Positions 1-64,000 of a stretch of DNA of 64,000 nucleotides are shown in pieces. Position numbers and translations under genes: made by a program. The notes under the pieces were generated by a model. The model was not told where the DNA came from. It saw only the letters and a list, made by a program, of their open reading frames with translations, and did not search any database. The DNA comes from Burkholderiales bacterium (lineage in GTDB: Bacteria > Pseudomonadota > Gammaproteobacteria > Burkholderiales > JAEUMW01), in NCBI GenBank assembly GCA_039807745.1, contig JBDHRV010000001.1, positions 4,705 through 68,704 on the forward strand. Direction: 5' to 3'. Position 1 is the stretch's first letter, and every line of letters begins with the position of its first letter.

Positions 1-248
1 CGACCAGTTGATCGAGATGGCGCGTAAGGAAGCGGGGGGCAAGAAGAGCTAGTCGAACGCCCCCTGCACGAGCGTTGACGGCCGCGGTCGAGATCTCGCG
101 GCCGTCTTCGTTTGGACGCCCCGGAGAGCCCCGCGACCTCACCGTTCATGTGTGCCAGGACTTCCGCAGAGGTCCGACCCTTGCTTCCCCTCCGCACCGC
201 CTGTTGAATGACTGCCCCGACCGGGTGGATCGATCCGGGAAGCGAAAG

Positions 249-587
249 ATGGCGACGGAGGAAATCATGGACACGGACGGCACGCGCGTTCTCGCGCTGG
301 TGGGACTTAGCAATCACGACCTCGTACTCATCAAGAGCTTGGCGAAGCTCTCCGGGGGCAGACCCCGGAAGTATCGCGTCGCGCCGAGCAGCGAGCGCGC
401 GAGTGCCGATGTCTTCATCGTCAATGGCGACGATGCCTTCGCCATGCAGGAGGCGAAAAACCTGGTCGGTCAGCGGACCGCCACGGTCATCCACGTACGC
501 AAGGAAGCCAAGGGCGTGAACGGGCATCCGACCATCATCCTGCCCCTGCATGCGAAAGCCGTCTACGGCACCCTCGACAAGCTGTAG
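249..587 (+). CDS. hypothetical small protein (about 112 aa), no family recognised; weak receiver-like beta/alpha alternation
   Basis: Part of ORF 75..587. The first 58 codons from the TTG at 75 are Arg/Pro-rich and look non-coding. The first ATG at 249 (MATEEIMDTDGTRVLALVGL...) has GGAAG about 10 nt upstream. Confidence 0.4.
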   Translation: MATEEIMDTDGTRVLALVGLSNHDLVLIKSLAKLSGGRPRKYRVAPSSERASADVFIVNGDDAFAMQEAKNLVGQRTATVIHVRKEAKGVNGHPTIILPLHAKAVYGTLDKL

Positions 588-679
588 CCCGCGGACTGTC
601 TGCTGACTCCGGCAACGGCCGCCCCTGGGGACTGCCGGTTCGAGCTTGTCGTACTCATCTGCCGCGCTTGTCCGCGGCG

Positions 680-2506
<1,827 letters not shown>

Positions 2507-2577
2507 AGCCGTGGAATCCTCCAGGATGGGTCAAGACAAAGCGCAGAGAGACCGAACCGCGGAAAGCGGCCGGCAAG

Positions 2578-4002
2578 TCAAGTTTCGCCCTTCGGTTTCT
2601 TGCGCGGCCGCTGCCAGCCGTCGATGGCAACCTGTTTCACCCGCGAGATGGCGAGCGCGCCGGGGGGCACGTTGCGCGTGATGGTCGTACCGGCGCCGAT
2701 CGTGGCGCCCTCGCCAACGCGCACGGGCGCGACAAGCTGGGTGTCGGATCCGATGAACACGTCGTCCTCGATGACCGTCTTGTGCTTGTTGGCGCCGTCG
2801 TAATTGCACACGATCGTGCCCGCACCGACGTTTACGTTGCGGCCGACTTCGCTGTCACCCACATACGCGAGATGATTGGCCTTGGACCCTTCGTGGATGG
2901 TGCTGTTCTTCACCTCGACGAAGTTGCCGATGTGAACATGTCCGGCGATCCGCGTACCAGGCCGCATCCGCGCAAACGGGCCGATGCGGCATGCCGCGCC
3001 GATTTCGGCTTCCTCGAGATGGCAAAAGGGGAAGACCACCGAGCCGTCGCCGACCGCGACGTCGCGCAGCACGCAGTGCGAACCGATCGTCACGCCATGC
3101 CCCAGGCGCACTTCGCCTTCGAAAATGCAGCTGACGTCGATGGTGACATCGTCACCGCATTCGAGCGTCCCGCGCACGTCAATGCGCGCCGGGTCGGCGA
3201 GCGTCACACCGCGCGCGAGCAGGGTATCCGCCTGCTCTCGCTGGTAGATGCGTTCCAGGGATGCGAGGTTGCCCTTGCTGTTCACGCCCAGCGTCTCCCA
3301 CGCCGCCTCGGCCTGTGCCGTGATAACCGGGACGCCGTCGCGAATCGCGTGGGCAACGACGTCGGTAAGGTAGTACTCACGCTGGGCATTGTCGTTGCCG
3401 AGCGCGCCCAGCCAGCCGGCGAGCCGCTCGGCGGGGACCACCATGATGCCGGTGTTGACCTCCTTCAAGGCGCGTTCGGACTCGGTCGCATCGTTTTCCT
3501 CGACAATCCGCTGCACGCGCCCTGCGGCATCGCGCACGATGCGACCATAGCCCGTTGGATCCACGAGCACGGCGGTCACGACGTGGACGGCATCAGGCGG
3601 ATCGCCGGCGACGAGCCGCTGCAGCGTCCCGAGGCGCGTGAGCGGGACATCTCCGTACAGGATCAGCACCCGGCCATCGCGATCGATGTGGGGCAGGGCT
3701 TGCAAGACCGCGTGCCCGGTTCCGAGCTGCGGTTCCTGGAGGGCGAAGCAAAGATCCGGGGCGGCCAGGGACTCTCGCACCGCCTCGCCGCCGTGCCCAT
3801 ACACCACACAGATGCGCTGCGCGCCCAGCACCCGCGCCGTGTCGATCACATGCTGGGCGAGGTAACGACCACCCAGCCGGTGCAGGACTTTCGGCCGCGA
3901 CGAATACATCCGCTTGCCTTTGCCCGCAGCGAGAATCACCACGTTAAGGCGTGCGGTCACGGGTACGGGACTCGGCTCATGGGACTCCGGCATACGCAGC
4001 AT
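2578..4002 (-). CDS. glmU: bifunctional UDP-N-acetylglucosamine pyrophosphorylase / glucosamine-1-phosphate N-acetyltransferase
   Basis: N-terminal [14 protein letters not shown] nucleotidyltransferase motif and C-terminal hexapeptide-repeat beta-helix (…[30 protein letters not shown]…). Start could be the ATG at 4002 or 3993. Confidence 0.95.
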
Positions 4003-4070
4003 TCTAGCTGCGGGCCGCCGCTAAGACGAAGCAACAGGCCGGGTGGAAGCAACCCCTCGAAGCAGCGAGG

Positions 4071-4496
4071 TCAGCGTCCGCCTTTGCGCAATTTCTGGAT
4101 CGCCGCGAGCTGCGCGATCGCCTCGGCAAGCTCCGCCTCGGCCCTCGCGAAATCGATCTCGGCCGACCGATCCTTGAGGGCTTCCTCTGCCCGCTTCTTC
4201 GCTTCCGTGGCTTTGGCTTCGTCGAGATCGGGACCGCGGATGGCAGTGTCCGCGAGCACCGTGACCACGTCGGGCTGCACCTCGAGAATACCGCCGGACA
4301 CCCAAACCAGCTCCTGTTCCTCCTTCATGGGCAGCTTGAGGCGCACCGCGCCGGGACGAATGCGCGTGAGCAGCGGTGTATGCCGAGGCAGAATCCCGAT
4401 CTCCCCGGCTTCCGCAGGGGCGATCAGCATCTCGACCGGGCCCGCGAAGATGGACTCCTCGGCGCTGACGACGTCGACGTGCATGGTGATTGCCAT
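4071..4496 (-). CDS. atpC: F1 ATP synthase epsilon subunit
   Basis: 141 aa, [24 protein letters not shown]... Last gene of a complete atpIBEFHAGDC cluster. Confidence 0.93.
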
Positions 4497-4509
4497 GGCG
4501 GCCCCTCCG

Positions 4510-6820
<2,311 letters not shown>

Positions 6821-6830
6821 CGGCGTGGCC

Positions 6831-8372
<1,542 letters not shown>

Positions 8373-8380
8373 GTTGACTC

Positions 8381-8917
8381 CTATTTCGTGAGGGCAGCCG
8401 CCATCGCATCCAGTTTGCCGCGTACGGAACCGTCGAGAACCTCGTCCCCGACCCGGATCACCGCGCCGCCAATGAGCGCCGGGTCAACCGTGGCTCGGGC
8501 GACGATCTTGCGCTTGAATCGAGCCTCCAGCTTCGCGACGAGCTTCTGCAACTGATCGTCGGTGAGCGCAAAGGCGGAGGCGACGCTCGCTTCGAGCATA
8601 CCCTCGTCGCGCTCCTTCAATTCTTCGTACAACGTGCTGATGTCAGGCAGTATCTCCGCCCGGCCGTTGCGCAGCAGCAGGCGCAGCAGGTTCTTGCCGG
8701 CCTCGGACATGCCACTGCCTGCGGTCGACAGAAGTAGATCGAGCTTCTGCTCATGCGACACGCGCGGGCTGGAAAGCATCGCCTTCATGCGGCCGTCGCG
8801 GGCCACGACCGCTGCGAACTTGAGCGCATCCGACCAAGCCCCAAGCTGGGATTCCTGCTTCGCAAGCTCGAATACGGCCTCGGCATACGGGCGCGCGATG
8901 GTGACGAGTTCGGCCAT
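8381..8917 (-). CDS. atpH: F1 ATP synthase delta (OSCP) subunit
   Basis: 178 aa, [19 protein letters not shown]... Lies between atpF and atpA. Confidence 0.9.
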
Positions 8918-8926
8918 GTCGTCCGC

Positions 8927-9397
8927 CTAGAGCTCGGCGCCGAGCGACTGCAGCAGCTGGCCGTGCGTCTTGGGGTCAACCTCGCGCTCCAGGATCTTCG
9001 ACGCACCGGTCACGGCCAGCGCCGCGACCTGCGCCCGCAACGCTTCCTTGGCGCGCGATATCTCGCGCTCGATCTCCGCCTGCGCTCCGGCCACCAGCTT
9101 GGCACCTTCCTGCTTGGCGACCTCCTTGCCTTCCTCCACGATCTGGGCCGCGCGCTTGTCCGCCTGGCCGATGATCTCCTGCGCCTGGACCTTCGCCGAA
9201 CGCAGAATCTCCTCGGCGCGGTGCGAGGCGAGCTCGAGGTCGTGCTTGCCGCGCTCCGCAGCGGCGAGCCCATCCGCGATGTGCTTCTGGCGATCGCCGA
9301 TGGCCCGCTGCAGCGGCGGCCACACGAACTTCATCGTGAACCAGATGAAGATCGCGAACCAGATCGCCTGGCCGATTAGTGTCGCATTGATGTCCAC
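8927..9397 (-). CDS. atpF: Fo ATP synthase b subunit
   Basis: One N-terminal TM segment (LIGQAIWFAIFIWFTMKFVW) followed by a long charged helix. GTG start at 9397 preceded by AGGAGA; the ORF-track start at 9454 is judged too long. Confidence 0.88.
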   Translation of the reverse strand: MDINATLIGQAIWFAIFIWFTMKFVWPPLQRAIGDRQKHIADGLAAAERGKHDLELASHRAEEILRSAKVQAQEIIGQADKRAAQIVEEGKEVAKQEGAKLVAGAQAEIEREISRAKEALRAQVAALAVTGASKILEREVDPKTHGQLLQSLGAEL

Positions 9398-9431
9398 GCT
9401 GATCTCTCCTACTCGTCCGCTAGCGCGAAAG

Positions 9432-9716
<285 letters not shown>

Positions 9717-9748
9717 TTAGCGATGAACCAACATTATGGGAAAGAGAC

Positions 9749-10914
<1,166 letters not shown>

Positions 10915-10946
10915 TCTAGGTTTCTGGCACGGTTTCTGTCAACCCA

Positions 10947-10963
10947 ATGCTGCATTGCAGCAT
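10947..10963. promoter_or_regulatory. 17-bp perfect palindrome between parB and the atp operon
   Basis: atgctgca-t-tgcagcat. It lies 18 nt downstream of the parB stop and 33 nt upstream of the atpI start. Confidence 0.35.
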
Positions 10964-10980
10964 GCCGACGTCCCACTTAC

Positions 10981-11826
10981 TCAACGCAGACGGGCCAACA
11001 CACCGTCCAGCTGATCCAGATTCGCATAGTGGATTACGAGCTTCCCACCGCCGCGTTTGGCGCTGTGGCTGACCGAAACAACGGTCCCTAACTTCTCCGA
11101 TAATTCCTCTTCCAGCGCGGAAATGTCCGGATCTTTCACGTGCGCGGCGGGCGCCGCGCCCCCCGGTTTGAGCCACCGACCGACCAGGCGCTCCGTCTCC
11201 CGCACCGACATGCCCTTGTGGGCGACTACCTCGGCGGCTTCGAGCTGGCGCGACGGCGGCAGTGCCAACAGCGCACGGCCGTGTCCCATGTCGAGTCGGC
11301 CACCCATGATCAGCTCCTGGATCGTCGCCGGCAGTGCGAGCAGTCGCAGCAAGTTGCTGACGGCGCTGCGCGAGCGCCCCACCGCCTGCGCTGCGACTTC
11401 GTGAGTCATGCGAAACTCGTCGATGAGGCGCTGGATACCTGCCGCTTCTTCGAGGGGATTCAGATTCTCGCGCTGGATGTTCTCGATGAGGGCCATGGCG
11501 AGCGCCGACTCATCGGGTACTTCCCGGACGACGGCCGGAATGTCGGCCAGACCCGCGCGCCGTGCCGCCCGCCACCGTCGCTCGCCGGCAATGATCTCGT
11601 AGCGGCCGTCGGCCACCGGTCGTACCAGGACCGGCTGTATCACGCCCTGCTGGCGGATCGACTCGGCGAGCTCATCCAGGCTTGCCTCGTCCATCTGGGT
11701 GCGCGGCTGATATCGACCCGGCTGCAGCAAATCCACGTTGAGGCTCTGCAGCGCGTCCACGGCCTGTCCGTTCTCCCCCGACAGGAGTGCGTCGAGACCG
11801 CGGCCCAATCCCTTCAGCTTGGCCAA
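10981..11826 (-). CDS. parB: chromosome partitioning protein ParB
   Basis: N-terminal (M)AKLKGLGRGLDALL motif, ParB-box IENIQRENLNPLEEA and an HTH region. TTG start at 11826, 8 nt after the parA stop; the longer ORF-track start overlaps parA and is rejected. Confidence 0.93.
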   Translation of the reverse strand: MAKLKGLGRGLDALLSGENGQAVDALQSLNVDLLQPGRYQPRTQMDEASLDELAESIRQQGVIQPVLVRPVADGRYEIIAGERRWRAARRAGLADIPAVVREVPDESALAMALIENIQRENLNPLEEAAGIQRLIDEFRMTHEVAAQAVGRSRSAVSNLLRLLALPATIQELIMGGRLDMGHGRALLALPPSRQLEAAEVVAHKGMSVRETERLVGRWLKPGGAAPAAHVKDPDISALEEELSEKLGTVVSVSHSAKRGGGKLVIHYANLDQLDGVLARLR

Positions 11827-11833
11827 ATTTTCC

Positions 11834-12610
11834 TCACCGCTGCGCCGCTTCCAGCCGTCCCAGCACTTCTCCGGCGAGTGCCAGGTAGGCCAGAGTCCCT
11901 TTGCAGTGTTTATCGAAAACGGCGGCCGGCAAGCCGTAGCTCGGAGCCTCCGCAAGCCGGACGTTGCGCGGAATCACGGTGTTGAAGACCTTGTTCCCGA
12001 AGTGCTGCTTGAGTTGATCGGACACATGATGGGCGAGCATATTGCGCGGATCGTACATCGTCCGCAGCAGACCATCGATCTCCAGTTGAGGATTAAGGTG
12101 AGCGCGCACTTTCTTGATCGTCCCCACCAAATCTGAAAGACCTTCGAGCGCGTAGTACTCGCACTGCATCGGAATCATGACCGCTTGCGCGGCGGTGAGC
12201 GCATTCACGGTCAGGAGACTCAGCGCCGGCGGGCAGTCGAGCAGGATGAAATCGTACTCGCCAATCAGCTCGTCGAGCGCGGACTTGAGTCGATGCTCGC
12301 GCCGCGGCAGATCGACCATTTCCACCTCTGCACCCGCCAGCTCCCGATTCGAAGGCAGGAGATGAAACAACCCTTTGGTTTCGATCAAGCGCACCGCGGA
12401 CGCCGGCTGGACGCCGAGCAGCACGTGGTAGACGGTATGCGTCAGGGCGCGCTTGTTGATGCCGCTACCCATGGTCGCGTTGCCCTGCGGATCGAGGTCT
12501 ACGAGCAGGACGCGCCGGTGGGCGGCAGCCAAGCCCGCAGCGAGGTTGACGCTGGTCGTGGTCTTGCCGACGCCCCCCTTCTGGTTCGCGACCGCTATGA
12601 TCCTGGCCAT
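11834..12610 (-). CDS. parA: chromosome partitioning ATPase ParA (Soj)
   Basis: [19 protein letters not shown] deviant Walker A. The ATG at 12610 overlaps the rsmG stop by 1 nt. Confidence 0.95.
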   Translation of the reverse strand: MARIIAVANQKGGVGKTTTSVNLAAGLAAAHRRVLLVDLDPQGNATMGSGINKRALTHTVYHVLLGVQPASAVRLIETKGLFHLLPSNRELAGAEVEMVDLPRREHRLKSALDELIGEYDFILLDCPPALSLLTVNALTAAQAVMIPMQCEYYALEGLSDLVGTIKKVRAHLNPQLEIDGLLRTMYDPRNMLAHHVSDQLKQHFGNKVFNTVIPRNVRLAEAPSYGLPAAVFDKHCKGTLAYLALAGEVLGRLEAAQR

Positions 12611-13236
12611 CAGGCGCGCTTCATGAGCACCAGATGGCGCGCCGCCTGAATTCCGGGAACGGTCAGCGGCATCACGCTTTCCACCCGCCACTCAGGGGGT
12701 AGCAAGGCGAGCTCTTCGTCCGGGTACAAGCCCTTCATGGCCGCGAGCGTTCCAGCGGGGGCGACCAGCCGGCCCGCCAGCCGGGCAAACTCCGGCAAAT
12801 CGGAAAATGCCCGCGAGATCACGAGATCGAATCCGCCTGCGGGTTCAACCGCCTCCACCCGCTCCCCCGTGACGACGGCGTTCGCGATGGCAAGCTCCGC
12901 GATCGCCTGAGCCAGGAAGGTGCTCTTCTTGTGGTTGCTCTCAATCAACGTGACGCGCCAATCCGGACGAGCGAGCGCGAGCGGGATGCCGGGCAGGCCC
13001 GCGCCGCTGCCCACGTCCGCCGTGCGCCCCCCCACCAGATGGGGCAATACCGCGAGACAGTCGAGCACATGGTGGGTGAGCGCCTTGTCGGCCTCTCGGA
13101 TCGCCGTCAGGTTGTAGACGCGGTTCCATTTGCCTATGAGCTCCAGATAGGCGATCAGTCTGCCGGCAACCGCCGTGGGCAGGCTGATATCCAGCTCCAG
13201 CAGCGATCTCTCCAGTTGATCCACGACTGCGTTCAT
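12610..13236 (-). CDS. rsmG: 16S rRNA (guanine527-N7)-methyltransferase
   Basis: 208 aa, SAM motif [14 protein letters not shown], in the conserved mnmG-rsmG-parAB order. Confidence 0.93.
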
Positions 13237-15128
13237 GCCGACCTCTTCTGCACACGTTGGCCGTGTCGCTTCAAGTGTACGAGCAGGAGCGAGATCGCGG
13301 CCGGGGTGACGCCCGGGATGCGCGCAGCCTGACCAAGCGTCTGCGGGCGGTGCAGGTGTAGCTTTTCTCGCACTTCCACCGAGAGTCCGCGCACGGTGCG
13401 GTAGTCGAGATCCTCGGGCATCGGGGTTTCCTCGCTGTTCCGATGCCGAGCGATCTCCCCCCGCTGACGGTCGATGTAGCCATGATACTTGGCCTGGATC
13501 TCGACCTGTTCGGCGACCTTGGGATCGTCCGTGGCCGGACCGGCACCCGGCAGCGACATCAGACTCTCGTAGCTCACCTGCGGCCGGCGCAGGAGCGCTT
13601 CCAGGGAGTGCTCGCGCTCCATCGGCTGCCCGAGCACTCGCAGCGCGGCGTCGGGCGGGACGTGCCGCGCACCGAGATACGTGCTGCGCAGGCGCATCGT
13701 CTCGCGCTCTATCGCCTCGCGTTTGCGTTCGAAGGCCTCCCAGCGCGTGTCGTCCACGAGCCCCAGACTTCGTCCCGTTGAGCTAAGGCGCAGGTCCGCA
13801 TTGTCCTCCCGCAAGCTCAGGCGGTACTCGGCCCGGCTGGTGAACATGCGATAGGGCTCGGTCACCCCACGGGCCACCAGATCGTCGACCAGCACCCCGA
13901 GGTATGCCTCGTCCCGGCGCGGGCTCCAGCCTGCTTCGCCCGAGGCATGAAGGGAGGCATTGACGCCAGCCAGCAGCCCCTGCGCCGCCGCCTCCTCGTA
14001 GCCGGTCGTGCCGTTTATCTGGCCCGCGAAGAAAAGCCCTGCAATGGACCGCGTTTCCAGCGTCCGCTCGAGCGCCCGCGGGTCGAAATAGTCGTACTCG
14101 ATGGCATAGCCCGGCCGCAGGATGTGAGCTGCCTCCAACCCCTTGATGGAACGAACGATATCGATCTGGACATCGAACGGGAGGCTGGTCGAGATACCGT
14201 TCGGATAGATCTCGTGCGTGCCCAAGCCCTCGGGCTCGAGAAAGATCTGATGCGATGACTTGCCCTCGAAGCGGGTCACCTTGTCTTCGATCGAAGGGCA
14301 GTAGCGCGGACCAATCCCCTCGATGACCCCGGTGTACAGAGGCGAGCGATCCAGGCCGGCGCGGATTGCATCGTGGGTGCGAGCGTTCGTGTGAGTGATC
14401 CAGCACGGCACCTGGCGCGGATGCTGGGCCGCGTTCCCCAGGAAGGAGAACACGGGGGTCGGCAGATCGCCCGGCTGGATCGTCATTACCGAGAAATCGA
14501 TCGTGCGACCATCCAGACGCGGCGGCGTACCGGTCTTGAGGCGACCTACGGGGAGCTTCAACTCGCGCAAACGATGAGCCAGTTTGATCGCCGGCGGGTC
14601 GCCGGCGCGCCCGGCCTGGTAGTTCTGCAAGCCCACGTGGACCAGTCCGGCCAGGAAGGTGCCGGTCGTGAGCACCACCGCCCGGGCATGGAACCGCACC
14701 CCGAGCTGGGTGACCGCTCCCGCGATCCGGTCCCCGTCCAGGATCAGATCATCGACAGCCTGTTGAAAGAGCCAAAGATTCTGCTGATTTTCGAGCCGCC
14801 GACGGATCGCCTGCCGGTAGAGCACGCGGTCCGCCTGGGCGCGCGTTGCCCGCACGGCCGGTCCCTTGCTCGCATTCAGGACACGGAACTGGATACCGGC
14901 TTCGTCCGCCGCAGCCGCCATCGCCCCACCCAGGGCATCGATCTCCTTGACCAGATGTCCTTTGCCGATGCCACCGATCGAGGGATTGCACGACATCTGA
15001 CCCAGCGTTTCGAGATTGTGGGTCAGGAGCAGCGTGCGGCTGCCGCGTCGCGCAGCGGCCAGAGCGGCTTCGGTTCCAGCATGCCCGCCGCCTATCACGA
15101 TCACGTCGAAGTCGCTGGGATATCGCAT
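13233..15128 (-). CDS. mnmG: tRNA uridine 5-carboxymethylaminomethyl modification enzyme
   Basis: 631 aa, FAD-binding N-terminus [20 protein letters not shown], GidA family throughout. Confidence 0.97.
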
Positions 15129-15208
15129 ATGGGATGAAAAGAATGCCGCTGTCGCGGGCGCTCATGATACCTGAAGCCCGCGCGGGAAGTCGCTGGCGCC
15201 AGCAGATA

Positions 15209-15224
15209 CGTTTCACGTGAAACA
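15209..15224. promoter_or_regulatory. parS site (ParB-binding centromere), 15/16 match
   Basis: cgtttcacgtgaaaca versus the consensus TGTTNCACGTGAAACA; only position 1 differs. Confidence 0.8.
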
Positions 15225-15234
15225 TCGTGTGCCG

Positions 15235-15250
15235 TGTTTCACGTGAAACA
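15235..15250. promoter_or_regulatory. parS site (ParB-binding centromere), perfect 16-bp palindrome
   Basis: tgtttcacgtgaaaca matches the parS consensus at all 16 positions. It lies 2.6 kb from parAB. Confidence 0.9.
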
Positions 15251-15256
15251 ACCGCG

Positions 15257-16594
15257 CTACTTGCCGATGCAGAAGCGCGAGAAGATCTCCCCCAGCAGAT
15301 CATCGGGGGTATTGGCGCCCATGATCGACCCCAGGGCGTCGTGCGCGAGGCGAAGCTGCTCCGCCACCAGTTCGAGGCGGCTGCTGTCGGCTTGCGCTTC
15401 CGCGAGCAGGGTCTCGGCAGCTCGAAGCGCGTCGAGATGACGTTCCCGCGCCATGAAGAGCCCCTCCCCGGTGCCCCGCCAACCCACTGCCTCGAGCAGG
15501 GCATCCTCCAAGACCTCGACCCCCGCACCCGTCAAAGCAGAAAGCCGCACCCGCACCTCCCCTGCTCGGTTCTCCAGCCCCGGCGTTTCGCCTGTGAGAT
15601 CGATCTTGTTCGCCACTTCGATTCGCGGTAGCGAAGGCGGCAGCCTGCCCCACCATTCCTCCCCGTCATCCGTCGCCGCTCCGGCGTCGCGCATCAGCAC
15701 CACCACGTCCGCGCGTTCGATCGCCGACCAGGCGCGTTCGATACCGAGGCGCTCCACCGGGTCCATCGACTCCCGCAATCCGGCGGTATCGATCACCTGC
15801 ATCGGCACCCCCCGAATCTGCAAAACCTGCCGGATGGGGTCTCGAGTGGTGCCGGGGATGGGGGTCACGATCGCCGCGTCCTCCCCGGCCAGTCGGTTCA
15901 GCAGACTGGACTTCCCGACATTGGGGCGCCCCGCCAGAACGACCTGTATTCCTTCTCGCAGCAGACTGCCCTGCCTCGATGCCGCTACCGTCTGCGCGAC
16001 GCGATGCCGCAGACGGTGCAGGCGACCCAGCATATCGCCCGACTGCAGGAACTCGATCTCTTCGTCCGGGAAATCGAGGGTGCCCTCGACCAGCACCCGC
16101 AAGTCCATGAGCTCCCGGCAGAGCTCTTCGATTGCCTGAGAGAACTCTCCGGTGAGTGAGCGCAGCGCGCACTTGGCAGCTTCTTCGGTGCCGGCTTCGA
16201 TCAGATCCGCGACCGCCTCGGCCTGCGCCAGATCGATCTTGTCGTTCGAGAAAGCCCGGAATGTAAACTCGCCTGGCTGCGCCGCGCGGGCGCCGAACGC
16301 GACGCATGCGCGCACTAGGCGCGCCAGCAGGACCGGTCCGCCGTGCCCCTGGAGTTCGAGCATGTCCTCCCCGGTAAAGGAGGCGGGCGCTGGGAAGTAG
16401 AGTGCGAGACCCTGGTCTATCGTTGCCCCGTGCTCGTCGCGAAAAAGGGCCAGTGCCGCGTGGCGCGCTGGCGGCGTGCGGCCGAGCACTCCGGTGGCTA
16501 CACGCTCGATGTCGGGCCCGGAGACCCGCACGATGCCGATCGCGCCACGTCCCGCCGCAGTGGCAATGGCGACGATCGTGTCGCCGCGCTTCAT
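15257..16594 (-). CDS. mnmE: tRNA modification GTPase
   Basis: 445 aa, G1 motif GRPNVGKSSLLN, C-terminal FCIGK tetrapeptide typical of MnmE/TrmE. Confidence 0.96.
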   Translation of the reverse strand: MKRGDTIVAIATAAGRGAIGIVRVSGPDIERVATGVLGRTPPARHAALALFRDEHGATIDQGLALYFPAPASFTGEDMLELQGHGGPVLLARLVRACVAFGARAAQPGEFTFRAFSNDKIDLAQAEAVADLIEAGTEEAAKCALRSLTGEFSQAIEELCRELMDLRVLVEGTLDFPDEEIEFLQSGDMLGRLHRLRHRVAQTVAASRQGSLLREGIQVVLAGRPNVGKSSLLNRLAGEDAAIVTPIPGTTRDPIRQVLQIRGVPMQVIDTAGLRESMDPVERLGIERAWSAIERADVVVLMRDAGAATDDGEEWWGRLPPSLPRIEVANKIDLTGETPGLENRAGEVRVRLSALTGAGVEVLEDALLEAVGWRGTGEGLFMARERHLDALRAAETLLAEAQADSSRLELVAEQLRLAHDALGSIMGANTPDDLLGEIFSRFCIGK

Positions 16595-16615
16595 CCTCGA
16601 CCCGGCCGAGCGCCG

Positions 16616-18301
16616 TCAGGTCTTCGAAACAGCACTGCCCTTCTGTTGCTGTTCGAGCCCGCGCGTGATGTACCACTGCTGAGCGATCGAGATGATGTTG
16701 TTCACGAGCCAATAGAGCACCAGCCCGGCGGGAAAGAAGAAGAAGAACACACTGAAGATGATCGGCATCAGCTGCATCATGCGCGCCTGGATCGGATCGG
16801 GCGGCGTCGGACTCAGGCGGCTTTGCAGGATCATGCTAAGCCCCATCAGAATCGGCAGAATGTAGTACGGATCGGGCTTCGACAGATCGTGGATCCAGAG
16901 GATGAAGGGCGCCTGGCGCAACTCGATGCTGCTCAAGAGCACCCAATAGAGGGCGATGAAGACGGGGATCTGCACCGCGATCGGCAGACATCCCCCGAGC
17001 GGGTTGATCTTCTCGGTCTTGTAGAGATCCATCATCGCCTGATGCAGGCGCTGACGGTCGTCGCCGTATTGTTCCTTCAGGCGCTGCAGCTTCGGCGCAA
17101 GCACCTTCATCTTCGCCATGGAACGATAGCTGGCGGCGGAGAGCGGGTAGAACGCGGCCTTGATCAGGATGGTCAGCAGGATGATGGCGTACCCCCAATT
17201 GCCGACCAGCTTGTAAAGCCACGCCAGGACCCAGAACAACGGATAGGCGATGACCGTGAACCAGCCATAGTCGACCGCGAGGTCGAGGCCCGGCGCCGTC
17301 GTCGCCGCTAACTGTTGCAGGCGCTCCTGGTCCTGCGGGCCGCTGTAGAGGGACATCGGCACCCTGACGCTCTGTCCTGGTTCCACGGCCGGTGCGGGCA
17401 CGATGACGCCGGCTGAATACAGATCTTCGGCGAGTCGTTTCGTGAAGAATTCGCGCGGCACCCCTGCTGCGGGCAGCCAAGCGCTGAGGAAGTAGTGCTG
17501 GATGATCGCAATCCAGCCATCGGCGGTATTGCGCGGATACGGCAGCTTGCCCTTGGCGATGTCCTCGAAGCTGACCTTCTGGAACTTGTCCTTGGCCGTG
17601 TAGACGCCGACGCCAGTGAAGGTTGGCGCCATCCGAGAATCGCCGACCGGAGCCTGACCGTCGCGGACGAACTGAAAGTACAGGTACGGCTGCACCACTG
17701 CACTGCCGGCGCCGACGATTTCGTGATCCACTTCGATCAGATAGGAGCTGCGGTGGAAGCGGTAGATCTTGGTGACTCGCACGCCGCCGCCCGCGGCGTC
17801 GAGCTTCACCTCCACCACGTCGGCACCGTCGGCGAGGCGATAGGCTTTCTCGCGCGGAACCCATGTGCTCTTGTGATTCGGCAATCCCTCTCCGATCAGA
17901 CCCGACTGCGCGAAGTAGCTCCTCCCGTTGGCTTCACCCAGCAGCTGGAATGGCTTTTTCAAGTCATCGTTGTCGCCCTGCTTGAGCAATTCGAGGCGGC
18001 GCAGATCGCCGCCGGCAGTGCTGATCTCCACCCGCATAAGATCGGTCACGACCTCGACGGCTTCGCCCGTGGCCAGAGGCTCGGCCTGCGGCGCGGCGGG
18101 AATGGGACCGCCCGACTTGATCGCCCCGCTCGGTGCCGGTACTTCGCCCGGCTTCGCTCCGCCCGCGTCCGTTGCGGCGGGCGCCGTCGTCTCCGCGCCC
18201 GGAACCGGCCGGGGCGTGGCGTGTTGCCGCTGCCAAGCGTCGTGCAGGAGGAACAACGAAACCGTGAAGACGAGGAGAAGAACGATGCGCTGCGTGTCCA
18301 T
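16616..18301 (-). CDS. yidC: membrane protein insertase YidC
   Basis: 561 aa with an N-terminal TM segment, a large periplasmic domain and a C-terminal 5-TM core (…NPLGGCLPIAVQIPVFIALYW…). Confidence 0.96.
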   Translation of the reverse strand: MDTQRIVLLLVFTVSLFLLHDAWQRQHATPRPVPGAETTAPAATDAGGAKPGEVPAPSGAIKSGGPIPAAPQAEPLATGEAVEVVTDLMRVEISTAGGDLRRLELLKQGDNDDLKKPFQLLGEANGRSYFAQSGLIGEGLPNHKSTWVPREKAYRLADGADVVEVKLDAAGGGVRVTKIYRFHRSSYLIEVDHEIVGAGSAVVQPYLYFQFVRDGQAPVGDSRMAPTFTGVGVYTAKDKFQKVSFEDIAKGKLPYPRNTADGWIAIIQHYFLSAWLPAAGVPREFFTKRLAEDLYSAGVIVPAPAVEPGQSVRVPMSLYSGPQDQERLQQLAATTAPGLDLAVDYGWFTVIAYPLFWVLAWLYKLVGNWGYAIILLTILIKAAFYPLSAASYRSMAKMKVLAPKLQRLKEQYGDDRQRLHQAMMDLYKTEKINPLGGCLPIAVQIPVFIALYWVLLSSIELRQAPFILWIHDLSKPDPYYILPILMGLSMILQSRLSPTPPDPIQARMMQLMPIIFSVFFFFFPAGLVLYWLVNNIISIAQQWYITRGLEQQQKGSAVSKT

Positions 18302-18314
18302 TGCGCTTCAGAAT

Positions 18315-18524
18315 TCAGGGAACAGGATCAAAGCCTCCGGGATGCCACGGATGGCACCGCAGGATGCGCGTGACGGCCAGCCAGCCACCGCGCAGCGCGC
18401 CATGCTTGAGCACGGCCTGCCTCGCATACTCCGAGCAGGACGGCGCGAAACGGCACGACGGAGGATAAAGCGGGCCGATGACAATTTGATAGAGCCTGAT
18501 CAAGCCGACAAGGAATCGCGACAT
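18315..18524 (-). CDS. yidD: membrane protein insertion efficiency factor YidD
   Basis: 69 aa from the ATG at 18524: [46 protein letters not shown]. The upstream part of ORF 18315..18674 overlaps rnpA and is rejected. Confidence 0.9.
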
Positions 18525-18859
18525 CTGGCTATCGCCGAAAGCACCTCGATCACCTCCGAATGCGCGCCGCCGCCTGTTCGGCCCTCGCGGCCGGGGCGAA
18601 ACCGGAGCACTACGTCCAGCCCGGCGAGGTTGAATTGCGCGGCTCGGAACTGTTCCCGCACCCAGCGCTTGCACTGATTGCGATCGACCGCCCGGCGCGC
18701 GGCCTTACGTCCGATTACGATGCCGAGCCGGGCGAATCCCAACTCGTTCGGTCGCGCGTATCCCTCTACCGAGGGTCGACGCACGATCGCCGGGGTGCGC
18801 AGAACGGCCCGGAATCGATCCTGGCCGGAGAGGCGTTGGGCCTTGCGCAGTCGCCCCAG
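18500..18859 (-). CDS. rnpA: RNase P protein component; start codon unresolved
   Basis: ...[17 protein letters not shown]...[30 protein letters not shown]... is RnpA-like. There is no ATG/GTG/TTG in frame between 19030 and 18784. The coordinate given uses the CTG at 18859, 15 nt after the rpmH stop (see findings). Confidence 0.8.
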
Positions 18860-18873
18860 GGTCGCGCCTCGGC

Positions 18874-19008
18874 CTAGACCGCCAGTCGATGGCGGCCCTT
18901 GGCACGACGGGCATTGATGATCGCGCGACCGCCCCGGGTGCGCATGCGCACCAGAAATCCATGGGTGCGCTGACGGCGGACTTTCGAGGGGTGGTAGGTG
19001 CGTTTCAT
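18874..19008 (-). CDS. rpmH: 50S ribosomal protein L34
   Basis: Translated by hand (below the ORF-track size cut-off): [44 protein letters not shown], stop TAG at 18876-18874. Confidence 0.96.
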
Positions 19009-19028
19009 TCGATCTGGCCTTATCGGTC

Positions 19029-19060
19029 AAAAAAGCTCGTCATTACAACCTCGGACGAGC
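19029..19060 (-). terminator. terminator-like hairpin plus T6 immediately upstream of rpmH (function uncertain)
   Basis: On the minus strand: GCTCGTC-(12 nt)-GACGAGC followed directly by TTTTTT. It ends 20 nt before the rpmH ATG. Confidence 0.3.
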
Positions 19061-19086
19061 ATGCCTGTCAATCCCTGCGCCCGCTC

Positions 19087-19095
19087 TGTGGATAA
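19087..19095 (-). promoter_or_regulatory. DnaA box, perfect TTATCCACA
   Basis: The plus strand reads tgtggataa. It lies 74 nt upstream of the dnaA start, in the rpmH|dnaA spacer. Confidence 0.75.
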
Positions 19096-19117
19096 CTTGC
19101 TCGCGAAAAGGTAAAAT
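19089..19117 (+). promoter_or_regulatory. candidate dnaA promoter overlapping the DnaA box
   Basis: -10-like TAAAAT at 19112-19117, with TGGATA 17 bp upstream at 19089-19094. Hexamer reading only. Confidence 0.3.
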
Positions 19118-19168
19118 CCGCCCTTCGTCACACCCGCGTGCCCTTGCTGAATAAGTTAAAAAGTTTAA

Positions 19169-20506
19169 ATGATTCAAACAGATAACTTCTGGCAAGCGTG
19201 TCTCGCCCGCTTTGAGGCAGAACTTTCCCCACAGCAGTTCAAGACCTGGATCAAGCCCTTGCGCCTGACCCCAAACGGCGAAGGGTTCGTGCTCTGGGTG
19301 CCGAACCGCTTCGTCCTGCAATGGGTACGCGACCGGTTTCTGAACGCGATCCTGAGCCATGCTGCGCAATACTTTGGCCGTCCCATGGCCATCGATATCG
19401 CACTTTCGCCCGCGCCCGCTGCCGAGCGCGAAGCGCCGTCGCTGCCGGCGCAGAGCGAACGCACCCAGTCACCGGCCGGGCGTGAGCAATCCCGGCTCAA
19501 CCCGCTCTTCTGCTTCGACACCTTCGTCACGGGAAAAGCCAACCAGCTCGCGCGCGCGGCCGCCATCCAGGTGGCCGAACGACCGGGAGCCGCCTATAAC
19601 CCGCTGTTTGTCTATGGCGGCGTCGGACTCGGCAAGACACACCTGATCCAGGCGATCGGCAATCTCCTGAGCGAACGCAACGCCGCAGCCAAGGTTCGCT
19701 ACATCCACGCCGAACAGTATGTCTCGGATGTCGTTCGCGCGTACCAGCACAAGGCCTTCGACGATTTCAAGCGCTACTACCACTCGCTCGACCTGCTGCT
19801 CGTCGACGACATCCAGTTCTTCGGTGGCAAGAGCCGCACGCAGGAGGAGTTCTTCTACGCTTTCAACGCTCTCATCGAATCGCACAAGCAGGTCATCATC
19901 ACCTGCGACAGCTATCCGAAGGAAATCAATGGGATAGAGGATCGTCTGATCTCCCGTTTCGGCTGGGGTCTCACCGTGGCCGTCGAGCCACCGGAGCTCG
20001 AGATGCGGGTCGCGATCCTGCTGAAGAAGGCCGAGGCAGAAGCCGCGAAGCTCGACGAGACGGTCGCATTCTTCATCGCGAAGCACATCCAGTCGAACGT
20101 TCGCGAGCTCGAGGGGGCGCTGAAGCGGGTTCTCGCCTATTCCCGCTTCTCCGGACTACCGCTGACCGTGGATCTAACCCGCGAAGCGCTGAAGGATCTG
20201 CTTGCGGTCCAGAGTCGCCAGATCTCGATCGACAACATACAGAAGACCGTGGCCGACTACTACAAGATCAAGGTCTCGGAGATGTATTCGAAGAAGCGCT
20301 CACGCACCGTGGCACGGCCCCGTCAGATGGCGATGGCGCTCGCCAAGGAGCTCACGCAATTGAGCCTGCCCGACATCGGGGAGGCATTCGGTGGCCGCGA
20401 TCACACGACGGTACTGCACGCGTGCAGGAAGATCGCCGAGTTACGATCCAGCAACAACGACATCACCAGGGATTTTGCGGCGCTGCTGCAGGTTCTGCGC
20501 AGCTAG
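19169..20506 (+). CDS. dnaA: chromosomal replication initiator DnaA
   Basis: 445 aa, AAA+ Walker [12 protein letters not shown]-terminal DNA-binding domain (…[15 protein letters not shown]…). Confidence 0.98.
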
Positions 20507-20512
20507 AAAACA

Positions 20513-20532
20513 TGTACATGAGGTGTACATGA
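20513..20532 (+). repeat. direct repeat TGTACATGA x2 (11-bp period), function unknown
   Basis: tgtacatga at 20513-20521 and again at 20524-20532, directly after the dnaA stop. Confidence 0.6.
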
Positions 20533-20534
20533 AC

Positions 20535-20543
20535 TGTGAGTAA
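20535..20543 (-). promoter_or_regulatory. DnaA-box-like 9-mer
   Basis: tgtgagtaa versus TGTGNATAA (reverse of TTATNCACA). One mismatch to the relaxed consensus, two to the strict one. Confidence 0.3.
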
Positions 20544-20581
20544 GTGGGGTCCACACTCTGGCCCCGCAGTTTGCTCACAAT

Positions 20582-20590
20582 TCATCCACA
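20582..20590 (+). promoter_or_regulatory. DnaA-box-like 9-mer
   Basis: tcatccaca versus TTATCCACA, one mismatch. A weaker neighbour ttgctcaca lies at 20571-20579. Confidence 0.4.
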
Positions 20591-20680
20591 GCAGTCGGAC
20601 GGCCTTATACGGGAGGTTGGGTGCAGTGCAAGCTCTTCACTCGATTGCGATTGTTCCGGTTGTGCGCGAATACGCCACTG

Positions 20681-20710
20681 CTTATTAACTTCTACTAAAG
20701 AAATAAACGA
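20681..20710 (+). other. AT-rich tract abutting the dnaN start
   Basis: cttattaacttctactaaagaaataaacga has 7 G/C in 30 nt, in an otherwise GC-rich window. Confidence 0.5.
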
Positions 20711-21817
20711 ATGAAGCTGATCCAGACACCGCGCGACGCACTATTGAAACCTCTGCAGGCGGTCACCGGGATCGTCGAGCGCAAACACACCCTGCCTATC
20801 CTTTCGAACGTCCTGCTCGAGCGCAAGCCGGGCGTCCTCAACCTGACCGCGACGGATCTCGAGATTCAGGTGATGACATCCAGTGCTTGTTCCGTCGACG
20901 GCGAGGACATCGCGATCACCGTATCGGCGCGCAAGCTCCAGGACATCCTTCGCTCACTCCCGGATCCGGTCCAGGTGAGTCTCGAGCTCGCGGACAACAG
21001 ACTGCACGTCAAGGCCGAGCGCAGCCGCTTCAATCTGCAGACGCTGCCGGCGCAGGATTTTCCCCGCATCGCGGAGGGTGCCGAGATCGGCGCGAGCTTC
21101 ACGCTGCAGCAAGGCGCGTTGCGTCATCTGCTCGCGCTGGTCCAGTACGCCATGGCGCAACAGGACATTCGGTACTACCTGAACGGGCTTCTCATGATCG
21201 TAGAAGGCGGTGCGGTCACCGTGGTGGCAACCGACGGCCATCGCCTGGCACTCGCCACCCTGTCCACTGCAGAGAGCACCGCGCGTGAGGAGGTCATCGT
21301 GCCGCGCAAGGCCGTGGTCGAGTTGATCAAGCTCTTGGCCGAGAGCGAGGAACCGGTGCGGATCGACGTGCTCGGCACCCAGGTACGGTTCAGTTTCGGC
21401 ACGACTCTACTCGTCACCAAGGTCGTGGATGGTAAGTTTCCCGACTACAAGCGGGTAATCCCCGGCGGCTACCAGAAGCAATTCCAGATCGACCGCCAAG
21501 TGTTGCTGCAAGCGTTGCAGCGGGCCGCGATCCTGTCCAACGAGAAGTTCCGCGGCGTGCGCTGGATCCTGTCCCCCGGGACGCTGTGCGTTGCCTGCAC
21601 CAACACCGAACAGGAGGAGGCGCAGGAGGAGCTCGAGATCGACTACCAGGGCGAGACGCTCGACATCGGTTTCAATGTCACCTACCTGACCGATGTGCTG
21701 TCGAATCTCGATGCGCCGACCGTGGCATGCGCGCTGGGCGATGCCAACTCGAGCGCCGTGCTGACCGTTCCAGGCAGCGAGGGTTTTCTCTACGTCGTCA
21801 TGCCGATGCGCATCTGA
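20711..21817 (+). CDS. dnaN: DNA polymerase III beta sliding clamp
   Basis: 368 aa, MKLIQTPRDALLKPLQAVTGIVERKHTLPILSNVLLE, ends ...YVVMPMRI. Confidence 0.97.
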   Translation: MKLIQTPRDALLKPLQAVTGIVERKHTLPILSNVLLERKPGVLNLTATDLEIQVMTSSACSVDGEDIAITVSARKLQDILRSLPDPVQVSLELADNRLHVKAERSRFNLQTLPAQDFPRIAEGAEIGASFTLQQGALRHLLALVQYAMAQQDIRYYLNGLLMIVEGGAVTVVATDGHRLALATLSTAESTAREEVIVPRKAVVELIKLLAESEEPVRIDVLGTQVRFSFGTTLLVTKVVDGKFPDYKRVIPGGYQKQFQIDRQVLLQALQRAAILSNEKFRGVRWILSPGTLCVACTNTEQEEAQEELEIDYQGETLDIGFNVTYLTDVLSNLDAPTVACALGDANSSAVLTVPGSEGFLYVVMPMRI

Positions 21818-24253
<2,436 letters not shown>

Positions 24254-24277
24254 CCGCTGCCCATCGCGGACGAGAGC

Positions 24278-26875
24278 TCAGCTGCCGTCCGCCTTGCCGC
24301 CCCGCGCCTTCGCCGGACCGACGCTCTTGCGCGCCGTGTCCTTCTTTTCTGGCTTCGGCGCCCGCGGGGCGAACTCGAAGCCGATCTTGCCCTGCGCCTG
24401 AGCCACCAGATACGCCTTGAACTTGCGGCCGTTGCGTTTGCTGACGAAGTTGGTGAGAAGGTCGGTTCGGCCCTCGTTCAGCAGTTTCGTCATCTGCTCG
24501 CGCGAGATCTCCTGTTGCAGGATGATCTTCCCGGATCGGAAGTCGCAGCGCTTGCGCGGCGTATTCGCGCACAGATAGCTCAAGTTGTGCTCGTAGACCT
24601 CGGCACCACACTTCGGGCATGCACCTAGCGGTTCCTGCCCCGTGAAGTCGATCTCGTCCGGCTCGTCGTCGTCCTGGCGACTCTGGCCGAAATCGAACTC
24701 GAGCTTGTGGTTTTCCCCCTCCTCGTCGCGGACAATGCGCAGGATCGCTGCGAAGGGCCGACCCAGCTTGGAGCGGAAGCCCTGCAGCGGTCCCAGCTCG
24801 CGCCTGGCCAGCAGCGTTTCCACTTCCTCGACCTCGAACTGGCGCCCGCCCGGGGTCTTGGTGATGGAAAAACCGCATCGATCGCACGCGAAGCGGCGGT
24901 AGTTCTCGCGCACGACGCCTCCACAGGTCGGGCAGGCGGTGCGTAAAGTGGCGTAGTCACCCGGGACCGTGTCGCTGTCGTACTCCTTGGCGCGCTTCAC
25001 GATCTCTTCGGTCATGCGTGCGATCTCGGCCATGAAGGCCTCGCGCTTGAGCCGCCCCCGTTCCATCTGGGCCAGCTTGTACTCCCATTCCCCGGTCAGT
25101 TCCGGCTGCGTGAGCTCGCTCACGCCGAGGCCGTGCAGCAGCGTCATAAGCTGAAACGCCTTCGCGGTCGGAACGAGCTCACGACCTTCACGCAGCAGAT
25201 ACTTCTCGCCGATCAGCCCCTCTATGATCTGTGCCCGCGTCGCCGGTGTGCCGAGCCCTTTCTGCGCCATCGCCTCGCGCAGCTCGTCGTCGTCGACGAG
25301 CTTGCCTGCACCCTCCATGGCAGTCAGCAGGGTTCCTTCGTTGTAGCGCGGGGGAGGTTTCGTTTGCAGCGCGACGGCCTCCACCACCTCGGCGCGTGGC
25401 TGCTCGTCGCGGGCGACGGCGACGAGATTCGCGTCTTCGTCGGCCGCTTCCTTGCCGTAGACCGCAAGCCAGCCTGGGTTCACCAGAACCTTCCCTTCGG
25501 TGCGGAAGCAGTGCGCTTCCACACGCGTGACGCGGGTGGTGATGAGATACTCCGCGGCCGGAAAGAACACCGCCAGGAAGCGCTTCGCGACGAGATCATA
25601 GATGCGCTGCTGCACTTCGTTCAGACCCTTGGCGGGCAGCGGTGTCGGGATGATCGCAAAATGGTCGCTGATTTTCGCGTTGTCGAAGACGCGCCGGTTC
25701 GGACGCACCCACTTCTCTCCGAGAACCTGCGCGGCGAACCTCGCATATGCATCGACCTGACCCATGGCCGCCAGGGTGCTCGTGACCGTCCCGAGGTAGT
25801 CGTCCGGGAGGTGCCGGGAATCGGTGCGCGGGTAGGTCAGCACCTTGTACTTCTCGTACAGCTCCTGGGCGATCGACAAGGTCGTCTTCGCGGAAAAGCC
25901 GAACCGACCGTTCGCTTCCCGCTGCAGCGACGTGAGGTCGAACAGCAAGGGAGAGAGCTGGGTGCTCGGCCTGGCCTCGTCGGTGACGGTGCCGGTCTTG
26001 CCGCGGCACGCGGCAACGACCGCAAGCGCCTCCGCCTCGTGCCAGATCCGGGTGTCCTTACGCTCCGGATCGTCCTCGTCGCGCTTGAACTTGGGATCGA
26101 ACCACTTGCCGTCGTACGTGCCGGCCTGCACGGCGAAGCTCGCCCGCACCTCCCAGTAATCGCGCGGCACGAAACCCTTGATGGACTTCTCGCGGTCGAC
26201 GACGATCGCGAGCGTCGGCGTCTGCACGCGGCCCACGGTGGTCAAGTAGAAGCCGCCGCCCTTCGAGTTGAACGCGGTCATCGCCCGTGTGCCGTTGATG
26301 CCGACGATCCAATCCGCCTCCGAGCGGCTGCGCGCAGCGCTCGCCAGCGGCTGCATAGCCTCGTCGTCGCGCAGCTTGGCGAACCCCTCGCGGATGGCGG
26401 CCGGGGTCATGGACTGCAGCCACAGCCGGCGGATCGGCTGCGACGCGCGCGCCGCCTGCACGATGTAGCGAAAGATGAGCTCGCCCTCGCGTCCGGCGTC
26501 GCAGGCATTGATGAGCTCGATCACGTCCTTGCGCCGAATGAGCTGCTTTAGCAGCCGGAGACGGTCGGCGCTCTTCGCGATCGGATGCAGGTCGAACTCC
26601 GGCGGAATCACCGGCAGATGCGCGAAGCTCCACTTGCCGCGCTTCACGTCGTACTTCTCGGGAGCCGCGATCTCCAGGAGGTGGCCTACCGCCGACGACA
26701 GCAGGTACCGATCCGACTCGAAGTAGCCGTCGTGCTTGGCGAAACCGCCCAGCGCCTTCGCGATGTCGTTGGCGACGGAGGGCTTCTCCGCGATGATCAG
26801 CCGCTTGCCGGCCGCGGACTCACTGGCCTGCAGTTCGACGGATTTGCGCGGGCTGCGGCGTGGTGAGGAAGCCAT
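24278..26875 (-). CDS. topB: DNA topoisomerase III (type IA) with C-terminal zinc-ribbon extension
   Basis: IIAEKPSVANDIA, GHLLE, RLWLQSMT and SRSEADWIVGINGTRAMT resemble TopB rather than TopA. C-terminal CPTCGG...CDRCG and CPKCGA...C..RKRCDF zinc-ribbon motifs, then a Lys/Arg-rich tail. Confidence 0.9.
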   Translation of the reverse strand: MASSPRRSPRKSVELQASESAAGKRLIIAEKPSVANDIAKALGGFAKHDGYFESDRYLLSSAVGHLLEIAAPEKYDVKRGKWSFAHLPVIPPEFDLHPIAKSADRLRLLKQLIRRKDVIELINACDAGREGELIFRYIVQAARASQPIRRLWLQSMTPAAIREGFAKLRDDEAMQPLASAARSRSEADWIVGINGTRAMTAFNSKGGGFYLTTVGRVQTPTLAIVVDREKSIKGFVPRDYWEVRASFAVQAGTYDGKWFDPKFKRDEDDPERKDTRIWHEAEALAVVAACRGKTGTVTDEARPSTQLSPLLFDLTSLQREANGRFGFSAKTTLSIAQELYEKYKVLTYPRTDSRHLPDDYLGTVTSTLAAMGQVDAYARFAAQVLGEKWVRPNRRVFDNAKISDHFAIIPTPLPAKGLNEVQQRIYDLVAKRFLAVFFPAAEYLITTRVTRVEAHCFRTEGKVLVNPGWLAVYGKEAADEDANLVAVARDEQPRAEVVEAVALQTKPPPRYNEGTLLTAMEGAGKLVDDDELREAMAQKGLGTPATRAQIIEGLIGEKYLLREGRELVPTAKAFQLMTLLHGLGVSELTQPELTGEWEYKLAQMERGRLKREAFMAEIARMTEEIVKRAKEYDSDTVPGDYATLRTACPTCGGVVRENYRRFACDRCGFSITKTPGGRQFEVEEVETLLARRELGPLQGFRSKLGRPFAAILRIVRDEEGENHKLEFDFGQSRQDDDEPDEIDFTGQEPLGACPKCGAEVYEHNLSYLCANTPRKRCDFRSGKIILQQEISREQMTKLLNEGRTDLLTNFVSKRNGRKFKAYLVAQAQGKIGFEFAPRAPKPEKKDTARKSVGPAKARGGKADGS

Positions 26876-26996
26876 AGGAGAGGGGGACGGGGATGCGGCC
26901 GGCCGGGAACGGCTGGGAATGATAAGCGCACGAATTCAGGCGGCGCAAGGCCGGCTCGGGCGGTCGGGGGGGGGCGAATGGCTGCGGTGGGCCGTT

Positions 26997-28109
26997 TCAG
27001 GCACGGCGCTGATACAGACCGCCCGGCAGTGCCGCCACCCGCCCGGCGAGCTCCAGTGCGAGCAATCCCGCGGTGACCGCTTCCGGCGGCAGACCGCTGC
27101 GGCTGCAGAGGGCATCGACGCCGACGGGGTCGTAGCCAACGTGGCGAAGCAGCAGCGCGACCTCGGGGTCATCGCCGGCGTCACCGGCGTCTTCCCCGGG
27201 GGCGGGCGCTCGCGGCGAGGCTCCGACCCCCAGTTCCTCCAGAATGTCGGCTGCGTTTTCAACGAGCTTTGCGCCCTGCTTGATGAGCGCGTGACACCCC
27301 TTCGTGAGAGGCGAGTGAATCGAGCCGGGAATGGCGAACACCTCACGGCCCTGCTCGAGGGCGCACCGCGCAGTGATCAGCGAGCCGCTCTGCACGGCCG
27401 CTTCGACCACGAGGCAGCCACGCGCCAAGCCGCTGATGATGCGGTTGCGCCGCGGAAAGTTGCCGGGGAGTGCGCGGGTGCCGAGCGCGAACTCGGTGAC
27501 GAGCGCGCCTTTTTCCAGAATGGCCGCGGCGAGATCGCGATGGCGCGCCGGATAGATGCGGTCGGGACCGGTACCGACGACGGCGACGGTGCCGGCCTGA
27601 CCGGCCAGTGCGCCGCGATGCGCAGCGGCGTCGATACCCTCGGCAAGGCCGCTCACGATCGTGATGCCGACGTCGCTGAGCGCGCGGGAGAAGGCCTGTG
27701 CGTTGTCGAGTCCCTGGGCGGTCGGCGTACGGCTGCCGACAACGGCGAGGGCGAAAGCACCGAGCGCGTCACGCTGTCCGGCAACGAAAAGGACCGCAGG
27801 CGGATCGGCAATCTCCAGCAGCAGCCGCGGATAGTCGGGGTCGGCCAGGGTGACGAGGTGATGCGCATCGTGGCTGAGCCAGGCGATCGTCGCGTCGACC
27901 GCCTCCCGCGGCGGTTCGGCCGCCAGACGGGCTGCCTGGCGCGCGGGGATCACCCGCTCCAGCTCACTGCGATCCTTGCTCAGTACCGCGTCGGGCGTAC
28001 CGAAGGCGCTGAGCAGCTTGCGCAGCGTCCGGGGGCCGATCTCGGGCACGAGACTCAAGGCGAGCCACGGTTCCAGGTCGGGGCTGTAGGGCATGAACGC
28101 GGTGTGCAA
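26997..28109 (-). CDS. dprA: DNA-processing protein DprA (Smf)
   Basis: 370 aa with a Rossmann-like core: …SGLAEGIDAAAHRGAL…PRRNRIISGLARGCLVVEAAVQSGSLITARCALEQGREVFAIPG…. Confidence 0.94.
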   Translation of the reverse strand: MHTAFMPYSPDLEPWLALSLVPEIGPRTLRKLLSAFGTPDAVLSKDRSELERVIPARQAARLAAEPPREAVDATIAWLSHDAHHLVTLADPDYPRLLLEIADPPAVLFVAGQRDALGAFALAVVGSRTPTAQGLDNAQAFSRALSDVGITIVSGLAEGIDAAAHRGALAGQAGTVAVVGTGPDRIYPARHRDLAAAILEKGALVTEFALGTRALPGNFPRRNRIISGLARGCLVVEAAVQSGSLITARCALEQGREVFAIPGSIHSPLTKGCHALIKQGAKLVENAADILEELGVGASPRAPAPGEDAGDAGDDPEVALLLRHVGYDPVGVDALCSRSGLPPEAVTAGLLALELAGRVAALPGGLYQRRA

Positions 28110-28159
28110 AACGCGAGCGGCCGGGATGTCCGGCCGCTCGCTGGGATTGCGGCAGTATG

Positions 28160-29374
28160 CTAAGGGTTCCCGATGGTGTCCAGCACCTCGACCGGCCGGC
28201 TCGACTCGAGGACCAGTGCGAACGACACTCGCTCGAAGGTTCGGAACACGAAGAGCAGCCCGTACCGCTCCTTCGGGAGCATGTTGAGAGGACTGCGCTC
28301 GCTGACGATCGGCCGGGCAGCCGCAGTGCGCGGACCGGGCAGGCGCGGCGTCTGCGCCATCGGGTTATCCTGCAGTGCGGAGAGCTCCTGGGCCGGCCCC
28401 GGATCTCCCCAGTACGGCGGTCCGCGCCACGCGGATTGTGTCGTTTCGAGCTCTGCCGGGGTGCCCCAGAAGGGGCCGCCGGTACGCATCACGCGTCGGT
28501 GCGTGGCCGGATCGCGGTAGATGCCGAGCACCGTGCCTTCGTCCAAGCCGTCACGCGTGCCGCGATTGATGGCCACGATCGAGTTCTGCCCCATTTCGCG
28601 AAGATTGCTGTAGGCCGAGAGGATGCGACCGTCGATGTTCACCGCCGGGGCGTGCGGCGCGTAGGAATACGGCATGGGCTGACCGGCCGGCAGCAGGCGG
28701 TCGCCGATCCCGATCTCCCGTTTGACGGAAGCGATTTCGATCGTGCTGATCTCGCCGAACTCGACCACCCTGGCTTCACCGAGATAGATCGCCCCGTAGC
28801 CCAGGTATTCGCCGGTTTCGGGATCCACGATCGGCGCGGCCGGCCGGTAGGCGTGGACGGTGCGCCCCTCCTCGGGCCTGAGCCCCCGTGCGAAGGCTCT
28901 GCTGCCGTTGCCCATCATGACGCGGTTCTCGTCGCCCGCGACGATGCGCGGGGCGTCATCCAAGGTAGCCGCCGGGACCACCAGGGGGCGGCTGAGGAAC
29001 GGCTCGATGACCGCCGCCGGAACGGTGGGGATGGCCTGCGCGTTGAGCTCTTCGACGCGGACGCGCGGGCTCAGGCGGCCGGCCTCCGCGCCTCGCGTCA
29101 GGCGCAGCCGCGGCTCGGCACCGCTGCGATCGAGGACGATCACATCGCCCGGATAGATCCAGTGCGGGTTCCTGATCTGCTCGCGGTTGAGTTCCCAGAC
29201 CTCGGGCCAGCGCCACGGCTCCTTCAGGAACTTGCCGGCAATCCCCCACAGCGTGTCGCCTTTCACCACGGTGTATTGCTCCGGCGGACTGTCCGTCAGC
29301 GTGACCGCAGCGTTCGCGGCACCGGAGACGCAAAACGCGGTGAACAAAACGGCGGATATAATGGACTTAAGCAT
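28160..29374 (-). CDS. secreted LysM domain protein (peptidoglycan-binding)
   Basis: Signal peptide MLKSIISAVLFTAFCVSGAANA, then LysM YTVVKGDTLWGIAGKFL. Conserved position beside dprA, divergent from def. Confidence 0.85.
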   Translation of the reverse strand: MLKSIISAVLFTAFCVSGAANAAVTLTDSPPEQYTVVKGDTLWGIAGKFLKEPWRWPEVWELNREQIRNPHWIYPGDVIVLDRSGAEPRLRLTRGAEAGRLSPRVRVEELNAQAIPTVPAAVIEPFLSRPLVVPAATLDDAPRIVAGDENRVMMGNGSRAFARGLRPEEGRTVHAYRPAAPIVDPETGEYLGYGAIYLGEARVVEFGEISTIEIASVKREIGIGDRLLPAGQPMPYSYAPHAPAVNIDGRILSAYSNLREMGQNSIVAINRGTRDGLDEGTVLGIYRDPATHRRVMRTGGPFWGTPAELETTQSAWRGPPYWGDPGPAQELSALQDNPMAQTPRLPGPRTAAARPIVSERSPLNMLPKERYGLLFVFRTFERVSFALVLESSRPVEVLDTIGNP

Positions 29375-29501
29375 CGTCTACTCCACTTTCCCTCGGGGCG
29401 TTGCTGGAATCGAGTTTGATTGGAAGCTGTTTTCGCGCCAGGGGGCCGATCGTTCTCGTCGCACCAGGCTGCCTGGTTCTCACATGAGCTACCGCAAATA
29501 G

Positions 29502-30005
29502 ATGGCGATTCGTTCCATCCTGCAATATCCCGACGAGCGCCTGCACCGGATCGCCGAGCCCGTGGGGCAGGTGACCGACGACATCAAGGTGCTCGTCGCC
29601 GACCTGGCGGAGACCATGTACGCTGCGCCCGGCATCGGGCTGGCGGCGACCCAGGTGGACGTGCACAAGCGGGTGATCGTGATCGACATTTCGGACGCGC
29701 GTGACGAGCTTCTGGTGTTGATCGATCCCGAAATCGTCGCGCAGAGTGGCGCCACGGAATGCGAGGAAGGTTGTTTGTCGGTGCCCGGCGTCTACGAGAC
29801 CGTGCAACGCGCCGAACGCGTCACGGTGCGCGCGCTGGATCGCGGCGGGCGAGCGTTTGAACTGGAGGCGGAAGGGCTGCTGGCTGTCTGCATCCAGCAT
29901 GAGATGGATCATCTGCAGGGGCGGGTTTTCGTGGAGTACCTGTCGCGCCTGAAGCAGTCCCGCATAATCGCGAAACTTCGCAAGCTGCAACGCAAGGCCT
30001 CCTGA
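29502..30005 (+). CDS. def: peptide deformylase
   Basis: 167 aa with the three PDF motifs: [23 protein letters not shown]. Confidence 0.97.
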
Positions 30006-30127
30006 TCTCTGGACCTGAAGACTGGCTTACAACGCGGTCCCGGTGAACAATGGCGGAGTGGCTGCCGCAACCGCAGGCGGCGGCGGTTCAAGCACGTTTT
30101 GCACCCGCGATTGACACACTTCCGTCG

Positions 30128-31063
30128 ATGCGAATCATCTTTGCCGGTACCCCCGCCTTTGCTGCCATCGCGCTGCGCGCCCTGTGGGCTGCCGAGCACC
30201 ACGTCGTGTTAGTCCTCACTCAGCCTGACAGGCCCAGCGGCCGCGGGCTGGTAATGAAGACGAGCGAAGTGAAGCGGACCGCGCTGGAACACGGGTTGCC
30301 GCTCGAGCAGCCCGCTTCGCTGCGCGACGAAGCGGTGATCGCCCGACTGCGGTCGGTCGGCGCGGACGTGGTGGTCGTCGCGGCATACGGTCTCATTCTC
30401 CCGCCTGCCGTGCTCGAGGTGACGCCGCTCGGCTGCATCAACATTCACGCCTCGCTTCTGCCTCGCTGGCGTGGCGCGGCACCGATCCAGCGCGCGTTGC
30501 TCGCGGGCGACCCGGAGACCGGTGTGTCGATCATGCAGATGGATGCCGGGCTCGACACCGGGCCCGTCCTGCTCGAACGTCTCGTACGAATCGCGGACGA
30601 CGATACCGCCGGCACGCTGGAGGCAAAGCTCGCCGCGGTCGGGGCCGAGGCCATCGTGGCGGCGCTCGACGCGATAGAGCAGGGGCAAGTCGTCCCGCGC
30701 CCCCAGCCCGAGGCCGGTGTCAGTTACGCGCACAAGATCTCCCGCGAGGAAGCACGTCTCGACTGGTCACGGTCAGCGGTCGAGCTGGAACGGGCGGTTC
30801 GCGCCTTCGACCCAGTGCCCGGTGCGCATACGACGCTGGCCGGACAGGCGCTCAAGATCTGGCGCGCCCGTGCCGACGCACGGGCCGTCGAGACCGTCGC
30901 ATCGGGTACCGTAGTGGAGGGCGCGGGCGGCGATCTCGCCATCGTCTGCGGACAAGGCGTCCTCAGTATCGCGGAACTGCAGCGAGCCGGTGGGCGACGG
31001 CAGTCGGCCGCGGAATTCCTGCGCGGGACCCCGGTCGCACCAGGCACCCGTCTGGGCACTTGA
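30128..31063 (+). CDS. fmt: methionyl-tRNA formyltransferase
   Basis: [16 protein letters not shown]...[10 protein letters not shown]. The ATG at 30128 is chosen over the ORF-track 30050 by comparison with typical Fmt N-termini. Confidence 0.95.
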
Positions 31064-31127
31064 AATCGGCTGCCCCGGACGCAATCAATCGCTTGCTTCT
31101 CGTTGTCTGATTGGGAGATTCGGAACG

Positions 31128-31976
31128 ATGCTAGGCAGCTGGGTCAAGACCTTCGTGTTGATGGCCGCGATCGTCGCTTTGTTCGGCGCCATCGGCTACC
31201 TGATCGGGGGTGGTGCGGGCATGCTCATCGCGCTGGCCCTGGGAGGCGCCATGAACATCTGGGCGTACTGGAATTCCGACAAGCTCGTGCTGCGGATGTA
31301 CAACGCGCAGGCGGTGGACGAGACGACAGCCCCCGAGTTCCACGCGATGGTGCGCGACCTCGCTCAGCGCGCGGGCTTGCCGATGCCGAAGGTGTACGTC
31401 ATCCACGAAGATCAGCCCAACGCCTTCGCCACCGGGCGCAATCCGCAGAACGCCGCCGTCGCCGCGACCACCGGCATCATGCAAGTGCTGACACCGCGCG
31501 AGCTGCGCGGCGTCATGGCACACGAGCTCGCCCACGTCAGGCATCGCGACACCCTGATCAGCACCATTTCCGCGACGCTCGCCGGGGCGATCTCCTCGGT
31601 TGCGCAGCTCGGCATGCTGTTCGGCGGTCACCAGCGCGAGGGGGAAGGTTCGACGAACCCGCTCGTCGGCATGCTGATCATGCTGTTCGCGCCATTTGCC
31701 GCCATGCTCATCCAGTTCGCGATCTCGCGCTCGCGCGAGTTCGAGGCCGACCGTGGCGGCGCCGAGATCTCGGGCGATCCGAAGGCGCTGGCAGCCGCGC
31801 TGGACAAGATCGAGCGTTACGCGAAGGGGCTCCCCATGCACACCGCGGAACAACATCCCGAGACCGCACAGATGATGATCGTGAATCCGTTGTCGGGCGG
31901 CGGGCTCAAGGGCCTCTTCAGTACGCATCCGTCCACCCAGGAGCGCGTGGCACGCTTGCTCGCGATGCCGGGGTGA
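31128..31976 (+). CDS. htpX: zinc metalloprotease HtpX (M48 family)
   Basis: TM-rich N-terminus and [10 protein letters not shown] (HEXXH). ATG at 31128 preceded by GGGAGA. Confidence 0.92.
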
Positions 31977-32010
31977 AGACCCGCCGGAAATTCCGCAGCC
32001 GGCGCGTCGC

Positions 32011-33270
32011 TTGATCGAGATCCAGAAGGTCGCCGCCGAAACCGTCTGCAAGGTGCTCGCGGGGCGCAGTCTAGGATCCGTCCTGGACGGCCCCGACCCG
32101 CGCCTCGAAGGGTGGGCGCGCGCGACGTTCCTCGACGCGACCTACGGCACGCTGCGCCATCTGGGAGAGCTGCGCGCCTGTCTCGCACAGCTGCTGCGAC
32201 GGCCCCTGCGGCAGGGCATCGTGGAATCCCTCCTGCTCGTCGCGCTGTACCAGCTGCGCTATACCCGCACGGCGCCGCACGCCGTCGTCGACCACGCAGT
32301 GGACTGCACCGCAGCGCTCGGGGCAGCGCGCATGGGGGGGCTGGTGAACGCGGTGCTGCGCAATTTCCTGCGCGACGCCGACGGCGTCGTTTCGCGTGCA
32401 CGGGCGACCCCGGAAGGGTGGTTCTCCTATCCATCGTGGTGGATCGAGAAGCTGCAGCTGCAATATCCCGCGGCCTGGACCGGCATCCTCGATACGGGTA
32501 ACGAGCATCCCCCCTTCACGCTGCGTGTGCGGATCGGCCGCATGGCGATGGCGCACTATCTGGAATGGCTGCAGGAGGAGGGCATCGAGGCGCACCAGTC
32601 GGGCGAGAGTGCCGTGACGCTGGCACGCCCGCTGCCGGTGGCCGAGGTCCCGGGGTTCGCGGGGGGGATGGTGTCGGTGCAGGATGCCGGGGCCCAGTTC
32701 GCCGCGCCGCTGCTCGACCTCGACGACGACATGCGCGTGCTCGATGCCTGTGCTGCGCCCGGTGGCAAGGCCTCGCACATTCTGGAGCTCGCGCGCGTCA
32801 GGTTGCTGGCGCTCGATTGCGACGAGCGCAGACTGCGACGGGTGCAGGAGAATCTCGACCGCCTCGGTCTCGCGGCGCAGGTCGTCGCGGGGGATGCGGC
32901 GCGGCCTGGGATGTGGTGGGATGGTGCACCGTTCGACCGCATACTGGCCGACGTGCCGTGCTCCGCTTCCGGGGTCGTGCGCCGGCACCCGGACGTCAAA
33001 TGGTTGCGGCGTCCGGCCGACCTCGACGGGTTCGCCGCGCATCAGGCCGCCCTCCTCGACGCCCTTTGGCACACGCTGCGCCGAGGTGGTAAATTGCTGT
33101 ACGCAACCTGTTCTGTCTTTCGCGAGGAGAATCAGGATCAGGCGGACCGATTCCTCAACCGCCATCGAGATGCGCGCCGCCTTCCCCTAGCCGCGTTGCC
33201 GGATGACGGCATGCTGCTTCCGAACCGCGATCATGACGGCTTCTTCTACGCCCTGTTCGAGAAGGACTGA
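32011..33270 (+). CDS. rsmB: 16S rRNA (cytosine967-C5)-methyltransferase
   Basis: SAM motif DACAAPGGK, catalytic DVPCSASGVVRRHPD and LLYATCSV. TTG start at 32011. Confidence 0.93.
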   Translation: MIEIQKVAAETVCKVLAGRSLGSVLDGPDPRLEGWARATFLDATYGTLRHLGELRACLAQLLRRPLRQGIVESLLLVALYQLRYTRTAPHAVVDHAVDCTAALGAARMGGLVNAVLRNFLRDADGVVSRARATPEGWFSYPSWWIEKLQLQYPAAWTGILDTGNEHPPFTLRVRIGRMAMAHYLEWLQEEGIEAHQSGESAVTLARPLPVAEVPGFAGGMVSVQDAGAQFAAPLLDLDDDMRVLDACAAPGGKASHILELARVRLLALDCDERRLRRVQENLDRLGLAAQVVAGDAARPGMWWDGAPFDRILADVPCSASGVVRRHPDVKWLRRPADLDGFAAHQAALLDALWHTLRRGGKLLYATCSVFREENQDQADRFLNRHRDARRLPLAALPDDGMLLPNRDHDGFFYALFEKD

Positions 33271-33820
33271 AGCAAACTGGGCCTGGCGGGCGTGGGGGGC
33301 CGCGGTGCTCTCGGCCGTGGTCCTGTGCGCGTCGGCGCAGGGCATTCTTGTAACCTCGGCGGAGATCGTGCCGGGTGACGACGAGTACTATCTCAACGCG
33401 GATTTCGACATCGTGCTGGGTGCGGCGGTGGAATCGGCGTTGAACCGCGGTGTGCCGTTGACGTTCGTCGTCGAGGCGCAGTTGACGCGCCCGCGCTGGT
33501 ACTGGTTCGACGAGACGGCAGGCGAGACGCGCAGCCAGTATCGGCTGAGCTACAACGCGCTTACCCAGCAGTACCGCGTCGCAGTGGGCAATCTGTTCCA
33601 GAACTTCGGCACGCTGGCAGAAGCGCTGCAGCTCCTGTCGCGGGTGCGCAACCGGGCACTGGCCGAACGCGACGCGCTAAAAAAGGGCGAGACCTACCGC
33701 GCCGGCGTGCGTTTCTGGCTCGACACGACCCAGCTGCCGAAGCCGTTTCAGGTCACGGCCCTGGGGTCGCGGGAATGGTCGCTCAATTCGAACTGGCATC
33801 GCTGGAACTTCACGCCATGA
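33233..33820 (+). CDS. DUF4390 domain protein (secreted)
   Basis: Hydrophobic leader ...AAVLSAVVLCASAQG, then EYYLNADFDIVLGAAVESALNRGVPLTFVVE..RPRWYWFDE. Start uncertain (ATG 33233 or GTG 33305). The stop overlaps the ntrY ATG. Confidence 0.75.
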   Translation: MTASSTPCSRRTEANWAWRAWGAAVLSAVVLCASAQGILVTSAEIVPGDDEYYLNADFDIVLGAAVESALNRGVPLTFVVEAQLTRPRWYWFDETAGETRSQYRLSYNALTQQYRVAVGNLFQNFGTLAEALQLLSRVRNRALAERDALKKGETYRAGVRFWLDTTQLPKPFQVTALGSREWSLNSNWHRWNFTP

Positions 33821-36018
33821 GAGCGGCGCGTTCCCGTCTCGCGACCCTGCTGCGACGACGTCGCATTCAGTACGCGCTCATCGTCATCCTGGGGTTCGGC
33901 GCCCTCGCGCTGTATGTCCTGTCGCTCGCAACCTCCAACAGCGAGCTTTTCAGCCGGCACTATCCGATCCTGCTGCTCGTGAACGGCGGGCTCGTCCTCG
34001 CGCTCTTCGGGCTGGTCGGCTTTCAGTTGTGGAGCCTGCTCGGCAAGCTGCGGACGCGCGTGTTCGGCGCCAAGCTCACCTTGCGCCTCGTGGTCATGTT
34101 CGCGCTCATGGCGGTCGTGCCCGGCATCCTGATCTATGCGCTATCGGTGCAGTTTCTCGTGCGTTCGATCGACTCGTGGTTCGACGTGCAGGTCGACCGC
34201 GCGATGGAGAGCAGCCTGCGGCTGGGGCGCTCCGCGCTCGACAGCATGCTGAAGGATCTGGCCAACAAGGCCGACGCGATGGCGTTCGACCTGTCGGAGG
34301 TGCCGCAGTCCGATCATCTGTCCGTCCTCAACCAGCTGCGCGAGCGCATCGGCGCGCAAGAGGCGACGCTCTTCAACCAGCGCGGCACGGTCATCGCGTT
34401 CTCGAGCGCGGAGCGCTCGATCCTCGCCCCCGAGGTTCCGAGCGCGGCCGTGCTGCGTCGCGTGCGCATCGCACAGTCCTACAGCGCGGTCGAATCCATC
34501 CCCGGCCAGGGACTGCAGTTGCGCGTCGTGGTGCCGATCACCGCGTTCGGTCCCGGCCAGGACGTGCGCATGCTGCAGCTCCTGCAGCCGGTACCACCCG
34601 ACATCGCGGCCGATGCCGACACCGTGCAGGGGATGTACCGCGACTACCAGGAGCTCCTGCTGTCGCGCGTCGGCCTGAAGCGGCTGTACGGCGTGACGCT
34701 GACGCTCGCGCTGCTGCTCGCCCTGCTCTCCGCGCTCGCGGTGGCTTTCTACCTGAGCGAACGGCTGTCGGCACCTCTGGGCGTGCTCGCGCAAGGTACG
34801 CGCGCAGTGGCGCAGGGCAATCTCAGCGAACAGCTGCCAGTGCCGAGCCGCGACGAACTCGGGGTGCTCACGCAGTCGTTCAACGCCATGACGCGGCAGC
34901 TCGCCGATGCGCGCGCCGCGGTCGAACGCAACCAGGCACAGCTCGAAACCGCGAAAGCCTACATCGAGAGCACGCTCGCCAATCTCTCGGCGGGCGTCCT
35001 CGCCTTCGACGAAGCGCTCAAGCTGCGGGCGTGCAACGTGAGCGCCGGCGTGATCCTCGAGATCGAGACCGCGTCCCTCAAGGACATTCCGCTCGACGCA
35101 TGGGGAACGGCGGAGCCGCGCCTCGCGCCGTTCTCGGCAGCGGTCCGCGAAGCCTTCGAGGACGCGGCAGACAGCGAATGGGAAAAACAGCTCGAGCACC
35201 ATGCGAAGAGCGGTGAGCGTTTGCTGCTGGTGCGCGGCACGCGTTTCCAGGCCGCCGATGGCACCGGCCGCGTGGTGGTATTCGACGACATCACGCACCT
35301 GATCCAGGCGCAGCGGGACGCCGCCTGGGCCGAGGTGGCGCGGCGTCTCGCGCACGAGATCAAAAACCCGCTCACGCCGATACAGCTCTCGGCGGAGCGG
35401 CTGCAGCGCAAGCTGCACGACAAGCTGGGGGCGGCGGATGCGGAAATGCTGGACCGCTCCACGCGCACCATCGTGAACCAGGTGGCGGCATTGAAGGGCA
35501 TGGTCGACGCCTTCAGCCAGTACGCGCGCTCACCCGAGGCAACGGTGCAAAGCGTCGACGTCAATCAACTCGTGCGCGAGATCCTCACCCTGTACGACGC
35601 GATGGGATCGCATATCCGCGCCGAGCTGGCGCCCCGGCTCGATCCGGTGTTCGGGCATCCGGGGCAGATCCGGCAGCTCGTCCACAATCTGCTGCAAAAC
35701 GCCCAGGACGCGGTGGCGGGCGTGAGCGAACCGCGCATCACGATCCGCACCGAACAGAAGGACGGGGCCCTTCTCCTCGCCATCGAAGATAACGGGGTCG
35801 GCGTCCCGGATGCGCTGCTCGCACGGGTGTTCGAGCCTTACGTGACGACCAAGCCCAAGGGCACCGGTCTTGGGCTCGCCATCGTCAAGAAGATCGTCGA
35901 GGAGCACGCGGGCAAAGTGGAGATCGAGAATCTGCGGCCCCACGGCGCGGCGGTTCGCATTATGCTGCCGCTGCTTGCCCCGCGCACGGCGGCACGCAAG
36001 ACTGAAGCGAAGGCATAG
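33817..36018 (+). CDS. ntrY: NtrY-type sensor histidine kinase (TM-HAMP-PAS-HisKA-HATPase)
   Basis: N-terminal TM segments, HAMP-like region, H-box LAHEIKNPLTPIQLSAERL, and a G-box region …TKPKGTGLGLAIVKKIVEEH. The ATG at 33817 forms ATGA with the upstream stop. Confidence 0.88.
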   Translation: MRAARSRLATLLRRRRIQYALIVILGFGALALYVLSLATSNSELFSRHYPILLLVNGGLVLALFGLVGFQLWSLLGKLRTRVFGAKLTLRLVVMFALMAVVPGILIYALSVQFLVRSIDSWFDVQVDRAMESSLRLGRSALDSMLKDLANKADAMAFDLSEVPQSDHLSVLNQLRERIGAQEATLFNQRGTVIAFSSAERSILAPEVPSAAVLRRVRIAQSYSAVESIPGQGLQLRVVVPITAFGPGQDVRMLQLLQPVPPDIAADADTVQGMYRDYQELLLSRVGLKRLYGVTLTLALLLALLSALAVAFYLSERLSAPLGVLAQGTRAVAQGNLSEQLPVPSRDELGVLTQSFNAMTRQLADARAAVERNQAQLETAKAYIESTLANLSAGVLAFDEALKLRACNVSAGVILEIETASLKDIPLDAWGTAEPRLAPFSAAVREAFEDAADSEWEKQLEHHAKSGERLLLVRGTRFQAADGTGRVVVFDDITHLIQAQRDAAWAEVARRLAHEIKNPLTPIQLSAERLQRKLHDKLGAADAEMLDRSTRTIVNQVAALKGMVDAFSQYARSPEATVQSVDVNQLVREILTLYDAMGSHIRAELAPRLDPVFGHPGQIRQLVHNLLQNAQDAVAGVSEPRITIRTEQKDGALLLAIEDNGVGVPDALLARVFEPYVTTKPKGTGLGLAIVKKIVEEHAGKVEIENLRPHGAAVRIMLPLLAPRTAARKTEAKA

Positions 36019-36027
36019 GAACGACGC

Positions 36028-37287
36028 ATGACGCAGATTCTGGTGGTGGACGACGAGGTCGGCATCCGCGAGTTGCTCTCGGAGATTCTCGAAGACGAGG
36101 GCTACCAGGTGCGGCTCGCCGAGAACGCCGGGCAGGCGCGGGAGGTGCGTACGCAGGGTCGCCCCGACCTGGTCCTGCTCGACATCTGGATGCCCGACAC
36201 GGACGGCATCACGCTGCTCAAGGAGTGGGCAAGCTCCGGGCTGCTCACCATGCCGGTCGTGATGATGTCGGGTCATGGCACGATCGACACCGCGGTCGAG
36301 GCCACCCGGATCGGCGCCTACGACTTCCTCGAAAAACCGATCGCACTGCAAAAGCTCCTGTCGACAGTGGGCCGGGCGCTGCGCCAGGGCATCGTGCAGC
36401 CGAAGCCGGCGCTGTCGCTCGCGAGCCTGGGGCGCGCGGCTCTCATCTCCGACCTCAAACAACGCCTGGAGCGGGTGGGCAACCTGAAGACGCCCGTGCT
36501 GCTGACCGCAGAGCCGGGGTGTGGCGTCGAGCTGTGCGCGGGTTTTCTGCACCGGCCGAACACGCCCTGGGTCGCGCCGGAGTCGCTTGCGGTGCTGGCG
36601 GAGGCGCCGGTCGATCTGCTCACCGAGGCGAAGGAAGGCACGCTTTTCCTGCCCGAGGTGGGCAACCTCAACAAGCTCGAGCAGAAGGGGCTTGCCCTGC
36701 TCGTCTCCAAGCTCGACAAGTACAACGTGCGGCTGGTGTGTGCGAGCGCGAAGTCGCTGCCGGAACTGGTGGCACAGGGCGCCTTCGATTCGCGCCTGCT
36801 GCAGAGTCTGTCGGGGCTCACCATCCGCGTGCCGAGCCTGCGCGAGCACCGCGAGGACGTGCCGGAGCTAGCGAACCTGTTCCTGTCGCGGCTCGTCGAG
36901 GCGCGGGAGGCACCCCCGCGATCGTTCAGCACGGCCGCGCTGAATGCGCTGCGCAACTGCGACTGGCCGGGCAATCTGTCACAGCTCGAGGCCACGGTGA
37001 AGACGCTGGCGCTCACCGCCCTGCAGGATGAGATCACGCTCGCCGACGTGAACCGCGTGCTCGCGCAGTTCGACGTCGAACTGCCGACGCTGGCGAAAAC
37101 GCTGCCGCTCCACCTCACCCTGCGCGAGGCGCGCGACGCCTTCGAGCGTGTCTACTTCGAGCATCACATCGCCCGCGAGGGCGGCAACATGAGTCGGGTG
37201 GCCGAGAAGGTCGGCCTCGAACGCACGCATCTCTATCGCAAGCTGAAGCAGCTGGGGGTGCGCCTGTCGCGGCGGGTGGAGGACTGA
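36028..37287 (+). CDS. ntrX: NtrX-type response regulator (REC, degenerate AAA+, Fis-type HTH)
   Basis: REC domain: ILVVDDE, LLDIWMPDTDG, EKP. C-terminal HTH: GGNMSRVAEKVGLERTHLYRKLKQLGV. The central domain has AEPGCGVE where GxxGxGKE is expected and LFLPE where LFLDE is expected. Confidence 0.85.
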   Translation: MTQILVVDDEVGIRELLSEILEDEGYQVRLAENAGQAREVRTQGRPDLVLLDIWMPDTDGITLLKEWASSGLLTMPVVMMSGHGTIDTAVEATRIGAYDFLEKPIALQKLLSTVGRALRQGIVQPKPALSLASLGRAALISDLKQRLERVGNLKTPVLLTAEPGCGVELCAGFLHRPNTPWVAPESLAVLAEAPVDLLTEAKEGTLFLPEVGNLNKLEQKGLALLVSKLDKYNVRLVCASAKSLPELVAQGAFDSRLLQSLSGLTIRVPSLREHREDVPELANLFLSRLVEAREAPPRSFSTAALNALRNCDWPGNLSQLEATVKTLALTALQDEITLADVNRVLAQFDVELPTLAKTLPLHLTLREARDAFERVYFEHHIAREGGNMSRVAEKVGLERTHLYRKLKQLGVRLSRRVED

Positions 37288-37358
37288 GCCTCGCGCACGG
37301 CGGGAGGGCGGCGACAACACGACCCCGCTGCCTGGGCGCTCTCGACCCGGGGGCGCCT

Positions 37359-37373
37359 TTATGGTTGCGATAA
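37359..37373. promoter_or_regulatory. TTAT-N7-ATAA dyad (LysR-type T-N11-A pattern) in the ntrX-tkt spacer
   Basis: ttatggttgcgataa, at the start of an AT-rich patch in a 305-bp spacer. Pattern match only. Confidence 0.2.
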
Positions 37374-37592
37374 CAAGAAATAGCTTTCCTTAATTTTCGG
37401 TCTTCGGAATAATTCGCGGGGAAAGCGCAGAAATCCGTGCATCGGGGAGAACGGGTTCGGCCGTCGTGAGGCGCGGTCCTGACGGGCAACCGCGGGAAAC
37501 GTCCAGGCGCGCGCTTTCGCCTGTATCGGCCGGCGCGACCGCACGCGTGTGCGTGTCATCTCATCTCTACTATGGTTCGAGGAAAGCCCCCT

Positions 37593-40681
<3,089 letters not shown>

Positions 40682-40690
40682 TGGTCGCGT

Positions 40691-40736
40691 AGCGGGAGCC
40701 CCGACCCCCCGATTCCGGGGTGGCCGGGGTTCCCGC
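40691..40736 (+). other. long GC-rich stem-loop in the gap-pgk spacer
   Basis: agcgggagccccgacc-ccccg-attc-cgggg-t-ggccggggttcccgct gives about 20 paired positions with one mismatch, one G-U pair and one bulge. No U-tract follows. Confidence 0.45.
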
Positions 40737-40789
40737 TCATCCGTCATGCACGGTTGAAGTATCCCTTTTCCGTTCACGGAGCCAGACAA

Positions 40790-41977
40790 ATGAACGTCTT
40801 GAGAATGGCCGATCTCGACCTCGCGGGCAAGCGCGTCTTCATTCGCGCCGACCTCAATGTCCCGCAGGACGACGCCGGAAAAATCACGGAGGACACGCGC
40901 ATCCGCGCCTCCGTGCCCGGCATCAAGCTCGCGCTCGAGAAGGGCGCGGCGGTAATGGTAACCTCGCACCTCGGGCGACCGAAGGAAGGCGAATTCAAGC
41001 CGGCGGACACCCTGGCGCCGGTTGCCAAGCGCATGTCCGAGCTGCTCGGGCGCGAGGTGCGGCTGGTGCAGAACTGGGTCGACGGCGGTTTCGAGGTCAA
41101 GCCCGGTGAAGTGGTGATGCTGGAAAACTGCCGCACCAACAAGGGCGAGAAGAAGAACGTCGACGAGCTCGCGCAAAAGATGGCGAAGCTGTGCGATGTC
41201 TTCGTGATGGACGCTTTCGCCACCTCGCATCGGGCCGAAGCGACCACGCACGGCATCGCCAAGTTCGCGCCGGTGGCGTGCGCCGGACCGCTGCTCGCGC
41301 AGGAGCTCGAGGCGCTGACGAAAGCGCTCGCCAATCCGAAGCGGCCGCTCGTTGCGATCGTCGCCGGCTCGAAGGTGTCGACCAAGCTCACGGTGCTGAA
41401 GAATTTGTCCGCGAAAGTCGATCAGCTGGTCGTCGGCGGCGGCATCGCCAACACTTTCCTGGCGGCGCAAGGCAAGAAGATCGGCAAGTCGCTGTCGGAG
41501 GCTGATCTGGTCGGCGAGGCCAAGGCGGTGATCGAGGCTTGCCATGCCCGAGGCGGCGACGTACCGCTGCCGAACGACGTCGTGTGCGGGAAGGAGCTCT
41601 CGCCGAGCGCCGCTGCCACGCTGAAGTCGGTGGACCAGGTGGCCGACGACGACATGATCCTCGACATCGGGCCGCAAGCGGCGCAGAAGCTCGCCGATGT
41701 CATTGCCCGGGCCGGAACGGTGGTGTGGAACGGGCCGGTCGGTGTCTTCGAGTACGACCAGTTCGGCAAGGGGACGGAGACCGTGGCACGCGCCATCGCC
41801 TCCTCGCCTGCGTTCTCGCTTGCCGGCGGCGGCGACACGCTGGCCGCGATCGCCAAGTACGACATCGGCTCGAAGGTCGGCTACATCTCGACCGCCGGCG
41901 GCGCTTTTCTCGAGTTTCTCGAGGGCAAGACGCTGCCGGCGGTTGCGATCCTCGAGGAGCGCGCGGCCAAGGGCTAG
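40790..41977 (+). CDS. pgk: phosphoglycerate kinase
   Basis: [25 protein letters not shown]. The ATG at 40790 is chosen over the ORF-track 40754. Confidence 0.96.
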
Positions 41978-42041
41978 GCCGGCTCGCCGCCAACCCCGCG
42001 CCGCTGCCTTGGCCCCGACCATCGCTGGTCCGATCACAGGC

Positions 42042-43481
42042 ATGCGGCGCCGGACCAAGATCGTTGCGACTCTCGGGCCCGCTTCCAGTTCGCGGGGCGC
42101 GCTGGAGAAGCTGATCGAGGCCGGTCTCGACGTGGTGCGGTTGAACTTCTCGCACGGCAAGGCGGAAGAGCACGAGGAGCGGGCGGAGCTGGTGCGGGCG
42201 CTGGCGCGGGCGGCGGGGCGTCCGGTCGGAGTGATGGCCGACCTGCAGGGTCCGAAGATCCGCATCGGGGCCTTCGAGCACGGGCGGGTCGTCCTCAAGC
42301 CGGGCAGCCCGTTCGTGCTCGACGCCGACTGCGAGCTCGGCGACAGCTTCCGGGTCGGGCTCGACTACCGGGAACTGCCCGCGGACGTGAGCGTTGGCGA
42401 CGTGCTGCTGCTCGATGACGGGCGTATCGTCCTGTACGTGGAGAAGGTGAAGGATTCCCAGATCTTCACCCGGGTCGAGCAGGGCGGAATCCTCTCCAAC
42501 AACAAGGGCATCAACCGGCGTGGCGGCGGGCTCACGGCCCCCGCCCTGACCGAAAAGGATCTGGAGGACATCAAGACCGCCGCGCGCTTCAAGGCGGATT
42601 ACATCGCCGTTTCGTTTCCGCGGTCCGGCGCCGACATGGAGTACGCCCGCACCCTGCTGCACGAGGCGGGTGGCAAAGGCTTGCTGATCGCGAAGATCGA
42701 GCGCGCCGAGGCGATCGCTGCGCTGGACGAGATCCTCGACGCCTCGGATGCGATCATGGTGGCGCGCGGCGACCTGGCGGTGGAGATGGGCGATGCCGCG
42801 GTGCCGGCGTTGCAAAAACGCATGATCCGGCTGGCGCGAGCCAGGTACAAGCTCGTGATCACGGCCACCCAGATGATGGAGTCGATGATTTCGAGTCCGA
42901 TTCCGACCCGGGCCGAGGTTTCGGATGTGGCGAATGCGGTGCTCGACGGTACCGATGCCGTAATGCTCTCGGCGGAAACGGCGGTCGGCGAGTACCCGGT
43001 GGAAACCGTGCGCGCGATGGCCCGCGTGTGTTTCGAGGCGGAGCGGAACATGGAGCCCACGGTCGAGCGCGATCTGATGGATCGCCTGGCCACCCGGATC
43101 GACCAGGCGGTGGCATTTGCCGCCGCGTTCACCGCTTCGCACTTCAAGGTGCGGGCGATCGGCGCGCTCACGCACTCCGGCGCCACCGCGCTGTGGATGT
43201 CGCGTGTGAATCTGGGCGTGCCGGTGTACGCGCTCACGCCGGTAGTCGAGACGCGGCGGCGGCTCACGCTGTTCTCGGGCGTGCACCCGTACAATCTGCG
43301 CGAGACCTCGAACGATCGCGACGTGATGCTGCGGGCGGCCGAGGACGAGCTGTTGCGGCGCGGTGCCGTGCAGCCAGGCGATCTGGTGGTGCTCACCATC
43401 GGCGAGCTCGTGGGCAAGACCGGACAAACCAATACCATGAAGATAATTCGAGTGGGAGACTCGAGGAGAAGCGACGCCTGA
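42042..43481 (+). CDS. pyk: pyruvate kinase
   Basis: MRRRTKIVATLGPASS...RLNFSHG...MVARGDLAVEMG. The ATG at 42042 was confirmed in the sequence; the 115 upstream codons overlap pgk and are rejected. Confidence 0.96.
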   Translation: MRRRTKIVATLGPASSSRGALEKLIEAGLDVVRLNFSHGKAEEHEERAELVRALARAAGRPVGVMADLQGPKIRIGAFEHGRVVLKPGSPFVLDADCELGDSFRVGLDYRELPADVSVGDVLLLDDGRIVLYVEKVKDSQIFTRVEQGGILSNNKGINRRGGGLTAPALTEKDLEDIKTAARFKADYIAVSFPRSGADMEYARTLLHEAGGKGLLIAKIERAEAIAALDEILDASDAIMVARGDLAVEMGDAAVPALQKRMIRLARARYKLVITATQMMESMISSPIPTRAEVSDVANAVLDGTDAVMLSAETAVGEYPVETVRAMARVCFEAERNMEPTVERDLMDRLATRIDQAVAFAAAFTASHFKVRAIGALTHSGATALWMSRVNLGVPVYALTPVVETRRRLTLFSGVHPYNLRETSNDRDVMLRAAEDELLRRGAVQPGDLVVLTIGELVGKTGQTNTMKIIRVGDSRRSDA

Positions 43482-43529
43482 GGTCGCGCTGCGCACTTCT
43501 TTCCATCATCATCTTCGGAGGTACCCACC

Positions 43530-44594
43530 ATGGCTCTCGTCTCCCTTCGGCAACTGCTCGACCACGCCGCCGAGAACGGCTACGGCTTGCCGGCTTTCAA
43601 CGTGAACAATCTGGAGCAGATCCAGGCCATCATGCAGGCGGCGGACGAGTGCGACAGCCCCGTCATCATGCAGGGCTCGGCCGGGGCGCGTAAGTACGCC
43701 GGCGAGCCGTTCCTGCGGCACCTCATCGCCGCGGCGGTGGAGGCCTATCCGCACATCCCGATCGTCATGCACCAGGATCACGGTGCGACACCGGCGGTGT
43801 GCGTGAACGCCATTCGCTCCGGCTTCTCCAGCGTCATGATGGATGGGTCGCTGCGCGAAGACGCGAAGACCCCGGCCAGCTATGACTACAACGTCGACGT
43901 GACGCGCAAGGTGGTCGACATGGCGCACGCCGTGGGGGTCTCGGTGGAAGGCGAGCTCGGCTGTCTCGGATCGCTGGAGACGGGCATGGGCGAGAAGGAG
44001 GACGGGCACGGGGCCGAGGGCAAGCTCTCCCACGACCAGCTTCTGACCGACCCGGACGAAGCCGCCCAGTTCGTCAAGGCGACCCAGGTCGACGCGCTCG
44101 CGATCGCGATCGGCACCAGCCACGGCGCGTACAAATTCACCCGCAAGCCGACCGGCGACATCCTCGCCATCGAGCGCGTGAAGGAGATCCATGCCCGCCT
44201 GCCGAACACCCATCTCGTGATGCACGGCTCGTCGTCGGTGCCGCAGGACTGGCTCGAGATCATCCGCGAGTTCGGCGGCGAGATGAAGGAAACGTACGGC
44301 GTGCCGGTAGAGGAGATCCAGGAGGGCATCAAGCACGGCGTGCGCAAGATCAACATCGACACCGACATCCGCCTTGCCATGACCGGTGCCGTCCGCCGCC
44401 ATCTGGCGAAGAACAAGAGCGAGTTCGATCCGCGCAAGTTCCTGAAGGATGCGACGGCCGCGGCCAAGGACATCTGCAAGGCGCGCTTCGAGGCCTTCGG
44501 CTGCGCCGGGCAGGCGTCGAAGATCACGCCGGTTGCGCTGGACGCCATGGCTACGCGCTACGGCAAGGGCGAGCTGAAGGCGATCGTGAACTGA
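43530..44594 (+). CDS. fba: class II fructose-bisphosphate aldolase (Calvin-cycle/CbbA-like length class)
   Basis: 354 aa, [35 protein letters not shown] precedes the start. Confidence 0.95.
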
Positions 44595-44617
44595 AGCTGC
44601 GCGGCTCGCGTTTTCCG

Positions 44618-45373
44618 ATGACCGACTACCCTTCGATTGCGCGCATCCTGCAGGATGCGCTCGGGCTCAAGCTGCCGCCGATCGCGGTGTGTCTCGCCGA
44701 CACGGTCCCCGCGAGCGTTCCGGCGCAGCGGGGCAGGGTGCCAGCGGGATGCGTGTTCTGGGAGCTGGCGGCGCACGGCGCCATCGCCACTTCGGCGCCG
44801 GATCACGACCTCTGCGCGGTCGGCGTGCATACCCACCACCTCGCCGATCCGTCCCCGCATCACGCGCGGGAGCTCGCGAACGTGCTCCAGGTGATGGCGG
44901 GGATGGAGTACGTGCGCGAGCAGGACGTCGCGGGCATCCCTGTCCTCCGCGATGCGGTGCGGCACGTCGTCTATGCACCACTCGCCCAGACGCCGCTCGC
45001 GCCGGACGTGGTGCTGCTGTTCGCCCATGCGCGGCAGGGCCTGGTGATCACGGAAGCGATCCAGCAGGTCGATCCCGAACTGCCCCCCGCGCTCGGTCGA
45101 CCGGCCTGTGCGGTCGTGCCGCAGGCGGTAAACAGCGGGCGCGCCGCTTTGAGCCTGGGATGTTGCGGGGCGCGGGCGTATCTCGACGCGTTGACCGATG
45201 ATACGGCGGTGTGGGCGTTGCCCGGAGCGAAGATCGCGCTGTACGCGGCGCGTATCGCCAAGCTCGCTGCGGCTAACGACGTCCTTGGGCGCTTCCACGC
45301 ACTGCGTCGAGAGGACGTGGTGGCGGGCAACACGCCGACCTACGCCGAGTCGCTGGCGCGCATGCAGGGTTGA
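44618..45373 (+). CDS. DUF169-like protein of unknown function
   Basis: N-terminal LGLKLPPIAVCL and a DH.LC.VG segment resemble DUF169/COG2043 members as I remember them. Starts 23 nt after the fba stop. Confidence 0.6.
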   Translation: MTDYPSIARILQDALGLKLPPIAVCLADTVPASVPAQRGRVPAGCVFWELAAHGAIATSAPDHDLCAVGVHTHHLADPSPHHARELANVLQVMAGMEYVREQDVAGIPVLRDAVRHVVYAPLAQTPLAPDVVLLFAHARQGLVITEAIQQVDPELPPALGRPACAVVPQAVNSGRAALSLGCCGARAYLDALTDDTAVWALPGAKIALYAARIAKLAAANDVLGRFHALRREDVVAGNTPTYAESLARMQG

Positions 45374-45391
45374 CGCGACGGCCCGGGGCGA

Positions 45392-45997
45392 TCAGGCCAG
45401 GCGCACCAGCGTACCCGCCGGGGGTGATACCGGAAGATCCATGTTCGCGGCGCGCAGGGCGTCCAGCGTGACGCCGCTGCGACGTGCGATGTCCTCGAGC
45501 GCCTCCCCCGGTTGCACGAACGCCTCGTCTGCCAGCAGCACGCCGTTCGCGTCGCGGCGTATCGTCCGCAGGGTCGCGTGCTCCCGTGTCTTCTCCATCA
45601 TGGTCGTGTTGCCACGGGCGTCGAGATGCACGTGCAGGAAGCGCTCGGGTGTGCAGCCGAAGACGAAGTGCCGCGTTCGATTGCCGTAATCGTCGATGAT
45701 CCAGGCCGGATGTCCGGCGACCTCGCACGATCTCATCACCCCGCCCGAACCGATTGACCGCACCGAAGGTTCGGCAGGCGGCGCCGGGCCCCAGGGATCG
45801 GCGCAGGGGATATCCCGTCCCGTGGCGTCGAGCAACCGGGTCGCGCCCGGTCCGCCGACCTGGGCCAGCAGAACGGGTTCTTGAGCGGCATCGAGCCATT
45901 CCAGGCGCATGGCGCCGGCGCTGCTCACGCACCGCAGTGTGGCGACCGGCGCGCCGCTGGCAAGACGGAAAGTGTGCCGGAACGAGGGGTGGTTCAC
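45392..45997 (-). CDS. hypothetical protein with C-terminal LysM domain and D-x-x-G repeats
   Basis: C-terminus VQPGEALEDIARRSGVTLDALRAANMDLPVSPPAGTLVRLA is LysM-like, which fixes the frame. No signal peptide is evident at the annotated start. Confidence 0.6.
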   Translation of the reverse strand: MNHPSFRHTFRLASGAPVATLRCVSSAGAMRLEWLDAAQEPVLLAQVGGPGATRLLDATGRDIPCADPWGPAPPAEPSVRSIGSGGVMRSCEVAGHPAWIIDDYGNRTRHFVFGCTPERFLHVHLDARGNTTMMEKTREHATLRTIRRDANGVLLADEAFVQPGEALEDIARRSGVTLDALRAANMDLPVSPPAGTLVRLA

Positions 45998-46008
45998 CGC
46001 GGGTGTCC

Positions 46009-46977
46009 TCAGCGCGCGGTAACAATGGCCTTGATGCCGAGCCGGGACGCCAGACTGGCCGCGGCATCGCGCGCCTGGGCGTCGCTCGCATACGGCCCCG
46101 ACTGGACGCGGTAGAGGCCGTTTAACAGGACGACATCGAGTGCACCCGAGGCGTCACCGGCTTGGCCCTTGAGACGGGCGACGAATCCCTCGGCGTTGTC
46201 CTTCGCACTGAACGCGCCGAGCTGAAGGAAGATGCCGCGGGTCTCGTCGACTTCCTTGAGCACTGCCGGCTGCCTTGCCGGCTCGACTGCCGGCGCCGGG
46301 CGCACCGGCTCAGCCCGCGCTGCGACGGAGGCCGGATAACCCGTGGCGGGGATCTCACGCCCGGGGATCACGAGCTCTACTTCGACCAGTCCGCTCCCGC
46401 CTGCGAGCGTGCCGATGCGGTAGGCAGCCGCGTACGAAAGATCGATCACGCGATCGTGCAGGAACGGGCCGCGGTCGTTGACGCGGACGAGCACCGTGCG
46501 GCGGGTATTGAGATTGGTGACGCGGGCGTAGCTCGGAATCGGCAGCGTGGGGTGCGCGGCCGTCATGGCGTACATGTCGTAGATCTCACCCGATGAGGTC
46601 GCCTTGCCGTGGTAGCGCCGTCCGTACCAGCTTGCCACACCGGTCTGGCGATAGGGTTGCAGCGTGGTCAGGGGGGTGTAGGTCCTGCCGAATACCTCGT
46701 ACGGCCGATTCGAGGCAGGCCGCAGCGGCTCCACCCTGGGCACGGCGTCCGGGAGGCGATCCAGATTCGGCGGCGGATTGTCCCCCGGTCCGTCGTCGAG
46801 GTAGTAAGCCCCGCCGCGCTTCGCTGCAGGCGGCTCGGCCTGCTTGACGGGAGCCGCCGGCGCGATCGGACCGGGCGCCGGCTTGGAAGGCGCGCCGCCG
46901 CACGCCGCGAGGGCGAGCGTCGCCAGCCCTGCCGCCACAGGTGCGCCAAAGTCCCGCAAGGAAACGAGCTCCCTCAC
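46009..46977 (-). CDS. rlpA: septal ring lytic transglycosylase RlpA (lipoprotein, DPBB + SPOR)
   Basis: Lipobox LALAAC. DPBB core GVASWYGRRYHGKATSSGEIYDMYAMTAAHPTLPIPSYARVTNL...VRVNDRGPF, and a SPOR-like C-terminus. GTG start overlaps the rodA stop. Confidence 0.93.
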   Translation of the reverse strand: MRELVSLRDFGAPVAAGLATLALAACGGAPSKPAPGPIAPAAPVKQAEPPAAKRGGAYYLDDGPGDNPPPNLDRLPDAVPRVEPLRPASNRPYEVFGRTYTPLTTLQPYRQTGVASWYGRRYHGKATSSGEIYDMYAMTAAHPTLPIPSYARVTNLNTRRTVLVRVNDRGPFLHDRVIDLSYAAAYRIGTLAGGSGLVEVELVIPGREIPATGYPASVAARAEPVRPAPAVEPARQPAVLKEVDETRGIFLQLGAFSAKDNAEGFVARLKGQAGDASGALDVVLLNGLYRVQSGPYASDAQARDAAASLASRLGIKAIVTAR

Positions 46978-48080
46978 GTCTGTACCAGCTTACGGTTGGT
47001 TCGGATGCTCATCAGAATGCCAAAGCCGAGGAAGAGCGTCACCAGGGCGGTGCCGCCGTAGCTGATGAGGGGCAGTGGCACCCCGACCACGGGCAGGATC
47101 CCGCTCACCATGCCCATGTTGACGAAGGCGTAGGTGAAGAACGAGAGCGCGATCGAACCGGCGAGCAGGCGCGCAAACAGGCTGGGCGCCTCGGCGGCGA
47201 TGATGAGTCCGCGCCCGATCACGAGCAGGAACAGGCACAGGAGCAAGCCGTTGCCGACTAGGCCGAACTCTTCGGAGTAGACCGCGAAGATGAAGTCGGT
47301 GGTGCGCTCGGGCAGGAAATCCAGGTGCGTCTGCGTGCCGTTCAGCCACCCCTTGCCGGAGACGCCGCCCGATCCCACAGCGATCGTCGACTGTATCGTG
47401 TGGTAGCCCGCGCCCAGCGGATCCTGGGTCGGATCGATCAGGGTCAGGATGCGCCGCCTCTGATAGTCGTGCATCATGGACCACAGCACCGGCAGGCTCG
47501 CGCAGCCCGCGGCGAAGAGGCCGAGCAGGATCTTCCACGACAGTCCCGCCAGAAAAATCACGTAGAACCCGGATGCGAGAATGAGGAGCGCGGTCCCGAG
47601 ATCCGGCTGCTTGGCAATGAGCCCGATCGGCACCAGCAGCAGGGCTGCCGCAATCGCGAAGTGCTTGACGCGCAGCGTCGCCTCGTAGCGGTCGAAGTAC
47701 CAAGCCAGCATCAGCGGCACGGCGATCTTCATGAGCTCGGACGGCTGGATGCGCGTGACGCCGAGGTCGAGCCAGCGCTGAGCGCCGTTCACGATCTCAC
47801 CGAAGAGTTCGACGGCGACCAGGAGAACGATGCCGACGACGTATGCCGGGACGGCGAAGTTCTTCAGGATGTGGGGCGGGATGTTCGCCGCGACCCACAT
47901 CACGGCGAACGCCACCCCGACGTTCGCGAGTTGTCCGACGACCCGCGTGGTGTTCTGCTCCGCGGCGCTGTAGAGGGTCATCAGCCCGACCCCGAGCAGC
48001 AACAACACGGAAGTCAGCAGAAAGCTGTCGATGTGGCCGGCGAGAAAGGTCGCGATGCGCTTAATCGCCTGCGTCGGCAT
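46974..48080 (-). CDS. rodA: peptidoglycan glycosyltransferase RodA (SEDS)
   Basis: 368-aa polytopic SEDS protein (…QPSELMKIAVPL…, …PERTTDFIFAVYSEEFG…) downstream of mrdA. Confidence 0.95.
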   Translation of the reverse strand: MPTQAIKRIATFLAGHIDSFLLTSVLLLLGVGLMTLYSAAEQNTTRVVGQLANVGVAFAVMWVAANIPPHILKNFAVPAYVVGIVLLVAVELFGEIVNGAQRWLDLGVTRIQPSELMKIAVPLMLAWYFDRYEATLRVKHFAIAAALLLVPIGLIAKQPDLGTALLILASGFYVIFLAGLSWKILLGLFAAGCASLPVLWSMMHDYQRRRILTLIDPTQDPLGAGYHTIQSTIAVGSGGVSGKGWLNGTQTHLDFLPERTTDFIFAVYSEEFGLVGNGLLLCLFLLVIGRGLIIAAEAPSLFARLLAGSIALSFFTYAFVNMGMVSGILPVVGVPLPLISYGGTALVTLFLGFGILMSIRTNRKLVQT

Positions 48081-49959
48081 CGTCCTCTCCGACTTGCATC
48101 GATTCTGGCAGCTTGCCCAGGAGGTAGAAGTCCAGCAGTTTGCGTGCGATCGGCGCCGCGGTCGAGCCGCCGTGGCCGCCGTTCTCGACCATGATGCCGA
48201 GCGCGATCCTCGGATCGTCCGCGGGGGCGAAGGCGATGAAGAGCGCGTGGTCGCGATGGCGCTCTGCGACCTTCTTCTCGTCGTATCGCTCGCCCTGCTT
48301 CATCGCGATCACCTGGGCGGTACCGGTCTTCCCGCCGAAGACGTACTGGGCGCCTGCGCCCGCCCGCCCCGCGGTCCCGCCGGGTCGGGTGACGTCCACC
48401 ATGGCGGCTTTCACCCGCTGCACGTTTTCGCGCTTCAGATCCAGCATCCGGACTGGCGCCGTTGCGACGGGGGTCAGGGTCTTGGTGCGGCTGTCCTCGA
48501 TCTCCCGCACGAGGTGGGGCTGGTACACGGCGCCGTTTGCCGCGATCACCGCCGTGCCCAGCGCGAGCTGCAGCGGGGTGGCAAGGTTGTACCCCTGGCC
48601 AATGCCGACCGAAATCGTGTCACCGGCGAACCATTTCTGCTTGTAGCGCCTCATCTTCCAGGCCTGGTTCGGCAGCACGCCGGGTTGCTCGCCCTTGATG
48701 TCGATGCCGGTCTTGGAGCCGAAGCCGAGCTGGCTCACGAAGTCGTGGATGGCGTCGATGCCGAGCTCCTGCGCGAGACCGTAGTAGTAGGTGTCGCACG
48801 AGATCACGATCGACTTGTGCAGGTCCACCATGCCGTGGCCGCCGGCCTTCCAGTCGCGCCAGCGATGGCTCACCCCGGGCAGCATGAAGTAGCCGGGATC
48901 GGCGATCGTGTAGGACGGCGAGCGTTTACCGAGTTCCAGGGCGGCGAGCGCCATGAATGGCTTGAAGGTCGAGCCCGGCGGGTACTGACCCTGCAGCCCG
49001 CGGTTGTTCAAGGGCTTGTCGGGGTTGTTGTTGAGCGCGTCCCAGTTTTGCGGGTCGATGCCGTCGACGAAAAGATTCGGGTCGAAGCTCGGACGCGAGA
49101 CGAGCGCGAGCACCCCACCCGTCTTCGGTTCGATTGCCACCAGCGCACCGCGGTAATTGCCGAAGATCTTCTCCGCGACTTCCTGCAACCGCAGATCGAG
49201 CGCGAGGATCAGATTGTTGCCGGACACGGGCGGCTGCCGGGCGAGCGAGCGCACCGCGCGGCCGCCCGAATCCACCTCTACCCGCTCGAAGCCGGTGATG
49301 CCGTGCAGGTCGCGTTCGTACGACTCCTCCAGGCCGAACTTGCCGATGTGGTCGGTGCCCCGGTAGTTGGCGGTGTCGCCCCGCGCTTCGATCTGCTCCA
49401 GGTCGCGGTCGCTGATGCGGCCGATATACCCGACCGAGTGCGCCGCATGCTCCCCGTTCGGATACTGACGAAACAGGCGGGCGTTGATCTCGACGCCGGG
49501 GAACCGGTAACGATTGGCCGCGAACTTCGCCACTTCCTCCTCGGACAGGCGTGTGCGGATGGGCAGGCTCTCGAAGCTCTTGCTCTCGTCCATCAAGCGC
49601 TTGAAGCGCTTGCGGTCCTTGGCGGTGATCTCCACCACCGATGCGAGCCCGCTGATGGCGGCTTCCAGATCGGGCACCTTGCTCGGCGTGATCTCGAGCG
49701 TGTAGGCGGAATAGTTGTGGGCGAGGACGACACCGTTGCGGTCCAGTATCAGCCCGCGGTTCGGCACCACGGGAACGATGGAGATGCGATTGTTTTCCGC
49801 CAGCGCATGGTAGTAGTCGTGCTGGACGACCTGGACGTAGAAGAAGCGAGTGAGCAGTATGGCGAAGAGGACCACGACCACGCTGCCGGCAACGGCGAGC
49901 CGTGCGCGGAAGCGGGAGAGCTCGACCTCGGGGTTGCGAATTTCAACGCGGCGTGACAT
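48061..49959 (-). CDS. mrdA: penicillin-binding protein 2 (elongasome transpeptidase)
   Basis: MSRRVEIRNPEVELSRFRARL..., active-site STFKP. ATG at 49959 confirmed; the 110 upstream codons of the ORF track overlap mreD and are rejected. Confidence 0.95.
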   Translation of the reverse strand: MSRRVEIRNPEVELSRFRARLAVAGSVVVVLFAILLTRFFYVQVVQHDYYHALAENNRISIVPVVPNRGLILDRNGVVLAHNYSAYTLEITPSKVPDLEAAISGLASVVEITAKDRKRFKRLMDESKSFESLPIRTRLSEEEVAKFAANRYRFPGVEINARLFRQYPNGEHAAHSVGYIGRISDRDLEQIEARGDTANYRGTDHIGKFGLEESYERDLHGITGFERVEVDSGGRAVRSLARQPPVSGNNLILALDLRLQEVAEKIFGNYRGALVAIEPKTGGVLALVSRPSFDPNLFVDGIDPQNWDALNNNPDKPLNNRGLQGQYPPGSTFKPFMALAALELGKRSPSYTIADPGYFMLPGVSHRWRDWKAGGHGMVDLHKSIVISCDTYYYGLAQELGIDAIHDFVSQLGFGSKTGIDIKGEQPGVLPNQAWKMRRYKQKWFAGDTISVGIGQGYNLATPLQLALGTAVIAANGAVYQPHLVREIEDSRTKTLTPVATAPVRMLDLKRENVQRVKAAMVDVTRPGGTAGRAGAGAQYVFGGKTGTAQVIAMKQGERYDEKKVAERHRDHALFIAFAPADDPRIALGIMVENGGHGGSTAAPIARKLLDFYLLGKLPESMQVGEDDADAGD

Positions 49960-49967
49960 CGGACGAA

Positions 49968-50492
49968 TCAGACGCGATCGGCGTCGGGTTTGGGTTTCTG
50001 CGGCAGGATCAGCGTCACCGTGAGCAACGGCCACAGCAGGGCAGCGACCACGGGTCCCAGGAAATAAAGCCAGCCGGGAAACTCGGCACCTTCCGCCATG
50101 CGCACGAGCAGCATGATGAGCTTCACCACCTGCAGCATCACGAGCACGTGGATGGTCTGCGGCACGATGTCGAACATCAGCACGCGCCGATGCGCGAGGG
50201 TGGCCATCAGCGCGAGCGCCGTGTAGCCGAGCGCATACTGCCCGAACAATGCGCCCTCGGCGACGTCCATCGCGAGGCCGAGCAGCCACGGTAACAGGAA
50301 CCCGAGCCGGCGCGGATAGTGGATGAGCCAGTACGTGAGGAGCAGCGCAACGAAATCCGGCCGCCAGAGGAGCGCCTGGCCCGAGGCGGGCAGGAGATTG
50401 AGCACGAAGGCGGCAGCCAGCGTGCCCGCCACGAAGAAGGGGTTGACCGGGAGCAGGATCTCCGTCGGCTGCTCTGCACGAGACTGGTTCAC
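49968..50492 (-). CDS. mreD: rod shape-determining protein MreD
   Basis: 174-aa hydrophobic protein between mreC and mrdA. Confidence 0.88.
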   Translation of the reverse strand: MNQSRAEQPTEILLPVNPFFVAGTLAAAFVLNLLPASGQALLWRPDFVALLLTYWLIHYPRRLGFLLPWLLGLAMDVAEGALFGQYALGYTALALMATLAHRRVLMFDIVPQTIHVLVMLQVVKLIMLLVRMAEGAEFPGWLYFLGPVVAALLWPLLTVTLILPQKPKPDADRV

Positions 50493-51391
50493 GATCCCTT
50501 CTTCTTCGACTTGACCGACTTGGTGACCGGCTCCTGCTCAGGCGGCTTCTCGGGCAGCGCGCGGTTTTCGAGCACGAGCAGCACCAGACTGCCGCGGTTC
50601 ACACCAGCGCTGGGCGAACATTCGATGCGCGCGAAGGCGTTCGTCGCACTGCGGTCCACGTTCGCCACCGTGGCCACCGGGAAGCCGGCCGGGTAGAGCC
50701 CGTCGATACCGGAAGTCACGAAGGTGTCTCCGACCTTGATGTCGGCGTTGACCGGCATGAAGCGAAGCTCGAGCACATCGTCCCGCCCGACCCCGAAGAT
50801 CACGGACCGTGCGCCTGTGCGAAGGTTCTGCACCGGCACCGCCTGGTTCTTGTCGGTGATCAGGGTGACTTCCGATGCCAGGGGCAGGACCCGCGTCACC
50901 TGACCGACGAGCCCCGACTCGTCAATCACCGCCTGTCCAGCCCGCACGCCATGCTGTGAGCCGCGGTCGACCACGACCTTACGGGTGAAGGGGTCACGCT
51001 TCGCATAGACGATCTCACCCAGTTGCAGGGTGAGATCACTGCGCGTGGAGGCGGAAAGCAGCTTCCGAAGCTGGCGCGTCTCCGCCGCGAGGGCATCCAT
51101 GCGGGCGGCCTTGCTCGAGAGCTCGAGGGTCTTCAGCCGCAGCGCCTCGTTCTCCTCCATCAATGTGGACTGGGCGGTGAAGAACGTGGCGAGGCGGATG
51201 AGTGCAGCGCCCGGCGCGCGGGCCGCACGCTCGAGCGGGTAGAGCGCCACCGAAACGGCTTCGCGAATGTGCTCCAGATACCTGAGCCGCGCGTCGGCGA
51301 ACAGGAGGACGATCGACAGCAGGGCGAAGAACGTGAAGCGAGCGAGGGGGCTGGGCCCGCGCTCAAAGAATGGCGGGGTCTGGTCTTCCAT
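50489..51391 (-). CDS. mreC: rod shape-determining protein MreC
   Basis: 300 aa with an N-terminal TM segment, a coiled-coil and beta-rich domains, downstream of mreB. Confidence 0.92.
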   Translation of the reverse strand: MEDQTPPFFERGPSPLARFTFFALLSIVLLFADARLRYLEHIREAVSVALYPLERAARAPGAALIRLATFFTAQSTLMEENEALRLKTLELSSKAARMDALAAETRQLRKLLSASTRSDLTLQLGEIVYAKRDPFTRKVVVDRGSQHGVRAGQAVIDESGLVGQVTRVLPLASEVTLITDKNQAVPVQNLRTGARSVIFGVGRDDVLELRFMPVNADIKVGDTFVTSGIDGLYPAGFPVATVANVDRSATNAFARIECSPSAGVNRGSLVLLVLENRALPEKPPEQEPVTKSVKSKKKGS

Positions 51392-51423
51392 GCGGGAGCG
51401 GCCGCCGGCGCGGACTGCGCCAG

Positions 51424-51465
51424 CTACCCGGCGGGCGCGTCAGGAAGAGCGCGACCGCCGGGTAG
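51424..51465 (-). other. stem-loop in the mreB-mreC spacer
   Basis: ctacccggcgg / ccgccgggtag is a perfect 11-bp stem plus 4 further inner pairs, with a 10-nt loop. No U-tract. Confidence 0.4.
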
Positions 51466-51473
51466 AGCATGAC

Positions 51474-52607
<1,134 letters not shown>

Positions 52608-52643
52608 TTACTCCGCAGCCCGTTATCACACTCGCTTTGCACC

Positions 52644-52931
52644 ATGTCTCTCTGCCTCGAAGACGTCAAGCGCATCGCCCACCTCGCGCGGATCGCCGTG
52701 AGCGAGGAAGAAGCGGCGGCGGTGCTGGTTCAACTGAACGGCATCTTCGGGCTTATCGAGGAGATGCAGGCGGTGTCGACTGCCGGCATCTCGCCGATGT
52801 CGCATGCGCAGGATGTCGTTCTGCGATTGCGCGAGGATGACGTGTGCGAGCGCGATCAGCACGAACTGTTCCAGAGCATTGCGCCCCAGGTCGAAGCGGG
52901 TCTCTACCTCGTCCCGAAGGTCATCGAGTAA
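52644..52931 (+). CDS. gatC: Asp/Glu-tRNA amidotransferase subunit C
   Basis: 95 aa, [23 protein letters not shown], upstream of gatA and gatB. Confidence 0.93.
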
Positions 52932-53010
52932 GCAGGCAGCGGCACCGTAGCGACCCGACGCAGCGGTCGCCCGACGCCAAGCCCGCGCTGTGCCATAGTC
53001 CGGTCCACCC

Positions 53011-54480
53011 ATGTTCAACGCCAGTCTCACCGAACTCGCCCGTCTGCTCGAAGCGAAAGAACTCTCCAGCGTGGAGCTCACCGAGTCGCTCCTGAATCGT
53101 ATCGAGCGGCTGAACCCGATCCTCAACGCGTTCGTCACGGTACGCGCCGAAACCAGCCTCGCGCAGGCGCGGGCTGCCGACGAGCGTCGAGCGCGCGGCG
53201 AAGCGCGGCCGTTGACCGGCATCCCGGTGGCGCAGAAAGACATCTTCTGCGCGCGCGGCTGGCCGACCACCTGCGGATCGCGGATGCTGTCGAACTTCGT
53301 CGCACCGTACGACGCGGAGATCATTCGCCGTTTCGATGCCGCGGGCGTGGTCAATCTCGGCAAGACCAACATGGACGAGTTCGCGATGGGCTCGTCCAAC
53401 GAGACCTCCTTCTTCGGCCCGGTCCGCAATCCCTGGGCGCCCACCGCCGTCCCCGGCGGCAGTTCCGGCGGGTCGGCGGCGGCGGTGGCGGCGCGGCTCG
53501 CCCCGGCCGCGACCGGCACCGACACGGGCGGCTCCATCCGGCAGCCGGCGGCGCTCTGCGGCGTCTCCGGTATCAAGCCTACCTACGGCGTGGTCTCCCG
53601 CTTCGGGATGATCGCCTTCGCTTCGAGTCTCGATCAGGCAGGCCCGATGGCCAAGTCGGCGGAGGACCTGGCGCTTCTGCTCAACGTCATGGCGGGCTTT
53701 GACCCGCGCGACTCGACCAGTCTCGAGCGCGTGCCGGAGGATTACGCGCGCGACCTCGGCCGGCCACTCAGCGGGCTTCGGATCGGTCTGCCGAAGCAGT
53801 ATTTCGCCGAGGGCGTGAGCGCGGACGTGATCCGCGCGATCGAGAAGGCGATCGCGACCTTGCGGGATCTTGGCTGCGAGACGGTCGAGGTCGACCTGCC
53901 CAACACCCGGCTCTCGATCCCCGTCTACTACGTGCTCGCGCCGGCCGAGGCATCGAGCAATCTTGCGCGCTACGACGGCGTGCGCTATGGGCACCGCGCC
54001 GCGCACTACACGGACCTCATGGACATGTACCAGAAGAGCCGTGCGGAAGGTTTTGGCGCGGAGGTCAAACGGCGCATCCTGATCGGCACCTACGTGCTCT
54101 CGCATGGCTACTACGATGCGTACTATCTGCAGGCGCAGAAGCTGCGCCGCCTGATCGCGCACGACTTTGCCGAAGCGTTCAAGGTGTGCGACGTGATCAT
54201 GGGGCCGACCTCCCCCACCACCGCCTTCGATCTCGGCGCCAGGAGCGGCGACCCGGTGCAGATGTACCTGTCGGACATCTTCACCATCGCGGTGAATCTG
54301 GCGGGGCTGCCCGGGATGTCGATTCCCGCGGGATTCGGGGACGATGAGCGCCCGGTCGGCCTGCAGCTCATCGGTAACTATTTCGCGGAGGCGCGGATGC
54401 TGAACGTCGCGCACCAGTACCAGCAGGCGACCGACTGGCACCGGCGCGTCCCCGCGGGTCTGGAGGTGGAATCAGCATGA
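53011..54480 (+). CDS. gatA: Asp/Glu-tRNA amidotransferase subunit A
   Basis: Amidase signature [13 protein letters not shown] and …[12 protein letters not shown]…. Confidence 0.97.
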
Positions 54481-55910
54481 AGTGGGAGATTGTCGTCGGC
54501 CTGGAAGTCCACGCCCAGCTCTCCACCCGGTCCAAGATCTTCTCGGGCGCTGCCACTGCATTCGGCGCGGCGCCGAATGCCCAGGCGTGCGCGGTCGACA
54601 TCGCGCTGCCCGGCGTGCTGCCGGTGATGAACCGCGGCGCGGTGGAGCGCGCGATACGCTTCGGGCTTGCCGTGGGTGCGGCGATCAATCGCCGTTCGGT
54701 GTTTGCTCGCAAGAACTACTTCTACCCGGATCTTCCCAAGGGCTACCAGATCAGCCAGTACGAGACGCCGGTCGTGGCAGGCGGTACGGTACGGGTTCCG
54801 CTGAAGGACGGCGAGAAGACGATTCGTCTGGTGCGCGCGCATCTCGAGGAAGACGCCGGCAAGTCGCTGCACGAGGATTTCCACGGCCTGTCCGGGATCG
54901 ATCTCAACCGCGCCGGTACGCCGCTGCTCGAAATCGTCTCGGAGCCGGATCTGCGCGGATCGCAGGAAGCAGTGGCTTACGCCAAGACGTTGCATTCGCT
55001 GGTGCGCTACCTCGATATCTGCGACGGCAACATGCAGGAGGGGTCGTTTCGCTGCGATGCCAACGTATCGGTGCGGCCACAAGGCGTGAGCGAGCTCGGC
55101 ACCCGCTGCGAGATCAAGAATCTCAACTCGTTCCGCTTTCTGGAGAAGGCGATCGAGTTCGAGGCCGCGCGCCAGATCGCCGTTATCGAAGACGGCGGAA
55201 CGATCGCGCAGGAGACGCGGCTCTTCGACCCGGACCGCGGCGAGACGCGCTCCATGCGCTCCAAGGAAGAAGCGCACGACTACCGCTATTTTCCGGACCC
55301 GGACCTCCTCCCGCTCGAGATCTCCGAGGCGTGGGTCGAGGAAGTGCGCGCGTCGCTGCCCGAACTGCCGGACGCGAAGCGCGCGCGATTCGTGTCGAGC
55401 TATGCGATCTCCCCGTACGACGCGACCGTGCTCACGGCTAGCCGCGAGGTCGCGGCCTATTTCGAGGACGCGGTCCGCGCGCTGCCGTCCGAGCCGAAGC
55501 TGTGCGCGAACTGGGTGATGGGCGAGATCTCCGGCCATCTCAATCGTGACGGGATCGAGATCGAACGCTCGCCGGTGTCGAGCACAGCGCTCGCGGGGCT
55601 GCTGCGGCGCATCGCCGATGGCACGATCTCGGGCAAGATCGCGAAGGACGTGTTCGAAGCGATGTGGACGGGACACGGCGAAGCCGATGCGATCATCGAC
55701 GCGAAGGGGCTCAGGCAGATCTCCGACAGCGGCGAGCTCGAGCGTATCGTCGACGGTATCGTCGCCGCCAACCCGGGTCAGGTGGCAGACTACCGGGCCG
55801 GGCGGGACAAGCTCTTCGCCTTCTTCGTGGGGCAGGTGATGAAGCAAACGCAGGGCAAGGCGAACCCCGCACAGGTGAGCGAGATCCTCAGGAAGAAACT
55901 CGCGCCCTGA
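54477..55910 (+). CDS. gatB: Asp/Glu-tRNA amidotransferase subunit B
   Basis: 477 aa, [21 protein letters not shown] overlap with gatA. Confidence 0.97.
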
Positions 55911-55927
55911 AGCTCGCGCGGCAGGAC

Positions 55928-56605
55928 TTACTTCTTCGGGGCGGGCACGGTCGCGTCGGCCCGGGCGCTGCCAGTACTGCCCGAGGAGGCCGACTGCAGC
56001 TCGACGAAGCGGCGCTTGTAGTCGTCGTACTTTGCCCGAACCACCCCGATCTCCTGGCGCTTTTGTTCGATCAGGTGCTCGAGGCGCAGCTTCTCGGCTT
56101 CATCGCCCTCGATGTCCTGCTTGAGCCCATCCGGGATGGACTTGCCGGCCTGCGCGAGCCCCCCGGCGCGGACACGGTTCTCGGCCAATCGTTTCTCGGC
56201 GTTCTTCAGCACCGTCTGGTTGTTGGCGATCGCGAGCTCGATCTGCTGCAGGTCGCGATTGCGCTTGAGCTCGATGTCGCGCTCGGTAGTGAAGGTCTGC
56301 AGGAGCGCCTGATCGCGCCGCCGCTGCTCCTTTGCGCGAATCTCTTCCTGTTTCGCCTGCGCCGCCTCTTCCTGGCGTGCCCGGATCTCCTCCGGCGTCA
56401 GCGCCTGGTCGGTCTTCCTGATCGTGATGCCGCGCTTGCTCAACTCGGAATTGGCTTTGTCCTTGTACTCGGGCGGGATCGTATCACCGTACTGCGTTAT
56501 GCCTTTGTCGTCGACCCACTTGTAGGTGCGCGCCGCGCCGGGCTGGGAGAGGACGCAACAAAGAGCCGCGACGACGCAGCAACCGACGTTCCTAGCTTCC
56601 TTCAT
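55928..56605 (-). CDS. DUF4124 domain protein with charged coiled-coil region
   Basis: Leader then TYKWVDDKGITQYGDTIPPEY (DUF4124 signature), followed by a long E/K/R/Q-rich helix. Confidence 0.75.
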   Translation of the reverse strand: MKEARNVGCCVVAALCCVLSQPGAARTYKWVDDKGITQYGDTIPPEYKDKANSELSKRGITIRKTDQALTPEEIRARQEEAAQAKQEEIRAKEQRRRDQALLQTFTTERDIELKRNRDLQQIELAIANNQTVLKNAEKRLAENRVRAGGLAQAGKSIPDGLKQDIEGDEAEKLRLEHLIEQKRQEIGVVRAKYDDYKRRFVELQSASSGSTGSARADATVPAPKK

Positions 56606-57248
56606 CGCCGCCCACTCCGTACTGTTCGCGATAGCGGGCGATCGGATGCAAGTACTGTTCCAAACTCTGCTGCGAGCGCACGAAGCGAATCAGATCGTCG
56701 AGGTTTGCGATGGCAATCGCCGGCATGTCGAAGCTGCGTGTGACCTCCTGGATCGCGGAGAGCTCGCCCGTGCCGCGCTCCATGCGATCGAGGCTGACGA
56801 CGAGCCCGCAGGGCTCGGCGTGCGCGCGCCGGATGAGGTCGATCGCCGTGCGCACGGACGTTCCCGCCGATATGACATCGTCCACGATCAGCACGCGTCC
56901 CGCGAGCGGTGCGCCGACGGTCAGCCCGCCTTCGCCGTGGTCCTTCGCTTCCTTGCGATTGAAGCAGAACGGGACGTTGCGCCCGCCCGCCGCGAGCGCG
57001 ATCGCGACACCCGCGACGAGCGGGATGCCCTTGTACGCGGCGCCGAACAGCATGTCGAAGGGAAGCCCCGATGCGACGATGGCTTTCGCGTAGAATTGCG
57101 CCAGCGTGTACAGCCGTTCGCCGTCGTCGAAGACGCCGGTGTTTAAGAAGTAGGGAGACTCGCGTCCCGCCTTGGTCCGGAACGAGCCGAACCGGATCGC
57201 TTCGCAGGCGACCGCAAAGGCAATGAACTCGCGGCTTAGCGCAGACAT
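56592..57248 (-). CDS. pyrE: orotate phosphoribosyltransferase
   Basis: 218 aa from the ATG at 57248 (MSALSREFIAFAV...). PRPP motif VLIVDDVISAGTS. The rest of ORF 56592..58076 is antisense to xthA and rejected. Confidence 0.94.
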   Translation of the reverse strand: MSALSREFIAFAVACEAIRFGSFRTKAGRESPYFLNTGVFDDGERLYTLAQFYAKAIVASGLPFDMLFGAAYKGIPLVAGVAIALAAGGRNVPFCFNRKEAKDHGEGGLTVGAPLAGRVLIVDDVISAGTSVRTAIDLIRRAHAEPCGLVVSLDRMERGTGELSAIQEVTRSFDMPAIAIANLDDLIRFVRSQQSLEQYLHPIARYREQYGVGGDEGS

Positions 57249-57338
57249 GGGAGAAGTTGCAGGGGATGCCGGGTGCAAAGGGCGCGCGAATCGCTTCCCT
57301 GCCCCGCCTCGGCCACAAGAATAATGGTTTTCCCGCCC

Positions 57339-58112
57339 ATGCGCATCATCACCCTCAATGTGAACGGAATTCGATCGGCGGCGCGCAAGGGGTTCTTCGA
57401 CTGGCTCGCGCAGCAACGCGCCCACGTCGTCTGTCTGCAGGAAGTGAAGGCACAGGCGGACGACCTGCCGGACGAGATCCGCCAGCCGAAAGGCTTTCAC
57501 GGATTTTTCCATCTCGCCGGGAAGAAGGGTTACAGCGGTGTGGCCCTCTACTCGAGGCCCGCGCCGGACCGGGTGGTGGAAGGCATCGGGATCGCGGACA
57601 TCGACGCCGAGGGGCGCTATCTGCGCGCCGACTTCGGCAACCTGAGCGTGGTGTCCCTGTACATGCCGTCGGGCTCGTCCTCGCCGCAGCGCCAGGTCGC
57701 CAAGTTCAACTTCATGGAGCGCTTCCTGCCCCTGTTGCGAGATCTGCATGGCAGCGGCCGCGAGTGGATCGTCTGCGGCGACTGGAACATCGCGCACCGG
57801 GAGATCGACCTCAAGAACTGGCGCGCGAACCAGAAGAACTCGGGCTTTCTGCCCGAGGAGCGCGCTTGGCTCGGGCAGGTCTTCGAGCAACTGGGCCTGG
57901 TGGACGTGTTCCGGCGTCTGGATCCGAAGCCGGAGCAGTACACATGGTGGTCCAATCGCGGTCAGGCTTGGGCCAAGAATGTCGGGTGGCGCATCGACTA
58001 CCAGATCGCCACGCCGGGCATTGCGGCTCGCGCGACGCGCGCGGTGATCTACAAGGAGCAGCGCTTCTCCGATCACGCGCCGCTGACCATCGATTACGAC
58101 TACGACTGGTGA
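57339..58112 (+). CDS. xthA: exodeoxyribonuclease III
   Basis: MRIITLNVNGIRSAARKGFFDWL...VVCLQEVK...SDHAPL. ATG at 57339. Confidence 0.95.
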   Translation: MRIITLNVNGIRSAARKGFFDWLAQQRAHVVCLQEVKAQADDLPDEIRQPKGFHGFFHLAGKKGYSGVALYSRPAPDRVVEGIGIADIDAEGRYLRADFGNLSVVSLYMPSGSSSPQRQVAKFNFMERFLPLLRDLHGSGREWIVCGDWNIAHREIDLKNWRANQKNSGFLPEERAWLGQVFEQLGLVDVFRRLDPKPEQYTWWSNRGQAWAKNVGWRIDYQIATPGIAARATRAVIYKEQRFSDHAPLTIDYDYDW

Positions 58113-58122
58113 GCCGGCCCGC

Positions 58123-59367
58123 GTGAATTTCGCTCCCTACCTGCAGGTGCTGCGCAGCCCGAGGGTGGCGGCCGTCCTCTTCCTGGGGTTTGCCTCCGGG
58201 CTGCCGCTCGCCCTTTCGGCCGGAACGTTGCAGGCGTGGATGACGGTCGCCGGCGTCGACATCAAGACCATCGGCCTCTTCTCGCTGGTGGGTCTGCCCT
58301 ACACCGTGAAGTTCCTGTGGGCACCGCTGATGGACCGCTACGCGCCCGCGTTCCTGGGGCGGCGTCGCGGCTGGGTCGCACTGACCCAGCTCGCCCTGAT
58401 CGGAGTGATCGCGGCCATGGGCGCGATGGACCCGACACGCTCGCCGTTGGCGCTCGCCGCGCTCGCGCTGCTGCTGGCCTTTGCGTCGGCATCGCAGGAC
58501 ATCGTGGTGGATGCCTACCGCACCGACGTGCTGCGTGAACAGGAGCGCGGTCTCGGCGCGGCGGTCTCCGTGCTCGGATACCGCCTCGCCCTGCTCGTCT
58601 CGGGGGCGCTCGCGCTCATCCTGTCCGACCAGATCGGCTGGCGGAGCACCTACTGGCTGATGGCCGGGCTGATGGCGATCGGGATCCTCGCGGCGTTGCT
58701 CGGCCCGGAGCCGGAGCAGGCGGTGCGCCCGCCCCGCACCCTCGCGGAAGCGGTGGTCGGTCCGCTGCGGGAGTTCTTCGCACGCCCCGAGGCCGTGGTC
58801 ATGCTGGCTCTGATCGTCCTCTACAAGCTCGGTGATGCGTTCGCGGGGAGCCTGACCACCGCCTTCCTGATCCGGGGTGTGGGCTTTACACCCACCGACG
58901 TCGGCGCGATCAACAAGGGCCTCGGCCTCATCGCGACCATCGTCGGCGCGCTGTTCGGCGGCGGGCTGATGGTGCGCCTCGGCCTGTACCGCTCGCTGCT
59001 CGCCTTCGGCATGCTGCAGGCAGTGTCCAATCTCTCGTTCATGGTGCTCGCGTGGGCGGGCAAGAGCTACGCGCTCATGGTCATCGCCGTCGCCTTCGAG
59101 AACATCGCCGGCGGCATGGGGACAGCGGCCTTCGTCGCGCTGCTGATGGCGCTCTGCGACCATCGCTTTTCCGCCACGCAGTTCGCGCTGCTGTCGGCGC
59201 TGGCAGCGATCGGACGCGTGTTCGTGGGTCCGCCGTCTGGTCTCCTGGTCGATGCGGTGGGCTGGGTGTGGTTCTTCTTCTGCACGTTCCTGGTCGCGCT
59301 GCCGGGGCTGCTGCTGCTCTGGCGGCTGCGGCGCCGGGTCTGCGAACTGGAGCATGCCCGAGCTTAG
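58123..59367 (+). CDS. ampG: muropeptide permease AmpG (MFS)
   Basis: 414-aa 12+ TM protein, LGFASGLPLAL...KFLWAPLMDRY. GTG start. Confidence 0.9.
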   Translation: MNFAPYLQVLRSPRVAAVLFLGFASGLPLALSAGTLQAWMTVAGVDIKTIGLFSLVGLPYTVKFLWAPLMDRYAPAFLGRRRGWVALTQLALIGVIAAMGAMDPTRSPLALAALALLLAFASASQDIVVDAYRTDVLREQERGLGAAVSVLGYRLALLVSGALALILSDQIGWRSTYWLMAGLMAIGILAALLGPEPEQAVRPPRTLAEAVVGPLREFFARPEAVVMLALIVLYKLGDAFAGSLTTAFLIRGVGFTPTDVGAINKGLGLIATIVGALFGGGLMVRLGLYRSLLAFGMLQAVSNLSFMVLAWAGKSYALMVIAVAFENIAGGMGTAAFVALLMALCDHRFSATQFALLSALAAIGRVFVGPPSGLLVDAVGWVWFFFCTFLVALPGLLLLWRLRRRVCELEHARA

Positions 59368-60016
59368 CCTGGTGCCGGCCTTCCTCGCCGGGCTGCTCGG
59401 GGGTGTGCATTGCGCCGGCATGTGCGGAGGATTGGTCGGCGCTTTTGCCCTGGGGCTGCCGGCTGATCGCAGCGCGCTGGTGCTGCACGTGGCGTGCAAT
59501 CTCGGCCGGGTCGCCACCTACGTGGCGCTCGGTGCGCTGGCCGGTGCGGCCGGTGCCGGCACGCTCGTCTTCGAGCGAACCTTGCCGGTGCAGAAGATCC
59601 TGTTCGGCGCGTCGTGTCTCATGCTGATCGGACTGGGGCTCCACTTGGCGGGCGTCTTCGCCCGGTTCGCGGCCATCGAGCGCATCGGCAACGGCCTGTG
59701 GCGGCGGGTCCAGCCGCTGCTCGCGCGGGTGCTGCCGATCCGATCGGCGCGCAGCGCGCTCGCGGCCGGTCTGCTGTGGGGTTTTCTGCCCTGCGGGCTG
59801 GTCTACAGCGGGGTCGTGCTGGCGCTTGCGAGCGCGAGCGCGGCCCACGGCGCGCTCGTCATGGCGTCGTTCGGCGCTGGCACCCTGCCGAACCTGCTGG
59901 CGATGGGACTGCTGGCGGGACGCCTGCAGCGCTTCCTGCAGGATCGTCGGGTACGCACGCTCGCCGGGATCGCGGTCGGCGCTGCCGGGGTTTGGGGCCT
60001 GCTCAAGCTCGCCTGA
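59354..60016 (+). CDS. DsbD_2 / TauE-SafE-like membrane protein with paired-Cys motifs
   Basis: MPELSLVPAFLAGLLGGVHCAGMCGG... and ...LWGFLPCGLVY. The ATG at 59354 overlaps the ampG end by 14 nt. Confidence 0.75.
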   Translation: MPELSLVPAFLAGLLGGVHCAGMCGGLVGAFALGLPADRSALVLHVACNLGRVATYVALGALAGAAGAGTLVFERTLPVQKILFGASCLMLIGLGLHLAGVFARFAAIERIGNGLWRRVQPLLARVLPIRSARSALAAGLLWGFLPCGLVYSGVVLALASASAAHGALVMASFGAGTLPNLLAMGLLAGRLQRFLQDRRVRTLAGIAVGAAGVWGLLKLA

Positions 60017-60023
60017 CGCCGCG

Positions 60024-60638
60024 TCAGGCCGGGCGGTCGAAGCGGTATACCGCCAGCTCACCCATCAGGTTCGCGGCGAATGACACCGGCTGGCCGTCGG
60101 TGAGCACGGCGCGCTCGATGACCCGCACGCCGTGCTGCGCACAGAACCGGTCGAAATCGCTGATCGTGCACAGGTGCACGTTAGGTGTGTCGTACCACTG
60201 GTACGGCAAGCCGCCGGAAACCGGCATGTGACCGCGCAGCACCTGCAGGCGGTGGCGCCAGTAGCCGAAGTTGGGAAAGCTCACGATGCCCTCGCGCCCG
60301 ACGCGCAGCATCTCGCGCACGATGTCCTCGGTGTGCTTCATCGCCTGCAGGGTCTGCGACAGGATCACGCAGTCGAAGGAGCCAGACTCGAACATTGCGA
60401 GCCCCGTCTCCAAGTCGTTCTGCACCACGTTGATGCCGTTGCCGATGCATTCGACCAGGCTGTCGAAGTCGATCTCGACGCCGTAGCCGTGGGCGCGCCG
60501 CGTCTCCCTGAGATAGCGCAGCAGGGAGCCGTCACCGCAACCCAGGTCGAGGACCTTGGCCCCCGGCTTCAGCCAGCGCGCGATGTACGCGAAGTCCGGG
60601 CGGGAGGTGGGCGCGGCGAAGGGGATCGAGTTCGTCAC
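60024..60638 (-). CDS. metW: methionine biosynthesis protein MetW
   Basis: 204 aa, SAM-type VLDLGCGDGSLL, immediately downstream of metX. Confidence 0.92.
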   Translation of the reverse strand: MTNSIPFAAPTSRPDFAYIARWLKPGAKVLDLGCGDGSLLRYLRETRRAHGYGVEIDFDSLVECIGNGINVVQNDLETGLAMFESGSFDCVILSQTLQAMKHTEDIVREMLRVGREGIVSFPNFGYWRHRLQVLRGHMPVSGGLPYQWYDTPNVHLCTISDFDRFCAQHGVRVIERAVLTDGQPVSFAANLMGELAVYRFDRPA

Positions 60639-60641
60639 GCC

Positions 60642-61772
60642 TCAAGCCACGTCGATATTGCCCATGTACGCGCGCATGAGCCGGAAATAGTGCTCGTCGT
60701 CCATGAGAAACGAGTCGTGCCCGTGCTGCGAGCCGAGCTCGGCGTAGGTGACCGGCACGTCGTTGTCGAGCAGTGCCTTCACGATCTCGATCGAGCGCTC
60801 GGGAGAAAAGCGCCAGTCGGAAGCGAACGAGATCACCAGGAAGCCGGCGGTGGCAGGTCCGAGCGCCCGCGCGAGATCGCCCGCGGTGTCGTGCGCGGGG
60901 TCGAAGTAGTCGAGCGCCTTGGTCATCAGGAGATAGGTGTTCGCGTCGAAGCGGTCGGCGAACTTGTCGCCCTGATAGCGCAGGTAGGACTCGATCTCGA
61001 ACTCGATGTCGAAACCGAAGCGGTAGATGCCCGCGCGCAGCCCGCGGCCGAATTTCTCGGCCATCGAATCGTCGGAGAGATAGGTGATGTGGCCGAGCAT
61101 GCGCGCGAGCCGCAGTCCCCGGCGCGGGATCACGCCGTGTGCGTAGAAGTCGCCGCCGTGAAAGTCGGGGTCGGTGAGGATCGCCTGGCGTGCGACGTCG
61201 TTGAAGGCGATGTTCTGCGCGGTGAGCTTCGGTGCCGCGGCGATCACGATCGAGTGCGCGACCCGATCCGGCTTGCTGATCGCCCAGCGCAGCGCCTGCA
61301 TGCCGCCCAGGCTGCCGCCCATGACCGCCGCGAAACGCTCGATGCCCAGGCGCGTGGCGAGCCGTGCCTGGGTCTCCACCCAGTCCTCGACCGTGACTAC
61401 GGGGAAGCTCGCGCCATAGGGCTGTCCCGTCTTCGGGTTCACCGTCGACGGTCCGGTCGAGCCGTGGCAGCCGCCCAGATTGTTGACGCCGATCACGAAA
61501 AAGCGATCGGTGTCCACCGGCTTGCCGGGGCCGATCATGTTGTCCCACCAGCCGACCACCCGTTCGTCGCTGTCGTAGTAGCCGGCCACGTGATGATTCC
61601 CGGACAGCGCGTGGCAGACGAGCACCGCGTTCGAGCGCGCGGCGTTCAGTGTGCCGTAGGTCTCATAGACGAGGTCGTACTGGTCGAGCACCGCGCCGCT
61701 GCGAAACGGCAAGGGTTCGTCGAAGTGGGCCGTCTGGGGCACGACGGCGCCGACGGAGCGGGACGAGGTCAC
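60642..61772 (-). CDS. metX: homoserine O-acyltransferase, MetX family (acetyl versus succinyl specificity not decidable here)
   Basis: 376-aa alpha/beta hydrolase with nucleophile elbow [10 protein letters not shown]. metX-metW pair. Confidence 0.94.
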
Positions 61773-62302
61773 GTCGGGCGCGTGGCCGTGGGCGGCCGAT
61801 TCGCCGGCGATGCCAGGCGTCGCAGCAACTGTTGCACCGCGTCCTCCTGCATGTCGCGATAGAGCAGCGCTTCCTCCGATTCGGCCGCGAGCACGTTCTG
61901 GTCGTTGTAGACGTAGGAGCGGACCGTCACGATCTCGCTCGCCGGCATGATCTCCTTGCCTTCCTTATCGGCCAGGCGGTACAGGATGCTGTAGCGAAGC
62001 TGAAACTCGCGCACGGTTCCCTGCTGGGTCAGCGTGAGGATCAGCTTCGCCCGGTTTTCTCCGAGAATGAAGAGGGTGGCATCGGCTTGACCGGCCTCGT
62101 CCACGAGGCGGGTGCTGGTGCCGGCCCGGATCGCGCGCTTCAAGTCGTTGGCAAACGCCGAATAGGCCGGGCCCGAGATATAGAGGCTCTCCTGCGGCAG
62201 GTTGGCGGTCCCGCGCAGGTGAAAGCCGCACGCCGTCAGCATCGCCAGCAGCGCGAGACCAAGCAGGGTGCGCCCCGCGTCGACCGCCGCGCGCGCGCGC
62301 AT
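61769..62302 (-). CDS. lptE: LPS-assembly lipoprotein LptE
   Basis: Lipobox LAMLTAC followed by GFHLRG. Conserved position directly after leuS, with an ATGA overlap. Confidence 0.88.
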
Positions 62303-64000
62303 CAGACCACCACGTTGACGAGCCGCCCGGGCACGATCACCACCCGCTTGATCGGCTGCCCGGCGATGAAACGCTGCGCACCCGGATCGCCGAGCGCGGT
62401 GCGCTCGATCACTGCCCGGTCCGCATCCCTGGCCACACGGATATTGCCGCGCAGCTTGCCGTTGACCTGCAGCACGAGATCGATCTCGTCCTGCACGAGC
62501 GCGGTCTCGTCCACGGCGGGCCAGCCGGCGTCGAGAATGTCGCCCGCGTAGCCGAGCTCGCGCCAGAGGCCGTGGCAGATGTGCGGTGTGATCGGCGACT
62601 GCACCCGCAGCAGGATCGACAGCCCTTCGGCCACCAGTTGCGCGCGTGCCAGCGAATCCGCCCGCGGCGCTCGGTCGAGCGCATTTAGCATCTTCATGCA
62701 GGCCGAGGCCACCGTGTTGAACTGATGCCGCTCGAGGTCGTAGCTCGCCTGCTTGAGATTGAGATGTACCTCGCGACGGCAGGCGGCGAGCGCGCTGTCC
62801 GCTGCCGCGCCGGCACGGTCGCCCTCGATTGCGAGCAACGGTCGCATCGTTTCATCGAATTCGCGCGCGAACGCCCAGAGCTTCTTGAGGTAGCGCGAGG
62901 CGCCTTCCACACCGGCGTCGGACCACGCGAGCGTCTGCTCCGGCGGGCTCGTGAACATCATGAAGAAGCGCGCGGTGTCGGCGCCGTACTCGTCGATCAG
63001 CGCCTGCGGGTCGACGCCGTTGTTCTTCGACTTCGACATGGTGCCCATCCCGCCCGCCTCCACCGCGGCCCCGTCGGCGCGCAGCACGGCGCCGATGCGC
63101 TGCCCCTTGTCGTCCACCTGGGCGTCGACATCGGCAGGATTGAAGTACGCAATGCGCCCCCCATCGGTCCGGCGGAAGAAGATCTCGTTCAGCACCATGC
63201 CCTGGGTGAGCAGATTCGCGAATGGTTCGTCGAGGCGGACCAGACCGAGGTCGCGCATGACCCGCGTCCAGAATCGCGAATAGAGCAGGTGCAGGATCGC
63301 GTGCTCGATGCCGCCGATGTACTGGTCGACCGGCAACCAGTAGTCCACCGCCTCGTCGACCATGCGCTGCGACTGCTGGGGGCACGCGTAGCGCAGGAAA
63401 TACCACGACGAGTCGACGAAGGTATCCATCGTGTCGGTTTCGCGCCGGGCAAGCTGGCCGCACCGCGGGCAGGCCACGCTCACGAAGTCCGCGCGTTTGG
63501 CGAGCGGGTTGCCCGAACCGTCGGGGACGCAGTCCTCGGGCAGCACCACCGGCAGCTGATCGTCCGGCACCGGCACGTCGCCGCAGGCCTCGCAGTGGAC
63601 GATGGGGATCGGCGTGCCCCAGTAGCGCTGGCGCGAGATGCCCCAGTCGCGCAGGCGATACTGCACGCGCTTGCGCCCGAGCTGCTTTCGCTCCAGCGCC
63701 GCCGCGATGGCGTCGACCGCCTGTGCGAAATCGAGACCCGAGAACTGTCCGGAGTCGACCGTGACGCCGTAGTCGGCATAAGCATCCTGCCAGGGCGCTG
63801 CCACGCTCTCGTAGGCACCGGTCTGCGACGCGATCACCCTCCTGACCGGCAGCCCGTACTTCGTCGCGAACTCGAAATCCCGCTCGTCATGGGCGGGCAC
63901 CGCCATCACCGCGCCCTCGCCGTACCCCATCAGCACGTAGTTCGCGACCCACACCGGCAGCTTCGCGCCGGAAAGCGGATGGACGACGAAGAAGCCCGTC
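62302..64000 (-). CDS. leuS: leucyl-tRNA synthetase, C-terminal about 565 codons (N-terminus beyond the window edge)
   Basis: ...[39 protein letters not shown]...KMSKSKNN... The frame stays open to position 64000, and the ORF-track start at 63954 is an internal GTG. Confidence 0.96.

Follow-up and report, generated by a model that had tools for sequence, protein, structure and literature searches.

In the window analysed here (the whole 64,000-nt stretch of DNA), the gene coding for the RNase P protein, rnpA, is probably an ordinary operon gene with a CUG start, most likely CTG 18859 and possibly also CTG 18850, giving a RnpA of 119 aa. The long open reading frame (ORF) that continues over the neighbouring rpmH gene would be, as part of the same explanation, a compositional by-product that is probably not translated as RnpA. 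The best reading is a near-cognate start of a rare but known kind, which has already been annotated by machine in the near-identical locus L004. The oddity is real but modest, and it does not represent a new system.

The rpmH operon and its upstream region

The operon lies on the minus strand, with dnaA (19169–20506, plus strand) as its divergent neighbour. It begins with rpmH (18874–19008; ATG 19008, TAG 18876–18874), whose 44-aa product, L34, matches Pfam PF00468 (Ribosomal_L34) over its full length with 77.8 bits, and continues with rnpA, for which we propose a coding sequence (18500–18859) of 119 aa from CTG 18859 to TGA 18502–18500, followed by yidD (18315–18524; Pfam YidD, 108.8 bits) and yidC (18301–16616). 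The order rpmH–rnpA–yidD–yidC beside dnaA matches that of E. coli. The 3′ end of rnpA overlaps yidD by 25 nt (18500–18524), which is an ordinary arrangement, the E. coli K-12 genes being annotated with 37 nt of the same kind.

The predicted product is a member of the RnpA family by profile, structural colinearity and operon position. It matches Pfam PF00825 (Ribonuclease_P) with 71 bits, for a cut-off of 22.3, over model positions 1–99 of 109, and it aligns with the E. coli RnpA of solved structure (2LJP/7UO0, also 119 aa; E = 1.7e-10) from residues 9 to 105 on residues 11–106 of the chain. The alignments to other solved RnpA proteins reach within about two residues of their N termini, and the N-terminal RL..F segment is included in this colinearity.

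A codon-by-codon walk confirmed that, downstream of an in-frame TGA (19042–19040), no stop interrupts the rnpA frame between 19039 and its end at 18500, and that its canonical start triplets are only TTG 19030 (19028–19030), GTG 18784 (18782–18784) and TTG 18742, the near-cognates being ATT 18958, CTG 18859 (18857–18859), CTG 18850 (18848–18850) and CTG 18802. This agrees with the preliminary description, which had reported no ATG, GTG or TTG between TTG 19030 and GTG 18784, and its coordinates for the former, 22 nt 5′ of the rpmH ATG and opening an ORF of 176 aa, were also confirmed. The PF00825 model starts at residue 61 of this mechanical ORF, that is, at CTG 18850, so that initiation at GTG 18784 would drop the first ~22 model positions, in line with the earlier remark that this start deletes the conserved N terminus.

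Upstream of rpmH, a promoter-like element (19042–19071, minus strand) consists of TTGACA (19071–19066), 18 nt and TGTAAT (19047–19042). Both blocks are invariant in the eight loci of the close clade described below while the spacer between them varies, a pattern that we infer to be the signature of the rpmH promoter, with the 5′ end of the transcript about 5–7 nt before TTG 19030. A consensus promoter scanner did not call this minus-strand element, whose −10 hexamer has a G as its second base, and the promoter call thus rests on the pattern of conservation. The Shine-Dalgarno (SD) sequence of rpmH, AAGG (19018–19021, minus strand), is invariant in the eight loci, with a duplex of −3.8 kcal/mol at a spacing of 8 nt. 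Other elements were seen in the same intergenic region. A perfect DnaA box (TTATCCACA, 19087–19095, minus strand), invariant in 8/8 clade loci, is presumably part of dnaA autoregulation or of an origin-proximal region. An inverted repeat, GCTCGTC (19060–19054) and GACGAGC (19041–19035), followed by TTTTTT (19029–19060 overall, minus strand), looks like a terminator and straddles the putative −10 box; it is reduced to a 5-bp version in L002, which has a T-A to C-G change, and pairs more weakly in L001 and L003, while the T-run plus GACC after it is invariant. If transcription started further upstream, this repeat could be a leader element. No Rfam family reached its gathering score over the whole window (1–64000), which therefore holds no tRNAs, riboswitches or known leaders.

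Distribution of the missing start and evidence for a CTG codon

The comparative set comprised 68 distinct rpmH–rnpA junctions, taken from contigs of seven relatives, one GTDB representative and 80 metagenome loci; the protein search contributed the seven relatives only, and the metagenome scan was the source of the set. A profile scan of GTDB genome contigs (from an alignment of five sequences) matched a single species representative, which makes the clade a rare one. The close clade, of uncultured Burkholderiales, comprises eight loci (the window and L001 to L007). One of them, L004 (GCA_016791285.1, an NCBI MAG), shares 99.82% identity with the window across 2838 nt; with five mismatches it is an assembly in its own right, and its junction differs from that of the window by a single synonymous change in rpmH.

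What is unusual in the window is the lack of a canonical start in the 14–23 nt past rpmH, where 59 of the 68 distinct junctions carry one (58 GTG and one ATG, located from −4 to +19 nt relative to the rpmH stop); the view of the preliminary description that the missing start is the real oddity therefore holds. The nine junctions without such a start are the window, L004, L001, L003, L005, L006, L007, L017 and L053. Seven of the eight clade loci are thus included, five lineages besides the window and L004, and the lack of a canonical start is a shared trait of this small clade, since only L002 carries a canonical start, a GTG at the column of the window codon GCG 18865 with AGGAG 5′ of it.

The two remaining junctions are outside the clade. 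In L017 (1478–1500; L018 is identical), from an unrelated metagenomic lineage with a GC content of 65%, there is no canonical rnpA start either, and a CTG overlaps the rpmH TGA (CCCCTGACC; CTGA) in the classic −4 arrangement of stop and start, only that the start is a CTG, which suggests that CUG-started rnpA genes have arisen more than once. The low-GC (43%) metagenomic contig L053 (1374–1800) was discarded as a true start-less exception, having a GTG directly past the rpmH stop that opens an apparently N-terminally short RnpA, without the RL..F segment and beginning near the equivalent of the window GTG 18784. The gene may have decayed or the protein may be short by nature, and on the evidence of this contig such short forms are conceivable in principle. 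An apparent overlap of rnpA with rpmH in the same contig (start at −86) was rejected as an artefact of extrapolation from a partial profile match.

Within the clade, the pattern of substitutions delimits the start. Along the 25 codons from CTG 18859 to GTG 18784, the eight loci show 154 synonymous and 120 non-synonymous codon differences in the rnpA frame, whereas the two alternative frames give 16/242 and 28/216. Such strong purifying selection in the rnpA frame marks the segment as translated, which rules out GTG 18784 as the only start. The signal of conserved residues with silent codon changes sets in at the first CTG; two codons further on, Arg is encoded in 8/8 loci (by CGA, CGG or CGC). 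On the other side, the five codon columns 5′ of this CTG are variable, with five to six different amino acids at −1 and −2 among the eight loci, and the rpmH–rnpA spacer (18860–18873 in the window, minus strand) evolves as non-coding DNA, its length being 13 or 14 nt depending on the lineage (a 1-nt indel). The comparison thus shows that rnpA has to start somewhere past the stop codon of rpmH and no later than about the second codon of the conserved stretch, and within these bounds the window offers only CTG codons, CTG 18859 and CTG 18850. In L006, the first CTG is the one start-like codon between an in-frame TAG and the conserved domain.

Several features favour the first CTG. It is found in seven of the eight loci (CGC in L003), it is the codon from which the NCBI protein P0001 of L004 is annotated, and its distance of 14 nt from the rpmH stop is within the range (3–19 nt) of canonical GTG starts among the 59 other junctions. 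An SD-like GAGG (18867–18870, minus strand) lies 6–7 nt 5′ of it, with an anti-SD duplex of −5.9 kcal/mol vs. −3.8 for the rpmH SD, although the support from this element is weak because scores of −6 to −5 are obtained with 12–22% of random local 20-mers. In L006, L007, L001 and L005, the same CTG is preceded at 6–7 nt by G-rich elements (GGGG, GGG, GAG). The conservation of CTG at a conserved Leu is also weak evidence, since CTG is the commonest Leu codon in such GC-rich DNA. Overall, the comparative data favour a CTG start, one of the options left by the preliminary description.

The second CTG is present in six of the eight loci. Initiation exclusively at this codon, giving a 116-aa protein, seems rather unlikely to us: it aligns with position 1 of the Pfam model, is invariant in the first five aligned loci and is the only one of the two CTG codons in L003, but it is CTT in L006 and L007, the GAGG would be 15 nt away, which is too far, and the Arg codon 5′ of it, kept in all loci with three synonymous variants, is itself likely to be translated. 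No single codon explains all eight loci, because L003 has no first CTG and L006 and L007 have no second. A truncated RnpA from GTG 18784 (or TTG 18742), without the RL..F segment, is very improbable. This GTG is the first canonical codon downstream and the apparently natural RnpA of L053 starts at about the same position, yet its column is not conserved (V, V, E, E, E, Q, A and A in the eight loci), L001, L005, L002 and L003 have no canonical codon in columns 0–26, it has no SD (−2.1 kcal/mol), about 22 of the 109 Pfam positions would be lost, and the 25 codons upstream of it are under purifying selection in the rnpA frame. The preliminary description had also considered a sequencing error hiding an ATG or GTG. 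An assembly or sequencing error of this kind, for instance a true GTG read as GCG 18865, has a minimal chance of being the explanation: L002 does have GTG precisely at this column, but the independent assembly L004, with five mismatches over 2838 nt, has the same GCG and the same start-less junction, and the column reads CCA (L001), CCA (L005), CGA (L006), CAA (L007) and GCG (L003) in the other loci.

The open frame across rpmH

Ahead of the conserved N-terminal segment there is a single canonical start, TTG 19030, and the frame is open from there on, so that a 176-aa RnpA could be read out of frame over the whole of rpmH. The same configuration is found in L004, L001 and L005, with a 180-aa product called by JGI in L001, and there is a precedent in Thermus (Feltens et al., 2003, via PMC9841429), in which rpmH is nested within rnpA, the two AUGs lying one nucleotide apart (AUGGAUG) behind one GGAGG SD. 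The resemblance is limited to an rnpA-frame ORF spanning all of rpmH in a different frame. The upstream start of the window is a TTG 22 nt away and without SD, instead of two AUGs one nucleotide apart with one shared SD; close relatives have stops in the frame or an rnpA in another phase, and no sign of selection is seen in the overlapping reading.

The interruptions are a TAG in L006 and a TAA in L007, both in the rnpA frame within rpmH and both synonymous for L34, and TTG 19030 is equally conserved in these two loci in spite of the stops that come after it. In L002 and L003, the 1-nt deletion in the spacer puts rnpA in phase 1 instead of phase 2, so that whatever was read within rpmH would not be in register with rnpA; phase 1 across rpmH is always closed by the TGA of ATGAAA. 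The preliminary description had proposed an alignment of relatives to see whether the frame stays free of stops and whether a relative has a canonical start: the latter was found, in L002, and the former was not the case, an outcome that it had named as refuting the overlap. The rpmH substitutions are ~90% synonymous for L34 and nearly all non-synonymous in the −1 frame. Pairs of distinct clade lineages have 10–20 substitutions each, of which 9–19 are synonymous for L34 and 0–2 in the −1 frame, and between the window and L001 there are 13 differences, 11 synonymous for L34 and none in the −1 frame.

The preliminary description had cautioned that the open frame over rpmH was weak evidence, and rightly so. 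Of 67 distinct GC-rich rpmH genes, 61 have no stop in the −1 frame, genomes with a normal GTG rnpA start included, and the same holds for ~70% of the synonymous resamplings of the window rpmH. No canonical start triplet occurs in this frame inside rpmH in 59 of 66 genes, and one is located up to 39 nt 5′ of the rpmH ATG, with no intervening stop, in 60 of 66. The open frame and the absence of start triplets inside rpmH are thus not above chance, and an open −1 frame with an upstream start triplet is generic, most such genomes having a normal GTG rnpA start. TTG 19030 also lacks an SD close enough to serve it, the strongest pairing with the anti-SD reaching −2.6 kcal/mol 13 nt away, and it would be only ~5–7 nt downstream of the inferred transcription start. 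A nesting of the Thermus type is refuted as a conserved mechanism by the aligned loci, and we regard it as highly improbable for the window. The ATT 18958 listed in the preliminary description does not fare better, being GTT in L001, upstream of the in-frame stop in L006 and not conserved.

Another way to use the upstream frame would be an L34–RnpA fusion, if ribosomes shifted frame in a programmed manner or read through where rpmH ends. In the window, rnpA does occupy the −1 frame with respect to rpmH, with 14 nt between the two genes, but some lineages would need a shift of −1 and others one of +1, in L006 it could take place only within the final three codons of rpmH, there is no slippery site of the X XXY YYZ type before the stop (CTG GCG GTC TAG) and no conserved downstream RNA structure, so that this possibility can be practically dismissed.

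Probable initiation at CUG and the supply of RnpA

The most probable picture, an rnpA started from CTG 18859, resembles E. coli in gene order, dnaA adjacency, a 119-aa RnpA and an rnpA 3′ end that overlaps yidD. Both genes have weak start codons close to the rpmH stop, GTG 16 nt past it in E. coli and the candidate CTG 14 nt past it in the window, the difference being that CUG is outside the canonical set to which GUG belongs. Near-cognate starts are also known in bacteria, as in infC of E. coli, which starts with AUU. The likeness is a start other than AUG, GUG or UUG for a product needed in small or regulated amounts; however, the rnpA candidate is a CUG and not an AUU, and to our knowledge no autoregulatory logic of the IF3 type is known or suggested for RnpA.

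In the mechanism that we propose, the canonical start codon of rnpA would have been replaced by the near-cognate CUG, initiation would be at CTG 18859, 14 nt past the rpmH stop and 6–7 nt 3′ of the SD-like GAGG, and the weak codon would be read either by 30S subunits that bind de novo or by ribosomes coming from the end of L34 synthesis. The weakness of the codon would hold the RnpA:L34 ratio low, for which bacteria ordinarily rely on GUG or UUG starts. L34 exceeds RnpA ~130-fold in E. coli, and GUG or UUG starts commonly keep RnpA low (PMC9945441), while in reporter assays in the same organism CUG initiates at 1–2% of AUG and is about 10-fold weaker than GUG (bioRxiv 10.1101/063800). Since the need for RnpA is small and CUG still reaches 1–2% of AUG, a CUG start would be a further step in a known direction and quantitatively sufficient. 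RnpA may thus be kept scarce by the weakness of its CUG start, perhaps with some help from translational coupling with rpmH.

Translational coupling by termination-reinitiation involves a downstream start near the stop of the upstream gene in one operon (PMC6728339, PMC10666635, PMC12548453), and the closeness of the rpmH stop to the rnpA start, together with the −4 overlap (CTGA) of L017, is alike. The gap of 14 nt and the SD-like element of the window are points of difference. In E. coli, such coupling is almost abolished at about 20 nt, so the gap is near the distance where it fades (PMC10666635), and independent initiation is equally possible because of the SD-like element. Coupling by RNA unfolding was discarded as there is no conserved structure at the junction: the window fold has z = −0.40 vs. 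shuffles and the covariation term of the alignment fold is positive (unfavourable). A report of reinitiation at non-canonical codons (PMC4648390) is a study of eukaryotic oocytes and was not taken as evidence. As a tentative extension, which we consider possible but doubtful, an essential gene would have kept CUG over a family-level Burkholderiales clade, and CTGA independently elsewhere, with initiation by the ribosomes terminating on rpmH, so that the efficiency of reinitiation would hard-wire the RnpA:L34 ratio.

Bacterial CUG starts with experimental support are very rare, and gene callers treat them inconsistently. Public calls for the rnpA of this clade do disagree (L001 675, L003 1501, L004 1501, L002 978): the JGI call in L001 has 180 aa and begins at an ATG within the −10 box of the promoter, NCBI calls in close relatives have either 140 aa from a CTG inside rpmH or 119 aa from the CTG after rpmH, and the Logan call has 121 aa from GTG. 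The lesson is that a long open frame across a GC-rich neighbour gene should not be taken as gene nesting. What is known of RNase P is unchanged by these data, and their interest lies in the clade itself, in which an essential single-copy gene has no canonical start, so that nature provides a case on which near-cognate initiation and translational coupling can be tested.
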